A stretch of 64,000 nt of DNA from Burkholderiales bacterium (GCA_965279115.1 OZ257137.1:2806587-2870586), one strand, 5' to 3'; positions 1 through 64,000 are shown, numbered from the stretch's first letter. Program-made: numbers and translations. The notes: generated by a model not told the origin, from the letters alone.

Positions 1-909
1 CCGTCGATGGCACCGGCGCATGCCTGCCATCGTCATGTGATCATCTCCGGCAAGAACTACCGCACCGTGTCGGACGGGTCATGGAGCGTGCCGCGGCGCA
101 TCGAGGGCATGGGCGCCATGCGCGTCGGCCGCCAGGCGCTTTCGCCGATGCCGGAACTGCTGTCGTACTGGCTGCCGGCGGATGACGCGCAGGTGCTGCT
201 GCGCTACATCAACGACACCATCGCCGGCATGATCTCGCAAGCGCCCGACCGCTTCATCGGCCTGGGCGCGATTCCCTTGCAGGACATGGATCTGGCATTG
301 CGCGAACTCGAGTATGTGAAGAACACACTTGGTTTCGCCGGCGTTGAGATCGCCTCGCATGTGAACGGCGTGTCGATCGGCGACGCGCGCTTCGGCCCTT
401 TCTTCAGCGCATGCGAACGCATGGGCGCCGCCATCTTCGTGCATGCCCTGCGCCCGGCAGGGCAGGACCGCATCGTCGGCCCCCTGTCGGAGCAGGCGGT
501 GGCGTTTCCGGGCGACGTCGGCCTGGCGGCCGCGGCGGTCATTACCGGCGGCGTGGCGGCGCGGCATCCGCAGCTGCGCATCGCGTTCTCGCACGGCGGC
601 GGCGCCCTTTCGATGATGCTGCCGCGCCTGAAGCATGCGTGGTCGATGACGCCCAAGGCGCTGGAGCAGATGCCGGAGGCGCCGGACGTGTATGCGCGTC
701 GCTTCTTCTACGACTGCGTGGTCTTCGACCCGAAACTGGTGCGCCTCCTGATCGAGAGCTACGGGAGCTCGCAAATCCTGATCGGCAGCGACTATCCGTT
801 CGCGATGGGCGAGGGTGACCCGGTGGGGCTGCTGGAGCGCAGCGATCTGGATGCCGCCACCATCACCGCGATCACCGGGACGAACGCGAAGCGCTTCCTG
901 GGTTTGTGA
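1..909 (+). CDS. amidohydrolase-2 family enzyme (ACMSD-like decarboxylase/hydrolase), 5' end cut by window edge
   Basis: The frame is open to base 1. By eye it aligns to ACMSD-type enzymes only from about their residue 45 onward (FVHA, AFSHGGGA, GSDYPF blocks). The N-terminal HxH metal motif is absent, so the start lies upstream of the window. Confidence 0.8.
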   Translation, partial: PSMAPAHACHRHVIISGKNYRTVSDGSWSVPRRIEGMGAMRVGRQALSPMPELLSYWLPADDAQVLLRYINDTIAGMISQAPDRFIGLGAIPLQDMDLALRELEYVKNTLGFAGVEIASHVNGVSIGDARFGPFFSACERMGAAIFVHALRPAGQDRIVGPLSEQAVAFPGDVGLAAAAVITGGVAARHPQLRIAFSHGGGALSMMLPRLKHAWSMTPKALEQMPEAPDVYARRFFYDCVVFDPKLVRLLIESYGSSQILIGSDYPFAMGEGDPVGLLERSDLDAATITAITGTNAKRFLGL

Positions 910-1081
910 CAGGACGATGAATGTCCGGCTTGTCCGCGGGGAACATTGCAGCGGGCGTGACATTCATCACTATTGATGACAAATGGCCGGATGACAGTGA
1001 CATTGTTCACAGACTTGAAGGCATCGGATGGGTAGAGTGGGAACCGTCTCCTCCTCTTCTGCCCCTCAGACAGGCAGTTCG

Positions 1082-1116
1082 GCCGCAACCCCCAAAAGGT
1101 TGCGGCTTTTTCTTTT
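1082..1116 (+). terminator. rho-independent terminator after the amidohydrolase gene
   Basis: GCCGCAACC-N7-GGTTGCGGC perfect 9-bp stem followed by TTTTTCTTTT. Confidence 0.6.
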
Positions 1117-1195
1117 GTGGCCCCGCCGTCCTGATAACCTTGTGCCGCGCGCGCCGTGCCGCAAGCCGGCGTCACCGCGCGAGTGGCGCCATTCA

Positions 1196-1918
1196 ATGCT
1201 TCCGTTACGAATCCAGGCTTTCCTCCCCATCCTCGCCGCGCTCGCGACCGTGATGGCGGCGTGTGCGCCGGCACAGGCCGCACCGCCGGACACCATCGCA
1301 CAGCGGTTGGTGGCCTGCGCGGCCTGCCACGGCAGCGAAGGACGCGCCACCAACGAGGGCTATTACCCGCGCATCGCCGGCAAACCGCAGGGCTACCTGT
1401 ACAACCAGTTGCTCAACTTTCGCGACGGGCGCAGGCGCAACGCGGCCATGCGCCATCTGGTGGCGCACCAGACCGACGCCTTCCTGGGCGAAATGGCGGC
1501 GCACTTCGCCGCGCAGAAACTGCCGTATCCGCCGTCCCGCACCGGCAACGCCACGCCGGCAGAACTCGAGCGCGGCCGGCAACTGGCCGAAGTGGGCGAT
1601 GCCGCCCGCTCGATACCCGCATGTTCTGCTTGCCATGGCCGGCAACTTACTGGCGTATTGCCCGCGACGCCTGGCCTGTTGGGCCTGCCGCGTGACTACC
1701 TGAGTGCGCAGATCGGCGCCTGGAAGGGCGGGTCGCGGCGCGCCGCCGCGCCGGATTGCATGGCTGAGATCGCGCGTGCACTGGCGCCGGAGGACGTGGG
1801 CGCCGTGTCCGCCTGGCTCGCTTCGCGCCCGATGCCGGCGCATGACGGGGCGGTGCCGCCGGCCGGGCCCACGCCGCCGCTCGCGTGCGGGTCGGCAGAG
1901 CCGGTGGCGCGTCCATGA
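1196..1918 (+). CDS. dihaem c-type cytochrome (c4-like)
   Basis: Signal peptide MLPLRIQAFLPILAALATVMAACAPAQA and two CxxCH motifs (CAACH, CSACH). Start moved to ATG 1196 from the ORF-track start at 1028. Confidence 0.8.
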   Translation: MLPLRIQAFLPILAALATVMAACAPAQAAPPDTIAQRLVACAACHGSEGRATNEGYYPRIAGKPQGYLYNQLLNFRDGRRRNAAMRHLVAHQTDAFLGEMAAHFAAQKLPYPPSRTGNATPAELERGRQLAEVGDAARSIPACSACHGRQLTGVLPATPGLLGLPRDYLSAQIGAWKGGSRRAAAPDCMAEIARALAPEDVGAVSAWLASRPMPAHDGAVPPAGPTPPLACGSAEPVARP

Positions 1919-3198
1919 GAAGGCTGCTCCGCTGGACGTGCGCCGTGCTGGCGCTGGCATTGCTGGCGCTGGGCGTACTGGTCGCGCGCGGCTTGTCGGA
2001 ACGCGAAGAGCCGCTGTCCGCCGCCGCTGTCGCGGAAAGCCTGCCAGATCGCATCGCGCGAGGACGCTATCTCGCGCTGGCCGGCAATTGCATGGCCTGC
2101 CATACCGAACCCGGCGAACAGCCGTATGCGGGCGGCCGCGCGATTGAAACGCCGTTCGGCCGGGTGTACGGCTCCAACCTCACGCCGGACGTCGCGCACG
2201 GCATCGGTGCGTGGACCGCCGATGATTTCCGGCGCGCCCTGCATCACGGCAAGTCGCGCGATGGCCGCCTGCTCTACCCGGCGTTTCCCTATCCCAACTT
2301 CACGCGCATGCCACGCGCCGACGCCGATGCCGTGTTCGCCTATTTGCGCACCGTGGCGCCGGCGGCGAAACCGAACCGTCCGCATGAGCTGCGTTTTCCG
2401 TACAACCAGCGCGTGCTCCTCGCGGCGTGGCGCGGGTTGTACTTCCGCGCCGGTACCTACTCCCCGGATGCCGGGCGCGACGCCGAATGGAACCGCGGCG
2501 CTTACCTGGTGCAGGGTCCGGGTCATTGCAATGCATGTCATACGCGCCGCGACACGCTTGGCGCCACCGTGCTGGCGGCCGATCTCGCCGGGGGCATGAT
2601 CCCGATGCAGAATTGGTACGCCCCGCCGCTCAACGCCACGCGCGGCGCGGGCCTGGGAGACTGGTCCGCGGACGATGTGGTGCAACTGCTCAAGACCGGC
2701 GTGTCGATGCGTGGCAGCGTATCCGGGCCGATGGCCGAGGTGGTGGCGCGCAGCCTGCAACATCTGGAAGCAAGCGACCTGCAGGCGATGGCGGCCTACC
2801 TCAAGACCTTGCCGCCGGTACCCGTGCCGCCGCCGCCGGTTCACGGCGAGGATGCCGCGCGCGTGTTCGCGGCCGGTGGCGTGCTCTATGAACGCCATTG
2901 CAAGGACTGCCATGGTGCAGACGGTCGCGGCATGCCGCCGGCCTATCCGCCCCTGGCGGGCAACCGCTCGTTGACGCAACCCTCGCCGGCCAATCCGATT
3001 CGCGTGGTGTTGAACGGTGGATTCGCGCCCGGCACGGCGGGCAATCCGCGCCCGTACGGCATGCCGCCCTACCGGCCGTTGTTCTCCGACGCGGAAGTGG
3101 CGGCGGTGGTGTCGTACATCCGCAATGCCTGGGGCAACCGAGCCGCCGTGGTGAGTACGACCGAAGTTGACCGATTCCGCTCGGCGCCGCTGGAGTAG
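1915..3198 (+). CDS. trihaem c-type cytochrome (dehydrogenase cytochrome-subunit-like)
   Basis: Three CxxCH motifs (CMACH, CNACH, CKDCH) and a hydrophobic N-terminus. ATGA overlap with the upstream cytochrome gene. Confidence 0.8.
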   Translation: MRRLLRWTCAVLALALLALGVLVARGLSEREEPLSAAAVAESLPDRIARGRYLALAGNCMACHTEPGEQPYAGGRAIETPFGRVYGSNLTPDVAHGIGAWTADDFRRALHHGKSRDGRLLYPAFPYPNFTRMPRADADAVFAYLRTVAPAAKPNRPHELRFPYNQRVLLAAWRGLYFRAGTYSPDAGRDAEWNRGAYLVQGPGHCNACHTRRDTLGATVLAADLAGGMIPMQNWYAPPLNATRGAGLGDWSADDVVQLLKTGVSMRGSVSGPMAEVVARSLQHLEASDLQAMAAYLKTLPPVPVPPPPVHGEDAARVFAAGGVLYERHCKDCHGADGRGMPPAYPPLAGNRSLTQPSPANPIRVVLNGGFAPGTAGNPRPYGMPPYRPLFSDAEVAAVVSYIRNAWGNRAAVVSTTEVDRFRSAPLE

Positions 3199-3439
3199 GT
3201 GCCGCCGGGGTCCGGACATGCACCAACGGGCGGATGTCCGCACGCTACTGGCGGTTTTGCAATAGGCCGCCGACCCGGTGGTATGTCAAGCGGCCGGGAG
3301 AAGATTATTTCTTGCGTTTGCAGGTCGAGTTTTCCCCCGCGGGCGGCTGCAGGGATATATTTCCAGCGCCTGCCTGCTTTCGCGCCAAACCTCTTGACTT
3401 CCGCGCGCACCAACGTGTTTCGTGAGGTCGGGGGGGAAG

Positions 3440-3462
3440 TTATCCACAGATTTTGTGGATAA
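3440..3462. promoter_or_regulatory. inverted pair of perfect DnaA-box consensus 9-mers
   Basis: TTATCCACA-gattt-TGTGGATAA read directly, 60 bp upstream of the tauD-like start in an AT-richer intergenic region. Binding and function are untested. Confidence 0.4.
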
Positions 3463-3521
3463 GTGAATGGCGCCATTTGCTACAGTGACGGCAAAATCAA
3501 GCACAAATTCGGGGAGGAGAC

Positions 3522-4367
3522 ATGCCGATCGAAGTCAAGCCGCAGGCGGCGCCATGCGGCGCGGTGGTGCATGGCGTCGATCTTGGCGGACACCTCGGCG
3601 CAGACGAAGTGGCCGAATTGCGGTCGCACTGGTTGCGGCACCTGGTGCTGGCCTTTCCCGACCAGGTGCTGGAACTCGCCGATCTTGAGCGCTTTGCCAG
3701 AGCGATCGGGCCGTTCGGAACCGATCCCTACTTTCATGGCGTTCCGGGCCACCCGCATGTGGCGCAGGTGCGCCGCGAGGCTGACGAGAAAACCCCCATC
3801 TTTGCGGAGTCGTGGCATTCGGACTGGAGTTTCCTGGCAAGCCCGCCGGCGGCCACCGTGCTGTACGGCAATGTGATTCCGCCCTTGGGAGGCGACACCC
3901 TGTTCGCCAACCAGGTCGCGGCATGGGAGGCATTGCCTGCGGCGCTGCGTTCCCAGGTGCAGGGGCGCCTGGGCATCCACTCGGCCCGGCGCGGCTACTC
4001 GCGCCAGGGGCTGTATGGAGAAAGGGACCAGGGTCGTTCAATGGCGATCAAGTACTCCGACAGCGCGCTCGCCACCCAGTTGCATCCGCTGTGCCGTGTA
4101 CATCCGGAGACCGGCCGCACGGCGCTATATGCCAGCCCCGGCTACACCATCGGCATCGATGGCGTGCCGGAAGATGAAGCCGGCGCGCTGCTCAAGGAAT
4201 TGTTCGCGCACCAGGTCAAGCCGGAATTCATCTACCGTCACCGCTGGACAGAGGGCATGCTGGTCATGTGGGACAATCGCGCCGTGTTGCATGCGGCCAC
4301 CGGCGGTTACCAGGGTCATCGCCGCCTGTTGCACCGGATCACCGTCTCCGAACGTGAGGCCGCCTGA
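3522..4367 (+). CDS. TauD/TfdA-family Fe(II)/2-oxoglutarate dioxygenase
   Basis: WHSDWSF iron-binding block, family-typical length of 281 aa, and a GGAGGAG RBS just upstream of the ATG. Confidence 0.85.
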   Translation: MPIEVKPQAAPCGAVVHGVDLGGHLGADEVAELRSHWLRHLVLAFPDQVLELADLERFARAIGPFGTDPYFHGVPGHPHVAQVRREADEKTPIFAESWHSDWSFLASPPAATVLYGNVIPPLGGDTLFANQVAAWEALPAALRSQVQGRLGIHSARRGYSRQGLYGERDQGRSMAIKYSDSALATQLHPLCRVHPETGRTALYASPGYTIGIDGVPEDEAGALLKELFAHQVKPEFIYRHRWTEGMLVMWDNRAVLHAATGGYQGHRRLLHRITVSEREAA

Positions 4368-4421
4368 CCGCCAGATGCGCTTCCCGCCTTTCGCTCCTTT
4401 CCTTCCGGCTTTGCAATCCAG

Positions 4422-5639
4422 GTGAAGATCTTTTACGGCTGGCGCATCGTCGCCGCCGCCGCCGTCCTCCAGTGCCTGCAGGCCGGCCTGCTGCATTCGG
4501 CCTTCGGTGTCTATGTGGCGGTGCTGGTCGAGGAACGCGGCTGGAGCAAGACCGCGCTGTCCGGCGCCGCGGCGCTGCAGTCCCTCGAAGCCGCCGTGCT
4601 CGGCCCCTTGCTGGGCTGGGTGATCGATCGCTCCGGCGCCAAGCGCATGATCATGTTCGGCATCGTGATCTTCGCGCTGGGCTTCATGGCGCTGTCACGC
4701 ATCGAAACCCTGGGCGGGTTCTATGCGGCCGTCGTGGTGATCGCCATCGGCGCAAGTTTCTCCGGCTATTTTCCGCTCACGGTCGCGGTGGTGCAGTGGT
4801 TCGAGCGCAATCGCGCGCGCGCGCTGTCGGCCATGGGTTTCGGCCTGGCCGCCGGCGGGCTTGCGGTACCCGCGGTGGCCTGGTGCATGCAGACCTACGG
4901 CTGGCGCCCCACCGCCTTCGGCTCCGGCGTGCTCCTGTTGCTGGTGGGCCTGCCGCTGGCCATGACCATCAAGAGCCGGCCGGAGGACCATGGCGAGACG
5001 CTCGATGGCCTGCCGCCGGCGCCGCCGCCGGTCACCGGCATGCAGATGCCGCCCGCGCAGCGCGAGTTCACCGTGCGCGAGGCCGTGCGCACGCGCGCCT
5101 TCTGGCTGCTGGCGCTGGGCCACGGGGTGGCGCTGTTGATTGTCACCGCGGTGAACGTGCATGCCATCACCCACATGAAGGAAGGGCTGGGCTATTCGGT
5201 GGCGCAGGCCTCGTTCATCATCACCCTCATGACCCTGGGCCAGGCCGGCGGCGTGGCGCTCGGCTACGCCATCGGCGACCGCTTCGAAAAGCGCTATGTG
5301 GCCGCGCTGTGCATGCTGATGCACGCCGCCGGCATGCTGATGCTTACCTATGCCACCGGCACGGTGATGCTGGCGGCTTTCGCCGCGCTGCACGGCGCGG
5401 CCTGGGGCCTGCGCGGGCCATTCATGCAGGCGATTCGCGCCGACTACTTCGGGCGCAACGCCATCGGCATGATCATGGGACTCTCCGGCATCGTCATCGC
5501 GCTCGGCCAGGTGGGCGGCCCGCTGGTTGCGGGCGCCTTCGCCGACGCATTCGGCAACTATCGCGCCGGCTTCACGCTGCTGGCGGTGGTGGCCGGCCTG
5601 GGGTCGCTGCTGTTCGTCCTGGCGAAAAAGCCCGCCTGA
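4422..5639 (+). CDS. MFS transporter
   Basis: About 12 hydrophobic segments and an MKIFYGWRIV-type N-terminus. The GTG start is uncertain. Confidence 0.8.
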   Translation: MKIFYGWRIVAAAAVLQCLQAGLLHSAFGVYVAVLVEERGWSKTALSGAAALQSLEAAVLGPLLGWVIDRSGAKRMIMFGIVIFALGFMALSRIETLGGFYAAVVVIAIGASFSGYFPLTVAVVQWFERNRARALSAMGFGLAAGGLAVPAVAWCMQTYGWRPTAFGSGVLLLLVGLPLAMTIKSRPEDHGETLDGLPPAPPPVTGMQMPPAQREFTVREAVRTRAFWLLALGHGVALLIVTAVNVHAITHMKEGLGYSVAQASFIITLMTLGQAGGVALGYAIGDRFEKRYVAALCMLMHAAGMLMLTYATGTVMLAAFAALHGAAWGLRGPFMQAIRADYFGRNAIGMIMGLSGIVIALGQVGGPLVAGAFADAFGNYRAGFTLLAVVAGLGSLLFVLAKKPA

Positions 5640-5652
5640 GGCCGGCGCGGAC

Positions 5653-6051
5653 CTATTGCGCCGGCACCTCGCGCGGCCGGCGCGACTCGTCGGTGGCCAC
5701 GTAGGTCAGGGTGGCCTCGGTGATCTTCACCGTCTCCAGCACCGCCGGGTTGCGTTGCGCGAAGACTTCGACATCGACGGTGATCGAGGTGCGCCCGACC
5801 TTGACCACCTCCGCATAGAACAGCACCACGTCGCCGATCATCACCGGCTGCTTGAAGGTGAAGGCATTGACGGCCACGGTGGCCACACGGCCGCGCGCGC
5901 GGCGCGCGGCGATCACGCCGCCGGCGATGTCCACCTGCGACATGATCCAGCCGCCGAAGATGTCACCGTGCTGGTTGGCATCCGAAGGCATCGGCACCAC
6001 CGACAGGACCGGGGTGCGGCCCGGCGGCAGGGTTACGCTCTGCTGGTTCAT
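5653..6051 (-). CDS. acyl-CoA thioesterase (hotdog fold, YciA-like)
   Basis: ANQHGDIFGGWIMSQVDIAGG block typical of YciA-type thioesterases; 132 aa. Confidence 0.8.
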   Translation of the reverse strand: MNQQSVTLPPGRTPVLSVVPMPSDANQHGDIFGGWIMSQVDIAGGVIAARRARGRVATVAVNAFTFKQPVMIGDVVLFYAEVVKVGRTSITVDVEVFAQRNPAVLETVKITEATLTYVATDESRRPREVPAQ

Positions 6052-6083
6052 GGAGCATCTTTCCGGGCCGCTGGCATGCCGGC

Positions 6084-6587
6084 CTACAGGTCAACCACGC
6101 GCCGCAGCTGGGCGTACGGCACACGCATGTCGCCATTCTCGCCGGTGATGGTGACAGAGACGCGGTTGATGCGCTTGACCACGCCGAAATGGTGAACCAG
6201 GTCGCGCCCTTCGTAGCTGACTTTTTCGCCCAACGCGAATGCCGTCGCCCCGGGAACCGGCGGGGGCGCGCGGCGCGCCGCCGGCGGGTCGAGCTGGATG
6301 GAGGCATAGTGCAGCCAGCGCAGCTTCTGGTCGGCAGTCTGGATCAGCACGCGGTCAGCCATCAGCTCGACGATGCAGCCGGTGTTCATGCGGCCCTGGC
6401 GTTCGCTCAGGTACTGGATGAACTTGCCCACTGCCAGGCGGCTGCGGATCTCGGCGATGCGCGCAGGATCGAGCAGGATCTCGTCTATGGCCGCGCGCAG
6501 GCGCACCAGTTCGCTGTCGGTCGCATGGTGCAGGGCTTCGATCACCTGCAGCCAGTCGGGCGTTCTTTTCGCCTTGGGAGCGCGCAT
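6084..6587 (-). CDS. hypothetical protein
   Basis: ORF with protein-like composition and no recognisable motif. Start taken at the internal Met (MRAPKAKRTPDW). Confidence 0.4.
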   Translation of the reverse strand: MRAPKAKRTPDWLQVIEALHHATDSELVRLRAAIDEILLDPARIAEIRSRLAVGKFIQYLSERQGRMNTGCIVELMADRVLIQTADQKLRWLHYASIQLDPPAARRAPPPVPGATAFALGEKVSYEGRDLVHHFGVVKRINRVSVTITGENGDMRVPYAQLRRVVDL

Positions 6588-6898
6588 GCCTTGAAGTCGG
6601 TAGTCCGTTGCCGGCAGGCGCCGGCAACGCAAGAATCCTTGCAATACCCGATCGCACGCAGGGCGTGGCGACCGACGGATTCTACCCTGCGATGACTGCG
6701 AAGCTTTCCGGGCCATGCTTCAGGGCGGCGCGGCGGCGGTGCTGCGCTTTCAGGCCTGAGGCTGGAGTGTTCTCCCGGGTGAGAGCCATCCCGTAGTGAC
6801 CCCTTCGGGCTATTTCCCTCCGAAGGTGAAATCGGGGACAATGAAATGTTAAAGCTTGCCGCGCGAATTCAAGGTGGTCTGACTTTTCGGGGGTAGTC

Positions 6899-7546
6899 AT
6901 GCTGATAAAGAGATTTCGTGGTCTGGTGGCGGCAGTGGCCCTGGGGTTGGCAGCGGGAGCGCCAATGGCGGCCGATTTTCCGGTTACCCCGGGCGGCGTG
7001 TCCGTGGTGGGAGGCGGCACGCTGCAGGTGCAGCCCACCTTCAACATCGGATTTGCTTCCGGGTATGAGTTCATCAGTCTGGATTTCACGCTCACCTACA
7101 GCAATGCCCTGAGTTTCAGCAAGCTGGAGTTCACGCTTCCGTCCAATGTGGGTAGTCCGGTCAGTTTTTCGGTGACTTCTGCGAATCTGGCAGGCCCTCT
7201 GCCGGCTGCCCCAGACTTCACGTATGGTGTAACCGTGACCGCTCCGGACATGATGTCTTCGGTGTTGACCTTCAGCGGGTTTCCATCATCTTCATTCGTA
7301 CTTTCCGGCCCGGTTTTGCTCAAGACCACCTTCCTGACCAGTACGATCGGGCAAAGTGCGGTTGACCTTGCGGGCACATCCGGCCCGAATGCTATTTCCT
7401 TTGCAAGCTACACCCTGGACACTTTTTCCTCCAGTGCCCTCGTGACCGTCTCCGCAGTGCCGGAGCCCGAAGCCTGGCTGATGCTGCTTGCAGGCCTGGG
7501 AATGTTCGCCACCCTGGGACGTCGCAGGCACGCCGCACGCCGCTAA
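6899..7546 (+). CDS. PEP-CTERM sorting-domain secreted protein
   Basis: N-terminal signal peptide and a C-terminal VPEPEAWLMLLAGLGMFATLGRRR motif (PEP, TM helix, Arg cluster). Confidence 0.75.
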   Translation: MLIKRFRGLVAAVALGLAAGAPMAADFPVTPGGVSVVGGGTLQVQPTFNIGFASGYEFISLDFTLTYSNALSFSKLEFTLPSNVGSPVSFSVTSANLAGPLPAAPDFTYGVTVTAPDMMSSVLTFSGFPSSSFVLSGPVLLKTTFLTSTIGQSAVDLAGTSGPNAISFASYTLDTFSSSALVTVSAVPEPEAWLMLLAGLGMFATLGRRRHAARR

Positions 7547-7684
7547 ACGTCCCGAAGGGCGGGGGCGTGCGATGCGTCCCCGATGCGCTCCGCCGAGACT
7601 TGCCTGCGGCTAAACTAAGCGCCACTGAGCGTGGCGCGCCTTGCGTGGCAAGGCGTGACCACCGTCCAGGCCAAAGGAGACAAC

Positions 7685-8650
7685 ATGCGACTTTTTCCGC
7701 GCCTTGTGTGCGCAACCCTGGCACTCGCCGCCGCAAGCACTTCGTTCGCGCAGTCCTGGCCCGCGCGCCCGGTGCGCCTGATCGTATCCCAGGCGGCCGG
7801 CACTTCCCCGGACATTTCCGCCCGCTTCATCGCTGATCGACTGTCCAAGGTCTGGGGACAGACGCTGGTGGTCGAAAACCGCGCCGGTGGCCAGAACGTG
7901 ATCGGCGCCCAGGCGGCGGCGCGTTCCGCTCCCGATGGCTACACCTTCTTCTATGCCACCACGGCGGCAATCGTCACCAATCCGCTCACCTTCAAGTCCT
8001 TGCCCTACGACCCGCCGCGCGATTTCGATGCGGTCGCGATGATCGCGAAATCGCCGATGGTGGTGGCGGTGGGGGCCGCGGTACCGGCGAAAACCGTCGC
8101 GGAACTCATCGCGCTCGACAAAAGCAAGCCCGGCACCCTTTCCTCCGCGCACGAAGGGCCGCGCACCTTCAGCGGCATGATGAGCCAGGCTTTCAACCTG
8201 GCCACCGGCATCAAGGCGCTGCAGGTGCCCTACAACGGGGCTACGCCGGCGATCCAGGACACCGTCGGCGGGCGCACGCAGATCGTGTTCCTCTCCTCGG
8301 CCGCGGTCGCGCCCTTCATCAAGCGCGGCGACCTGCGACCCATCGCCGTCACGGTGGGCAAGCGGGTCACCGGCCTCGAGGGGGTGCCGGCACTGGCTGA
8401 AACCTATGCCGGCTTCGACTATTCGGGCTGGTTCGCCGTGCTCGCCCCTGCCGGCACGCCCAAGGACGTGATCGCCAAGGTCAATCGCGACGTCAACCAG
8501 GTGCTGGCCGACCCGGAGGTGGCGCAGCGCCTGCGCGACCTCGGCGTGGTCACCGAGCCGGGTTCGCCGGAAGCGCTCAACGATTTTCTGGCGGCCGAGC
8601 GCACGCGCTGGACCAAACTGGTCAAGGACATCGGGTTGCAGCCGGAATGA
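7685..8650 (+). CDS. Bug-family (TctC-like) tripartite tricarboxylate transporter substrate-binding protein
   Basis: Signal peptide followed by the WPARPVRLIV...GTSPD pattern typical of Bug proteins. Start at ATG 7685. Confidence 0.85.
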   Translation: MRLFPRLVCATLALAAASTSFAQSWPARPVRLIVSQAAGTSPDISARFIADRLSKVWGQTLVVENRAGGQNVIGAQAAARSAPDGYTFFYATTAAIVTNPLTFKSLPYDPPRDFDAVAMIAKSPMVVAVGAAVPAKTVAELIALDKSKPGTLSSAHEGPRTFSGMMSQAFNLATGIKALQVPYNGATPAIQDTVGGRTQIVFLSSAAVAPFIKRGDLRPIAVTVGKRVTGLEGVPALAETYAGFDYSGWFAVLAPAGTPKDVIAKVNRDVNQVLADPEVAQRLRDLGVVTEPGSPEALNDFLAAERTRWTKLVKDIGLQPE

Positions 8651-9423
8651 GTGCCATGAACGCCGCGACCGACCGGGTGGCGCTGGTCACCGGCGCTGCG
8701 ATGGGTATCGGTGAGGCCATCGCCGACGCCCTTGCTGCGGACGGGCTCACTGTCATCGTTTCCGACCTCAATGGCGAGGCGGCCGAGGCCACGGCGGCGC
8801 GGCTGCGTGGCGCCGGCCGCAAGGCGGAGAGTCTCGTGCTCGACGTGGGCAATCCGGAATCAATCGCCTCCGGTTTTGCCGAGGTGGCACGCCGGCACGG
8901 ACGTTGTGACGTCGTGGTCAACAACGCCGGCATCGCCAAGACCTACCCGTTTGTCGATTTTCCGCTCGACAACTGGCTGGCCACCATGAACATCAACGTC
9001 ACCGGCACCATGCTGTGCAGCCAGCATGCGGCGCGCCTGATGCTGAAGCATGGCTGGGGGCGCATCATCAACATCGCGTCGGTGGCGGGCTTGCGCGCGG
9101 TGGGTAGCGGTCGCACCGCATACGGCACCTCCAAGGCCGCCATCGCCGGGCTCACCCGCCAGATCGCCGCCGAGTTGTCCGAGCATGGCATCACCGCCAA
9201 TGCGATCGCGCCCGGGCCGGTGGATACACCGCTCACCAAGGTGCTGCATTCCGCCGCCTTCCGCACCGCCTACACGAATGCGATCCCGATGAAGCGCTAC
9301 GGGCTGCCCGCCGAGATCGCCGCCATCGCGTCCTTCCTGGCGTCGGACAAGGCCGACTACATCAGCGGCACCACCATCCCGGTGGATGGCGGGTTCATGG
9401 CCAGCGGCGCGCGCGGGGCGTGA
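8647..9423 (+). CDS. SDR-family oxidoreductase (FabG-like)
   Basis: TGAAMGIG cofactor motif, NNAG, and the catalytic YGTSK (YxxxK). ATGA overlap with the upstream gene. Confidence 0.9.
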   Translation: MSAMNAATDRVALVTGAAMGIGEAIADALAADGLTVIVSDLNGEAAEATAARLRGAGRKAESLVLDVGNPESIASGFAEVARRHGRCDVVVNNAGIAKTYPFVDFPLDNWLATMNINVTGTMLCSQHAARLMLKHGWGRIINIASVAGLRAVGSGRTAYGTSKAAIAGLTRQIAAELSEHGITANAIAPGPVDTPLTKVLHSAAFRTAYTNAIPMKRYGLPAEIAAIASFLASDKADYISGTTIPVDGGFMASGARGA

Positions 9424-9507
9424 GATTTTCGGGCCTCGCTCCGGCACGCCGTTCCGAAGTTTGCGTCACGTCAATGCGGTGCGGTTTTCACTTTCTATAA
9501 TGACCCT

Positions 9508-9894
9508 GTGAAAATCCGCAACGCGATCCTGATAGCGCTGTTCGCCCTGCTGCAAGGCATGGCACCGCTGCTGCATGCCCACATGGGCGTGGATGCATCC
9601 GGCGTATCCGGCGTGCACATGCATGGCGTGTCCCATGCCGCGCCTGGCGGCGAACCGGAAACCCGTTGGTCGGGAGCCGCCCCGCTTGAATCGCAGGTCG
9701 TAGCCCTGGGCCAGGAAATCCGTCGCGAGTTGTCCTGGCAGCCGGTTGATGTCGCGCCAGCGCCCGTGGGTGCCTGGAATTGCGGTTCGTCCGGGACTTT
9801 CACGCCACTGCGGGGCGCCAACGAGGCACCACTCGCGCTGGCTGCCTGCCGCATTGTCCCCCCCTCGCGTGCCCCGCCCCCGGTCCTGAGCTGA
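9508..9894 (+). CDS. hypothetical His-rich exported protein upstream of the RND efflux operon
   Basis: Signal-like N-terminus followed by HAHMGVDASGVSGVHMHGVSH. No family recognised. Confidence 0.4.
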   Translation: MKIRNAILIALFALLQGMAPLLHAHMGVDASGVSGVHMHGVSHAAPGGEPETRWSGAAPLESQVVALGQEIRRELSWQPVDVAPAPVGAWNCGSSGTFTPLRGANEAPLALAACRIVPPSRAPPPVLS

Positions 9895-9997
9895 CCACGT
9901 ACCGCCCCACGGGTTCTCGTCGGGCGGAAGTTCAAGTAGTGCGCCCGCACATGTCGCCAAGGTGGCATGCCGGGTGCCGGTTTTGATCGGGGTGAAC

Positions 9998-11113
9998 ATG
10001 ATGTTCAGACCTTCCAGGCGGTCCTGCATGCGGGCCGCATGGTCGCTTTTCGCGGTGGCAGCATCATGGTCCGGCGCCGCGGAGACCATCCGGATCTCGG
10101 CGGCCCAGGCCAAGGCCGCCGGGGTCGAAACGGCCGCCGTGGCGATGCGCGCGGGCTCGGGCTCGCAAGGCATGCCGGCTCAGGTGGTGATTCCGGCACC
10201 GCAATTGCGTGTGGTCAGCGCGCCGCTGGCGGGACTGGTCGAGGCGGTGCTGGTGGCGACCAACCAGAACGTGCGCCGTGGCCAGGTGGTGGCACGCCTG
10301 GCGAGTCCCGGCCTGGCCGATGTGCAGCACACCTATCTTCAGGCCTCTGCCCAGCACCAGCTGGCAGCCTCGGCCGCCATCCGCGACGAAAAGCTGTTCG
10401 AGGAAGGCATCATTGCCCAGTCTCGACTGGAAGCCGCGCGCAGCCGGCAACAGGAGGTCGCGGCCGACCTTGCCGAGCGCACCCAGGCCTTGCGCGCCGC
10501 CGGCATGTCCGCCGAGGCGATCGCCCGATTGCGGGCGGGGCGTACCGTGGGTACCGGAATCGACCTGGTGGCTCCGCTTGACGGGGTGGTGCTTGAGCAA
10601 ATGGCCTTGCCCGGGCAGCGCCTCGAGGCCGCCGCGCCCATCCTCAAGATCGCCAGGCTGACCCCGCTATGGCTGGAGATCCAGGTGCCGGTCGACCGCA
10701 TCGCCGGCGTGGCCATCGATTCGCCGGTGCGCCTGCCCGCGCTGGATGTAAGCGGCCGCGTCATCGCGATCGGCCGAGCCGTGTCCGGCAATACCCAGAC
10801 CCTCGCGGTGCGGGCCGAAGTGCGCAAGGGGGTTGAGCGCCTGCGTGCCGGGCAGCTCGTGGAGGCGGTTCTCGACGGCGCGCTGGGCCAGGGTGTGTGG
10901 AATGTACCGGTGGCCGCCATCGCACGCAGCAACGGCCGCGCGCAGGTCTATGTCGAGACCACCGGCGGCTTCACCGCCCAGGCCGTGCAGGTGATCGAGG
11001 AGACCGGCGGAAACGCGCTGGTCACAGGACCCTTCAAGGGCGGTGAACGGGTGGCGACCAAGGGCGTGGCGACGCTCAAGGCCATCGAGGCCGGCATCGG
11101 CGGGGTGCAGTAA
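9998..11113 (+). CDS. efflux RND periplasmic adaptor (CzcB/CusB-like)
   Basis: Coiled-coil middle region and beta-barrel C-terminus pattern. Its stop overlaps the RND pump start. Confidence 0.85.
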   Translation: MMFRPSRRSCMRAAWSLFAVAASWSGAAETIRISAAQAKAAGVETAAVAMRAGSGSQGMPAQVVIPAPQLRVVSAPLAGLVEAVLVATNQNVRRGQVVARLASPGLADVQHTYLQASAQHQLAASAAIRDEKLFEEGIIAQSRLEAARSRQQEVAADLAERTQALRAAGMSAEAIARLRAGRTVGTGIDLVAPLDGVVLEQMALPGQRLEAAAPILKIARLTPLWLEIQVPVDRIAGVAIDSPVRLPALDVSGRVIAIGRAVSGNTQTLAVRAEVRKGVERLRAGQLVEAVLDGALGQGVWNVPVAAIARSNGRAQVYVETTGGFTAQAVQVIEETGGNALVTGPFKGGERVATKGVATLKAIEAGIGGVQ

Positions 11114-14100
11114 TGCTCGCCTGGCTGGTTGATACGGCGCTGGCGCAGCGCCTGCTGGTGCTGGTGGCGACCCTCATGCTGGTGGCCGCCGGCGTGATGG
11201 CGTATCGGGTACTGCCTGTAGACGCCTATCCGGATGTGTCTTCCACACAGGTGAAGATCATCATCAAGTCACCCGGCATGACGCCCGAGGAGGTCGAGGC
11301 GCGCATCACCACGCCGATCGAGCTGGAAATGCTCGGCATTCCGTTCAAGCGCCTGGTGCGCTCCACCTCCAAGTACGCGATCGCCGACATCACGCTCGAT
11401 TTTGCCGAAGGCACCGACCTCTACTGGGCGCGCCAGCAGGTGGGCGAGCGCCTGGCCGGCATCCTGCGCGAACTGCCACAGGGCGCCAGCGGCGGGCTGG
11501 CGCCGATCACCACGCCCCTGGGCGAGATGTTCATGTTCACCGTCGAAGGCGAGGGCCTCACCCTGGCCGAACGCCGCACCCTGCTGGACTGGACCATCCG
11601 CCCGGCCTTGCGCACCCTGCCAGGCGTGGCGGACGTCAACTCGCTGGGCGGCCATGTGCGCAGCTTCGAGGTGGTGCCGGACAACACCGCCATGCAGGCG
11701 CGCGGGGTGACCTCTGCGATGCTTATGCGCGCGCTCGAGGCGAACAACCGCAACGACGGCGCCGGCCGCATCCGCGAAGGGGAGGAAACCCTGCTGGTGC
11801 GCACCGAAGGCAGCATCCGCACCCTCGAAGACCTGCGTGCCGTGACGGCCGCCGCCCGGGATGGCACGCCGGTGCGGGTGGGCGATCTCGCCGAAGTGCG
11901 CATCGGCAGCCTCACGCGCTATGGCGCGGTCACGCAGGACGGCCGCGCCGAGGCGGTGCAGGGCCTGGTGCTGGGCCTGCGTGGCGCCAACGCGCGCGAG
12001 GTGGTGGCGAACGTGCGCGCGCGCCTGGCGGAACTCGAGCCGACCTTTCCGAAAGGCGTGACCACCCGCGTGTTCTACGACCGCGGCGCACTGGTGGACC
12101 GCGCCGTCGGCACGGTAGCCCGCGCCTTGCTCGAGGCGATCGTGCTGGTGGTGGTGCTGCTGCTGTTCTTCCTCGGCAACGTTCGTGCTGCACTGGTGGT
12201 GGCCATCACCCTGCCACTGGCCGCGCTGGGCACCTTCGTGCTCATGCGCTACACCAGCCTTTCGGCCAACCTGATGAGCCTGGGCGGATTGGCGATCGCC
12301 ATCGGCATGCTGGTCGATGGCGCCGTGGTCGTGGTGGAAAACATCGTCACCCACCTCGGCAGCGACAACACGCAGGGCCTGTCGCCGCATGAGCGCGTGG
12401 CCATCGCCACCCGCGAAGTGGTGGTGCCGGTGGCAGCCGGCGTGCTCATCATCGTGATCGTGTTCCTGCCCCTGCTTTCGCTCGAGGGCCTGGAAGGCAA
12501 GCTGTTCGCGCCGGTGGCCTTGACCATCGTGTATGCGCTGGGCACGGCGCTGCTGCTTTCGCTGACCACCGTGCCGGTGCTGGCTTCGCTGCTGCTCAAG
12601 GCCGGCCGCCATGGCGACCCATGGCTGTTGCGGAAGGCGCAGGGCATCTACACGCCGGTGCTGGGGTTCGCATTGCGGCACGGGAAGGCATGTGTGCTGG
12701 GCGCACTCATTGCGCTGGCCGCGGCGTTGGCGACCTTTCCCTTCATCGGCAAGACCTTCATGCCCGGCCTGGACGAAGGCGACCTGCTGGTGAGCGTGGA
12801 GAAGCTGCCGTCGATCAGCCTGGAGCAAAGTGTGGCCACCGACATGCGCATCCAGCAGGCCATCCTCGCGGCGGTGCCCGAGGTCAAGGGCATCGTTGCG
12901 CGCACCGGATCCGACGAGATCGGGCTCGATCCGATGGGGCCGAACCAGACCGACACCTTCCTGGTGTTGAAGCCCAAGGCCGAATGGCGCAGGCCCGACA
13001 AGGAATGGCTGGGCGACCAGTTGCGCGAGGTCTTGAAGCAGTTTCCGGGCGTGGCCTTCAGCTTCACCCAACCCATAGAGATGCGGGTATCCGAAATGCT
13101 GGTGGGGGTGCGCGGCGATGTGGCCGTCAAGGTATTCGGCCCGGACCTCAAGACGCTCAACGATTTCGCCGGGCGCATGGTCGATGCGCTCAAGAAGGTG
13201 AATGGCGCCGAGGACGTGCTGACCATCAAGAACGACGGCGTGCAGTACTACCGGGTAGTGATCGACCGCCTGGCCGCCGGGCGGCTCGGCGTGAGTGTCG
13301 ACGACATCGCCAGTGCGTTACGAACCCAGGTCGAGGGCCAGGTGGCCGGGCTGGTGCTTGAACCGGGACGCCGCACGCCGATCCTGCTGCGCGGTGCCGA
13401 GGGCTTGCGCACTTCGCCGGCCGCGCTGGCCGCCATGACGCTTACCCTGCCTGAAGGGCAGAGCGTGCCGGTCGCGCAGCTGGCCAGGCTGGAGCGCGTT
13501 GAAGGTCCGGTGAAGGTGGATCATGAAAACGCCGAACGCATGGTGGTGGTACAGGCCAACGTGCGCGGCCGCGACCTGGTGGGATTCGTCGAGGATGCGA
13601 AGAAGGCGGCGGCGCAACTGGGCGTGCCGGCCGGCTACCGCATCACCTGGAGCGGCCAGTTCGAAAACCAGCAGCGCGCGGCCGCCAGGCTGGCAGTCGT
13701 GGTGCCGGTGGCGCTGGGGCTCATATTCCTGCTGCTCTACATCACCTTCGGATCGCTGCGCCAGTCGCTCCTGGTGTTTGCCAACATTCCCTTCGCCTTG
13801 ATCGGCGGCGTGTTCGCCCTGGCGCTGGCGCGTGAATACCTTTCGGTACCAGCCTCGGTGGGCTTCATCGCACTTCTCGGCATCGCGGTGTTGAACGGCG
13901 TGGTGCTGGTGAGTTGCTTCAACCAGCTGCAGGCCTCGGGCATGGCGCTTGCCGAGGTGGTGGTGGAGGGCGCGCGCCGGCGCTTGCGCCCGGTGCTGAT
14001 GACCGCCGGCATCACCGCGCTGGGTCTGGTGCCGCTCTTGTTCGCCACCGGCCCGGGGTCGGAGATCCAGCGTCCCCTGGCCATCGTGGTCATCGGCGGC

Positions 14101-14202
14101 CTGGTGTCATCGACCCTGCTGACGCTGGTGATCCTGCCCGTGCTTTACCTGCGTTTCGGTGCCGGACCCGACGCGCCGGATGAAACGGAGGTTGTGCAAT
14201 GA
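11113..14202 (+). CDS. heavy-metal efflux RND pump (CusA/CzcA family)
   Basis: 1029 aa. The N-terminus and 12-TM layout are typical of HME-RND pumps (AYPDVSSTQVKIIIKSPGMTPEEVE). Confidence 0.95.
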   Translation: MLAWLVDTALAQRLLVLVATLMLVAAGVMAYRVLPVDAYPDVSSTQVKIIIKSPGMTPEEVEARITTPIELEMLGIPFKRLVRSTSKYAIADITLDFAEGTDLYWARQQVGERLAGILRELPQGASGGLAPITTPLGEMFMFTVEGEGLTLAERRTLLDWTIRPALRTLPGVADVNSLGGHVRSFEVVPDNTAMQARGVTSAMLMRALEANNRNDGAGRIREGEETLLVRTEGSIRTLEDLRAVTAAARDGTPVRVGDLAEVRIGSLTRYGAVTQDGRAEAVQGLVLGLRGANAREVVANVRARLAELEPTFPKGVTTRVFYDRGALVDRAVGTVARALLEAIVLVVVLLLFFLGNVRAALVVAITLPLAALGTFVLMRYTSLSANLMSLGGLAIAIGMLVDGAVVVVENIVTHLGSDNTQGLSPHERVAIATREVVVPVAAGVLIIVIVFLPLLSLEGLEGKLFAPVALTIVYALGTALLLSLTTVPVLASLLLKAGRHGDPWLLRKAQGIYTPVLGFALRHGKACVLGALIALAAALATFPFIGKTFMPGLDEGDLLVSVEKLPSISLEQSVATDMRIQQAILAAVPEVKGIVARTGSDEIGLDPMGPNQTDTFLVLKPKAEWRRPDKEWLGDQLREVLKQFPGVAFSFTQPIEMRVSEMLVGVRGDVAVKVFGPDLKTLNDFAGRMVDALKKVNGAEDVLTIKNDGVQYYRVVIDRLAAGRLGVSVDDIASALRTQVEGQVAGLVLEPGRRTPILLRGAEGLRTSPAALAAMTLTLPEGQSVPVAQLARLERVEGPVKVDHENAERMVVVQANVRGRDLVGFVEDAKKAAAQLGVPAGYRITWSGQFENQQRAAARLAVVVPVALGLIFLLLYITFGSLRQSLLVFANIPFALIGGVFALALAREYLSVPASVGFIALLGIAVLNGVVLVSCFNQLQASGMALAEVVVEGARRRLRPVLMTAGITALGLVPLLFATGPGSEIQRPLAIVVIGGLVSSTLLTLVILPVLYLRFGAGPDAPDETEVVQ

Positions 14203-15452
14203 GGCTTGTCGCGTTCTTGCGCCGCGCGGGATCCGCGGGCGCCATGCTGGCCGCCGCCACGGTGGCGGCCCAACCTGCCGGCGTCGTGGGCGACCTGCCG
14301 CCGGTCGAGCATGTCGCAGTGGCCATCGAGCAGCACCCGAGCGTGGCCGGTGCGCGCGCCGGCATCAGTCTGGAAGAAGCCAACCGGCGGCGCCTCAATG
14401 CCGGTCCGCACGAAGTCAATGTGCGTCTGGGGGCGCAGCAGCGGCATGACTCCACCGCCGGCCGCAACATGGGTGAATGGGATGTCATGGTTGAACGTGC
14501 CGTGCGCCTGCCCGGCAAGGGCGCACTGGACGCGCGACTGGGCGAGCAGGGGGTGGACCTGGCCAAACTCGCCGTGGGCGATGCGCGCCATGAGGCCGGA
14601 CGCAGCCTGTTGCGCCTGTGGTTCGCGTGGGGCCGCGCGGCCACCCAATTGGGTCTCTGGCTGGGCCAGCGCGACCTGCTGCGCCGCCAGGCCGAGGTGA
14701 TGGCGCGCCGCAACCAGTTGGGCGATGCCGCCCGCCAGGAAAAGCTCCTCGCCGATTCCGCGCTGGCGCAGGCCGAGGCGGCCTTGTTGCAGGCGATGAC
14801 GCGTGCCGAAGTGAGCGCCAGCGAGCTCACCCGCAACTACCCGCAGATCCGCCTGCCGGAGCGTCCACCTGCGGCCCTGCCACAGCCGGTGGACAAGCCT
14901 TCGGCCTACTGGGAGGCACGCATCGCCGAGCACAACCATGAACTGGCGCTTGCCAGGGGCGAGGTCGAACGGCGCCGCACACTGGCCGAGCGCGCGCGCG
15001 CAGAGCGCAGTGCCGATCCGTCGCTGGGCGTGCGGGTGGCGTCGGAGCGCGCCGGCGTCGAGCGCGTCGTGGGCCTGGTGCTGGCGGTGCCGATAGGCGG
15101 TGCGGCGCGCGCCGCCGGCCAGGATGCCGCGCTGGCGCAGATCGATGTGGCCGCGCAGCGTGCCGCGGTGATCGAGCGACGGCTGGCCGCTGAAGCGGCG
15201 GCGACCTATGTCGGGGCGACCCGCGCATTCGAGGCGTGGCAGCAGACCCGCGCCGCGGCGGAAGCGATGACCCGCAGCGCCGAATTGACGGCGCGCGCCT
15301 ATCGGCTGGGCGAGGGCAGTCTGGGCGAGGTGCTCACCGCACAGCGCCTGGCCATCGATGCACGCCTTGCCGCGACCAGCGTGCAGTTCGAGGCGGCCGA
15401 AGCCCGCTACCGCCTGATGCTTGACGCCCACCTGCTGTGGGATCTCGACTAG
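14199..15452 (+). CDS. outer-membrane efflux protein (TolC/CzcC family)
   Basis: ATGA overlap with the pump gene, signal peptide, and Ala/Arg/Leu-rich coiled repeats typical of OMF proteins. Confidence 0.8.
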   Translation: MRLVAFLRRAGSAGAMLAAATVAAQPAGVVGDLPPVEHVAVAIEQHPSVAGARAGISLEEANRRRLNAGPHEVNVRLGAQQRHDSTAGRNMGEWDVMVERAVRLPGKGALDARLGEQGVDLAKLAVGDARHEAGRSLLRLWFAWGRAATQLGLWLGQRDLLRRQAEVMARRNQLGDAARQEKLLADSALAQAEAALLQAMTRAEVSASELTRNYPQIRLPERPPAALPQPVDKPSAYWEARIAEHNHELALARGEVERRRTLAERARAERSADPSLGVRVASERAGVERVVGLVLAVPIGGAARAAGQDAALAQIDVAAQRAAVIERRLAAEAAATYVGATRAFEAWQQTRAAAEAMTRSAELTARAYRLGEGSLGEVLTAQRLAIDARLAATSVQFEAAEARYRLMLDAHLLWDLD

Positions 15453-15455
15453 TCC

Positions 15456-16361
15456 CTACTTGCCCATGTAGTTGTCTTCCCACCAGCTGTAGACGATGTC
15501 GCGCAGTGCGGCGCCATCATCATCGCCATAAAGCTCGCGGCGTTTCACCTTCTGCAGAAGGGCGAACTCCGCGGCGTCGAGTCGTATCGGGAAATCGGCG
15601 TAGCGGATCGGCACGTTGACGAACTCCGGCACGTAGCCGGGGTCACGCACCAGTTCGCGCTCGGCCTTGATACGCTTGATCTTGAAGTCGGCCGGGGTTC
15701 GCTGGCTCGGAAGTGCAGCCGGCAGGGGCGGTACCGCGGCCAGGTCGGCGTCACCGGCGGTATAGGTCGACAACCGCACCGGCTTGATCGAGAAATTGCT
15801 GGTTTTCATGATGTCCGCGCCGCATACGTTGGGCACGGCCAGCACGTCGATGAGCGCCAGAAGTTCCACGTGGTCGCCGGGCTTCGAGTTCTGCCGCGTG
15901 ATGAAGGGCATGCCGTCGTTCACGCCGGTGGCCATGAAAAGGTTGAAGGAATCGTGCACGTCGTCCGGTGTCAGGCCGTATTCGCGCTGTGCTTCGGACT
16001 GGATGTCGTGGCAGTTGGTATGCACCGGCAGGCCGTAGATGCTTTCGTAAAGGTGCGCGCTGCAACGCGGGAACATCACGTCGTTGCAGCCGACCGTGTC
16101 CTCGAGGATAAAGACCATGGCGCGCTCGCGCGGCGGCGCCGACCACATGAAGGTCCCCTTGGTCGGGTTGATGCCATGCAGGGTGCGGGTACGCCCGGTA
16201 TGCATGAATTCCTTGTAGTCGTGCAGGTTGAAGCAGTTGAAATCCACGCACTGCCCACCCTCGATCTGCTCGATCCTGAGGATCTGGCCGGCCATGAGTT
16301 CGATGGCCTTGCCGGTGCCGGGTTCGAGCACCCGGGTGTCGATCAGGGTGCGTGCGCTCAC
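15456..16361 (-). CDS. DUF1989-family protein (urea-carboxylase-associated-like)
   Basis: By-eye match to the DUF1989 core (GQCVDFNCFNLHDYKEF, CNDVMFPRCS). Start placed at GTG 16361, overlapping the stop of a small upstream ORF. Confidence 0.7.
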   Translation of the reverse strand: MSARTLIDTRVLEPGTGKAIELMAGQILRIEQIEGGQCVDFNCFNLHDYKEFMHTGRTRTLHGINPTKGTFMWSAPPRERAMVFILEDTVGCNDVMFPRCSAHLYESIYGLPVHTNCHDIQSEAQREYGLTPDDVHDSFNLFMATGVNDGMPFITRQNSKPGDHVELLALIDVLAVPNVCGADIMKTSNFSIKPVRLSTYTAGDADLAAVPPLPAALPSQRTPADFKIKRIKAERELVRDPGYVPEFVNVPIRYADFPIRLDAAEFALLQKVKRRELYGDDDGAALRDIVYSWWEDNYMGK

Positions 16362-16531
16362 TTGCTGCCCCCGGACGGTGTGTTGGGGGCATGGATTGCC
16401 GCATGCTCGCGCAGGGCGCGCCGGATCAGTGCCTCGAGATCGGGCGCCGCACCACGGGCAATCGTTCTGTCGAGCAATTCCCGTTGCTGCTGGTTGAGTT
16501 TGAGCACCACCGTGACCGCTTCCATCGTCAT
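16358..16531 (-). CDS. 57-aa hypothetical protein coupled to the DUF1989 gene
   Basis: Below the ORF-track cutoff and translated by hand: MTMEAVTVVLKLNQQQRELLDRTIARGAAPDLEALIRRALREHAAIHAPNTPSGGSK. Its TGA overlaps the downstream GTG (GTGA). Confidence 0.35.
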   Translation of the reverse strand: MTMEAVTVVLKLNQQQRELLDRTIARGAAPDLEALIRRALREHAAIHAPNTPSGGSK

Positions 16532-16693
16532 GTCCTTTGCCTGGATTTGAAGTGACGCGTGGCAAGAGGATCACCCCGCGCGCGGGTTTCCTGAAGCAAG
16601 GTCCGGTCCATCACGCACCACAAAAGCGCATGGCATGGAGGTTGCGAATGGCATGGCGGCCAATCAGGCTCCAAACTTCTAAGGGGAAGCGCG

Positions 16694-17815
16694 ATGGAAT
16701 CGACGTCCAAGGGAATGCAACGCCGTCAATGGATCAAGCAGGCTGCGAGTATCGCGGCAGGCGCCACGTTGGGAGAAGGGCTGATCGCCCGCGCTTTTGC
16801 CGCGGACCCGCTGGTCATCGGTGCGATTTACGTCGGCCCGCGTGGCGACTATGGCTGGAACCAGTCGCATGCCGTCGGCGTCGAAATCCTCAAGAAGCTG
16901 CCCAACGTCAAGGTGATCGAGGAAGAGAAAGTCCCGGAATCCACCGAAGTGGTCAAGACCATGGAAGCGATGATCCGCCAGGACGGTGCCCGTCTGATCC
17001 TCGGCACCTCGTTCGGCTATTTCGATCCGCACATGATCGCCATGGCCAAGAAATACCCCAAGGTGCAGTTCCGCCACCCCACGACGCTATGGTCCAAGGA
17101 AAAGCATCCTGGCAACCTGGGCGGTTACTTCTGCTTTCTCGACCAGGCCCACTACGTGAACGGCGCCGCCGCCGCGGCCATGACCAAGAGCAACAAGATC
17201 GGTTTCGTCGCCGCCAAGCCCATTTCCGTGGTGTTGCGCAACATCAACGCGTTCACCATGGCGGCCAAAAAAGTCAATCCCAAGGTGACGGTGCAGCTGG
17301 TGTTCACCGGCGAATGGTCCATGCCGGTGCGCGAGGCCGAATCCGCCAACGCGCTGGTCGACGCTGGCTGCGACGTGATCGCCTGCCATGTGGACAGCCC
17401 CAAGGTGGTGCTGGAGACCGCGGAACGCCGCGGCGTCAAGTCGCTGGGTCACAACGTGGGGCAGGCCACCATCGCCCCCAAGGGCTTCATCACCGGCGCG
17501 GAGAACAAATACGAAACCATCTACAAGGCCTATGCCGAGGCGCTCGCCGCCGGAAAGGGCCTGCCCAACGTGGCCGTAGGCGGGTATGACAAGGACTACG
17601 TGCGCAACACCGCGTTTGGCGCGGGCGCCGACGAAGGCGCGCGCAAGGCCGCCAACGCGGCAATGGCCGACATGAAGGCCGGCAAGCCCATGTATCCCGG
17701 CGCGGTCAAGGACAACAAGGGCAAGGTCGTGCTGGAGAAGTCGGTCGGCAACTACGATCCGGTCCTCGATGCCATGAACTACCTGGTCGAGGGCGTGTCG
17801 GGTTCGATCGGCTGA
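16694..17815 (+). CDS. BMP-family ABC transporter substrate-binding protein
   Basis: Tat-like signal RRQWIKQAASIAAGATLG and BMP/PnrA-like sequence pattern. Confidence 0.85.
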   Translation: MESTSKGMQRRQWIKQAASIAAGATLGEGLIARAFAADPLVIGAIYVGPRGDYGWNQSHAVGVEILKKLPNVKVIEEEKVPESTEVVKTMEAMIRQDGARLILGTSFGYFDPHMIAMAKKYPKVQFRHPTTLWSKEKHPGNLGGYFCFLDQAHYVNGAAAAAMTKSNKIGFVAAKPISVVLRNINAFTMAAKKVNPKVTVQLVFTGEWSMPVREAESANALVDAGCDVIACHVDSPKVVLETAERRGVKSLGHNVGQATIAPKGFITGAENKYETIYKAYAEALAAGKGLPNVAVGGYDKDYVRNTAFGAGADEGARKAANAAMADMKAGKPMYPGAVKDNKGKVVLEKSVGNYDPVLDAMNYLVEGVSGSIG

Positions 17816-17877
17816 GTGCTTCCCGACCCCGGCCCGGACCTTGCCTCCATGCCGGTCGGGGTCGGGCTTGTGCGCAG

Positions 17878-18867
17878 TTAGCCGATGGTCCGGTCCGACC
17901 GCAACATCAACGACTGCGGAATCTCGATGGCGAGCGCGCGGGCGGCGGCGAGATTGACCACCATCTCGAAGACGGTCGGCTGTTCCACCGGCAGGTCCGC
18001 CGGGCGTGTGCCCCGCAGGAGCTTGTCCGCATAGAGCGCCACCTGGCGGTAGTAGTTGCGCTGGTTGGGACCGTAGCTGAGAAGATTTCCGGCCTCGGCG
18101 AATTCGGCCCAGCCCGAGATGGTCGGCAGTTTCCGTTTCGTGGCGAAATCCGCGATCGATCTCGCCTGGCGATTGATCAGGTTGTCCGGAATGGCGATCA
18201 GCGCGTCCGCGCCTTCGCTTGCGATCGCGTCGAACGTCCTGTCGAAGTCAGCCACCGCGTAGACCGGATGCCATTTCAGTGTCAGGCCGAGTTGTTGCGC
18301 AGCGGCCAGCGTGGCCTTGTATTCCGTCTGCACGCCGGGATGTGCCTGGTTGGCGATGGCCGCCACGCGGCTGATGCGCGGTGCGGCTTCCTTCAGCAAT
18401 TGCAGGCGCTTGCCGGATAACTCTTCGGAGAGCGCGGTAACGCCGGTGAGATTCGCGCCGGGGCGCGACAGGCTCGAAACCAGGTTGGCCTCGACCGGAT
18501 CGCCATTGATGTTGAAGACGATGGGCGTGGTACCGGCGTTGACCCGGGCGCCGAACACCATGGGACCCTGCGCGATGATCACGTCCACCTTCGTGCCCAC
18601 TAGTTCCCGGGTCAGTTCGCGCGCCGCGCTGCTGTCGCCGCTGCGCACTTCCAGGACCAGATTGCGGCCTTCGTGCCAGCCCCGTTCAGCCAATACGGTC
18701 TTGAGTGCCTCCAGGGGCACCCGGGAGGCCGTTGCGCCGGGACCACCCGTCCAGCCCAGCCAGCCTACACGGACAGAACGCGCCGTGCCTTGAGCATTGG
18801 CGTTGATGGACGGCAGCACGAGGCCGCCACTGGTCAACAGGAAGTCTCTGCGATTGAACCGTGTCAT
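17878..18867 (-). CDS. ABC transporter substrate-binding protein (ABC_sub_bind family)
   Basis: Tat-like N-terminus MTRFNRRDFLL and a periplasmic binding-protein pattern. Start at the internal Met. Confidence 0.7.
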   Translation of the reverse strand: MTRFNRRDFLLTSGGLVLPSINANAQGTARSVRVGWLGWTGGPGATASRVPLEALKTVLAERGWHEGRNLVLEVRSGDSSAARELTRELVGTKVDVIIAQGPMVFGARVNAGTTPIVFNINGDPVEANLVSSLSRPGANLTGVTALSEELSGKRLQLLKEAAPRISRVAAIANQAHPGVQTEYKATLAAAQQLGLTLKWHPVYAVADFDRTFDAIASEGADALIAIPDNLINRQARSIADFATKRKLPTISGWAEFAEAGNLLSYGPNQRNYYRQVALYADKLLRGTRPADLPVEQPTVFEMVVNLAAARALAIEIPQSLMLRSDRTIG

Positions 18868-19269
18868 TGTGGCTGTGGCGTCTTGGCGTCTCCGAACTAG
18901 CGCCAAAGTGTAAAGGCTCGCGCCAGGAGAATCCAGAGCCGGCAGCGACTGGCTGCATCGGCGGCCTCACACGCACCTCCGGTTCACGCGCAAAAGGCTG
19001 CCACGCCGACACTTTGTTGACGCAGGTCAAGCGGCCGGTATTGCGCTGCCGGAGGGTGAGACGCAAACTTTGAATGCCCGATTTTGTAGCAGCGCGGTGC
19101 CGCGAGATCGGTTGGGCGCGGACATCAGAAAAGCTTTCTATTGACCTATGTCACTATTGAGTGACACAAGCCATGTAACGTGATTATTGCAAGAGTCTGA
19201 ACGGCTTGTACTTCATGCCGGACGAATGGTCCGGAAAATGTGGGATGCAGTCGCGATGCGCGGAAAGTC

Positions 19270-19998
19270 ATGAACGAACCTTTGCCCCTGTCGAAAAGCT
19301 TCGGCTACCAGAGCGTGGATGAGCGCGAACGTGAGTTGCGCATCCGCCGTGTTTTCGAGGCGGTGGCCAGGCGTTACGACCTCATGAACGACCTGATGAG
19401 CTTCGGCATCCACCGCTTGTGGAAGCGCGTATTCGTGGCCATGGCGGCGCCGCGCGCCGGCCAGCGCATCGTCGATCTGGCCGGGGGAACCGGGGACGTT
19501 GCGGCCCTGATGGCAGGGCCCGACCGCGAAGTCACCGTGATCGACCCCAGCGCGGCCATGATGGAAGCCGGTCGCGCGCGCAATCATCGGCATGTGCAGT
19601 GGCAACTGGGCACGGCCGAGCGGCTGCCGCTTGGCGATGCCTCGATCGACACCCTGACCATCGCATTCGGGATCCGCAATGTCACGCGCATCGAGGATGC
19701 GCTCGCCGAGGCGCTGCGGGTGCTCAAGCCCGGCGGCCGCTTCCTGTGCCTGGAGTTTTCCACGCCGGTGTTCTGGCTGCGTCCGTTCTACAACCTGTTT
19801 TCTTTCCTGGTGATTCCGCGCCTCGGTGCCTGGATCGCCAACTCGCCGGAGGCCTACACCTACCTGGTCGAGTCGATTCGCCGCTTTCCCGACCAGCAGG
19901 CTTTCACGCGCCTGATCGAAGGCGCCGGCTTCGCCGACGTACGCTTCAGGAACCTGAGTTTCGGTATCGCGGCGATCCATAGCGGGGTGCGCAAATGA
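19270..19998 (+). CDS. ubiE: demethylmenaquinone / ubiquinone C-methyltransferase
   Basis: FGYQSVDE...VARRYDLMNDLMSFGIHRLWK signature N-terminus and the SAM motif VDLAGGTGD. Confidence 0.9.
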   Translation: MNEPLPLSKSFGYQSVDERERELRIRRVFEAVARRYDLMNDLMSFGIHRLWKRVFVAMAAPRAGQRIVDLAGGTGDVAALMAGPDREVTVIDPSAAMMEAGRARNHRHVQWQLGTAERLPLGDASIDTLTIAFGIRNVTRIEDALAEALRVLKPGGRFLCLEFSTPVFWLRPFYNLFSFLVIPRLGAWIANSPEAYTYLVESIRRFPDQQAFTRLIEGAGFADVRFRNLSFGIAAIHSGVRK

Positions 19999-20936
19999 AC
20001 GTCAAGCGCGCCAGCTTCGGGGCCGCGCCGGGGGTCGAAAACGGATCGGTTGCCGCATGGGCGGTGGCGGTGCGGCCCAAGACTTTCATGGTGGCCATCA
20101 GTCCGGTGCTGGTGGGCGCGACCCTGGGATTCGCACGTACCGGCGCCATTGACCCGTTGGCCGCCTTGCTGGTGCTGGGCGCCGCCCTGCTCATGCAGGT
20201 GATCACCAACATGCAGAACGACGTCGGGTACACCGTGCGCGGCGGCGAGAAGAGCGGTACGCGGACCGGCCTGCCGCGCGCCACTGCCAATGGTTGGCTC
20301 TCCGTGGGTCACGTGCGTGCAGGCATCGTCGCTGCGGCGGCAGTGGCCACCTGCCTTGGCCTGGCGCTGGTGGCCTATCGCGGCTGGCCGGTGCTGGCCA
20401 TCGGCGTGGCTTCGTTGCTGGCGGCGCTTGCCTATATGGGCGGGCCCCGGCCGATTGCCTATACGCCTTTGGGCGAGGCGACGGTGTTCGTGTTTTTCGG
20501 CCTGATCGCGGTGATGGGGACCGACTGGGTCCTCACCGGCGGGATCGGCGCTGCGAGCGCGCTGGCGTCGTGCGCCATCGGTGGGCTGGCGGCGGCCGCC
20601 CTGGCGGTGAACAACCATCGTGACATCGCGCATGACCGCCTGGCCGGACGGCGCACCTTCGCGGTCACCTTCGGGGCCCGCGCTTCGCACCATCTGTACG
20701 GCATTCTGCTGCTCGGACCGTTCGCGCTGTTGCCGGTGATGGCCTGGGTGGAGCGCGACGTCGCCTTGCTGTTGCCGTTGGTGATGCTGCCGGTCGCGCA
20801 GGCCTTGCGTCGCGATTTCGTCGCCTGTCCGCCCGGCACCGCTTTCAATGAAGTGCTGTTCCGCACCTTCCGGATCGAACTGTGGTTCGCCGCGCTGCTC
20901 TCGGCCGGCGCGTTGCTCGGCAGGATCGCGGGGTAG
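19995..20936 (+). CDS. menA: UbiA-superfamily prenyltransferase, MenA-like
   Basis: Polytopic membrane protein with NDVGY and HRDIAHDRLAGRRT Asp-rich motifs. ATGA overlap with ubiE. Confidence 0.75.
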   Translation: MNVKRASFGAAPGVENGSVAAWAVAVRPKTFMVAISPVLVGATLGFARTGAIDPLAALLVLGAALLMQVITNMQNDVGYTVRGGEKSGTRTGLPRATANGWLSVGHVRAGIVAAAAVATCLGLALVAYRGWPVLAIGVASLLAALAYMGGPRPIAYTPLGEATVFVFFGLIAVMGTDWVLTGGIGAASALASCAIGGLAAAALAVNNHRDIAHDRLAGRRTFAVTFGARASHHLYGILLLGPFALLPVMAWVERDVALLLPLVMLPVAQALRRDFVACPPGTAFNEVLFRTFRIELWFAALLSAGALLGRIAG

Positions 20937-20957
20937 GCGCGCGGCCGGCGGCGCCCG

Positions 20958-21452
20958 ATGATCGTGCATCATTCCGCGCTCGTGGGGCGCAGCGCGGAAA
21001 CGCTGTTCGACCTGATCGAGGCGGCTGAAAACTATCCACGCTTTCTGCCCTGGTGTGCCGGCGCGAGTATCGTCAGTCGCACCGACGCCGAGGTCAGTGC
21101 CGACATCCGCGTCAGCTACCACGGGGTCAGCTTCGGCTTTCGTACCCGCAACCCGAAGCGCCGGCCGGTGCACATGACCTTACACCTTGAGCAGGGGCCT
21201 TTCCGGCGCTTCGAGGGCGAATGGAGCCTGACCGTGCTGGCGCCCGAGGCCTGCAAGGTGGAATTCACGCTCGACTACGAGTTCGACAGCGCCTTGATGA
21301 CCCGTATGGCCGGCCCCGCTTTCGCGCACATCTCGGGCACGCTGGTCGACGCCTTCGTGCGCCGCGCCGAGGCGCTGCGGTCCCCGGCAGATACTGGCGC
21401 GGGTGCGTCTGCAACGCTATCGGGTTCTGAGGGCCCGGCGCAGAAGGCATGA
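20958..21452 (+). CDS. SRPBCC-family protein (RatA/Coq10-like)
   Basis: YPRFLPWC block typical of RatA/Coq10-type START-fold proteins. Confidence 0.8.
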   Translation: MIVHHSALVGRSAETLFDLIEAAENYPRFLPWCAGASIVSRTDAEVSADIRVSYHGVSFGFRTRNPKRRPVHMTLHLEQGPFRRFEGEWSLTVLAPEACKVEFTLDYEFDSALMTRMAGPAFAHISGTLVDAFVRRAEALRSPADTGAGASATLSGSEGPAQKA

Positions 21453-21485
21453 TGGCGATCCAGGGCCGTTGCCACCATGCCCGCA

Positions 21486-22763
21486 TCACCCGCGAGGGGG
21501 CTGACGACCGGTAGTGGCGTCGCCATCGGGGCGCGGGCCCAGCCACGCGACCAGTTGCGCATGGACCTCGGCGCGGTTGAGCAGGTCCCAATGATTGGCG
21601 CCCTCAATCACCAGTTGGTGCGATGTCGGCACAGCCAGGGCGAGGGCCGGGTCGCGGTGCTCGCCCAGCGCGCTGGCCAGCGGCACCAGGCCATCGCCGA
21701 TCACGGTGCTGGCCAGTCCCGTGCCAGCTTGCGCGCGCGTGGCGGCCACGACATAGGCATCCACGCCGGCGGGCAAGGGCGTGGGCCGGCGATCATCATG
21801 CTTTTGCGCGTGGTGCTCGCGACCCTGCCAGTCGGCGTCCTGCAGGTTGCCGTAGCGCAGGTCGGTGATGCCGGCGCTGCGCGCGCGCCCGAGCCGGCCG
21901 AACGGCGCCACGTAAGGGGAGAAGCCGAGCAGGGTATCGACCAGATGGCCGCCACGCTCCAGCGGCGCACCCTGGTGGGGAGTGCCGAGAAATACCAGTT
22001 TTGTAAGCGAGCCAGGCCAGGCAAATCCGGCTTCACCCGCGTAATGGCAGGCGCTGCGCGCGACCAGGCCGCCCATGCTGTGGCCGAGGATCACCAGTTC
22101 GTTCACAGGCATCGGCCAGCGCCGCACCAATTGCTCCAGCAATGCGGCGAAATCGCGACCGTTTTGCGAAACATGTCGTCCGCTGTTGTAGTGCAGGTAG
22201 AGCGGGGTGAATCCGAGATCGCGCGCCAGCGCCGCGCCGTGGTCATGCCCCTTGCGATTCCACTGCAGGTCGTTCATGCACAACCCATGTACCAGCACCA
22301 CCAGTTTGCCGGTGGGCGCGGATAACTGCGCGGCCAGGCCGTCATTGACGAGGTCGAGCGCCTTGCCGCCAATCCGAAGTGTCATCGGTATGGCGAGCGG
22401 ATTGGCGGTGTCGGCGAGATGGTCGCCCCACAGGCCGTTCAGAGCCGCAACCATCGCCTCGCGTTGCGGATTGGCAACGGTGGTTTCGGACGAGCCGGCG
22501 AAGGCGGTCAGCAACGCATCGAGACCATGGCCCACCGCCCGCGTGGTGCCGCGCACCGCGCCATACACGAAACCGGTGATGCCACCGGTGCGGCCCGGCG
22601 GCGCCGCGCCGACAATCCCCGCGCGCGAGGCGATGGCGTGGTGCATGGCCTCCACCAGGTCGGTCACGCCGAGGGTCGCGTCGATGCCCAGGCGCGAAAG
22701 GCCGCGCAGGTCGGAGGCGAGGGCCGGAAGCGCGCGGTTCGGGACGGGCTTTGCATCTGCCAT
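21486..22763 (-). CDS. alpha/beta hydrolase
   Basis: GHSMGG nucleophile elbow. Start moved to ATG 22763 (MADAKPV) from the ORF-track start at 23015. Confidence 0.75.
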   Translation of the reverse strand: MADAKPVPNRALPALASDLRGLSRLGIDATLGVTDLVEAMHHAIASRAGIVGAAPPGRTGGITGFVYGAVRGTTRAVGHGLDALLTAFAGSSETTVANPQREAMVAALNGLWGDHLADTANPLAIPMTLRIGGKALDLVNDGLAAQLSAPTGKLVVLVHGLCMNDLQWNRKGHDHGAALARDLGFTPLYLHYNSGRHVSQNGRDFAALLEQLVRRWPMPVNELVILGHSMGGLVARSACHYAGEAGFAWPGSLTKLVFLGTPHQGAPLERGGHLVDTLLGFSPYVAPFGRLGRARSAGITDLRYGNLQDADWQGREHHAQKHDDRRPTPLPAGVDAYVVAATRAQAGTGLASTVIGDGLVPLASALGEHRDPALALAVPTSHQLVIEGANHWDLLNRAEVHAQLVAWLGPRPDGDATTGRQPPRG

Positions 22764-23001
22764 TTGAAGAATCCGTGATGATTGCGACGCTTCACTATGC
22801 GCCGCCGCCGGGCGCCACGCAAGCGATGCACTAGTGGCCGGTCTCGGTCGCATCGTCCGGGTCATGCATGCCCGATGGGCACGGGTACAGCGCGGCGACA
22901 CCGGCGTGAATGTGCACCAACGCACAGAACTGCCGATCGACTTTGACGGAGGATAGCCGCATCCACCGCCACGCGGCGGCTCAGGGTGAAGGAGAAACAA
23001 A

Positions 23002-23391
23002 GTGAAAAACACCACCGAGGCTGTTTCGCCGCGGCGAATTCTCTATTTTGACGAAGATCGGGATTTCGGCCAGCTGCTGGCGTGGGCACTGGGCCAGTTC
23101 GGACACCAAGTCACGACATTCTCGGATTCGCAAGACGCGCTGGGCGCGATCTTCGTGGCGCCATGGGACTGGGACCTGGTGATTTTTGCGATGGGAGGCA
23201 AGGAACCCGGTGCGGAGCAGGTCGTCAAGGCGATCCGGCAACTGCGGCCGGACCTGCATTGCGCCCTGGTTTCACCGGAGGCCGAATTGGACGCCTGCCG
23301 CGCGTCAGACTTGTCTTTCCTGGCCCCCATCATCCGCAAGCCTGTCTGCATGCGGCAATTCGCCGCACTTGCCGAGCTCACCCTGCACTGA
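23002..23391 (+). CDS. orphan receiver-domain-like protein
   Basis: CheY-like pattern (ILYFDEDRD acidic pocket, IRKP lysine). By manual alignment the expected phospho-acceptor Asp in DLVIFAMGG appears to be Ala. GTG start. Confidence 0.45.
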   Translation: MKNTTEAVSPRRILYFDEDRDFGQLLAWALGQFGHQVTTFSDSQDALGAIFVAPWDWDLVIFAMGGKEPGAEQVVKAIRQLRPDLHCALVSPEAELDACRASDLSFLAPIIRKPVCMRQFAALAELTLH

Positions 23392-23405
23392 CTGGAGGCC
23401 TCGCG

Positions 23406-23675
23406 ATGCACCCAAACCCGAACCTCGCCCCCGAGACTTTGATCGCCCGCCCCAACGGACACGGCAATGCTGGCGCGCCCGGCATTGTCCTGCGCAACGG
23501 GCTGCCCATGCCAATCTTGCCGCAGGCACAGGTCTCGCCCCACACGCGCCACCTGATGATCCAGACAGCGGCCTACTTTCTCGCCCAGGGCCGGGGTTTC
23601 CTGCCGGGGCGTGAACTGGACGATTGGCCGGCGGCCGAGGAACTGATCGGGCAGGAGTTGGCGGCAGGGCCGTGA
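23406..23675 (+). CDS. DUF2934-like small protein
   Basis: AAYFLAQGRGFLPGRELDDWPAAEE matches the DUF2934 pattern (helix...G...DLEDWLxAE). Confidence 0.5.
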   Translation: MHPNPNLAPETLIARPNGHGNAGAPGIVLRNGLPMPILPQAQVSPHTRHLMIQTAAYFLAQGRGFLPGRELDDWPAAEELIGQELAAGP

Positions 23676-24093
23676 TCGTCTGGTCGAGGCGGTGCCGGGA
23701 TCGTTGCAGCGGCCACGGCACCGCCCTTTGCACGTGTGCCGCCCGTCAGCGCTGCGAGTTCGAGGATGCGGCACGGACGCAGTGCTCGTTCTTGGTCAAG
23801 ACGGCGAACGCGATTGACGATGGTTGCGCTTGGATCGCGGTTTCAGTGAAACTTGGCTGGGAAGGCTAGCCTGCGCCTGAACAGCAGCCAAAGCATCGCC
23901 CATGCGGCGCCAGACGCCCAGCCGGCCAGTACGATGGTTGCCCTGTGCGCGTGCTGGCAAGCAGGGCACAGGGTGAGGAGCACTATGGCGGAACCGATAT
24001 TGTCACGGCGCCGCCCTGCCATCCTATGCGCGCAGGGGAAGTGCGGTATCTTCGGATTGACGACCGGTTCAAGCAGGAAAGGCAAGCGGGCCC

Positions 24094-25887
24094 ATGAGTG
24101 AATCTGCGCCCCAGCGACCGCAGCCGGGGCCGGGACGGATTCTCCGGCCCCCGAAGCGATCGAACCAGCCGGGCTGGATGCGCTGGCTGCCCGGCCTGCA
24201 GGTGCTGCGCCACTACGATATCGGTTGGCTGCGTCACGACGTCATGGCCGGACTCGCGTTGACCGCGGTGCTGGTGCCGGTGGGCATAGCGTACGCGGTG
24301 GCTTCCGGTGTGCCGGCCATCTGCGGTTTGTACGCCACCATCTTTGGTCTCCTGGCCTACGCGTTGTTCGGGCCGAGCCGGGTACTGGTGCTGGGACCGG
24401 ATTCCTCGCTGGTTGCGCTCATCCTTGGGGTGGTGCTGCCCTTGTCTGGTGGCGATCCGGCACGCGCCATGTCACTGGCCGCGATGTTGGCGCTGGTATC
24501 GGGAACAATCTGTGTTCTGGCCGGCAGCCTGCGTCTGGGTTTCGTGACCGAGCTGCTCTCCAAACCGATCCGCTATGGCTACATGAACGGCATCGCGTTG
24601 ACGGTGATCGTCAGCCAGTTGCCGGCGCTGTTCGGCTTCGGAATCGAGTCCGGCGGCATGTTGCGGCAGGCATGGGCGTTCGCCATGGCATTGCCCGAGG
24701 GCAAGACCAATCCCGTGGCGCTTGCGCTGGGCTGTGGCACGTTGCTGGTGGTCTTCGTGCTGGCGCGCTGGAAAGGCCTGCCCGGGGTGCTGATTGCCGT
24801 GGCCGGTGCGACCATTCTCAACGGCATGCTTGATCCCGCGCTACGTGCGGGCGTCGATGTGCTGGGTTCACTGCCGCAGGGACTGCCGGCCATGCGCATG
24901 CCGGTGGTCGGCTTCGATGACATCGCACCCGTGCTTCTGGGAGGTCTGGCGGTGGCGCTGGTGTCCTTTGCCGATACAAGCGTCCTCGCACGCAGCTTTG
25001 CGGCGCGCAGCGGCGCCTTGCCGGATCCCAATCGCGAGATGGTGGGGCTGGGCGCGGCGAATCTGGCCGCCGGCCTGTTTCAGGGGTTTCCGATCAGCGC
25101 GAGCGCATCGCGAACGCCGGTGGCCGAAATGGCGGGCGCGAAGACCCAGTTGACCGGCGTGGTCGGCGCGCTCGCGGTCGGTGTGTTGCTGGTGGCAGCG
25201 CCCGATCTGCTTGCCAACCTGCCGCGTGCCACGCTGGCGGCGGTGGTGATCGCATCCGCCTTTGCGCTGATCGAGGTTGCCGACCTGCGCCGCATCCATC
25301 GCATCCAGCCTTGGGAGTTCTGGCTTTCGATGGGATGCTTCGCCGGTGTGGCGGTGTTCGGCGCCATCCCCGGGATCGGGCTGGCAATCGTGGCCGCGGT
25401 GATCGAGTTCCTTTGGGACGGCTGGCGCCCGCATTCCGCGGTGCTGGGCCGCGTCGATGGCGTCAAGGGATACCACGACCTCACGCGCTATCCGGATGCC
25501 CGCCGGGTCCCCGGCCTGGTGCTGTTCCGCTGGGACGCGCCCTTGTTCTTCGCCAATGCGGAGCTTTTCCAGGCGCGCGTGCTCGACGCGGTGGCCGCCT
25601 CGCCCACGCCGGTACGATGGCTGGTGGTGGGTGCTGAACCGGTCACCAGCATCGATGTCACGGCGGCCGACGTCCTCGATGAACTCGACCAGTCGCTCAG
25701 GGCGGCAGGTGTCGACCTGTGCTTCGCCGAGATGAAGGATCCCGTCAAGGACAAACTCAAGCGCTTCGGTCTTTTTTCCCGCCTCGGCGAAGAGCGCTTC
25801 TTTGCCACCCTGGGCGAGGCGGTGAGCAGTTACCTCAATGCGCACCCGGTCGACTGGGTGGACTGGGAGGACCGCCTCGCCCGGTGA
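24094..25887 (+). CDS. SulP-family anion permease with C-terminal STAS domain
   Basis: 597 aa. Polytopic core followed by a STAS-like tail (VLFRWDAPLFFANAE...DVTAADVLDEL). Confidence 0.9.
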   Translation: MSESAPQRPQPGPGRILRPPKRSNQPGWMRWLPGLQVLRHYDIGWLRHDVMAGLALTAVLVPVGIAYAVASGVPAICGLYATIFGLLAYALFGPSRVLVLGPDSSLVALILGVVLPLSGGDPARAMSLAAMLALVSGTICVLAGSLRLGFVTELLSKPIRYGYMNGIALTVIVSQLPALFGFGIESGGMLRQAWAFAMALPEGKTNPVALALGCGTLLVVFVLARWKGLPGVLIAVAGATILNGMLDPALRAGVDVLGSLPQGLPAMRMPVVGFDDIAPVLLGGLAVALVSFADTSVLARSFAARSGALPDPNREMVGLGAANLAAGLFQGFPISASASRTPVAEMAGAKTQLTGVVGALAVGVLLVAAPDLLANLPRATLAAVVIASAFALIEVADLRRIHRIQPWEFWLSMGCFAGVAVFGAIPGIGLAIVAAVIEFLWDGWRPHSAVLGRVDGVKGYHDLTRYPDARRVPGLVLFRWDAPLFFANAELFQARVLDAVAASPTPVRWLVVGAEPVTSIDVTAADVLDELDQSLRAAGVDLCFAEMKDPVKDKLKRFGLFSRLGEERFFATLGEAVSSYLNAHPVDWVDWEDRLAR

Positions 25888-25983
25888 TGAATCCGGGTTG
25901 ACGTTTGGATCATGGAACGCACCATCGCGGCAGGGCGCACGGGCCGGCAGGCCGGAACACGCGCTTGCCGGCCGCCTGCCGCA

Positions 25984-26391
25984 CTAGGAAATCCAGAACT
26001 CGAAAATCACCGCCGAGAACGCCACCAAGAGCACCAGGATCGTCGCGGCGAATGACTTGGACGGTTCAAGGTTGCGGTGGCGGAAGAACATGTACAGGTC
26101 GGAGAACATGTGCGCCGGCAAATGGACAAGCAGGTAGTGCGCCACGTAAATGCCCCAGCACAGGATCAGCGGCAAACCCGCCAGGAGGAGCATCGGGTCG
26201 CTGATGATGGGACGTGGCACATTGATGATCATCACCGCGGCCAGGATCAGGTGATAAGCCCAGAATATCCGCGCAAGCACCTTCAGGCTGGCGGGCGGAA
26301 CGCGCTCCCGCAACTGTTCGAGCTTCAGGAACCGGTCGCTTGCGCGCAGCAGCGACTGCAGGCGTGAATCCCAATCATCCCTGGTTTCCAT
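25984..26391 (-). CDS. hypothetical membrane protein
   Basis: 135 aa with three or four hydrophobic helices. No motif recognised. Confidence 0.45.
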   Translation of the reverse strand: METRDDWDSRLQSLLRASDRFLKLEQLRERVPPASLKVLARIFWAYHLILAAVMIINVPRPIISDPMLLLAGLPLILCWGIYVAHYLLVHLPAHMFSDLYMFFRHRNLEPSKSFAATILVLLVAFSAVIFEFWIS

Positions 26392-26533
26392 CGCGGATCT
26401 CCCCTTCGTTGTTCGAGCGTTTCCTATTCTGCATCAGACCTGCTTTGCGTGCTTGCACATTCAGTGCGCGCGTCGCCGCCGTTAATGGAGGATAATTTCG
26501 CTCCGTGCCCACCCACGGAAGAAGCAACGCCCC

Positions 26534-27391
26534 ATGAGCATGCCGGCTGGTTCAGAGTTTGCCCCCGCGTCGACGTTGTCTTCACTTCCCGGGACCCTTG
26601 CGGTCGCACCGCGGGAAGCGGATCGACGCGCCATCCTGCGCGAGGAGATCCGCCAGGCCCGGGACATGCTGCAGCGCCTGCCTGCTGCCGAGCAGCAGCG
26701 GCTCTACGAGGAGTCCCGCGCCAGGAGCACGACGCTGTTCGCGCTACTGCATCGCCTCGAGGAAGACCCGGTCATGCGGCCGCTGGTCCACTCGGCGGTG
26801 GAACGAACCCGGCTTGCACCTGCGGACGCCGAACTTGCCCGCGCGGCCGCCCGGTCGTTTGCGGCGGCCTTCCGCGCCGGAGACAGGTCCTTTCGCAAGG
26901 CGGTTGAGTTCGTGCTGCGCAGGTTGTGCGAGGAATTTGGCGAAGCCAATGCACGCCGTCTCAAGCTGGCCGACCTGCAGCGCGGCTACCTCGCCGCGGC
27001 GGCGCGCGCCAAGGCCGGCGAATTCGAAAGTGCCGCCAGCGTGATGAAAGTTGCGAGCGTAGGCGAGTTGTGGTGCTTCAGCATCGAGGCGCCGGCCGGG
27101 TCTGCATGGTCGGGCAAGGACGGTATCGCTCCCGGGGCGACCGAGCCAGCCGGCCCCGCAAGTGCGGGTGAGCACCTTCTGGTCACCAGCCTGGTGGCGG
27201 CTTGCCTCAACCTCGAAGCGGGCGTGCGCAACTTCGCCGAATTCACCGAGGCCATGGCCACCGACCTGGGCGAGGCTGTGCGCCCCTATTTGCGAGTCGT
27301 CTACGAGGCGATCCGCCACTATCCCGGCATCGATCTGTCGGGCCGCAAGGTGCCGCCACCTGCTGAGGAAGGCTTCCTGCTCGCGGCCTGA
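26534..27391 (+). CDS. hypothetical protein
   Basis: 285-aa ORF with no recognisable motif. Confidence 0.4.
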   Translation: MSMPAGSEFAPASTLSSLPGTLAVAPREADRRAILREEIRQARDMLQRLPAAEQQRLYEESRARSTTLFALLHRLEEDPVMRPLVHSAVERTRLAPADAELARAAARSFAAAFRAGDRSFRKAVEFVLRRLCEEFGEANARRLKLADLQRGYLAAAARAKAGEFESAASVMKVASVGELWCFSIEAPAGSAWSGKDGIAPGATEPAGPASAGEHLLVTSLVAACLNLEAGVRNFAEFTEAMATDLGEAVRPYLRVVYEAIRHYPGIDLSGRKVPPPAEEGFLLAA

Positions 27392-27409
27392 GATTCGCAA
27401 ACGGATTGA

Positions 27410-28402
27410 TCAGGGCTTCAGCAGCAGCTTGCCCATCACGGCACGCGCATCGAGCAGTTCGTGTGCCAGGCGTGCCTGCGAAAGCGGCAGGCGATCATGG
27501 ATCGGCGGGTTGACCTGCCCGCGCGCGAACAGGTCGATCACCGTGTCGCGCACATGGCGCTTGCCGACCGGGTCGTGGTCGTAGGCATGCATGGTGAAAC
27601 AGCGCACTGCCGGGCTTTTGGGCAGGTGGGCGCGCATCTCGCGAAACAGTTCCTTCTCGGGCGTGCCGCCCAGCGCGTTGAAGGAGACGATCATGCCAAG
27701 ATTGGCCAGCATGTCGAGGCTATCGGTGAAGTTCTTGCCCACCACATGGTCGAGGATCAGGTCGACGCCTTCGCCATTGGTGAGTTCGAGCACCCGTTCG
27801 ACCACCCGCTCGCGGGAATAGTCGATCGCGTGCGTTGCGCCCTGCGCCATGGCGAACGCGCATTTCTCCGCCGAGCTGGCGCCGCCAATCACCTTGAACC
27901 CCGCCACCTTGCAGAGTTGTATGACGGCGCTGCCGATACCACCAGCTGCGCCATTGACATACACCGAGCGGATGTCCACGCCGCGCGCGGCGCGATGCAT
28001 CAGCGCCCAGGCGACCTGGTAGTTGGGAATACTCACCGCGGCGTCGAGATCGATTGAATCGGGCAGCGGCGTCACGTCGGTTGCCGGCACGGCCGCCAAT
28101 TCGGCGTAGCCGCGCCCGCCGAAGTGATACACCAGGACAGGCGTGCCGACCCTGAGTTGCGGATGCTGTGCGGCCACGCCCTCACCGAGAGCCTCGACTA
28201 TCCCTGTCATTTCCGCGCCCGGAGTGGCGGGCAGCGGCGGCATCCAGCGATAGGCACCGGTGCGCATGAGCACATCGGGCTTGCCCACGCCGATGGCGAC
28301 CGAGCGCACCAGTACCTCGCCGGGGGCGGGCACCGGAGTGGGTATATCGACCAGTTCCAGCACTTCCGGGCCGCCGGTCACCTTGATCTGGATGGCTTTC
28401 AT
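27410..28402 (-). CDS. NADPH:quinone oxidoreductase / MDR-family zinc-type dehydrogenase
   Basis: MKAIQIKVTGGPEVLELVDIP N-terminus and the AAGGIGSA cofactor motif. Start at ATG 28402. Confidence 0.85.
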   Translation of the reverse strand: MKAIQIKVTGGPEVLELVDIPTPVPAPGEVLVRSVAIGVGKPDVLMRTGAYRWMPPLPATPGAEMTGIVEALGEGVAAQHPQLRVGTPVLVYHFGGRGYAELAAVPATDVTPLPDSIDLDAAVSIPNYQVAWALMHRAARGVDIRSVYVNGAAGGIGSAVIQLCKVAGFKVIGGASSAEKCAFAMAQGATHAIDYSRERVVERVLELTNGEGVDLILDHVVGKNFTDSLDMLANLGMIVSFNALGGTPEKELFREMRAHLPKSPAVRCFTMHAYDHDPVGKRHVRDTVIDLFARGQVNPPIHDRLPLSQARLAHELLDARAVMGKLLLKP

Positions 28403-28446
28403 GGCCGGTCTCTCCGTCCGGTTGTTGTTGCGTGATGGGGCGGCGC

Positions 28447-30135
28447 TTACTTCAACGGGGGAAACGCCAGCTTGCGGCTTGCCTGGCGCCACGCGCTCAT
28501 CTGGTGGGCGGAGCTCTTCACATGCACCACCACCGGCCGGTCGCTCGGTGCGAAAGCCTCCGCGAGGGCGGCCTCGATGCCGGCTTCGGTGTCGATGGTG
28601 ATGCCCCTGGCGCCGAAGGATTGTGCCCACAGGGCGAAATCGGGATTGGCCAATTGCGTGGCGGCCTCGAACGGACGGCCCGGAAAGCGCATGTCCTGGT
28701 GCAGGCCGATGGTGCCGTAGTTGCCGTTGTCCGAGATGATGATGATGGGTTTCAGGCCGTACAGGCGCGCGGTGGCCAGTTCGTTGCCGGTCATGAGTGC
28801 GCCGCCGTCGCCGAGGAAGGCCACCACCTGGCGTTCCGGATTGCGCAAGCAGGCGGCCACTGCCATCGGCACGCCAGCGCCCATCGCTCCGACCACGGAA
28901 GTGAGCACCTCCTGCCCGCGGCGAAAGCCGACATAGCGGTACAGAAAGGTCGAGAAGCTGCCGGCGTCCACCGTGACGGCGGCGTCAGCTGCGAGGTGCT
29001 TCTCGACCGCGCACACCACGGCGGCAAAGTTGACGCCGTCGTCGACCTTGTCCCAAACCGGCGCGCGCACTTCGGCGCCGAGGGCATGCAGGCCGGAAAC
29101 CCAGGCTTTCCGTTGTGTCGTGATCGCCGGGGCTGGCAGGTTGAGCAGCGCACGCACAGCTTCATGCGGATCGCAGGGCAAACCCAGCGCGGGGCGCCAC
29201 ACGCGGCCGACTTCGTTGGCGTCGGGCCAGATGTGCACCAGCGGCATCTGCGGGTCCGGCGCGCTGGGAAAGGTGTACGACTGGCTGAGCGTGTCGGTGA
29301 GGCGTTCGCCCAGCGCGATCAGCAGGTCGGTCTTCTTGAGCTCCGCGAGCAGCTTGGCCGGCGTGCGGATACCCACGTGGCAGGCAAAGTTTGGATGGCG
29401 CGAATCGAACAGGTGCGGCCGCTTGTTGGTGGGGCATACCGGCACGCCCCACACCTCGGCCAGCTTTTCCAGGTCGGCAAGCGCCGCGTCGCCGGAAAGT
29501 GCGCCACCCACCCAGATGAGCGGGCGCTCGGCCTTGGCGAGCATGTCGGCCAGTTGCGCGAGGTCCTGCGCGCGCGGGCCGGGAGCCACATCGATGCGCG
29601 GCTGCACCAGCGGCGCATCGGTGAGATCGGTCAACAGGTCTTCGGGCAGGACCACCGCCACCGGGCCGGGCGTGCCGCTTTGCGCAATGTGGAAGGCGCG
29701 CGAGATCGCGTCAGACGCCTGGTCCGGGTCGAACACCTCGATGACCGACTTGGTGATGTCGCACAACAGGCGCGCGTAGTTCTGCTCCTGAAGTGCCATG
29801 CGGCCGATGTCCTTGCGCTCCACATGGCCGATCAGCATGATCAGCGGCGCGGCGTCGTGGAAGGCGGTGTGCAGCGCCACCATCGCATGGGTCAAGCCCG
29901 GGCCGCGCGAAACCAGGCACACGCCGGCGCGCCGCCGGAGCAGCCCGTCGGCGATCGCCATCGAGCCCGCGCCGCCCTCGTGGCGGCAAACGATCAGGCG
30001 GATCGAGGGCACATCGGTGAGCGCGTCGGTGAGGCCGAGGTAGCTCTCGCCCGGCACACAGAAAATGGTGTCCACGCCCTGCAGTGCGAGGCTCAGGGCG
30101 ATTTTTCTGCCGACGGATTCTTTCATTTGGGGCAT
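28447..30135 (-). CDS. thiamine-diphosphate-dependent enzyme (acetolactate-synthase-like)
   Basis: TPP motif GDGGALMTGNELATARLYGLKPIIIISDNGNYG; 562 aa with a three-domain layout. Confidence 0.9.
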   Translation of the reverse strand: MPQMKESVGRKIALSLALQGVDTIFCVPGESYLGLTDALTDVPSIRLIVCRHEGGAGSMAIADGLLRRRAGVCLVSRGPGLTHAMVALHTAFHDAAPLIMLIGHVERKDIGRMALQEQNYARLLCDITKSVIEVFDPDQASDAISRAFHIAQSGTPGPVAVVLPEDLLTDLTDAPLVQPRIDVAPGPRAQDLAQLADMLAKAERPLIWVGGALSGDAALADLEKLAEVWGVPVCPTNKRPHLFDSRHPNFACHVGIRTPAKLLAELKKTDLLIALGERLTDTLSQSYTFPSAPDPQMPLVHIWPDANEVGRVWRPALGLPCDPHEAVRALLNLPAPAITTQRKAWVSGLHALGAEVRAPVWDKVDDGVNFAAVVCAVEKHLAADAAVTVDAGSFSTFLYRYVGFRRGQEVLTSVVGAMGAGVPMAVAACLRNPERQVVAFLGDGGALMTGNELATARLYGLKPIIIISDNGNYGTIGLHQDMRFPGRPFEAATQLANPDFALWAQSFGARGITIDTEAGIEAALAEAFAPSDRPVVVHVKSSAHQMSAWRQASRKLAFPPLK

Positions 30136-30190
30136 TGCCTGACGACTGGACGAAGGCGCGATTCTAGCGGCTGGCCCGGCTCGTCAGATT

Positions 30191-31402
30191 TCAGGTCTTG
30201 CGCATGCCCCGGTGTCGCACGACGTCTTCCTGCGTCGCTACCTTGACGATGCCAAGCGCCCCAAGACGCTCGACATCGCTGGCGGAGTAGTGGAGTTCGC
30301 GCAGCATGTCGCCCGAATGCTCACCCAGCGCGGGAGGGCTCAGTTGCAATTCCCCGGGTTCTTCGGCAAAGCGGATCGGGTTGCCGATATGGTCCCAGCC
30401 ACGCGAATCGGTGAGAACCATGCCGCGTTCGCGGAAATGCGGGTCGTCAAGCACCTCAGGCAGCGTGTTCACGGGCGCGAAGGGAACATCGCGTCCCTTG
30501 AACCATTCAACCCATTCCGCGCGAGTTCGCGTCAGGAAGGTCGCGCGCAGGAAGTCGCGCACCGGATGCTGTGGCTTGCCCGGTGGCAGTTTGCAGGTGT
30601 CTATCAGGTCTGGCCGGCCCAGGGCGTTTAGCAGGTTGACGGCGAATTTGAATTCCTGGCTGCCGAGGGCCACCCAGCCGCCGTCCCGGGTCTCGTATAT
30701 CGAGTACATGGCGTTGCCGCCGAGCGAGCGTTCGTTGCCGACATCGGGTTGGCGTCGTGTCGCCATCGCCGAGCCGAGATTGTTGGGAATGCAGGCGAGC
30801 AGGCACTCGGCCATGGCCAGGTCGAGATAGTCGCCGCGTCCGGTTTCCTTGCGGCGCAAGAGCGCCATCAGTACGCCGGAGAGCCCGATCATCGAAGAAA
30901 GCATGTCGGAGGCCGGCAGGCCGGGAATCGCCGGCTTGCCGTCCTGCCCGTGGTTGAGCGAGAGCACGCCCGCCATCGCCTCGGTAGCGAGGTCATGGGT
31001 GGCAAGGTCCCGGTAAGGGCCGCTTTGCCCGTAGGCGGAAATCGAGGCGTACACGACATGCGGGGCGCGTGCGGCGACCTGCTTGTAACCCACGCCGAGA
31101 CGGTCGGCCACGCCGGGCCGAAAGGCTTCGATGATCACATCGGCCGACTCCGCCAGTCGCATGAGGACCTCCACGCCTTCAGGATGCTTGAGGTTCAACG
31201 CCAGGCTTTTCTTGCCGCGACTGGTGTTGGCGAAAAAGACGCTGATGCCGTCGCGCATCTCGCCGATCGAGCGCGTCGGCTCGCCTTCGTCAGTGGACTC
31301 GACCTTGATGACTTCCGCGCCCTGGTCGGCCATGAACTGCGTCAACATCGGCCCTGGCAGGAAGCGGGACAGGTCGATGACGCGGATGCCCTGGAGTTTC
31401 AT
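30191..31402 (-). CDS. family III CoA-transferase (CaiB/BaiF)
   Basis: N-terminus LQGIRVIDLSRFLPGPMLTQFMADQGAEVIKVE is typical of the family. Confidence 0.9.
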   Translation of the reverse strand: MKLQGIRVIDLSRFLPGPMLTQFMADQGAEVIKVESTDEGEPTRSIGEMRDGISVFFANTSRGKKSLALNLKHPEGVEVLMRLAESADVIIEAFRPGVADRLGVGYKQVAARAPHVVYASISAYGQSGPYRDLATHDLATEAMAGVLSLNHGQDGKPAIPGLPASDMLSSMIGLSGVLMALLRRKETGRGDYLDLAMAECLLACIPNNLGSAMATRRQPDVGNERSLGGNAMYSIYETRDGGWVALGSQEFKFAVNLLNALGRPDLIDTCKLPPGKPQHPVRDFLRATFLTRTRAEWVEWFKGRDVPFAPVNTLPEVLDDPHFRERGMVLTDSRGWDHIGNPIRFAEEPGELQLSPPALGEHSGDMLRELHYSASDVERLGALGIVKVATQEDVVRHRGMRKT

Positions 31403-31424
31403 GTGAGGTCGGCCTTCGGCGCGA

Positions 31425-32396
31425 TCAATCGGCGCGGATGTTCGCCGCGCGGATGATGCGGGCCCATTTCTCGCGCTCGGTGCGAACCCGCTCGGCGAGT
31501 TCCTCGGGCGTGCTGCCGAGAACTTCGAAGCCCAGCGACATCAGGTGCGCGCGCGTCTCCGGCAGCGCGAGGATCTTGCGCATCTCGGTGTTGATCAGGG
31601 TCACGATGGCGGGGGGTGTCCCCTTGGGCGCGAAGAACGCGTTCCAGGCGGTCAGTTCGAAGCCGGCCAAGCCCTGCTCGGCCACCGACTTCACGCCCGG
31701 CATGAGCTCGGAGGACTTGAGGGAAGTGACCGCCAGCGGCTTGAGACGCCCCGAATTGATGTGTGGCCGCAGCGCCGTGATGCTGTCGATGATCAGCGGC
31801 ACCTGGCCGCTCATGACCTCCGGCAGGGCGGTCGCCGAACCCTTGTAGGGAATCGCGAACAGCGGCGCTCCCTGCAGGCGCAACATTTCAAATGCGATGC
31901 GTTGTGGCGGCGCGGGAATGGCGACATTGAGCGAATCCGGCTTCGCCTTGGCAGCCGCGATCAGTTCACCGATCGAGTTGACCGGGAAGCCCGGATAGGC
32001 GGCCACCATCAGCGGCAGCATGCCGGTCATGGTGATCGGCTCGAAATCCTTTTCCGGGTCGTAGCCCAGCACCGGGTACAGCGAGGGATTCATGGTGTGG
32101 GTGCCGGATGTGCCGACACCCAGGGTGTAGCCGTCCGGAACCGAGCGCGCCAGGATCTCGGTGCCAAGCGTCGCGCCGGCGCCGGCGCGGTTCTCGACCA
32201 CCACGTTTCGGCCCAGCGCCTTACCAAGCTGCTCGACCAGGTAGCGCGTGCCCACATCGGTGCCTTGGCCGGGCGGGAAGGGCACGATCATCTTGATCGG
32301 CTTGGTGGGATAGGTCTGTGCGAGTACGGCAGCCGCGCACAGCATGGTGCTGGCGATGACCATAAGGGCCAGGGCATTCCGGAATGTCTTCATCAT
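31425..32396 (-). CDS. Bug-family (TctC-like) substrate-binding protein
   Basis: Signal peptide followed by YPTKPIKMIVPFPPGQGTD. A GGAGG sits just upstream of the tandem ATGs; the exact start is uncertain by 1-4 codons. Confidence 0.85.
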   Translation of the reverse strand: MMKTFRNALALMVIASTMLCAAAVLAQTYPTKPIKMIVPFPPGQGTDVGTRYLVEQLGKALGRNVVVENRAGAGATLGTEILARSVPDGYTLGVGTSGTHTMNPSLYPVLGYDPEKDFEPITMTGMLPLMVAAYPGFPVNSIGELIAAAKAKPDSLNVAIPAPPQRIAFEMLRLQGAPLFAIPYKGSATALPEVMSGQVPLIIDSITALRPHINSGRLKPLAVTSLKSSELMPGVKSVAEQGLAGFELTAWNAFFAPKGTPPAIVTLINTEMRKILALPETRAHLMSLGFEVLGSTPEELAERVRTEREKWARIIRAANIRAD

Positions 32397-32466
32397 CACC
32401 TCCCGCAACGGGAAACCTGCAGACGCGCAAAGGGGCAGCCGGGCGCGCCGGCTGCCGTCCGCCTGC

Positions 32467-33612
32467 CTAGAACGGCGCGAAGTCCTTGCCGAGAATGTCG
32501 CGCGCGATGATGCCCAGGTGCACTTCGCGCGGACCGTCGGCCGACTCCATGCCCAGGCAGTCGCGCAGGCGCTGCTCGTGCGGCAGGTCCTTGGCCCAAC
32601 CGTAGTGGCCGTTCAAGCGCATGCAGGTGTAGAGCGCCTCGTTGGCGGTTTTCACGCCCCACCACTTGGCCATCGACGACTCCGCGTCGTGGCGCAGGCC
32701 CTTGTCCTTGAGCGAGAGCGCGCGGTAGCACAACAGGCGCGCCGCCTCCAGCTTGGTGACCTCGGTGGCCAGTTCATTGGCCACGCCCTGCCACTTGGAG
32801 AGCGACTTGCCCATCACCTGGCGCTGCTTGACATACTCGATGGTCTCTTCCACCGACTTCATCGCCGCGCCAATGCAGGCCAGCGGGACGAAGTTGCGGT
32901 TGTAGCCGATGATGGTCATGGCCCAGATGAAGCCCTCGTTCTCCTTGCCGATCATGTTGCGTGCCGGGATGCGCACGTCGTCGAAGAACATGCTGCCGCC
33001 GCGGTCCAGCCTTTGGCCCATGCGGTCGAAGTTGGTGGTTGTCAGCCCGGGGGTGTCGGTGGGCACCAGGAAGAACGACAGGCCGCGCGGCCCCGGCTTG
33101 CCGGTGCGCGCCGAGACGAACACCACCTTGGACACTCCGGTGAAGGTGATGCTGGTCTTCTCGCCGTTGATCACATAGTAGTCGCCGTCGCGCACCGCCT
33201 TGGTGGTGATGTTGCCAGCGTCCGCCCCGCCGCGCGGCTCGGTAAAGGCCAGCGACATCATCTCGCCGTTGGCGATGCGCGGGATCCATTCGGCCTGCAG
33301 GTCCGGGTGCATGGAGGAGGCCATCTCGCCCAGGTGGATGGCGTTGGAGATGATGTAGCGGATCTGGTGGTCGCAGCGGCCGATTTCCTCACAGACGATG
33401 CCGCAATCGACGAAGGAATAGTTCTGGCCGTCGTATTTTTCCGGCAGGCGCAATCGCAACAGGCCCATGTCGACGATCTTCTGGATGAACTCCGGGGTGA
33501 GGAATTCGCCGGTGCGGTCCCAGCGCTGGTAGTTGGGCAGCAGTTCTGCCTCGGCGAACTTGCGCACCGAGTCGCGGATCATGATCTGGTTGTCGGTCAG
33601 GCTGAAGTCCAT
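32467..33612 (-). CDS. acyl-CoA dehydrogenase
   Basis: 381 aa with ACAD-typical blocks (FTEPRGGADAG, YYVINGEKTSITF). Confidence 0.9.
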   Translation of the reverse strand: MDFSLTDNQIMIRDSVRKFAEAELLPNYQRWDRTGEFLTPEFIQKIVDMGLLRLRLPEKYDGQNYSFVDCGIVCEEIGRCDHQIRYIISNAIHLGEMASSMHPDLQAEWIPRIANGEMMSLAFTEPRGGADAGNITTKAVRDGDYYVINGEKTSITFTGVSKVVFVSARTGKPGPRGLSFFLVPTDTPGLTTTNFDRMGQRLDRGGSMFFDDVRIPARNMIGKENEGFIWAMTIIGYNRNFVPLACIGAAMKSVEETIEYVKQRQVMGKSLSKWQGVANELATEVTKLEAARLLCYRALSLKDKGLRHDAESSMAKWWGVKTANEALYTCMRLNGHYGWAKDLPHEQRLRDCLGMESADGPREVHLGIIARDILGKDFAPF

Positions 33613-33645
33613 GCTGTTGTCTCCTGCTTTCGTATGTTGAGTCGG

Positions 33646-34767
33646 TTACTTGCCGGATTGCGAGGGCCGCTGGAACCAGGGCCCGGTGATGGGGTCTTTC
33701 CAGGGCGTGTAGCCTTCCCCGGCCCAGGCCTGCGGCCCATGCCTGAAGTGCCTTGCGGCCTCAAGGCTCTCGAGCCCCGGCATGTTGGGGTCGTAGAAGG
33801 CGCCCGGCGTCGCCGGCCGCGGGCCGGCCTTGGCCACCATGCCATGGGTGGGCCGGCCGATGATCTTCTCCAGCAGCCACACGCAATCGATCAGGCGGTC
33901 GATGTCGACGCCGGTGGCGATGCCCATGCCGTCGAGCATGTGCATGAAGTCCTCGGTGGCCACCATGCCGGAGGCGCGGCCGTTGCCGCCGAACTGGCCG
34001 CCGCCGATGCCGCCGAGCGTGCCCTCAACCAGCGCGGTGTCATCGGGCCCGAGCGTTCTCAAGGCCGCGTAGAGCGAAGGCAGGGCCATGCCGCGCGCGT
34101 TGTGCATGTGGAAATGGAACTGCCGCACGCCGGGCCAGCGGCACCTGATTTCCAGCAGGTCGGCTTCCATCTCGTGCGGCAGACAAAAGCTTTGTGAGTC
34201 ATGCAGGCCGATTTCAATGACCTCGATGCCGGCCGCGCCCAGCAATTCGAACTGGCGCTCAAGGAAGAACAGGCGGAAGTCCTGGTCGAACTTGCCCATG
34301 AAATTGGATCCCCAGGCCGAACCGATGCCGATGCGCGCCTGGGTGATGCCCTTTTGCTTCGCCTCGAGAATCGCGGCAGGCCACGTGTCCATCATCTGTT
34401 CGACCGAACGGTTGACGTTGCGGCGCTGGTGGATGTCGCAGATGTCGATGAACAGCGTGAACACATCGGCTTCGAGCGTCAGGGGCGGGGCGTACTCCTC
34501 GGCGCGCTTTCTTGCCTTCTGGTTGTGCAGGTAGGGCAGGTAGGTTACGCCGGCGCGCGGGCGGAAGCGTTTGAGGATCTCCTCGAAGCAGGCCATCTGC
34601 GGCACATAGGCGGGGCTGACGAAGGCGCCGACGGTGATGCGTTTCAGGCCGGTGTCGGAGAGCGCCTCGAGGAACTCGACCTTGGCTTCGACCGGAATGG
34701 CCACGTCCTCGATGCCGAAACCCTCGCGCATCACTTCTTCGTTGTAGATGACGGTCGGCCAGTTCAT
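33646..34767 (-). CDS. HMGL-like (pyruvate carboxyltransferase fold) lyase
   Basis: The N-terminal EVMREGFGIE and the TIM-barrel-like pattern resemble HMG-CoA-lyase-like enzymes. Confidence 0.7.
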   Translation of the reverse strand: MNWPTVIYNEEVMREGFGIEDVAIPVEAKVEFLEALSDTGLKRITVGAFVSPAYVPQMACFEEILKRFRPRAGVTYLPYLHNQKARKRAEEYAPPLTLEADVFTLFIDICDIHQRRNVNRSVEQMMDTWPAAILEAKQKGITQARIGIGSAWGSNFMGKFDQDFRLFFLERQFELLGAAGIEVIEIGLHDSQSFCLPHEMEADLLEIRCRWPGVRQFHFHMHNARGMALPSLYAALRTLGPDDTALVEGTLGGIGGGQFGGNGRASGMVATEDFMHMLDGMGIATGVDIDRLIDCVWLLEKIIGRPTHGMVAKAGPRPATPGAFYDPNMPGLESLEAARHFRHGPQAWAGEGYTPWKDPITGPWFQRPSQSGK

Positions 34768-34909
34768 GGGGTCGTTCCGGGCTTGGGCTGCGGATTTTCC
34801 GCGCTTGCTTGCCGGTAGGCTTTAATTGTATAACTATTATGATACGATGCCGGAAACCCGTCAACATCCCCGCTTCAGACGGGGTGTTCCTTGCATCAGG
34901 AGACATCGG

Positions 34910-36589
34910 ATGAACGAGAGCGCGCCGCCGCGCACCACCGGGAGGGTGCTGCCCGAGGGCAGGACATACGAGGAGATCTGCGCGCGCTTCAGGTGGGGTG
35001 TGCCGGCCAGCTTCAATATCGCCGTGGACATCTGCGACCGCCATGCGGATGACCCGACGCGTGTGGCCATGATCTACGAGGACGAGACCGGCCGCATCAG
35101 CGAGCACACATTCGCCGATTTTCGCGCGCGTTCCAACCAGCTCGCCGGCGCCCTGCGGCGCCTGGGCGTGGCGCGTGGCGATCGTGTCGGGATCGTGATG
35201 TCACAAAGGCCGGAAACCGGCACCGCGCATCTGGGCATCTACAAGCTCGGCGCGATCGCCTTGCCACTGGCCACGCTGTTCGGTCCCGAGGCGCTCGAGT
35301 ACCGCCTGCGCAGTGCCGGTGTGCGGGTGGTGATCACCGACGCGATGAGCGTGGATCGCCTGATTGAGGTGCGCGCCAGGCTGCCCGAGCTCACCCACAT
35401 CATCAGTGCCGACCCGCTCGGTCGCAGCGATGTGCTGGACTATGGCCCGCTGATCGCTGCCGAACCCGAACAGTTCGAACCGGTGGACACCGCGGCCGAA
35501 GACCCCGCGCTCCTGATTTTCACTTCCGGTACCACCGGGCCGCCCAAGGGTGCGCTGCATGCGCACCGCATCATGCTGGGGCGCCTGCCCTCGATGGAGT
35601 TCGTGCACCAGGGGTTTCCGCAACCCGGCGACCGATTCTGGACCCCGGCCGACTGGGCGTGGGCGGGCGGGCTGCTCGACATGCTGTTGCCCAGCTGGCA
35701 CTACGGCGTGACCGTGGTGGCGCACCGCGCGCGCAAGTTTGACGCCGCGCGCGCCTTCGACCTGATGGCGCGCCACAAGGTGCGCAACGTGTTCCTGCCG
35801 GCCACGGTGCTCAAGATGATGCGCCTGATCGAAAATCCGCGCCAGCAGTGGGACGTGCAACTGCGCACCATCCATACCGGCGGCGAGACGGTGGGCGAAG
35901 ATGTGATCCGCTGGGCGCGCGATGCCCTGGGCGCCACGCCGCACGAGGCCTTCGGCCAGACCGAGGCCGTGATGATCATCGGCAACTGCACCGACTACAT
36001 GCCGATCAAGCCGGGCTCGCTCGGCCGGCCGATCCCCGGCCACGAGATCACCCTGCTGGATGCCGAAGGCCGGCCGACACCCGACGGTGAGGTCGGCGAG
36101 ATTTCACTGAAGCGCCCGGTGCCGGCGATGTTCCTGCGCTACTGGAACGACGAGGCCGCCACACGCGAGAAGTTCTCCGGCGACTGGCTGCTAACCGGCG
36201 ACCTGGCGAAGCGGGACGAGGACGGCTATATCTGGTATGTCGGCCGCAAGGACGACGTGATCTCGAGCGGCGCGTATCGCATCGGCCCTGGCGAGATTGA
36301 AGCCTGCCTGACCGGCCACCCGGCGGTGGCGCTGGCGGTGGCGGTCGGCAGCCCCGACCCGATTCGCGGCGAGGTGGTCAAGGCTTTCGTGCAGTTGCGC
36401 GAGGGATTCGCGCCGACACCTGAATTGGCGCAGGAACTCCAGGTCCATGTGCGCACCCGGCTGTCCGCGCACGAGTACCCGCGCGAGATCGAGTTTCACG
36501 ACGCGATTCCGACCACCACCACCGGCAAGGTCATCCGCAAGGGACTGCGGCAACTCGAATACGAGCGCAAGAAGGGCAAGCCCGCTTAG
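34910..36589 (+). CDS. AMP-dependent acyl-CoA synthetase/ligase
   Basis: AMP-binding motifs FTSGTTGPPKG and TGDLAKRDEDGYIWYVGRKDD. CAGGAGA RBS before ATG 34910. Confidence 0.9.
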   Translation: MNESAPPRTTGRVLPEGRTYEEICARFRWGVPASFNIAVDICDRHADDPTRVAMIYEDETGRISEHTFADFRARSNQLAGALRRLGVARGDRVGIVMSQRPETGTAHLGIYKLGAIALPLATLFGPEALEYRLRSAGVRVVITDAMSVDRLIEVRARLPELTHIISADPLGRSDVLDYGPLIAAEPEQFEPVDTAAEDPALLIFTSGTTGPPKGALHAHRIMLGRLPSMEFVHQGFPQPGDRFWTPADWAWAGGLLDMLLPSWHYGVTVVAHRARKFDAARAFDLMARHKVRNVFLPATVLKMMRLIENPRQQWDVQLRTIHTGGETVGEDVIRWARDALGATPHEAFGQTEAVMIIGNCTDYMPIKPGSLGRPIPGHEITLLDAEGRPTPDGEVGEISLKRPVPAMFLRYWNDEAATREKFSGDWLLTGDLAKRDEDGYIWYVGRKDDVISSGAYRIGPGEIEACLTGHPAVALAVAVGSPDPIRGEVVKAFVQLREGFAPTPELAQELQVHVRTRLSAHEYPREIEFHDAIPTTTTGKVIRKGLRQLEYERKKGKPA

Positions 36590-36625
36590 GGCCCGCCAGT
36601 CAAGCAGGCAGCAAGTGCTGCCTGC

Positions 36626-37624
36626 TTACTTGAAAGTGCCCAGCTTGCGCGCGAGTTGCCCGGCCTTTTCGAGCTCGCTCTTCATGTCGGCCTCGAACTG
36701 CTCGTTGGTGGGGCTGATGGGTTGCGCGCCGAGGCCGGTGAGACGTTCCTGGACCTCCTTTGAACGCATCGCGCCTTGGATGAGCGCGTTGAGCGTGGCC
36801 ACTGCTTCCTTTGGTGTGCCTGTGGGCGCGAGAAAGCCATACCACACCGGTGTGGGTGTATACCCGGGCACGCGCAACTCCTCGGCCAGCGGCGGCGCGT
36901 CGGGCAACAGCGGCGAGCGCTGCGTGTCGAATACCCCCAGCGCGCGGGCGCGGCCGGAGCGCAGGTGGGGCAAGGCCAGGGGCACCACCACCGGAAACAG
37001 CGGGATCTGCCCGCCGATGGTGTCGGTCATGGCCTGTGCCGTGCTCTTGTACGGCACCTCGACGATGTCCAGCCCCGCAGCCTGCTTGAACAACTCCATC
37101 TCCTGCTGGCTGATGGTGCCGGCGCCGGACGACGCGTAACTGAGCTTGCCCGGGTTGGCCTTGGCATATGCGACCAGTTCGCGCACGTTGGCAAACGGCG
37201 CGCCGGGGTTGGTGGCCAGCACCAATGGAATCACCGCGACCTTGGCGATCGGCACGAAGTCCTTGATCGGGTCGTAAGGCGGCTTGGCGTTCTGGCTTGG
37301 CACGATGATGAAAGGATTGGCGGCGATCAGCATGGTGTAGCCGTCGGGCGCCGACTTGGCTGCCGCCATGGTGCCGATCAGGCTGCCGCCGCCGTCGCGA
37401 TTCTCGATCACCACCGGCTGCCCCGATTTCTCCGTGATGCTCTGGCCGATGGTGCGCGCCAGGACGTCGCTACCGGTGCCGGCGGAGTAGGGCACGATGA
37501 TCTTCATCGGCCGGTTCGGGAAGGGGCCCGACTGCGCCAGCGCACTGTTGCATGCCAGCGCGGCGGCAACCGCCAACGTCAGTCCGACCACCCGGCGGCG
37601 CGCCTCGAGAATCCGTGAATGCAT
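36626..37624 (-). CDS. Bug-family (TctC-like) substrate-binding protein
   Basis: Signal peptide followed by FPNRPMKIIVPYSAGTGSD. The 559-aa ORF-track extension is rejected. Confidence 0.85.
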   Translation of the reverse strand: MHSRILEARRRVVGLTLAVAAALACNSALAQSGPFPNRPMKIIVPYSAGTGSDVLARTIGQSITEKSGQPVVIENRDGGGSLIGTMAAAKSAPDGYTMLIAANPFIIVPSQNAKPPYDPIKDFVPIAKVAVIPLVLATNPGAPFANVRELVAYAKANPGKLSYASSGAGTISQQEMELFKQAAGLDIVEVPYKSTAQAMTDTIGGQIPLFPVVVPLALPHLRSGRARALGVFDTQRSPLLPDAPPLAEELRVPGYTPTPVWYGFLAPTGTPKEAVATLNALIQGAMRSKEVQERLTGLGAQPISPTNEQFEADMKSELEKAGQLARKLGTFK

Positions 37625-37768
37625 TGTTGTCTCCTTGAAGATGGACCTGCACCCGACCAACCCGCGCTTCTTCGAGCGACTTTTGTTGACATTCTTATTA
37701 TATAACCATTTAATCGGTATCTTGCAATGGTCGCAACCGGCCTGGTTTTCCGAAGACCTACATATTTC

Positions 37769-38614
37769 ATGACGCAACCTGCACCCGAAAACAAGAAGGC
37801 CAAGGACTTGCCGGTCCGCAAGCGTCCGAAAGCCGCCGAACGGGTGGCAGAAGAACTGCGCCGCCAGATCGTCACCGGGCGCCTGAAGCCCGGCGACAAG
37901 CTCCAGCCAGAGAACATGCTGCAGGCCGAGTTCGCCATCTCGCGCCCGACCATGCGCGAAGCCCTGCGCATCCTCGAGTCGGAGTCGCTCATCAGCATCA
38001 GCCGTGGCAAGCACGGCGGTGCAAGGGTGACCCGGATGGACCTTGGCGCGGCCGCCAGCCAGGTGGGCGTGTACCTGCAGATCGAGGGCGCGACGCTTCA
38101 GGACGTGTGGCTGGCGCGCACCATCATCGAGCCGCCGGCGGCGGGCCTCTTGGCAGCGCAGCGCAACCCGCAGGCCTTCGCGGACCTGGAGGCCAACATC
38201 GTGGCCGCGCGCGAGGCCGCGCAGACCGACCTGATCCGCTATGCCGACCTGTCCGCCGAGTTTTCCATGCTGATCACCCGGCATTGCGGCAACAAGACCA
38301 TCCACCTCTTGTCTTCATTGATCTACGACATCATCCGTCGCCAGCACGAGGACGTGACCGCGCGCACCTCCACCCGGGCCAGCGTGGACAAGCTGCGCCA
38401 GGACAGCATCAGGAGCCGCGAAATGGCGGTGGCATTGATGAAGAGCGGCACCCCGGCGGTGGCCGAGAGCTTCTGGCGGGCGCACCTCGAGAACATGCGC
38501 GACCTTGTGCTGGCTGCCTACAAGGGGCCGATGACCATCGATGTGCTCAATGAGCCGATCGGCAAATTGCGGCCGATCGGCAACGTCAAGCGCAAGGCCG
38601 GTCCGGCCGCGTGA
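37769..38614 (+). CDS. GntR-family transcriptional regulator (FadR/FCD type)
   Basis: N-terminal winged HTH (AERVAEELRRQIVTGRLKPGDKLQPENMLQAEFAISRPTMREALRILE) and a helical C-terminal domain. Confidence 0.85.
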   Translation: MTQPAPENKKAKDLPVRKRPKAAERVAEELRRQIVTGRLKPGDKLQPENMLQAEFAISRPTMREALRILESESLISISRGKHGGARVTRMDLGAAASQVGVYLQIEGATLQDVWLARTIIEPPAAGLLAAQRNPQAFADLEANIVAAREAAQTDLIRYADLSAEFSMLITRHCGNKTIHLLSSLIYDIIRRQHEDVTARTSTRASVDKLRQDSIRSREMAVALMKSGTPAVAESFWRAHLENMRDLVLAAYKGPMTIDVLNEPIGKLRPIGNVKRKAGPAA

Positions 38615-38644
38615 AGTTGCAGCCCGGCTTCCTGTAGGCGGGGT

Positions 38645-39625
38645 TCAGTCGAGCGCGATTTTCAGCGTCGAGGTGACCTCGCGCACCTTGGCTACTTCTT
38701 CGCGCAGGAACTTCTGGAACACCTCCGGCGTGGCGGGGTAGGGTTCCGCGCCATAGGCCTGCAGGCGCTTCGCGTAGTCGGCGTCCGCCACCACTTGCTG
38801 CGATACCTGCGCCAGTCTGTCAATCGCCGCGCGCGGCGTGGCGGCCGGCGCCATCAGTCCGCAAAAGCCCAACTGCTCGATATCCGGAATGCCCTGTTCC
38901 ACATTGGTAGGCACCTCAGGCAGCACCGTTGCACGGCGTGGAGCGAACACCGTGAGCGCCCGCAACTGACCGGCCTTCAGGCGTGGGGCCACGCCGAACA
39001 CGGTATCGAACCCCAGGTCGGTCTGGCCGCTCATGGTGGCCTGGCTGGCCTCCGGGCCGCTCTTGTAAGGCACATGCAGCACGTCGATGCCGGTGCGCAT
39101 GCGCAACAATTCCATCTGCAGGTGCGCGCTGGTGCCGACACCCCAGGTGGAATAGGTGTACTTGCCGGGATTGGCCTTTGCCAGCGCGATGAATTCACCC
39201 AGGCTGCGCGCCGGGAAATCCGGACGCGCCGACAGGACGATGCCGGTGGTGAATAGACCCGTCACCGGGGTGAAGGTGACCAGCGGGTCGTATTCTGACT
39301 TGCGGTAGACGTGCGGCGCGACGATGTAGGTGTTGCTGGCAATCAGCAGGGTGTGGCCGTCGGCCGGCGCGCGCATCACCAGGCCGGCGGCAATCGCTCC
39401 GCCCGCCCCGGGTTTGTTGTCCACGATCACCGATACGCCCAGGAGTGCGGACGCCCTGGTGGCGTAGATGCGCGCGATCACGTCGATGGATGAGCCAGGC
39501 GCCAGCGGGCATACCAGGGTGATGGTCCTGGCAGGAAACGAGGGCGCCTGTGCGTTTGCCCTCGATGCCATGGATGCGAAGGGCGCAAACGCGGCGGCGC
39601 GAATCAGGGTGCGGCGTTGGTTCAT
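38645..39625 (-). CDS. Bug-family (TctC-like) substrate-binding protein
   Basis: Signal peptide followed by FPARTITLVCPLAPGSSID. Confidence 0.85.
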   Translation of the reverse strand: MNQRRTLIRAAAFAPFASMASRANAQAPSFPARTITLVCPLAPGSSIDVIARIYATRASALLGVSVIVDNKPGAGGAIAAGLVMRAPADGHTLLIASNTYIVAPHVYRKSEYDPLVTFTPVTGLFTTGIVLSARPDFPARSLGEFIALAKANPGKYTYSTWGVGTSAHLQMELLRMRTGIDVLHVPYKSGPEASQATMSGQTDLGFDTVFGVAPRLKAGQLRALTVFAPRRATVLPEVPTNVEQGIPDIEQLGFCGLMAPAATPRAAIDRLAQVSQQVVADADYAKRLQAYGAEPYPATPEVFQKFLREEVAKVREVTSTLKIALD

Positions 39626-39849
39626 TTTGTCTCCCGGTATGCGTGACCTCGCGGGTCACGGAATTCTTCTGGCCCATTCTAGGCGTCCCGCGTGACGTAC
39701 GTCACAACTTGAGACCTGCTTTCCGGCAAGGCGTGCGTTTACGCACCGGAGCAACCCGTTTGCCCTGCATCCAGCGTGACGGCCGGCCTATAAAGCCATC
39801 CATGCGGATCACATTCCTGACCCGCAAGACGGATAAGCCGGAGGGAATC

Positions 39850-39996
39850 ATGAAAACCATCACCAGCACGATCACCGCAATCGCAGTCACGCTTGTCATC
39901 GGACTTGCCATCGGTGGCAACGCAAGTCATTCCGAAACCGAACCCCAGACCCAGGCCTTCGCGCCGATCACCGTCAACGACCTGTTGAAAATCTGA
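39850..39996 (+). CDS. 48-aa small hydrophobic/exported peptide (hypothetical)
   Basis: GGAGGG RBS 5 nt before the ATG; the N-terminal TM/signal segment is MKTITSTITAIAVTLVIGLAIGG. Confidence 0.3.
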   Translation: MKTITSTITAIAVTLVIGLAIGGNASHSETEPQTQAFAPITVNDLLKI

Positions 39997-40001
39997 GCCG
40001 G

Positions 40002-40415
40002 ATGGTTGCTGTCATGACCTCTACATTTGACCTGGAAGCGGCCTGCTCGGCCTTGTTCGAAACCGTGGCGCCCCTCTATCGGGGGAACGGTGCGGTTTAT
40101 CCGGCATTGATCGGTGTGCGTCTCAGGGCGGGCCGCGTGGTCGATTCGCATACCGAGTGGCTCAAGACGCCGGCCAAGACCGATATCCTGATCGCCCGGA
40201 TGCGGCGCCAGTGGGAGACTGTGGCGCTGGTCAAGCCGGCGGACGGTGTCTCCGAAGATCCCGCCCCGGATGCCTTGGGCAGACAACGCTTCGCATCGAT
40301 CGAGTTGCACTCGGCCGCCGGGGTCGCGCGCGCATACTGCTGCGTGCATCAAGGCACGCGGGAAATGCGCACCGGCCGCCTTTCCGTGCTTGCCGCGCCC
40401 GCCAACCCTGCCTGA
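40002..40415 (+). CDS. hypothetical protein
   Basis: 137-aa ORF starting 5 nt after the small peptide gene. No motif recognised. Confidence 0.4.
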   Translation: MVAVMTSTFDLEAACSALFETVAPLYRGNGAVYPALIGVRLRAGRVVDSHTEWLKTPAKTDILIARMRRQWETVALVKPADGVSEDPAPDALGRQRFASIELHSAAGVARAYCCVHQGTREMRTGRLSVLAAPANPA

Positions 40416-40436
40416 AAGGCGGCGGCACGCCGCCGG

Positions 40437-41210
40437 CTATTCCCAGAGCACGTTCGGCAGCGGCAGGCCCGCCAGGTCTGCCGCGCTCAGGCGGCCATCC
40501 GGTTCGATTCCAAAGCGCTCGAGCACCGCCACCAGCTGGCGGGCATGCTGCGCGCAATGCCAGGTTGATCGTTCGAACAGCATGTGAATCGGATGCACGC
40601 CGAAAAACGTGTTCAGCGGCTGCTGGCAAGTGCGGTCGGCAAGTTCGTCCCACCAGCGTTCCAACCTGGCCATCACGTCATTGCCATAGGCGGCGATCTG
40701 TTCGCGGGTGAAGATGGTGCCGTCCGCGGTCTCGGCATTGGCCTTCTCGGCGGTGTATTCGGCGCCATCGGCCGCGCTTTCGAGAAACGCCTCGGCGATG
40801 CGAAACACATGGTGGCCGATCATGCGGATGGTGCGGTCGCGGTTGTCGATCACGCGCTCATCCAGACGTTCCGCCGGCATCTGGCGGATATAGCGATGCA
40901 CGGCGCGCAGCACAAGCAGCCACCGGGTGATCAGCTCATCGGGCGGCAGGCGGGCATGGCCGGTGCCTTGCAGGCCGACGAACTTCGCGACATCCTCGAG
41001 GTTTTGCGCGAAGACGAACTTGCTGCCATGCGCAACCACCGGGACGCTGCGCGCACCGAGCGCGAACAGCTTCTCCCTTCCGCCAGCGTCGTTCAGGACG
41101 TCAATGGCGACGAAGTCGATGCTCTTTTGCGAAAGAAACTCTTTCGTCCGGAGGCAGCTGCTTCACCCGGGCTGGGTGTAGAGGATGTACTTTTCGGCAA
41201 CGGCGGCCAT
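40437..41210 (-). CDS. glutaredoxin-like / DinB-like fusion protein with an in-frame TGA at the first position of a CxxC-type motif (candidate selenoprotein, or else a nonsense pseudogene)
   Basis: Hand translation from ATG 41210 gives MAAVAEKYILYTQPG-TGA-SSCLRTKEFLSQKSIDFVAIDVLNDAGGREKLFALGARSVPV. This runs in frame into the ORF-track 200-aa DinB-like ORF that starts at 41039. The TGA lies at 41165-41163. Confidence 0.55.
41130..41146 (-). promoter_or_regulatory. SECIS-like hairpin 16 nt downstream of the in-frame UGA
   Basis: On the mRNA strand, CGAAAGA-GUU-UCUUUCG forms a perfect 7-bp stem with a G-first apical loop. The loop begins 23 nt after the UGA. Confidence 0.4.
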
Positions 41211-41312
41211 GGCGAAATCCGTGTGAGGGGAGTCGGCAGGCTACGTTGTTGATCGATAGGCGTCAAGCATGCGCGAACAGGCGGCCAACGGGCGGGTAGT
41301 ATCGCGCAAACG

Positions 41313-41337
41313 AAAAAGGCCCAGCCGAAGCTGAGCC
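41313..41337 (-). terminator. rho-independent terminator at the left island junction
   Basis: Minus-strand RNA GGCUCAGC-UUCG-GCUGGGCC followed by UUUUU. Its position fits the original terminator of tRNA-Phe, displaced by the insertion. Confidence 0.6.
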
Positions 41338-41347
41338 TTTGAATGTT

Positions 41348-41367
41348 TGGTCTGGGGCTCTCTCGAA
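41348..41367 (-). repeat. degenerate copy of the tRNA-Phe 3' end (putative att remnant)
   Basis: The minus-strand TTCGAGAGAGCCCCAGACCA compares with the tRNA TTCGATTCCGCCCCAGGCCA. The GCCCCAG(A/G)CCA core has one mismatch, and 16 of 25 positions match over the wider alignment. Confidence 0.35.
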
Positions 41368-41420
41368 TGATGTCCGAAGACCGTTGCGGCCCAACAGACC
41401 TAGAAAAGCGAAAAAGCCGG

Positions 41421-41441
41421 TTACCCCCAGTATTACCCCCG
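41421..41441 (+). repeat. paired TTACCCCC motifs, 12-bp spacing (left island end)
   Basis: TTACCCCCagtaTTACCCCC. The same paired arrangement occurs at 62119-62139. Confidence 0.6.
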
Positions 41442-41446
41442 CCGCC

Positions 41447-41626
41447 CTAGTTGTTGCTCAAACTGAGTCCGAGAAATCTCGCAAGCTCCTCGACGTTCAC
41501 CTTGGTTTCGGCCATAGACAGATTTAGCATCTTCACAATCTCCTCGTTTCCCCGTTCCTTCTGGTCATCGGTGAGCGTTGCGGTTTCAGCTTCAAGTAAA
41601 CCTTCAGCAGTTCGAATGAGAGCCAT
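41447..41626 (-). CDS. 59-aa hypothetical protein (possible HTH) at the island's left edge
   Basis: Below the ORF-track cutoff and translated by hand: MALIRTAEGLLEAETATLTDDQKERGNEEIVKMLNLSMAETKVNVEELARFLGLSLSNN. The segment VNVEELARFLGLS resembles an HTH turn. Confidence 0.3.
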   Translation of the reverse strand: MALIRTAEGLLEAETATLTDDQKERGNEEIVKMLNLSMAETKVNVEELARFLGLSLSNN

Positions 41627-41705
41627 TTTCGTGATCCTTTCGAGTCAACAATTTGCGGGCAATCACTCGCATTTTCAAGCGAGAACTCGCAATTCCAAGC
41701 CAGAC

Positions 41706-44363
41706 TCACCGTAGGGCAGCGCACCGCTCAATCTCGGCTTTTACCCCAACCATATATTTGACAGCAGTTTGCCACAAGAACGAAAGAAGAGTGTCTTGCG
41801 CCGATTGGTCGGATGGCGCCGCGCCGCTCACCGGCTTTTCGGGGATCAAGCTCAAAAGCTTGCTGTCTTTGGCCGTGGACGCGATAGTGAGAACGCCGAT
41901 CGTTTCCTCGGGCGAAATTTCTTCTCCGGGCTCAATGTCTCGCAGCGGCAACGGGATGGCGATCAAAACAGCGAATCTTTCGTCTACTGCCGGTTTTCTA
42001 TCTCCATAGTAAACATAGCCGCCGTCATGCTCTGGCCCCCACAACTCCCTCAGGGCGAACATCTGCAACTTGCGCTTCTTGAATGCTGTCCCGGCAACGC
42101 CTTCGCCCAATGGAATACTTTCCACTCGCCCTGAAAGGGATGCGTTGTCGCCAGCCTCCAACACGAGTTCCAGCCTATTCGTACGTTGATCGTACGTGAA
42201 CACTGCCACCGCTATTTTCTCGTCTTGAGAATATTGCGATTTGATCTTGGGTTTCAGCAACAGCTTGTAGATATCATCGAGCTTGCCCTTGGCGAGTTCA
42301 CGTAGTTTCTCGATCTCGGAAGACGGACTCTTGTCCCTGAATTGCAAAAGCGACTTACGCAGTTCGAGCGTCGCGCCTTTGTCTCTGATCGTGACTTCGT
42401 CGGCCGCCGTATTGACACGCCATCGGATCAAATATGCATAGCCAACAAGCGGCTCGGTGATTTCCAGCGCCCATCCATTGAACTCGGTGTGGGGATCTCG
42501 TTTCGTTCCCTGTTTCCGCCCAAGAGGACTCAGCCGGGATGACTCAAAATGGCCAATGTCCTCGTCGACCGTGTACCCACTGGCGCCAATTACAACCTCG
42601 CCGGCTGCGTCATCCACTTCCAGGTTCGGATAGCCATTTGACCGCTCGCAGAGAACGTGCGCCTCCGGCTGATGAAACGTTGTCGGAAGCCAAACCTTTA
42701 ATACGAGGCGCTTTGCCGGATGTCGGACTGCAACGCCCATATAGTCGAAGCCATTCAAGTTTGGATCCGCCTCCGTTTCCCACCTCGAGGTGGCAAATGT
42801 ATTGATAGTGCGAAATACGGCACCGTAATGATTGACCACCCTGCCGCTCAGATCACGGCCAAAATTGACATCGAGCTTCAGTTCCTTCGTAGGTTCATCA
42901 CTTTCAGGGGGGGCGATATAGTGCCCCGCAATGCTTGAGATGTCGTCGACTGCGGCGCCGGAAGGATTGATGGCACCGAGCTGAACAGACAATCTAAGTG
43001 ACCCTTTCCCCGACGAATTTCCCCCTAAGACTCTGTAGCCATCTACCCAGAGGTGAAAGTCCGCTGCCCCTGATTCGTAAACGTGCACCTCCCGGCCAAT
43101 GCAATCGCAGAAAGAATTCAGCAGTGCTACAGCTTTCTCGTAACTCCGATGCTTTACGGATTCAATAGGCAGGATTTCACGAATCTCCGAGGCCATCGTA
43201 CTCAATGCAGTTTGCCCCCGGCCATAACTGACGACCTGATGATTCATGAGACCGCTCGGGTGAATATCCACCAAGTTGAATGCATTGCGTCCGGCCTCGT
43301 CATGGCGAACCGTCGGGGAGCCGGCTGCGATTACTGCGAGTTCGCCGGCCGGACGGCTGGGTACCGAGTAGGAGAGCCTGCTGAAAGCCGAATAGTGCTT
43401 GTGCCCGTGAAGCACTAAGTCAAAGTGGTGCTTGCCCAGTTCATGCAGCAGTGTTCCGGCGTTCCGCAATACAAGGAAAGCTTCAATCGATGTCAGAGAT
43501 TCCTTCGTGGTGGAATGAGGTATCGGAAGGGGGTGGTGGTGAACCAGCGCGATTCTTGGGGCTAGACAAATCGTTACCCTGGTGTTGCGCAAACTCATCA
43601 GAGCCATGTCTAGCTTGTGGATATCGTTCTCGTCGACTTTGCCGGTGGCTAGGACCAAGCGGCAGTTTGAATTGAATGCGGCAAATAGAACAGCGTCGCC
43701 GCCTTCCTTTACTCCTCGCGGTCCTTGCGCATCGCTACTCTTCCGAACCTGAATTGGCAATATTTGTATGACATCAAGGGGTGTCTCTTGCTGCGGGCCG
43801 GCATTCAAGAGCCCAATCAGACGCATAGCGAAAAACTGGGCACACCAGCGCCAATAGGAAAGCCATCTCGACTTACTGCGCGAATGATATTCAGTAAACG
43901 TGGGGAGTTGGTCGAAAACACCCGCGTGCTTTTGCCTAAATACGACCCTTACGTAGCGGCTCCAAGGCCAAAACACAAGGTTTCCCATCACTGCGACGTC
44001 GTGGTTTCCGGGCACGTAGTAGATTTTGCAGTTCAGCCGATTGGCCAAGGCTTGGAGTTCGCGGCGAGCAAGGCCCAGTTCGAATAGCCATGGCGAATCC
44101 ACGATATCCCCCGTCACGACAACCGCGTCCGGACGATGCCTTTCGGTCAGCATGGCACTGACGTATCTCCAAAGCTCCGGATCGAATTGCGAGCCAAAAT
44201 GAATATCGGAAAGGTGCGCGATCCGATAGAAACCATTGCGATTTCTGCGCTGCGATGTATCGCCGTCAGCCCTTTCTGACGAACTCTCCGCAGTGCCGCT
44301 TTCGCCTCTTGGGTCGGGGCTATTGGCTTCCGAACCCACTCCATTCTGATGTTCCGTCGGCAT
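41706..44363 (-). CDS. large metallophosphoesterase (class III PDE-like motifs) with an unknown middle region and a C-terminal GAF-like domain
   Basis: All calcineurin-like motifs are present in order: LSDIHFG, TGDIVD, PGNHDV, LVHHHP, LHGHKH. The C-terminus carries a GAF-like block (IPLGEGVAGTAFKKRKLQMF...VLIAIPL...IGVLTIAS). Start taken at ATG 44363; the ORF track extends to 44492. Confidence 0.8.
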   Translation of the reverse strand: MPTEHQNGVGSEANSPDPRGESGTAESSSERADGDTSQRRNRNGFYRIAHLSDIHFGSQFDPELWRYVSAMLTERHRPDAVVVTGDIVDSPWLFELGLARRELQALANRLNCKIYYVPGNHDVAVMGNLVFWPWSRYVRVVFRQKHAGVFDQLPTFTEYHSRSKSRWLSYWRWCAQFFAMRLIGLLNAGPQQETPLDVIQILPIQVRKSSDAQGPRGVKEGGDAVLFAAFNSNCRLVLATGKVDENDIHKLDMALMSLRNTRVTICLAPRIALVHHHPLPIPHSTTKESLTSIEAFLVLRNAGTLLHELGKHHFDLVLHGHKHYSAFSRLSYSVPSRPAGELAVIAAGSPTVRHDEAGRNAFNLVDIHPSGLMNHQVVSYGRGQTALSTMASEIREILPIESVKHRSYEKAVALLNSFCDCIGREVHVYESGAADFHLWVDGYRVLGGNSSGKGSLRLSVQLGAINPSGAAVDDISSIAGHYIAPPESDEPTKELKLDVNFGRDLSGRVVNHYGAVFRTINTFATSRWETEADPNLNGFDYMGVAVRHPAKRLVLKVWLPTTFHQPEAHVLCERSNGYPNLEVDDAAGEVVIGASGYTVDEDIGHFESSRLSPLGRKQGTKRDPHTEFNGWALEITEPLVGYAYLIRWRVNTAADEVTIRDKGATLELRKSLLQFRDKSPSSEIEKLRELAKGKLDDIYKLLLKPKIKSQYSQDEKIAVAVFTYDQRTNRLELVLEAGDNASLSGRVESIPLGEGVAGTAFKKRKLQMFALRELWGPEHDGGYVYYGDRKPAVDERFAVLIAIPLPLRDIEPGEEISPEETIGVLTIASTAKDSKLLSLIPEKPVSGAAPSDQSAQDTLLSFLWQTAVKYMVGVKAEIERCAALR

Positions 44364-44881
44364 TCTTTTCTCGACTGTCTGCAGCGAGCCGTGGGAGCGA
44401 AAGCTCAACGCTTCATCGAACTCGATCGCATTGTTGAATTTCAACAAATGATGCGGGAGCGGCCGGAAAAACACAATCCGTAGAGGTGTCAAATTCCAAT
44501 GGAATGCGTGAATACAACGTGCGCTGCCGAAAAGTGAAGCCTACTGGGCCGACGATTCATGCTCAGTCGATCTATTGCCACCAGCGAACGTGCGACTCTC
44601 AACATACGGCGCGTCGCACCGGTCAATTTGGAAGCGCTGCCCGTGCCAATCGTCACCGATCGCCCTGGCCTCCTAGAAATGGAATTGAAATTCCTTCTAG
44701 AGGGTGCTTCAGACTCTGCTACCCGCAATCAGGTGTGCTCATTGCCTACAGGAAGCACCGTCTGGTAACTGCCAACCACATGAATCCGAGGCCTTTTCCG
44801 ATTGATAATCGCCATTTAATTATTTTATTTCGTCACTTTATGTTTATAATTCGTCAATTAATAGACATCGGTTTTTTGGCC

Positions 44882-46066
44882 ATGCAAGACATAGTCATAC
44901 AATCTAGTGACGAAACGCATATTTTGGAGGAAGATTTCGTCAATTTGTCACGTTTGGCTGCGAGCGAAGCGTTTGATGATGTCCGCATGCTGCTGGCGAA
45001 GCTTGTCCGCAAGTACAGGATCACCCGGCCGGAGTTTGCTCAACGACTTAACACTAGTCTTCGGGCTGCAAATGCGCGCTCGGGAGGTTCGGGATTATTG
45101 CGTCGCCATACGCCCGAGATGTCAAAAAGTTCCGATATGCCTGTCGACGCTGACTCACGAATGTCACTCATCCGCGTATTCGACGATCGAGCTGGACTGC
45201 AGCCCCCGCTCCTGCCCGAGGGTTTGTTCGACCAGATCCACGACATCGCACGAGAACGCAAGCAGCGAGCGCGCCTCGCAAAGCGTGGCGTCACACCGAG
45301 TCGGTCCGCCATTCTCGTCGGGCCGCCTGGGGTCGGCAAGACATTGTCTGCACGCTGGATCGCGCATCTAATCGGCAAGCCACTGTGGATACTGGATTTG
45401 ACGACGGTCATGAGCAGTCTTCTTGGCAAGACAGGCAATAACCTGCGAGCAGTGTTCGACCATGCGCGTCAGAATGAGGCAGTGCTGCTTTTGGATGAAA
45501 TCGACGCGATCGCAAAGCGTCGCAGCGACGAATCCGACGTCGGTGAGTTGAAGCGGTTGGTTACGGCAATCTTGCAGGAGGTGGATGCTTGGCCCGATTC
45601 GGGATTGCTACTGGCAGCAACTAATCATCCGGAACTGGTAGACCCGGCGCTGTGGCGTCGATTCGATGTAATTTTGTCCTTTCCCGCAACGGATGCCAGT
45701 TTGCTCGAGCAGGCCGTCGAACGTTTTCTGGGTCTGGATCTAAGTACGTTTCAGGCACACGTTCAATTGCTGGCCCTTTCGCTTCAGGGCATGTCTTTGT
45801 CGGACGTCGAACGCGCCGTTACGGCTCTCCGGCGAACGGTGGCCTTGAAGCGAAGTGACCCTACCACCGCTGTACTAGCTATGGCCAAGCAACATGTCAG
45901 TCACCTCGACAAACCTGCAAAGAGGAGATTGGCAATAGCAATGGCGGGCTCTGAAACATTTCCACACACGAAGATCATGGAGCTCACTGGCGTCTCGCGA
46001 GACACGATCCGCAAGTACGCCGGCCCCTCTCCAATAAAGGGACGTCCAGAAAAGAAGGAAGCCTAA
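44882..46066 (+). CDS. ietA: AAA+ ATPase, IetA-like
   Basis: Walker A GPPGVGKT, Walker B LLLDEID, sensor-1 AATN, and an RRFD arginine. The gene lies directly upstream of an S8 protease gene (1-nt gap). Start at ATG 44882 after an AT-rich promoter region. Confidence 0.75.
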   Translation: MQDIVIQSSDETHILEEDFVNLSRLAASEAFDDVRMLLAKLVRKYRITRPEFAQRLNTSLRAANARSGGSGLLRRHTPEMSKSSDMPVDADSRMSLIRVFDDRAGLQPPLLPEGLFDQIHDIARERKQRARLAKRGVTPSRSAILVGPPGVGKTLSARWIAHLIGKPLWILDLTTVMSSLLGKTGNNLRAVFDHARQNEAVLLLDEIDAIAKRRSDESDVGELKRLVTAILQEVDAWPDSGLLLAATNHPELVDPALWRRFDVILSFPATDASLLEQAVERFLGLDLSTFQAHVQLLALSLQGMSLSDVERAVTALRRTVALKRSDPTTAVLAMAKQHVSHLDKPAKRRLAIAMAGSETFPHTKIMELTGVSRDTIRKYAGPSPIKGRPEKKEA

Positions 46067-46067
46067 C

Positions 46068-48284
46068 ATGGCCAATCGATTTATTATCGGTCGTGGGGAG
46101 CTTCTGACCTACGACATCCTCCCACCGTCAATCAAGCCGACGAAATCACATCCATATACGCTTGACCAGGCCAAGGAGGCGGTTATTCCGCAAATTAGGA
46201 AAGCTGCGGTGGTGATGAAGGAATTACCGCAAGAGGCCTGCCCCCAGGACGTAAGCGTTGCGCAGCTGGACCTGCACCCGGCCTACATCTCAAAATCTTA
46301 CTTTCCCCAGGCACTGCTGCGACAGGCCGGCTTAACATCGATCGGTAGCCGAAATGTCGTAGTTCGGCCACGCAAACGTCACTCGAAAGCGGCGCCGGAA
46401 GAATCTGAGACGACCAGGCTATTTATTGCCGGCACGCGGAGTGCGTTTGCCAAACTGCCTGATTTCGCCATCGCATTGCAACCTGAAACCAAGGAGGCGG
46501 AGAATTTCGCAGAGATCGAATCCTTTTCCGCGATGACAGTAACCGATCGCGTGCGCCCTTCTCCTTCCGGCCAGGAAATATTTGAAATCGGCGTTCATCT
46601 ACTCCCGGATGAGCAACTGGAAGCGACGCGCAGCGCATTTCGAAGGTATGCCAAGTCATGCGACTTCGAAATTCACCCCGAGCTGGAATTCCCTGTCGGG
46701 CGCATGATCTTTTTCGCGGCCCGCGGCGAGAAAAGAAATCTGAACCGACTCGCAATGTTCAGCCTCGTGCGCGTGGTACGTCCAATGGCAAAAATGCGTG
46801 GTTCACGCCCGATTCCCCGCGGAACAGGGACGCTGGTCGACTTCATGCTTCCAGCAAGTCAGCCATTAGCCGACGAGCCGCGCGTGGCGATCTTGGACGG
46901 CGGCTTACCTGCAAAACATCCGCTGACCCGTTTCGTGAAGAAGTACGAGAAGTCAGATCCACGGGCGGCGGACGTTCCTGCATATCTCGACCATGGGCTT
47001 GCGGTCACGTCCGCCTTTCTTTTTGGGCCGATTGAGCCGGAAGAAGAGGCGGTTCGTCCCTACACGCCGGTCGACGTTTTTCGTGTCCTCGATTCCAAGT
47101 CGGACAAAGAAGATCGGTACGAACTGTTCCGCACCATGGGCCACGTGGAAGAGATTCTCTTGACCCGGCAATATCAGTTCCTCAATATAAGCCTCGGACC
47201 CGAAGCGATCGTGGAGGACAACGATGTGCACGCGTGGACGTCTATGCTCGATACCATGTTGTCGGATGGAGAGACAATCGTCACCGTGGCGGTGGGTAAC
47301 AATGGCGCCGGAGACAAAGCACTACAGCAGGATCGTCTGCAAGTGCCTTCAGACAGTGTCAATGCTATCTCAGTGGGCGCCGCGAACCGCTCAAGGGCGT
47401 CGTGGCAACGGGCATCCTACAGCGCTCGCGGCCCCGGGCGCAGCCCTGGGCGCCGGAAACCCGATGTCGTGGTTTTCGGGGGAAGTCCGAAGGAATACTT
47501 TCATGTCGCCGCGCCCGGGACGCGGCCGCAACTTGTCGCGACATTCGGGACGAGCTTTGCTTCACCGTACCTTCTTCGATCCTGTGTTGGTGTACGGGCA
47601 GTTCTCGGCGATCAGGTCCATCCGTTGACCGCAAAGGCCTTGGTTGTTCATGCAGCAGAAAACGAAGACGGACTGCATCCCGACGATGTCGGCTGGGGCC
47701 GTGTTCCAAGTGATTTGAACGCGATCATTTCTTGCGGTGTCGGTGTCGCGCGCATCATTTATCAGGGAACTCTGCGTCCTGGAAAGTTACTGCGCGCGCC
47801 ACTTCCACTTCCCACCAAAGCCTTGGCAGGCAACATCGAAATCACGGCAACCTTCTGTTACGCGAGCCCGGTCGACGTCGCGGATGCCGCCACGTATACC
47901 AAGGCTGGCCTCACCATTCGGTTCCGTCCAAACTCGGATAGGAAGACCAAGGGTAAGAAGCCTGAGGCGGCAACAAATTCCTTTTTTTCCCAAGGGGAAT
48001 TTCGAACTGAAAAGCAGCTTCGCGCTGATCTTGGCAAATGGGAAACTGTCCTACACGCTAAAGCCACCAAGCGTGGCAGCAGCTTGAAGGAACCCTGCTT
48101 TGACATCCACTACAACGCACGGGACGGTGGAGGGCCGACCGGCTCCGGTGCGGAAATTATCCGTTACTCATTGGTCTTGACTGTTCACGCCCCTAGGCAT
48201 GTCGACATTTACGATGAGATATTGAGATCGCACGCAAAGCTACAGGCGCTTGCGCCTCGGGTAGCGTTGCCAATTCGAGCGTGA
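46068..48284 (+). CDS. ietS: subtilisin-like (S8) serine protease, IetS-like
   Basis: Catalytic blocks in the S8 order: AILDGG (Asp), DHGLAVTSA (His), VGNNG (Asn), GTSFASPY (Ser). Large N- and C-terminal extensions. Confidence 0.8.
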   Translation: MANRFIIGRGELLTYDILPPSIKPTKSHPYTLDQAKEAVIPQIRKAAVVMKELPQEACPQDVSVAQLDLHPAYISKSYFPQALLRQAGLTSIGSRNVVVRPRKRHSKAAPEESETTRLFIAGTRSAFAKLPDFAIALQPETKEAENFAEIESFSAMTVTDRVRPSPSGQEIFEIGVHLLPDEQLEATRSAFRRYAKSCDFEIHPELEFPVGRMIFFAARGEKRNLNRLAMFSLVRVVRPMAKMRGSRPIPRGTGTLVDFMLPASQPLADEPRVAILDGGLPAKHPLTRFVKKYEKSDPRAADVPAYLDHGLAVTSAFLFGPIEPEEEAVRPYTPVDVFRVLDSKSDKEDRYELFRTMGHVEEILLTRQYQFLNISLGPEAIVEDNDVHAWTSMLDTMLSDGETIVTVAVGNNGAGDKALQQDRLQVPSDSVNAISVGAANRSRASWQRASYSARGPGRSPGRRKPDVVVFGGSPKEYFHVAAPGTRPQLVATFGTSFASPYLLRSCVGVRAVLGDQVHPLTAKALVVHAAENEDGLHPDDVGWGRVPSDLNAIISCGVGVARIIYQGTLRPGKLLRAPLPLPTKALAGNIEITATFCYASPVDVADAATYTKAGLTIRFRPNSDRKTKGKKPEAATNSFFSQGEFRTEKQLRADLGKWETVLHAKATKRGSSLKEPCFDIHYNARDGGGPTGSGAEIIRYSLVLTVHAPRHVDIYDEILRSHAKLQALAPRVALPIRA

Positions 48285-48314
48285 ACAGGGTAAGTCAAAA
48301 GGAATGGGGATTCG

Positions 48315-48653
48315 ATGATCAAACCAGTGAAGCTTACCAATGGCCGTGCCTGGCGTAAGTCCGGCGACGCGCTGGCCCATTTCAAGGCGATGCTGGGGCG
48401 GTACAACGTTGGGCAGAAAATCACCGATCCAAACGATCACGCTGATCTTGTCGCTCTCGTCTCGGTTTATGACTCCGACTTAGCACCAGGCCACGGCACG
48501 AAAGCAGGCCTAGGCATCGAATATTTCTTCAAGGATCATTGCGGTGATGCGGGATACTCGACAGATTGCTTCCATATCCATAGAATCGACGACTCAACAG
48601 TTGACTTCAGCTACATCCACGCGGTGAGGAGCGCCGGCAAGCTGACGCCCTGA
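48315..48653 (+). CDS. small DUF3223-like protein downstream of ietS
   Basis: 112 aa. MIKPVKLTNGRAWRKSGDALAHFKAML...CFHIHRIDDSTVDFSYIHAV resembles the DUF3223 pattern from memory; not verified. Confidence 0.45.
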   Translation: MIKPVKLTNGRAWRKSGDALAHFKAMLGRYNVGQKITDPNDHADLVALVSVYDSDLAPGHGTKAGLGIEYFFKDHCGDAGYSTDCFHIHRIDDSTVDFSYIHAVRSAGKLTP

Positions 48654-48691
48654 ATAAAGGTCAGCCAACGACTACGGCCATTGATGTTTTA

Positions 48692-49300
48692 TCAGCTTGC
48701 AAGTCTCCCTTTTGACGTCCAAAAGGCCAAGTCACGGTCCCCCTTGTCATGGGCGGAGTTCGGGCCGGATTGACGCGCCAGCAGCCCCTCATAAATCTGC
48801 GCTCCAACACTGGAAAGCGCGATAAACTGCGCTACCCGCAGCCCTGGGTAGAGGACGATTGGCACTGTTCCCACATTCACCAGTTCAAGGGTGATCGCCC
48901 CGACGAATCCCGGGTGCACAGCAACTGCTGTTGCCACGACAAGTCCGGATCGCCCCCAAGAAGAGCGAGATGTGACATACCCAGAAATATCCACTGGCAA
49001 GCGAAACCATTCCATGGTCGCTGCAAGGACAAGTTCGTTTGGATGTAGGACGAATTTCTCACCGCGGTCGACATAGTGGTGATGTTCGTATTTTTCCTTC
49101 AGCCTATTTGGCGCTTTGGCCGGATCGATGGAATCCAGGTTTCCGCGACGGGTCGTGATGAACTCATACCCCAGGCGGACGTCAATGGACCCCGGGCCGA
49201 CTTGCTCTTCCAGATCGAAGATCGGCGTGATAATAAGTCGGGACTCGAGCGTTTCCCGGGTCATCGCCTCGATTAATTTGTCGTGGCCAAGCACACTCAT
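48692..49300 (-). CDS. dCTP deaminase / dUTPase-fold protein (short Dcd-like)
   Basis: By eye it aligns with E. coli Dcd blocks: SIDVRLG, LHPNELVLAATME, SRSSWGRSGL, HPGFVGAITLELVN. The catalytic Ser, Arg and Glu positions are retained. ATGA overlap with the upstream gene. Confidence 0.8.
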   Translation of the reverse strand: MSVLGHDKLIEAMTRETLESRLIITPIFDLEEQVGPGSIDVRLGYEFITTRRGNLDSIDPAKAPNRLKEKYEHHHYVDRGEKFVLHPNELVLAATMEWFRLPVDISGYVTSRSSWGRSGLVVATAVAVHPGFVGAITLELVNVGTVPIVLYPGLRVAQFIALSSVGAQIYEGLLARQSGPNSAHDKGDRDLAFWTSKGRLAS

Positions 49301-50700
49301 CGATTCGGCTTCTCTTCATCGTACAACTGCTTCATTAGGATGGATTCGACACCGCGGAGTGTGATCGTGTTCAAAAGCTCCCGTTGCTTCGCCGTGAGCG
49401 GCTCCGACACGCCCCCAACCGCCTTCTGGCCGTGAATTGCCCAGCACCAACCTGCCAAAATGGCTGACGCCCAAGTGGGGGATTTTTTCGTGGCGCCGAC
49501 ACCGATCTCGTCCGGCGGAATATCGAACGAAATTCTCTCGACAAGCTCTGGTACTTCGCTTTGGAGGGAATCGCGCGAGTAAGTAAGAGCCTGCACATTC
49601 TGTTTCGCAAGCTTCTTCGCATGCTCAATCGTGATGCCCATGAGATCGTATGCCTTCTGCATCCCGAGATGCTTGCGCTCACGCATTGCCACCTCGTCGG
49701 CGTCGTTCTTTGCCAATGTTTGCAAGAAGTCGATGAAAGCGGCCACAGATGGATAGCAATCTAGTTTGCCGCCTGATGCAGGAGGTGAACTACGAAGCGC
49801 GTCCACAAATCCTTCTTCCTCAAGAGTTTTGAGAGCGAAGCGCAAACGATGGCGAGCAGCCGGATAGAAGCCGGGCTCGCTCGGTAGTTTGTCGAGATCT
49901 CTGTGAGAAGTGACCCAATAAAAGGCGAAGAGCGCGCTCGGTCCAAAAAGTAGCAATCCGACATAGTCGGATATCAGTTCCTCCATGCCCCGCAGCCAAC
50001 AGCTGCGGATATGGTGAAATTCCTTAGCAGCCTCGACAGTCTTGACGGCAGGTGACTGTGCGGTGGACTTTGCCCGCAGATCGTCGCGAATGCCGTTCAT
50101 GGGGTCCTTTATCAGGGCAAGCATAGTCGGGTCGGCGATACATCGTGCCGCGACCAGATGTCCCACTTCGTGCCCGAAAACTGCGTGGGCGAGGATATTG
50201 TCCCTTTCCATGCGTGGAAAAGTTATTACGAACAAAGGGTCTGAAAAGAACTTGAAAAAGTCTTTTTCAGATCCTGTTTCCTCCGCCAAGATGAAGAGAT
50301 CTTTGACTGGGTCAAGGATCAGTGGCGCTAGATTCGTTATCCGATAGTTGTATTCTGCGGCTGGTGCAGCGATCAAGCGGCACTTCGAACCTGTAATATC
50401 GTGTGCGACCAGAAGTTTTTCGAGAATCCACACTAGGCCGCGCGGCGTCTGCTCGGTGTGAGCGTTGTCGAAATGAACGAGGAGCTTTTGCCATTCGATC
50501 GCGGCACGAATAAACAGCTTGGTCTGGTCGAGGTCGGCTGTACTCAGCTTTACTTCGACCCGGTCCAACATCAGGCGAAGGTGCGAAAGGGCATCAATCG
50601 TCGCCGCTGAAGGATAGTCCCTGCATTCCAATTCGCGGAAGCGTTCTTTGAGACTGCTAAGTAAGCCTCGTGCTCGTCGTTGAAGGAAATCTAAGTCCAT
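49297..50700 (-). CDS. putative zinc metallopeptidase (HExxH) of unrecognised family
   Basis: HAVFGHEVGH motif with a downstream MEELISDYVG segment. The rest of the 467 aa is unrecognised. Confidence 0.6.
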   Translation of the reverse strand: MDLDFLQRRARGLLSSLKERFRELECRDYPSAATIDALSHLRLMLDRVEVKLSTADLDQTKLFIRAAIEWQKLLVHFDNAHTEQTPRGLVWILEKLLVAHDITGSKCRLIAAPAAEYNYRITNLAPLILDPVKDLFILAEETGSEKDFFKFFSDPLFVITFPRMERDNILAHAVFGHEVGHLVAARCIADPTMLALIKDPMNGIRDDLRAKSTAQSPAVKTVEAAKEFHHIRSCWLRGMEELISDYVGLLLFGPSALFAFYWVTSHRDLDKLPSEPGFYPAARHRLRFALKTLEEEGFVDALRSSPPASGGKLDCYPSVAAFIDFLQTLAKNDADEVAMRERKHLGMQKAYDLMGITIEHAKKLAKQNVQALTYSRDSLQSEVPELVERISFDIPPDEIGVGATKKSPTWASAILAGWCWAIHGQKAVGGVSEPLTAKQRELLNTITLRGVESILMKQLYDEEKPNR

Positions 50701-50717
50701 TCAGTGGACGAGCTACC

Positions 50718-51221
50718 CTATTCGGGAAAGGACATGACCGTCCGCAGAGCTGCTGTCTTGCCGATAACTGGTTCGTCTCGCTCGAGGAGTTGTGAAACCT
50801 GTCGGTACAAAGAGTCAAAAAAGAGCTCAAACAGCTTAAAGCTGGTGGCGTCTTTCGAGTCACGCGGCGCTTTGGGATTTTTTGCACTGCGTTCGACCGC
50901 GGATGCCACCATGGCAAGAAAATCACCGATCTCCTGGTTGTCCTCAAGCTGCTTTGAGAGTTCAGTTACCGGGTCAATTGCCAGGTCAAGCGCGTCAAGC
51001 GCATCCAGCAGCCCACCGGTGGGGGGATCGCTTCCTTCAAGGTACGAGGCGCCTGTGGACACACTCTTCAAGAAGTCGATGCCCACGTCAATCGCATCCC
51101 GTTCGGAGCCAGTCAGGTCTTCACCGCACTCAAGGCGCTTTGCTGCAGCCTTGGCGCGCGTGGCAAGGAATCCGTAGTTCAGGAATTTGGCGTTTTGCAA
51201 ATCGACTGCAGGCGCGCTCAT
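50718..51221 (-). CDS. hypothetical helical protein, first gene of the Dcd-like trio
   Basis: GGAGAA RBS 8 nt before the ATG. 167 aa with no motif recognised. Confidence 0.5.
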   Translation of the reverse strand: MSAPAVDLQNAKFLNYGFLATRAKAAAKRLECGEDLTGSERDAIDVGIDFLKSVSTGASYLEGSDPPTGGLLDALDALDLAIDPVTELSKQLEDNQEIGDFLAMVASAVERSAKNPKAPRDSKDATSFKLFELFFDSLYRQVSQLLERDEPVIGKTAALRTVMSFPE

Positions 51222-51641
51222 CGTGGGTCTTCTCCAACTTGACGTTCATTGCCAAATCGCAAGCAATGCAGGTGCCTATGCCACTGCTTCCCAATATGGC
51301 ATAACGAGCCAAACTCGGGAATGTTGAGTGAGATATAGGCTACATCCCGTGTTGCGCGGGATCTGTGTGCAATACCGAGCAGTTGGAAAACTGGCATTAC
51401 ACGTATCTGTGTGTCTTGCTGTACAACACGACCGGCACAGATGGCTCCAATTTAGGTTTTTTGCTATAGCTACGTAGGCGCGGCAAAGTACCTCTTAAAT
51501 TGGTGTAGTAATTTATTTCATGAGCGATATCGTGTCAATTCGGATTTTTGTAAATTTTCGCCATAACCGGTCGGGAATACCTTCGAGGTTTTTCGGCCCC
51601 GGAAGAATCTCAGGCCGTCTGGCAATCGTTAACGACGACTG

Positions 51642-53021
51642 CTAATTGCGAGGTAGGCAGAAGCCGCAGTTTGGTGCCGTGCTATTCTCAAAAACGACTT
51701 GCCGGTCGACCGGGGATCGCAGGTCCATGTCCAATAGCGCGATGCGGCGCCCGCCGTGAAGGCCACGAACTATCTCGGCAATGACCAGACATGCCGCTAT
51801 CATGCCCACAAACGGAGCACCCACCGTCCGCTCGGCCAGCAAGACCAGTCCGCACTGGTCAAGGCCAGCGGCGCTGAGGGCTTGGTAAGCCTCGCGTTCC
51901 AACGGCAACACGCCGCGCACGGCCGGCTTGCCCCAAATTTTCCGAGCTGCCCGAGGCCCCGGGAACGTGTTCAAGCGCATGGTCTGGAACTCCGCAGGCC
52001 CTGCCCCGAGGCCGGCGTCGATGACCCACGTGAAACCCACTTCTTCCAGTGCCGAACGGGCCATCGCGTTGTCGACGCCGCACAAAGCCAGCGAGGGTTC
52101 GTCTTCACGTACCCTGAAATGCGAGTCGAACTTCCGTTCCACCAGACGCGTCTGAAATCCCAATCCCTCGGCCCAAGCCGCCATCGCCCGGGTTTTGGGA
52201 CGGTCGCGGAGAGCTGCCGTGGTCAGCACTGACGTGCTTTCATTGGCCAGGTTCAGCCGATCGAAGTCCTGGAGTACCAGAGTCAGATCTTCCGGGTTGC
52301 GATACGGCAACATCGAAAGCACCCATAGGTAGGCCTGACCAAGGTGGCCCAGACCAATCAGCCAGAGCGAGTTAGGCAAGAGTTCCAGCTTCGGCGCCTG
52401 CGCATCGGCTTTGATCCAGTTCTCGGCCGTCCCGGGTGACCAGAGAGACATTCCGACTGCTCGCCGCGCCGCCGGCGCGAACCCGCCGCGCAAGTGCAAG
52501 AACACCTCGGACACCGCGATGGCGCCTGCCAGCACACCCGCAATCGTCAACGTATTCTTGCCGGTCGGCAGCGTGGCTTGGTCGGCAGGCAGTACGCCAC
52601 CACGCCAGCCATCGAATACGCAACGCAGTGCGACTGCCGAACGGTCGTCAATCAGGGTGTCACCGATGATGATCAATGGTATGACAGTAGGCGGCGTTTC
52701 ACCCAGACGTCCGCCGAGGGCAAGCACAGCTTCGCGCAGCGTGTTTGCATTATCGGAGGGGACCAGAAGCGGTGCGTCAGGTACGCTGCTCACGAACACG
52801 CCTCCGAGAAGGGCACGTCGGCCAATCGCAATCACCGTTAACAGGGCCGCCTGACCCGCAGGCGTTTCTGCGGCTTCCTCACCGATGACCAGTTCCGTCG
52901 AATACCCAAAAAGCTTCCTTTCGGCCTCTTCAATGGTCGCCGCGTCGCCGGCGTCGACAAGGATCTTGACGATACGATTGAGTTCGTCGGGGGTAGGTAT
53001 CTGCTTCGTCATGATGCTCAT
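51642..53021 (-). CDS. bilD: E1-like (ThiF/MoeB-fold) activating enzyme, BilD-like
   Basis: Rossmann motif LIGLGHLGQAY and the adenylation-domain block CGVDNAMARSAL. Its ATG overlaps the JAB gene stop (ATGA). Confidence 0.7.
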   Translation of the reverse strand: MSIMTKQIPTPDELNRIVKILVDAGDAATIEEAERKLFGYSTELVIGEEAAETPAGQAALLTVIAIGRRALLGGVFVSSVPDAPLLVPSDNANTLREAVLALGGRLGETPPTVIPLIIIGDTLIDDRSAVALRCVFDGWRGGVLPADQATLPTGKNTLTIAGVLAGAIAVSEVFLHLRGGFAPAARRAVGMSLWSPGTAENWIKADAQAPKLELLPNSLWLIGLGHLGQAYLWVLSMLPYRNPEDLTLVLQDFDRLNLANESTSVLTTAALRDRPKTRAMAAWAEGLGFQTRLVERKFDSHFRVREDEPSLALCGVDNAMARSALEEVGFTWVIDAGLGAGPAEFQTMRLNTFPGPRAARKIWGKPAVRGVLPLEREAYQALSAAGLDQCGLVLLAERTVGAPFVGMIAACLVIAEIVRGLHGGRRIALLDMDLRSPVDRQVVFENSTAPNCGFCLPRN

Positions 53022-53536
53022 CCCAGAAATCCAATGTAGAAGAATTGTCGGGCCGCGCCAGAATGATCTTTCCACCTATAACCGCCCCGGTACTCGAAGA
53101 TGCACAGGGTGTCAGCCGACAGGCTGCCTCGGCCCATATTCGACGCGATCAAGGCGAGGTGGCCAGCACGTGCCACCATGGGGTTGGTTCGGTCGGCGTC
53201 GCTTTGAAATGCACGGCCGACATGGGTGTGAATGTCAGCCACTACCGTCAGCGCCTCCTCTCTGCAGGTCTGCCAGAGCTTTCCGAACGAATCGCCCGTT
53301 AGGACGCAAACGCCGCTTTTGTAAGCGTTCGGGTCGAGGTCGTCGTAGTACAGTGCCTTGACGATCTCGCGCACACCGTCAGTGTCGCGTCCCAGCAGGA
53401 ACGCTCCACTTTCGTGGAAGCCTTCGCTTCGACGGGTCAGCTCTCGCCGGATAACTGACCACATGCCCGACCTGACTGTCAGGCGATGATCAGGGGCAAC
53501 GAACGCCCGTATAGTCTTGCGAATTGAGAAGTTCAT
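53018..53536 (-). CDS. bilC: JAB/JAMM metalloprotease, BilC-like
   Basis: HESGAFLLG (Glu) and DIHTHVGRAFQSDAD (an HxH-x6-SxxD JAMM-like motif). A strong GAGGTG SD lies 4 nt before ATG 53536, which sits inside the 3' end of the E2-like gene. Confidence 0.8.
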   Translation of the reverse strand: MNFSIRKTIRAFVAPDHRLTVRSGMWSVIRRELTRRSEGFHESGAFLLGRDTDGVREIVKALYYDDLDPNAYKSGVCVLTGDSFGKLWQTCREEALTVVADIHTHVGRAFQSDADRTNPMVARAGHLALIASNMGRGSLSADTLCIFEYRGGYRWKDHSGAARQFFYIGFLG

Positions 53537-53975
53537 ATATCACCTCGAGGTAGCTGACGATGCCGGTCTGCTCCGACCAGCACATCGTTGGGTATTGGGA
53601 CAACCAAAGGGGGTGACCTTCCAGACTCACGCGATCGCACGGCAGATACAGGGCTTCGCCATTCTTCCAATCGGTCCTGAACGCACCGGGTACCCGCGAA
53701 CGCCCGTTCGGCCACCGGTCAAAAGGCAGCGGCTGCTTCGCGGCAACATCCCAGGGGCGCCCCGTTGCAGGCGTACGCCGGTAACCAGTGCATTCAAACC
53801 TGAAGCTGTATTCGCTCGGCATCCCAGCGCGTTTCGCCGCGGACACCGTGATGATCAGGTAGGGCCATTCGAGGCTCACCATCCTCCACCGGCCCGTGCA
53901 GGCGCCGAGGAGAAAGGCGGAACGTTCGAGGTCCTCAACCAGGCTTTTGTAATCCGGCCGGACGGTGACCTCCAC
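53490..53975 (-). CDS. bilB: E2-like (UBC-fold candidate) protein, BilB-like
   Basis: Called from its position between the Ubl and JAB genes and its 161-aa size. Candidate catalytic Cys in LYLPCDR or FECTGY. The GTG start lies 3 nt after the Ubl stop. The fold was not verified. Confidence 0.5.
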   Translation of the reverse strand: MEVTVRPDYKSLVEDLERSAFLLGACTGRWRMVSLEWPYLIITVSAAKRAGMPSEYSFRFECTGYRRTPATGRPWDVAAKQPLPFDRWPNGRSRVPGAFRTDWKNGEALYLPCDRVSLEGHPLWLSQYPTMCWSEQTGIVSYLEVIYELLNSQDYTGVRCP

Positions 53976-53978
53976 AAT

Positions 53979-54473
53979 CTAGCCCTCGACGCGCTGGATC
54001 GGCACAAGGTCGAAGCAGATGTCGCAGTGGCCCAGTTCTGTTAACGCGCCGATCTGCAGGTCCGGTGCCGGGCGTTCCGTCGTGTTGCAAATTTGCAGCG
54101 CGTGGTCTGCCTTGTCGGGTCCGTGGACGTCGAACTGCCTCAAGGCCCAGTGCAGTACGTGTTTAACTGTCACAGACGGGCGGAACACGTGCTTGTGCGT
54201 CTTGTCCGTGAAGTGAACCGTTACCTCAATTTCCTTGCAGCGGTGCACGTGCACGCGCGAGTGGCGCTTAACCAGTGCGTCCTTGAGCGAGGCCGACATC
54301 GGGAAGGGGATCTCGACCTCGTCGACGAAGATCAGCCCGCCGTCCGCAGGTACCTGCAGGCCTTTTTCCGCCGCGGCGCGCACTAGATCCCGGAGTAGCG
54401 CCGTTTCCGCCACAGAGATGATCTCGATTCGCGAATCACCTGCGGTCTGCACAAACACTTCAATCACATTCAT
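53979..54473 (-). CDS. bilA: ubiquitin-like protein with probable tandem beta-grasp halves and a C-terminal Gly, BilA-like
   Basis: 164 aa, ending in ...LVPIQRVEG followed by the stop. The two halves each open with an IEV-x-V strand (NVIEVFVQT and KEIEVTVHF). AGGAA RBS before ATG 54473. Confidence 0.6.
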   Translation of the reverse strand: MNVIEVFVQTAGDSRIEIISVAETALLRDLVRAAAEKGLQVPADGGLIFVDEVEIPFPMSASLKDALVKRHSRVHVHRCKEIEVTVHFTDKTHKHVFRPSVTVKHVLHWALRQFDVHGPDKADHALQICNTTERPAPDLQIGALTELGHCDICFDLVPIQRVEG

Positions 54474-54497
54474 ATCAGTTTCCTTTCGGAGGTTTGG

Positions 54498-54515
54498 GGC
54501 GGCAAGATTGCCGCC
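54498..54515. promoter_or_regulatory. perfect 8-bp palindrome between the HTH-like gene and the Ubl gene
   Basis: GGCGGCAA-ga-TTGCCGCC lies 25 bp upstream of the Ubl start and has no U-tract. It could be an operator or an RNA hairpin. Confidence 0.3.
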
Positions 54516-54556
54516 TTTCACACTCAAATCTCAGGAAACCGATAAAACGTGCAACT

Positions 54557-55153
54557 CTATTTCATCCAGGACTCCAGGTCTTCGCGCGCCAGGCCGCATT
54601 CCGCCCATGCTTCTTCGAACCTTTTGCTTCGTTCTTCGCCCGACGGTGGAAGGACGCTTCGAATGAAAGACGGCGACGGTGAAGAAAGGCCGCCGCGCGC
54701 CAGCCATCCGACCAACCAATCGATCGAGGCCTTGATGTGTTCCGACAGCGCAGCGATAAAGCGGTCCGGAATGGACGATAGTTGTACCGTCTTGCTATCA
54801 AGCATTTCAAGCAGTTCCACACTGCAATCAAGCTTTCCTGCAACTTCGAAGATATCAATGCCGGAGGCTTGCGCGGTAGAAATAATGCCGGGCGGCATTA
54901 CCCTGCTTCGAAATTTGTGAAGCCGATTGGCCAGATCGCTGCCTGCACGCGTGTGCGCTAAACCCTCGTTCACGGAGCCAGGCCCGCTCGTCGAGCGAAG
55001 CTGGTACAGCCATTCACCAACGAACGTGGTGATGTCGTCGGTGAACTCGGGATACCGTGCGCACCAGACTTTTGCTGTCCGACAGTCGGGGACATCGACC
55101 GATGACTGCATTGCTTGCAGAACATCGTCCAAATTGGGGCGGCTGGAATTCAT
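54557..55153 (-). CDS. hypothetical protein with a possible HTH segment (candidate partner/anti-sigma of the upstream gene)
   Basis: 198 aa. ATGA overlap with the sigma-like gene. The segment ISTAQASGIDIFEVAGKLDCSVELLEMLDSK looks XRE-HTH-like. This is a weak call. Confidence 0.4.
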   Translation of the reverse strand: MNSSRPNLDDVLQAMQSSVDVPDCRTAKVWCARYPEFTDDITTFVGEWLYQLRSTSGPGSVNEGLAHTRAGSDLANRLHKFRSRVMPPGIISTAQASGIDIFEVAGKLDCSVELLEMLDSKTVQLSSIPDRFIAALSEHIKASIDWLVGWLARGGLSSPSPSFIRSVLPPSGEERSKRFEEAWAECGLAREDLESWMK

Positions 55154-55887
55154 GTTCTTTCTCCGATTTCAGCTTTGAGGGCCGCGAAAATTTTCTCGAA
55201 CCAGTAGTGCACAGTCCGCTTATTGCGATGGACTAGCTTTTCGATGGAAATAACGTCGGGGTCGCTAGACTCGATCGGGTACCCGTCGCTATACCAATAT
55301 TCGAATGCCACTCGTTGCTCGTCTTTGAGCGTGGGCAAAACCTTCTGCAGAGCCATGCGCAAATTCTCGCTCAGCTCCATTGCGCGCTTCATTTCCAACA
55401 TGGCCTGGGCGTTGCTAATCGGCACCTCGTCGAGGTCTTCGCCCACAACCACTTCTTTGGCGCGTAGCTTCCTTAGGCGCGCTGCCGCTGTCAACGCGCG
55501 GCGCGAGACGAAGTGACCGAAGGAGATCTCACAATAGCGGAGCCTGCTTAGGTCAGCGTGGATCAGGTCTTCATTGATCGCGTGGAGTGTCCGGTCGACT
55601 ACTTCCTGGGCGTCGATTTCAGCCAGCCCCATGCACTTGCTGTTGGCAATTTTGATTGCGCGGGGATAGATTTGCTGGTCGACAAGCTGCTGAAAGAGGT
55701 CGTCATATCCCCAGGCTAAAAGGCGCCTCGCGAGAGTACACAGCGTCTCCTTTTTCCATTGGTGCGCCTGGTCAACCCAATCGTCCACAGGTACGTCGCC
55801 GGCAGCCGACAGCTCAACGACCACCTCCGGGCGTCGAACAAAGCCGGTCGTGCCGGAGGACGCGTTCGCTAGCGGTGAGGTGTCCAT
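55150..55887 (-). CDS. sigma-70/ECF-like protein (region 2-like and region 4 HTH-like segments)
   Basis: AEIDAQEVVDRTLHAINEDL is region-2-like. LPTLKDEQRVAFEYWY...IEKLVHRNKRTVHYWFEKIFAALK is region-4-like. The similarity was judged by eye only. Confidence 0.45.
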   Translation of the reverse strand: MDTSPLANASSGTTGFVRRPEVVVELSAAGDVPVDDWVDQAHQWKKETLCTLARRLLAWGYDDLFQQLVDQQIYPRAIKIANSKCMGLAEIDAQEVVDRTLHAINEDLIHADLSRLRYCEISFGHFVSRRALTAAARLRKLRAKEVVVGEDLDEVPISNAQAMLEMKRAMELSENLRMALQKVLPTLKDEQRVAFEYWYSDGYPIESSDPDVISIEKLVHRNKRTVHYWFEKIFAALKAEIGERT

Positions 55888-56292
55888 TGGTGATCCTGGT
55901 GCCTATCGTATTACCAAATCATCGCGTTCCTGGAAAACATGCAATCGACATTTGAAAGAAATGTTCAGAAAAGACATTGGCGAAAAATATCATTAGTAAT
56001 CAGAAGGATAAAGTATATTGATATCGATGGTGTAGTCGGTGTGGGCGTCGCGATAGGCCTGCAAGTAGTCGGTATTACCCTTGTCCCACGCTTGCCGGGC
56101 GCGGGCGTGATTGTCGCGGTCGTCCGGATCGACGGCGAGTTTGTTGCTCTGCCAGCTTCGGGGCGAACGCTTGGCCGCAGGCGACGCACCGTATGCATTG
56201 CATCTGGATCTCGGCGCATGCGGGTGACGCGCATGGTGCGGGATCGAGGTCGGATGAGATCGGCCTACAGATGATTTCGATTGGAAGACACC

Positions 56293-56392
56293 GCTTGCTA
56301 CTGTCGCTACCGCTGCTACCGATCAGAATTCAGGGGAAGGGGTAGGGGCAGCGACGATAGCAACAGTAGCAACAGTAGCAACAGTAGCAGCC
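56293..56392. repeat. iteron-like 9-bp periodic repeats in inverted arrangement (candidate replication origin or long hairpin)
   Basis: The left arm has three NNNNGCTAC units (56293-56319). The right arm has RTAGCAACA three times plus GTAGCAGCC (56357-56392). They flank AGAATTCAGGGGAAGGGGTAGGGG, and the array starts 32 bp past the primase stop. Confidence 0.75.
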
Positions 56393-56423
56393 CCCTCCTA
56401 CGCAGGATTGCGTCGTTTGCCTC

Positions 56424-58943
56424 TCAGTCGGCGTTCCCCAGGAGCGCAGTATTGATGACTACATACCGTCTGCGCCCGTCTTCTTCCAGTCGGGCCCGGT
56501 TACGTTCGGCGAGAATGGACAGCGCCGCCTGGAAGTCCCGGCTGCTGCGCACGCAATTCGGCCCATACTGATAGATGCGCTTGGTCGGTACACGATCCAC
56601 GCCGTTGGCGCGCGCTTCCTGACGCAGCCAGGCATCGAACCGGATCGCAGCAGCCATAGAGGGTGGCGTATCCAATTCAGCAAGCAGGCGCCGCGCTTCG
56701 CCTAAGTGCCACCCAACTATATGGACGGCCGCATCAATATCCCCAACCCCGATCGTTCCAGCAGGCCCATGCGCCAGCACATGAAACAGCGCTGCCAGGC
56801 GCGCAGCATTCTCCGCCGCCTTCGCGGCCACATCGCGAACAGCGCGGAATTCCCCATGTGCACCGAGTTCACGCTCAATCCCATCGTGAAACTGGATCCA
56901 CTCCGCACGTGCCTGCGGCGCGAGATCGAGGATGGGCGGATCAAGGCCGCCGCAGGCGTCGGCCGCGAGTGCCTGCCCGAGCAGGTCGCCGATGCGCGCC
57001 GCATACAACGTCACGCTCGGCATGGTCGCGGGCGCCGGCCGATACGGCCGCTGTCCTTGCGTGCTGTCTGGCCAGGCCATGAGGAAGCGCGCGATAAACC
57101 CGGTCCCTCGTGGCAGCGGTCCGGCCCGTTCCAGGAACCCCCGTAACGCCTCCGGCTGCGCCATCAACCCGAACGTGAGGCGCCGGCCGCGCAGCAAGAA
57201 CGAGGGCCGGGATCGCCGATCGATCGCCATCTCTCCGCCGTCCCACAGGACATTGAGCAGCGCCAGATTGCGCAGAATCGTGTCCTGCCCCATGCCATGC
57301 GCGCCGAACACCGCACCGGCTTCCGCGGACAGCACGCCGCCGCTCGGCCAACCGTTGGCCAGCGCATGCGCCAGTGCTTCTGGCGTCGCATCGGCGTAGA
57401 TCAGGCGCGGCACGACAAGCGGCGCAAGCGCCTGGCGGACCAGGTCCTCCAGTTCACTCTCTTGGACCGTCGTGTCCTGCGCGCGGCGCCGCCGCTGCTT
57501 GATGGCTTCGAGAAGGCCTGCTTTTTTCGCCTCGTATGCCGCGATTGCCGCTTCGCGCTGGGCGATCGCCGGCGCCATGCCCAGGATCCGACCGGTTTCC
57601 CAATCCCGCAACGCCTGGCCAAAGATCGCGTCACAGGTGGTCTTGCGTTCCCCGGAATCGGCCACTGCCATCAGATACAGGGAAATCGGACCCACCAACT
57701 GGTGATCCCGGCGCACGTTGGCCAACCCCTGCGCCGCCAGCGATAGTGCCGCCAGGGCCGAGCACGCGACAAGTGCCATGGGGGCCTGTACAAAGCCCTG
57801 GGCTTCGGTCACCGCGTCGCGCAACATCGTGGGCAGGGCGTCGACCGGGTAAGGCTGCGCGTCCATCGGTTCGGTCAAGGGTTCGGGCTCTGGCCATTCC
57901 GGAAATCGCGTCCCGCTGGCCTGTGGAGGCCTTGTGTCGAAATTGCCGCCGGCTACCGGCTCCACGGCTGCGGTAGAGAGCGTATTTCGAACGGCGATCA
58001 AACCCTGGAGCTGATGCAGGTCGTTGAAGTCCGTCGCGCCGTCCGGGCGATCGGCACCAAATGCCGGAACCGCGAGTCGCGCATCCACCGCACGCGCAGC
58101 GGCGCGGGCGTGCGTGAGGCCTGGATTGCCAGGCGTGGCCGCATCGTCATCGGCGCAGATGATGAGCTGCGCCCGGGGATGTTTATCCCGGATGACCCCG
58201 GCGACCGCGCCAAGATTGCCGGCATGGAAGGCCACGGCCACCGGATGCCCTGTGGCCAGGTGAATGCTCGCGCCGGTCGCATAGCCTTCGGCGACGCAGA
58301 TGACCCCCGCCGTGGTATTGCCGACATCTCCGATTCCGCAAAACAGGCCGGCGACACGTCCGCCCTTCAGGAATCGCTTGGTGCCGCCTCCCGTGATGAA
58401 CTGCAAGCTGTGCAACACGCCGGCCGCGTCGCGTAGCGGTACGACCAGGGCCCCCTTGTAGACGCGTATCCCGAACGCGCCGACACCTTTGCGCACCAGG
58501 TAGGGGTGGTGGTGGTCTGCCGGCTGTGCCGTCTCCCAGAGACGCGTAGCGCGAGCCTGCGCGGCACGGTGACGTACTGCATTTGCTGCCTCGCGCCGAT
58601 CGAGGTCGACGCGGGTTCGCGTGGCAATCGTCGCATGTTCCCCTGGCGACAATTCTCGTCCCGAGTCGAAGCGCCAGGATTCCCAGCCGCGGCCATCACG
58701 CCAGTTCTCCAGACCGCCCGCCGGTAACCCATCCATGTGCAGGACGTAGGCGGCATCGCCGCGACCGTGCTTGCCGGCCGCGTCGCAGCGATGCAGGCAA
58801 CCGTCTGCGAGTATCGGTTCCGGTGGGACGATGTCGCGGGCGACGAGGGCAGCGCGAAACTGATCCACGACCGACGCCAAACTGGGGGCGGTTCTCGGGG
58901 CGTGGCTTGGGCGAGGAGAAGAGGATTTCTGATCGCCAGCCAT
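56424..58943 (-). CDS. Toprim-domain primase-like protein with a DUF3987-like C-terminal half (island replication protein)
   Basis: Toprim Glu in VICVAEGYATG and DxD in IICADDD. The C-terminal DSGERKTT block is typical of DUF3987 proteins. The gene starts 6 nt after the alpA stop. Confidence 0.8.
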   Translation of the reverse strand: MAGDQKSSSPRPSHAPRTAPSLASVVDQFRAALVARDIVPPEPILADGCLHRCDAAGKHGRGDAAYVLHMDGLPAGGLENWRDGRGWESWRFDSGRELSPGEHATIATRTRVDLDRREAANAVRHRAAQARATRLWETAQPADHHHPYLVRKGVGAFGIRVYKGALVVPLRDAAGVLHSLQFITGGGTKRFLKGGRVAGLFCGIGDVGNTTAGVICVAEGYATGASIHLATGHPVAVAFHAGNLGAVAGVIRDKHPRAQLIICADDDAATPGNPGLTHARAAARAVDARLAVPAFGADRPDGATDFNDLHQLQGLIAVRNTLSTAAVEPVAGGNFDTRPPQASGTRFPEWPEPEPLTEPMDAQPYPVDALPTMLRDAVTEAQGFVQAPMALVACSALAALSLAAQGLANVRRDHQLVGPISLYLMAVADSGERKTTCDAIFGQALRDWETGRILGMAPAIAQREAAIAAYEAKKAGLLEAIKQRRRRAQDTTVQESELEDLVRQALAPLVVPRLIYADATPEALAHALANGWPSGGVLSAEAGAVFGAHGMGQDTILRNLALLNVLWDGGEMAIDRRSRPSFLLRGRRLTFGLMAQPEALRGFLERAGPLPRGTGFIARFLMAWPDSTQGQRPYRPAPATMPSVTLYAARIGDLLGQALAADACGGLDPPILDLAPQARAEWIQFHDGIERELGAHGEFRAVRDVAAKAAENAARLAALFHVLAHGPAGTIGVGDIDAAVHIVGWHLGEARRLLAELDTPPSMAAAIRFDAWLRQEARANGVDRVPTKRIYQYGPNCVRSSRDFQAALSILAERNRARLEEDGRRRYVVINTALLGNAD

Positions 58944-58949
58944 GCGCGG

Positions 58950-59174
58950 TTATTCCGGGCGGCGGTCGCCGTCGCGGGCGATCTTGACGCGCCCGGCGAT
59001 CCACGCACTGACCTCCGATTCAAGCCAGCCGACCGCGCGCGGGCCAAGCGGTACGGGTTTCGGGAATGCGCCTTCCTGGATGTATTGATAGATGGTGCTG
59101 CGCGAGAGTCCCGTGCGCGTCTGGACTTCCTTGCGGCGGAGAAACGCAGGCTCACGCTGGATGGTCTGGGACAT
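58950..59174 (-). CDS. alpA: AlpA-family transcriptional regulator / excisionase-like
   Basis: FLRRKEVQTRTGLSRSTIYQYIQEGAFPKPVPLGPRAVGWLESEVSAWI is the classic AlpA HTH. GAGGTG SD 6 nt before ATG 59174. Confidence 0.8.
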   Translation of the reverse strand: MSQTIQREPAFLRRKEVQTRTGLSRSTIYQYIQEGAFPKPVPLGPRAVGWLESEVSAWIAGRVKIARDGDRRPE

Positions 59175-59270
59175 GGTCGTCACCTCACGGCTGGCAATGG
59201 AAGATGCCGATGTTTCCACGGCGAACCGCCGGTGTCCGACGCGATTGCGGCCTTGGCGAAGCACTGATTC

Positions 59271-59668
59271 GACGCAATGTTCGTCAATGTGAGTGCGGTG
59301 AGTGCGGGCGGATGGCGACTACCGTCAAGTGCTGAAGCCCGTTTGGTTACGCGCACTGGTGTGCGCCTCGCCTCTGTAGAACGAACGAATCGGACCGTTG
59401 AAAACCCGGTCTCATCGGGTGGGGATTGTTCGTTCAAGCGCGGGGCCGTACCTCTATTCGGGTGAATTGTGCAACTCGATTGGGGGCCCGGTCGCGGCAC
59501 GATTTCGATTGACGCAATGAAGGCGGAGCTGCCGTGACGCCGCCACGCTCCAGCTTCGAACGCATGTTGCGTCAGCATTGCAGACACGCAGAGATGCCGA
59601 GCTTCGGGCGGGCGCGGGAACTTGCCGGCGCAGCCAACGGTCTGATGCGTTACCGCGACGACGCAATG
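59271..59668 (+). repeat. three direct copies of GACGCAATG upstream of alpA
   Basis: Exact 9-mers at 59271-59279, 59511-59519 and 59660-59668. The first two share a GATT(C) prefix. Confidence 0.7.
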
Positions 59669-60124
59669 CACCTGGTCGCTGTGCGGTCGCGAGGCAAGGA
59701 TTTTTCACGGTGGCTCCGCCAGCCCGCCTGATGCGCGTTAAGCATCGCCCATGGCTCGTTCACGCGAGCGCCAGAAGCCGGCCACATCTCCCGCAAGCCG
59801 GCGACCGAAAGGTACGGAGATCGTCCATGCGATCCCGCCCTACGGGCGGCCTGTTCAAGCAACACGCAACGATTGGCACCTTCAGATCGCCCACACTGCT
59901 GCAACGGTGGCGCGATTCGTAGCGGTTCCCTGACTCGCTCACCGGGAGCGCGCATCTTCTCGTTGTGGTGCGCGACACTGCGCCAGTCGCAGCCCAGGCT
60001 TGCGGCGCGTGTCCAGCGTGTCGCTGGACGTTCGCGTCAATGCAGCGACGCCAGGCGTCACATCTGTGGCGCGTACTGCGCCAATGTATTTGCGTCTTGC
60101 GGTGCCATCTTCTGCAGCAACCAT

Positions 60125-60165
60125 CGCGTCGTCACTACCCGGCGCCAGCCAGTAGTGACGACGCG
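60125..60165. repeat. 14-bp perfect inverted repeat with a 13-nt spacer, part of an AGTGACG motif cluster
   Basis: CGCGTCGTCACTAC-N13-GTAGTGACGACGCG. Further AGTGACG copies lie at 60208-60214 and 60221-60227. Confidence 0.7.
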
Positions 60166-60863
60166 CACAATGTCCTTGCCATCAAAGACTTATCGGTGGC
60201 TGGCGCAAGTGACGACCCCAAGTGACGGGCTCCCTGACCCGTCGTCAATCCGGACCGCGCAATACGGTCTGCCTTCTCGCCTGCTCCCCGCAGGCATCGT
60301 CAATACCGCGCCGAGCAAGCGCCCCTCAGAGCCCTGGGTCAACGGCTCAAATCGTTGGAACAGCTTCCAACAGGAAAGCACCATCGACGCCAAGAACGGG
60401 TGCAGCCGTGGCAAGTAGCAAAAGCAGTTCTGCACACATCGGGAGTGGTGTCCCGAGTCCCTTGTAGTTCCCGACACGCCCAGGCGTGCGGGACGGACAG
60501 AAACACTTACCGGACAGGCTTCACACACCAGCGTCATCACATCAAGAAGGACTACTGGCGCAACGAACCGAGGAAAGGAATTGAGACAGGCGGCAAATCA
60601 ACTCACAATCACACACACGATCCGAACTTCGGACAGCAGCACATTTGGAACCGCGATCGCGAAGGTGTCCATGCCCCTGGCTGCGCGGTTGTTAGCAGTG
60701 CTGAAACGCCGCTCCGGAGCCGGGTCAAGGGCGGGCGCATGCCCGGCGTAGCGAACCCTTGACGCGGTGGAGGGGCGGAACAAGCTCGTGCGTGGCCGGA
60801 AGTGCGGCGCCTTCGCGCTTACGGCCATGCCGGCCAGCGCTATTGCAAAGCCGAAATACCCGG

Positions 60864-62084
60864 TTACGCCGCGCGCGGTTTCAGAGGAATCACCTCGGCA
60901 CCTTGCCGTAGCCGGTCGAGGTAGTCCGCCCATTTCTGCATCATGCGGCGCCGCGAGTCGAGATGTGCCGTGCGGTTATAGGCGCGACCGTTCGGATCTT
61001 TGACGGCGTGCGCGAGCTGGTGCTCGATCCAGTCAACCCGATACCCCAACCCCTCGTCCAGCAGCGTTCGCGCTGTCGCGCGAAACCCGTGCGTGGTGAC
61101 CTCGCTCGTGGAATAGCCAAGGCGACGTAGCGCGGCGTTCAAGGTGTTGTCGGAGATCGGACGTTCTCCCGTCCGCTCGCCTGGAAACAGATAACGCCCG
61201 TGCCCAGTCAGCGGCTTCAGTTCGTCGATGATTTTCAGCGCCTGCTTGCAGAGCGGGACAATATGCGGCTCGCCCATTTTCATTTTCTTGGCGGGCAAGC
61301 GCCACTCGGCCGCCTCAAAGTCGAACTCTGCCCACTCCGCCATCCGCAATTCGCCCGGACGCACGAACAGGAGCGGCGCCAGGCGCAGCGCGGCTTTGGT
61401 GGTTGGTGAGCCGGAGTAGCCCTCGATCGCCCGCAGGAGCGCGCCAAGCGCCACGGGCTCGACGATGGCCGCGAGGTGGGTCTTTTGGGCGGGCGGTAGG
61501 GCACCACGCAAATCGGTGGACGGATCGCGTTCCGCGCGGCCGGTCGCGACGGCGTACCGAAATACCTGGCTGCAGTTCTGTTGTGCTCGGTGCGCAGTTT
61601 CGATCGCGCCGCGTTCTTCAATGCGGCGCAGGGTCGCCAACAATTGCGGCGCCCTGATTTCCGCAACGGGCAGGCCGCCTATCCACGGGAAGACATCACG
61701 CTCCAGGCGGCGGATGATCTTGCTGGCGTGCCCAGGTGCCCACTTGGGCGAGAACTTCGAAAACCACTCGCGCGCCACCCGCGCGAAGCTGTTTTCGCTT
61801 CGCTCCGTGCTCGCCGCCTTCTGCATCTGGCGGTCGATGCTGGGATCGATGCCGTTGAGCAACAGTTTCCGCGCCGCATCGCGACGGTCACGCGCATCCC
61901 GGACACCGATCTCGGGGTAGACGCCAAGGGACAGGAGCTTTTCCTTGCCGGCAAAACGGTACTTTAGTCGCCACCATTTGGAGCCGGCAGGCGTCACGAG
62001 CAGGAACATGCCTTTCTCGTCGCTGATCTTGTACGCCTTGTCCCGCGGCTTGGCGTTTTTGGCCGCTGCGTCGGTGAGTGCCAT
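60864..62084 (-). CDS. int: tyrosine recombinase / integrase, P4-type with DUF4102 arm-binding N-terminus
   Basis: N-terminus LTDAAAKNAKPRDKAYKISDEKGMFLLVTPAGSKWWRLKYRFAGKEKLLSLGVYP, the C-terminal HGFRATARTLL block, and the YNRTAHLDSRRRMMQKWADYL tyrosine region. Confidence 0.95.
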   Translation of the reverse strand: MALTDAAAKNAKPRDKAYKISDEKGMFLLVTPAGSKWWRLKYRFAGKEKLLSLGVYPEIGVRDARDRRDAARKLLLNGIDPSIDRQMQKAASTERSENSFARVAREWFSKFSPKWAPGHASKIIRRLERDVFPWIGGLPVAEIRAPQLLATLRRIEERGAIETAHRAQQNCSQVFRYAVATGRAERDPSTDLRGALPPAQKTHLAAIVEPVALGALLRAIEGYSGSPTTKAALRLAPLLFVRPGELRMAEWAEFDFEAAEWRLPAKKMKMGEPHIVPLCKQALKIIDELKPLTGHGRYLFPGERTGERPISDNTLNAALRRLGYSTSEVTTHGFRATARTLLDEGLGYRVDWIEHQLAHAVKDPNGRAYNRTAHLDSRRRMMQKWADYLDRLRQGAEVIPLKPRAA

Positions 62085-62118
62085 GGAGTTGGGGGTAGCA
62101 GATTTTAGGAGGCTGACA

Positions 62119-62139
62119 TTACCCCCAACGCTACCCCCA
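62119..62139 (+). repeat. paired (T/C)TACCCCC motifs, 12-bp spacing (right island end)
   Basis: TTACCCCCaacgCTACCCCC, 35 bp upstream of the integrase start. It mirrors 41421-41441 in the same orientation. Confidence 0.6.
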
Positions 62140-62182
62140 AAACAGACCGGATGTCAACGAATCCAGGTGGCCGACATTGGAC

Positions 62183-62216
62183 GAAAAAAGCCGCGCTCAG
62201 AGGAGAAACGCGGCTT
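62183..62216 (-). terminator. rho-independent terminator downstream of tRNA-Phe
   Basis: Minus-strand AAGCCGCG-N13-CGCGGCUU followed by a U run (six T after CGCGGC). Confidence 0.55.
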
Positions 62217-62251
62217 TATCGGACTGCTTTGGAATTCTTTGGAGGGGTAAC

Positions 62252-62327
62252 TGGTGGCCTGGGGCGGAATCGAACCACCGACACAAGGATTTTCAATCCT
62301 CTGCTCTACCGACTGAGCTACCAGGCC
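62252..62327 (-). tRNA. tRNA-Phe (GAA anticodon), CCA encoded
   Basis: Hand-folded cloverleaf: GGCCTGG acceptor stem, GCTC/GAGC D stem, GAGGA-TTGAAAA-TCCTC anticodon arm with GAA, a TTCGATT T-loop, and a CCAGGCC-ACCA 3' end. Confidence 0.9.
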
Positions 62328-62512
62328 GTTGCGCAAATCCGCTGAAGGGAAACAACGCAAGCCCTAAATTATAGCGTGAAATCCGGCTTTCTGGCGAACC
62401 GCCCGAAGCTCTTTTCCGCGCCGTCGCGCGACCGGCGCACCAATGAAAAAGGCCGGCGATGCGCCGGCCTTCAGGAAGTACCACCGGGCCATTGCGGGCC
62501 CGGCCCGCGACG

Positions 62513-64000
62513 TCAGTCGTGGATCTTGTTGTCCTTGGTTTCCTTGATGAACAGCATGCCGATCACGAAGGTCATCAGGGCGATGATGATCGGGTACCAG
62601 AGGCCGTAGTAGATGTCGCCGGTGGCCGCCACCATCGCGAAGGCGGTGGTCGGCAGGAAGCCGCCGAACCAGCCGTTGCCGATGTGGTACGGCAGACTCA
62701 TCGAGGTGTAGCGGATGCGGGTGGGGAACATTTCCACCAGCATGGCCGCGATCGGGCCGTACACCATGGTCACGTAGATCACCAGGATGACGAGAATGCC
62801 GATCACCATCACGTGGTTCACCTGGTTCGGGTCCGCCTTGGCCGGGTAGCCTGCAGCCTTCACCGCCTCGCTGATGTTCTTGACGAATTCACCCGACTTC
62901 TTCTTGGCGTCGTCAGCCGAAAGACCCTTGGCCTCGTAGCTTTCGATCACCTTGTCGCCCACCTTGATCTTGGCGACGCTGCCCGCCGGTGCGGCCTCGT
63001 TGCTGTAGTTCACCGAGGAGCGCGCCAGGTAGGCCTTGGCGATGTCGCACGAGGTGGTGAATTTGGCCGTGCCCACCGGGTTGAACTGGAAGGAACAGGC
63101 GTTCGGGTCGGCCACCACCACCACCGGCGACTTCAACTGCGCGGCTTCCAGCGCCGGGTTGGCATAGTGTGTCAGCGCCTTGAACAGCGGGAAGTAGGTG
63201 AGTGCCGCGATCAGGCAACCACCCATGATGATCATCTTGCGGCCGATCTTGTCCGACAGCGCGCCAAAGACGATGAAGAACGGCGTGCCGATCAGGAGCG
63301 ATGCGGCGATCATCAGGTTGGCGGTGCCGCCATCCACCTTGAGCGTCTGGGTCAGGAAGAACAGTGCGTAGAACTGGCCCGTGTACCAGACCACGGCCTG
63401 GCCGGCGGTCAGGCCCAGGAGGGCGAGAATGACGATCTTCAGGTTCTTCCACTGGCCGAACGACTCGGTCAGCGGCGCCTTGGAGGTCTTGCCCTCCGAC
63501 TTCATCTTCTGGAACATCGGCGATTCATTCAACTGCATGCGAATCCACACCGAGATGCCCAGCAGAACCACCGAAAGCAGGAAGGGAATGCGCCATCCCC
63601 AGGCCGCGAAGGCTTCTTCGCCCACCGCGGTACGCACACCCAGGATCACGATCAGCGAGAGGAATAGTCCGAGAGTCGCAGTGGTCTGGATCCATGCCGT
63701 GTAGGCGCCGCGCTTGTCGTCCGGCGCGTGCTCGGCCACGTAGGTGGCCGCACCGCCGTACTCACCGCCCAGTGCCAGGCCTTGGAGCAGGCGCAGGACG
63801 ATCAGGATGATCGGCGCTGCAATGCCGATCGAGGCGTAGCCGGGCAACAGGCCGACGATGAAGGTCGCCAGACCCATGATCAGGATGGTCACCAGGAAGG
63901 TGTACTTGCGGCCCACCAGGTCGCCCAGGCGGCCGAACACGATGGCGCCGAAGGGGCGCACCGCGAAGCCCGCGGCAAACGCCATCAGCGCGAAGATGAA
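62513..64000 (-). CDS. MFS transporter, metabolite:H+ symporter (MHS) family, 5' end beyond window
   Basis: GRLGDLVGRKYTFLVTILIMG and LLQGLALGGEYGGAATYVAEHAP blocks are typical of ProP/KgtP-type MHS transporters. The frame stays open to base 64000. Confidence 0.85.
   Translation of the reverse strand, partial: FIFALMAFAAGFAVRPFGAIVFGRLGDLVGRKYTFLVTILIMGLATFIVGLLPGYASIGIAAPIILIVLRLLQGLALGGEYGGAATYVAEHAPDDKRGAYTAWIQTTATLGLFLSLIVILGVRTAVGEEAFAAWGWRIPFLLSVVLLGISVWIRMQLNESPMFQKMKSEGKTSKAPLTESFGQWKNLKIVILALLGLTAGQAVVWYTGQFYALFFLTQTLKVDGGTANLMIAASLLIGTPFFIVFGALSDKIGRKMIIMGGCLIAALTYFPLFKALTHYANPALEAAQLKSPVVVVADPNACSFQFNPVGTAKFTTSCDIAKAYLARSSVNYSNEAAPAGSVAKIKVGDKVIESYEAKGLSADDAKKKSGEFVKNISEAVKAAGYPAKADPNQVNHVMVIGILVILVIYVTMVYGPIAAMLVEMFPTRIRYTSMSLPYHIGNGWFGGFLPTTAFAMVAATGDIYYGLWYPIIIALMTFVIGMLFIKETKDNKIHD

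Follow-up and report, generated by a model that had tools for sequence, protein, structure and literature searches.

The window analysed here is a 64,000-nucleotide stretch of DNA from a Burkholderiales bacterium, whose minus strand carries three consecutive open reading frames that we call genes A, B and C (Table 1). The TAG stop codon of A is followed by 17 nucleotides and then the ATG of B, while the stop codon of B and the start codon of C share the ATGA at positions 49297-49300. The ORF list and inspection of the sequence thus reproduce exactly the minus-strand arrangement that an initial annotation of this DNA had given, including the gap and the overlap. The same annotation had described the trio as low in GC, borne on an island and preceded by a 420-bp AT-rich region, and the base composition agrees with this: the GC content is 0.476 in the leader and 0.544 in the trio, compared to 0.662 over the window's first 40 kb. 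A P4-type integrase and a primase are encoded on the same tRNA-Phe island as the trio, which, as also proposed, is located between IetAS and Bil modules, with IetA (2.6e-74) and IetS (4.8e-44) on one side and, according to PADLOC, BilD (2.2e-168), BilC (2.9e-59), BilB (7.7e-61) and BilA (7.9e-49) on the other. The leader contains a promoter-like match to the sigma-70 consensus (TTGACA-17-TAAATT at 51538-51510) and a terminator-like hairpin lies behind C, the number of promoter- and terminator-like sites in the trio region being not above the shuffle expectation. A search of Rfam with the leader and the remainder of the trio gave no ncRNA match. A 33-nt direct repeat (46390/51594, 76% identity) was judged to be a chance similarity.

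Table 1. Features of the A-B-C locus in the window.
Feature	Coordinates	Strand	Remarks
Gene A	50718..51221	-	167 aa ORF
Gene B	49297..50700	-	467 aa ORF, HEVGH
Gene C	48692..49300	-	202 aa ORF
Upstream region of A (leader)	51222..51641	-	420 bp, AT-richer, GC 0.476; promoter-like site inside
Terminator-like hairpin	48662..48680	-	12 nt past the C stop codon; pattern match
Type I BilABCD operon	51642..54527	-	directly upstream of the trio, same strand; context, possible partner

C matches the Pfam DCD family (PF22769) with an E-value of 8.6e-35 and 120.5 bits (cut-off 27), and scores 125 bits against TIGR02274, for which the curated cut-off is 92.8. The nearest solved structures are the dCTP deaminase-dUTPase of M. 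tuberculosis (2qlp, 2.8e-25) and E. coli Dcd (1xs1, 3.3e-21). Ser-111, Arg-115 and Glu-138 (E. coli numbering) are kept in all 21 aligned C sequences, i.e. the window protein and 20 locus homologues; in the E. coli Dcd reference of this alignment, S111, R115, H121, D128 and E138 fall at their published positions. The Glu-138 equivalent of C belongs to the sequence TLELVN. Because C passes the curated cut-off and retains the triad, we assign it to the dCTP deaminases of the trimeric dUTPase fold, in line with the initial view of a Dcd/dUTPase-fold protein with intact catalytic Ser, Arg and Glu. Motif III, on the other hand, has changed: Asp-128 of the E. coli motif (IDPGW), which dUTPases have as well, is a histidine here (VHPGF) and H, Q, E or G family-wide, with the aromatic residue beside this position retained. 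The loss of the aspartate could indicate an altered chemistry instead of simple dCTP deamination. Proteins of the C family also possess a C-terminal motif and tail of their own.

B contains the sequence HAVFGHEVGH at residues 172-181, and the residues His-177, Glu-178, His-181, Glu-241 and Asp-245 are invariant in 52 of 52 full-length homologues from both clades of the cassette (defined below). The family is large, with 1,879 clusters at 50% identity, and its window member is predicted to be soluble and has no membrane anchor. No match was found in Pfam, NCBIfam, PADLOC or PHROGs, so that B is indeed recognisable only by its HExxH signature. In an AlphaFold2 model (pLDDT 91.7) a three-stranded sheet leads into the HExxH helix and then into a second helix (residues 217-252), which bears Glu-241 and Asp-245; together these elements appear to form a zincin-like core. 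Large helical domains at the N and C termini of the model have no fold match in Foldseek. With full-length B, Foldseek returned nothing from the PDB at E<0.4 and no significant match from the viral BFVD. The core domain (residues 100-300) likewise had no significant match in the PDB; the highest-probability, non-significant hit within the top 21 was ZMPSTE24.

A distant relationship to the M48 peptidases (HtpX, Ste24/ZMPSTE24, Oma1) is suggested by the HExxH motif, the glutamate about 60 residues further on and its R..E-x3-D context. However, all signals are below significance: Pfam Peptidase_M48 (PF01435) gives weak matches for 11 of 37 family members (best 9.2e-4, below the gathering threshold) and none for the window B itself, and in an hhalign comparison of the B core with an HtpX sequence Glu-241 and Asp-245 align with REFHAD at an E-value of 0.02 and a probability of 2.4%. 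B also differs from M48 proteins by its missing membrane anchor and its unmatched helical domains. Sequence-profile searches of the PDB gave a single match, “DNA mimic DMP12” (E 0.08-0.39, over an FGPS motif), which was considered spurious and due to chance. B might have turned out to belong to an unrelated, well-characterised family, but with no library or significant fold match and with M48 signals this weak it falls outside such families. In terms of sequence it is the founding member of a new, large zincin-like family that is weakly M48-like, and its assignment as a peptidase rests on motifs.

We counted 74 non-redundant loci with homologous A-B-C cassettes in the same gene order; they come from Proteobacteria, Acidobacteria and metagenomes. 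The taxa include Gamma-, Beta- and Alphaproteobacteria, Acidobacteriaceae and Scalindua, and Methylotenera versatilis (CP002056), Thiohalobacter and Dokdonella are examples in which the trio is part of a complete genome. C follows B in 57 of 57 assessable clusters and an A-like ORF precedes B in 62 of 65, which confirms synteny in other genomes, is more than chance and makes the trio a genuine unit. Most B–C junctions consist of a 4-nt overlap, and in four cases (P0145, P0155, P0183 and L012) B and C are naturally fused, while A and B are fused in one (P0107). A gene for a MerR-like regulator is present upstream of A in 21 of 54 other clusters. In the window, a tblastn search with the copies from these loci gave a best E-value of 0.06, upstream of Bil, and the gene was judged to be absent. 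The two kinds of fusion, the frequent MerR-like regulator and the recurrent adjacency of Bil-type genes described below had been missed by the initial annotation.

A is an acidic (pI 4.5), helical protein without a recognisable family, as had been noted before: searches of Pfam, NCBIfam, PADLOC and PHROGs were all empty, and a word-based homologue search returned A alone. Its homologues could be recovered only by synteny, directly upstream of B, together with phmmer/HMM searches. They fall into two clades, Aa and Ab, whose mutual alignment is barely detectable (hhalign E 0.004). The mean pairwise identity rises from 27% in A to 33% in B and 49% in C, which points to A as the fastest-evolving member of the trio.

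Which of the three proteins is the effector? Zinc proteases such as CapP are known as effectors or regulators in defence, and Lit of e14 is another example. B, the largest and most family-specific part of the trio with invariant catalytic motifs, would in this light be a Lit-like abortive-infection protease acting on a host or phage protein, and C a nucleotide-sensing or regulatory subunit in which the substitution of Asp-128 could mean that ligand sensing has taken the place of catalysis. In a protein that only senses, however, one would expect the catalytic residues to drift, whereas C keeps its triad in all homologues, passes an equivalog cut-off and shows the highest conservation within the trio. 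We therefore regard B as the actual effector as quite unlikely and continue with C in this role.

The cassette is horizontally mobile cargo. The B. glumae copy lies directly beside the portal gene of a P2-like prophage, a site that is a documented defence hotspot of P2 (PMC9122126), and in B. cenocepacia the cassette adjoins a prophage integrase. One copy is cargo of a Tn7-like element beside Wadjet genes, and another shares its island with a P4-type integrase and with a ScoMcrA-like gene. Among 281 neighbouring genes PADLOC recognised type I RM, DrmD, BrxH, PD-T4-6, LmuA, MADS, AbiEi, PDC-M28, PDC-S18, CapP/CapH and BilC. RM, DISARM, Lamassu and Wadjet are thus among the defence systems represented next to cassettes, and HTH genes of the CapH-like and MerR-like kinds often lie nearby. 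The suspected proximity to known defence genes appears to hold for other genomes as well, the neighbourhoods being rich in defence and mobile-element genes as judged by raw occurrence. With its conserved operon, patchy distribution and location on mobile elements and in defence islands, the trio shows the generic features of a defence system, again as judged by raw occurrence.

Could C nevertheless be a metabolic enzyme, either a variant housekeeping dcd or a source of dUTP and dTTP precursors with which a prophage or satellite supports its own replication? All sources annotate C as “dCTP deaminase”, the TIGR02274 cut-off is passed, phages encode Dcd-like enzymes (PHROG 1663 matches C at 1.8e-36) and one cassette copy (L028) lies among housekeeping genes. 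The margin by which C exceeds the TIGR02274 cut-off is modest, however, and the cassette is not only low in GC and island-borne but also patchy, with 22 of ~185,579 species genomes positive in a pattern scan. Furthermore, no homologue of B was found among 2.9 M IMG/VR contigs or in 50,697 INPHARED phage genomes, and an obligatory link to an HExxH protein and one hypervariable protein has no metabolic rationale. A purely metabolic operon is in our opinion highly improbable.

The mobility of the cassette would also suit a toxin-antitoxin-like addiction module that stabilises mobile elements and has no primary anti-phage role, with C as the toxin and A and B as neutralisers. Its constant location on or near mobile elements, the tight translational coupling, the small, fast-evolving upstream partner A and the toxicity that an unrestrained dCTP deaminase would presumably have are all compatible with such a module. 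Yet no B homologue, and hence no cassette, was found on the 72,556 plasmids of PLSDB, where addiction modules abound, and cassettes occupy known defence hotspots. Although the boundary between addiction and abortive-infection defence is blurred, we give this explanation little credence and favour defence as the function of the trio.

Bil consists of four genes and is described as tagging the tail proteins of phages (Bil papers), and Bil-type genes are recurrent immediate neighbours of the trio, in the type I form in the window and in a diverged form in the Ab clade. The diverged operon abuts the trio in 13 of the 21 Ab-clade clusters with at least 1 kb of downstream sequence, on 5 further short contigs and in one of 21 Aa-clade clusters. 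It lies convergently, immediately after C, and comprises a BilC-like JAB protein (down to 5.8e-15), a BilB-like E2 (1.2e-5), a weak BilD-like E1 and a CapH-like HTH protein. This raises the question of whether the trio, instead of being autonomous, serves Bil-type ubiquitin-like conjugation as an accessory or output arm; A, B or C might be modified or regulated by the Ubl machinery, or both modules might act sequentially on one phage. In favour of such a dependence, the BilABCD operon of the window lies on the same strand directly upstream without a detected terminator-like site in between, the diverged operon recurs in the Ab clade while genes outside the block of trio and Bil-like genes vary from locus to locus, and a Cap2-like E1-E2 protein is encoded 3.6 kb from the cassette at locus L001. 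On the other hand, 20 of the 21 Aa-clade clusters with downstream sequence have no Bil-like gene, and the copies in prophages, in the Tn7-like element and in integrase islands contain the trio alone. The convergent orientation of the diverged operon implies separate promoters, and many Ab-clade loci may share ancestry, so that the adjacencies would not be independent events. The Bil papers, moreover, describe self-sufficient four-gene operons without a deaminase or an extra peptidase; none of the three trio proteins is recognised by a Bil model in PADLOC, and the adjacent genes in the window are the true BilA-D. Since most Aa-clade trios occur without Bil, we consider it unlikely that the trio is merely an arm of the Bil system, and treat it as a system of its own.

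The trio is described nowhere in PADLOC, NCBIfam or the literature that we searched. The “dUTPase” domain predicted as defensive by DefensePredictor is part of a different MazG-C/aGPT-Pplase system. The strategy itself is established, as the initial annotation had stated: dCTP depletion has been proven as a defence for the dCTP deaminase of Tal et al. (10.1101/2021.04.26.441389). This protein of 576 aa, larger than C and different from it as had been noted, combines a kinase-like domain at the N terminus with a zinc-dependent cytidine-deaminase (CDA) fold. Both this enzyme and C are found in defence islands, and the presumed logic is the same, with dCTP being deaminated during infection and the phage starved. 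In comparison to this single polypeptide, however, C has only 202 aa, belongs to the metal-independent trimeric dUTPase fold and always occurs with two partner genes. C matches no PADLOC model at E<=1, and we therefore take the two deaminases to be non-homologous.

A second relative in function is AvcID, which consists of the dCMP deaminase toxin AvcD (CDA fold and P-loop NTPase domain) and the sRNA antitoxin AvcI (PMC10511110). The trio may share with it a deoxycytidylate-deaminating effector that a labile antitoxin restrains until infection sets it free, but it uses another fold and a putative protein restraint (A/B), and no ncRNA was detected with Rfam. From housekeeping Dcd and the bifunctional dCTP deaminase-dUTPases (1xs1; 2qlp/2qxx), which have the same fold and catalytic Ser, Arg and Glu, C differs by the absent Asp-128 (H/Q/E/G), its own C-terminal tail, its island location and its coupling or fusion to B. 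CapP-CapH, ImmA-ImmR and IrrE-DdrO provide a precedent for a zinc metallopeptidase encoded next to a small partner, often together with an HTH regulator, that controls an immune or mobile-element response. B, however, matches neither the capP nor the M78/ImmA-type models (PADLOC, Pfam), and the HTH gene is missing at more than half of the trio loci, including the window.

Taken together, we consider it slightly better than an even chance that A-B-C is a self-contained, mobile three-gene system against phages or other mobile genetic elements, in which C drains dCTP and B acts as the gate. The most likely reading is a previously undescribed defence by nucleotide depletion that is gated by a peptidase. 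Once switched on, C would act as the effector and convert dCTP to dUTP, and the dCTP needed for phage DNA synthesis would be drained. The product is probably dUTP and not dUMP, because the motif-III aspartate is lost, and uracil may enter the DNA as well. B would be a soluble, zincin-type metallopeptidase that is held in a stoichiometric complex with C. The four B–C fusions and the A–B fusion point to such a physical complex, and fusion of B to C in some lineages suggests post-translational control within the complex instead of cleavage of a repressor. Upon an infection cue B would cleave an inhibitory element, in the simplest case A or the tail of C, and thereby release the deaminase. A, as a small, acidic, rapidly diversifying helical subunit on B, may be either the cleaved inhibitor or bait, or a sensor that determines specificity. 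In many genomes the MerR-like regulator would add transcriptional control. Gene order, coupling and conservation, the two kinds of fusion, the intact catalytic signatures of B and C and the mobile, defence-island setting are direct observations. A defence phenotype, what C uses and produces, whether B is an active peptidase and on which target, and what A does are inferred from them; for the target of B and the role of A our proposals are guesses. A bolder version, in which a trimeric dUTPase-fold Dcd would for the first time form the basis of an immune system, in 1:1 complex with a new soluble zincin and a hypervariable helical bait, combining depletion triggered by proteolysis on infection with uracil poisoning and functionally wired to the Bil-type systems with which the trio repeatedly travels, is rather doubtful in its entirety.

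If our hypothesis is correct, the trio would represent a third, non-homologous route to immunity by depletion of deoxycytidine nucleotides, after the CDA-fold dCTP deaminase and AvcD, and a case of convergent evolution in which the Dcd/dUTPase fold of core metabolism was recruited as an immune effector. Because the label that all current pipelines give to C is simply “dCTP deaminase”, trio loci end up unnoticed among the housekeeping genes. That Bil-type systems recur beside the trio might mean that the trio is not autonomous, and this pairing hints at cooperation between an early defence at replication and a late one at assembly. The family of B, with ~1,900 clusters at 50% identity, is large and unannotated, and its confident model has no fold match; if the proposed mechanism holds, B would offer a tractable case of a metabolic enzyme under protease-gated control.

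The three minus-strand ORFs proposed in the initial annotation were confirmed in position by an ORF listing (see table), and reading the sequence bore out both junctions: 17 nt lie between the TAG of A and the ATG of B, and an ATGA is common to B and C. The AT-rich 420-bp region upstream was also found (GC 0.476, against 0.544 across the trio and 0.662 in the window's first 40 kb), as were the flanking modules, with the trio lying between IetA/IetS and BilA-D. The public call for B (P0001, 424 aa) begins 43 codons downstream of the 467-aa start (window 50572-50700); the latter is backed by N-terminal conservation among homologues.

Features of the trio, its island and related loci (window positions, unless a locus elsewhere carrying cassette homologues, L, is named)
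Feature	Position	Strand	Remark
Gene A	50718-51221	-	167-aa ORF
Gene B	49297-50700	-	467-aa ORF
Gene C	48692-49300	-	202-aa ORF
Promoter-like TTGACA-17-TAAATT	51538-51510		pattern match only
Terminator-like hairpin	48680-48662		directly after C; pattern match only
Metallophosphoesterase, calcineurin-like	41706-44492	-	928 aa
DUF3223/HamC-like ORF	48315-48653	+	112 aa
Two ATGA-coupled ORFs	54557-55887	-	245 aa, 198 aa
9-nt tandem repeat	56350-56385		AGCAACAGT-like
Toprim/DUF3987 primase-like gene	56424-58943		within low-GC element
P4-type integrase	60864-62084		Arm-DNA-bind_3, Phage_int_M, Phage_integrase domains
tRNA-Phe	62252-62327		site of the low-GC element
MerR-like gene	L003 7039-7467; L004 6929-7441; L023 8993-9436		
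Diverged Bil-like operon	L018 9562-12640; L006 9867-12976		
Diverged Bil-like operon, further loci			L019, L020, L068, L073, L075, L079, L085, L087, L095, L096, L103, L111
Cap2-type protein	L001/L038 2859-4361	-	500 aa

The trio holds together elsewhere. A scan of species-representative genomes returned 22 loci and a metagenome scan 80; with context look-ups included, the set comprised 113 loci in 74 clusters (90% B identity). At least 22 of about 185,579 species genomes carry a match, a lower bound because the scan was pattern-based. C comes next after B in all 57 assessable clusters, with a 4-nt overlap in most, and an A-like ORF lies ahead of B in 62 of 65. The hosts are Gamma-, Beta- and Alphaproteobacteria, Acidobacteriaceae and Scalindua. 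In four natural proteins B is fused to C (P0145, P0155 and P0183, 713-726 aa; L012 1680-3695, 671 aa) and in one A is fused to B (P0107, 598 aa), which argues for a physical complex of the three. Mean pairwise identity rises from 27% for A through 33% for B to 49% for C.

C matches Pfam DCD (8.6e-35) and scores 125 bits against the curated model TIGR02274, whose cut-off is 92.8; among solved structures it comes nearest to 2qlp, the dCTP deaminase-dUTPase of M. tuberculosis (2.8e-25), and to 1xs1, Dcd of E. coli (3.3e-21). When C was aligned with 20 cassette homologues, the triad proved intact (Ser111, Arg115 and Glu138, all conserved) and a family-specific motif appeared in the C-terminal tail. 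By model score and triad C belongs to the Dcd family, but it deviates at the motif-III Asp128 position, which is His in the window and H, Q, E or G in other homologues. In dUTPase-fold enzymes this Asp serves the hydrolytic (dUTPase) reaction, and because it is replaced here we predict with moderate confidence that C yields dUTP rather than dUMP.

B had been recognisable by its HExxH alone, and indeed matched nothing in Pfam, NCBIfam, PADLOC or PHROGs. A word-indexed search found 45 relatives, every one annotated "hypothetical", and an exhaustive profile search found 1,879 clusters (50% identity), of which 401 fall below 1e-30. All 52 full-length sequences, drawn from both clades of cassette loci, keep H177, E178, H181, E241 and D245 without exception. 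In the confident AlphaFold2 model (pLDDT 91.7, pTM 0.91), a three-stranded sheet is predicted to be followed by the HExxH helix and a long helix bearing the Glu, with helical N- and C-terminal domains surrounding this core. Against PDB and BFVD, Foldseek gave nothing significant for whole B or for its core domain. Three weak signals converge on peptidase M48: PF01435 matched 11 of 37 members weakly (best 9e-4), ZMPSTE24 had the highest probability of the top 21 ranked core-domain matches (0.33, not significant), and hhalign paired E241-x3-D245 with REFHAD of HtpX (E 0.02). Among the tests of M48 membership, the Pfam model was negative for the window's B, which gave no hit; no CapP/ImmA-type model matched, and no convincing membrane segment was found. 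This combination argues for a new soluble zincin-like family, possibly a distant relative of M48 and not a member of it.

A is acidic (pI 4.5) and helical by composition, and, as first noted, has no detectable family. Its homologues could be found only because of their place directly upstream of B; they form two clades, Aa and Ab, barely alignable with each other.

As initially proposed, the cassette is island-borne, being cargo of a low-GC integrative element at tRNA-Phe with a P4-type integrase and a primase; the defence cargo spans about 41.7-55.9 kb. Several other copies also accompany mobile elements. In Burkholderia glumae the cassette adjoins a P2-like prophage at its portal gene, a position documented as the P2 defence hotspot between gpA and gpQ (PMC9122126); in B. 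cenocepacia it adjoins a prophage integrase, and in Methylotenera IS21. One copy lies in a Tn7-like element alongside Wadjet genes, and another in a P4-type-integrase island that sits within the trp operon and also carries NUDIX, SNase and a ScoMcrA-like gene. Among 281 neighbour genes of 40 loci, PADLOC matched type I RM, DrmD, BrxH, PD-T4-6, LmuA, MADS, AbiEi, PDC-M28, PDC-S18, CapP/CapH and BilC, many of them with E-values under 1e-50; this enrichment is qualitative. No B homologues occurred in IMG/VR contigs, 72,556 plasmids or 50,697 phage genomes.

Three further features of the island were observed. The metallophosphoesterase at its edge, divergent from IetA and overlapping its start by 7 nt, has no PADLOC match and could be an additional defence gene, as yet uncharacterised. 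The HamC-like ORF, 31 nt past the IetS stop and convergent with C, matches PADLOC HamC (2.7e-34) over profile positions 1-108 of 245 only, with no HamA or HamB nearby. The tandem repeat lies inside a hairpin-prone intergenic region (56280-56399) with only sub-threshold Rfam matches (miRNA/isrG).

Two companions recur. A MerR-like HTH gene (Pfam MerR_1, ~150 aa), on the strand of A or divergent, lies just upstream of A in 21 of 54 assessable clusters; it is absent in the window, and L001, L002, L009 and L028 carry a different divergent 160-aa gene in its place. A diverged Bil-like operon (BilB-like E2, BilC-like JAB, weakly BilD-like E1), near which lies a divergently oriented CapH-like HTH gene, directly follows C in convergent orientation in 13 of the 21 Ab-clade clusters whose downstream sequence reaches 1 kb or more, as well as in 5 further short contigs and at one Aa-clade locus; genes outside this block and the trio vary. 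Taken together with the bona fide type I BilABCD that lies immediately upstream of the trio in the window, this makes Bil adjacency recurrent, not incidental. The operon is absent in 20 of 21 Aa-clade clusters, so the trio is probably autonomous. Directly upstream of the window's BilA, the two coupled ORFs match nothing in Pfam or PADLOC and could serve the Bil operon as regulators or accessory genes; tblastn gave their region a weak match to the MerR-like protein of L011 (E 0.06). The 500-aa protein of L001/L038, 3.6 kb upstream of the trio, matches CBASS Cap2-type E1-E2 models (6.5e-14), which places a further E1-type enzyme close to the cassette.

The dCTP deaminase already validated in defence is a single protein of 576 aa, kinase-like plus zinc-CDA-fold (10.1101/2021.04.26.441389), in line with the larger fusions mentioned initially. 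C is not homologous to it or to AvcD, both CDA-fold, so the trio would share their strategy but use another enzyme and another form of control. None of A, B and C matches a Bil component. The unvalidated "dUTPase" defence domain of DefensePredictor was rejected as the trio; it belongs to a different MazG-C/aGPT-Pplase system. The label "undescribed" stands for the sources searched: A and B are unrecognised by PADLOC 2.0.0, NCBIfam 2026, Pfam and PHROGs, and the open full-text literature searched yielded no description of the trio.

In the simplest model using every conserved feature, C would be a dCTP-deaminating effector, toxic if unrestrained, and B a catalytically competent zincin bound to it stoichiometrically. 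Upon infection, B would gate C by proteolysis, and A would be a diversifying subunit attached to B, either a cleaved inhibitor or bait, or a sensor. Phage DNA synthesis would then be blocked through depletion of dCTP, possibly together with a build-up of dUTP. The observations behind the model are the arrangement and coupling of the genes, their natural fusions, the preserved motifs and the genomic setting. We consider it likely that the trio is a defence or inter-MGE conflict system, and lean slightly towards the full explanation, an anti-phage system whose effector C is gated by peptidase B with A as bait or sensor. Judged by its sequences, the trio is a well-supported candidate for immunity by nucleotide depletion, with an effector fold and a peptidase family that are both new.
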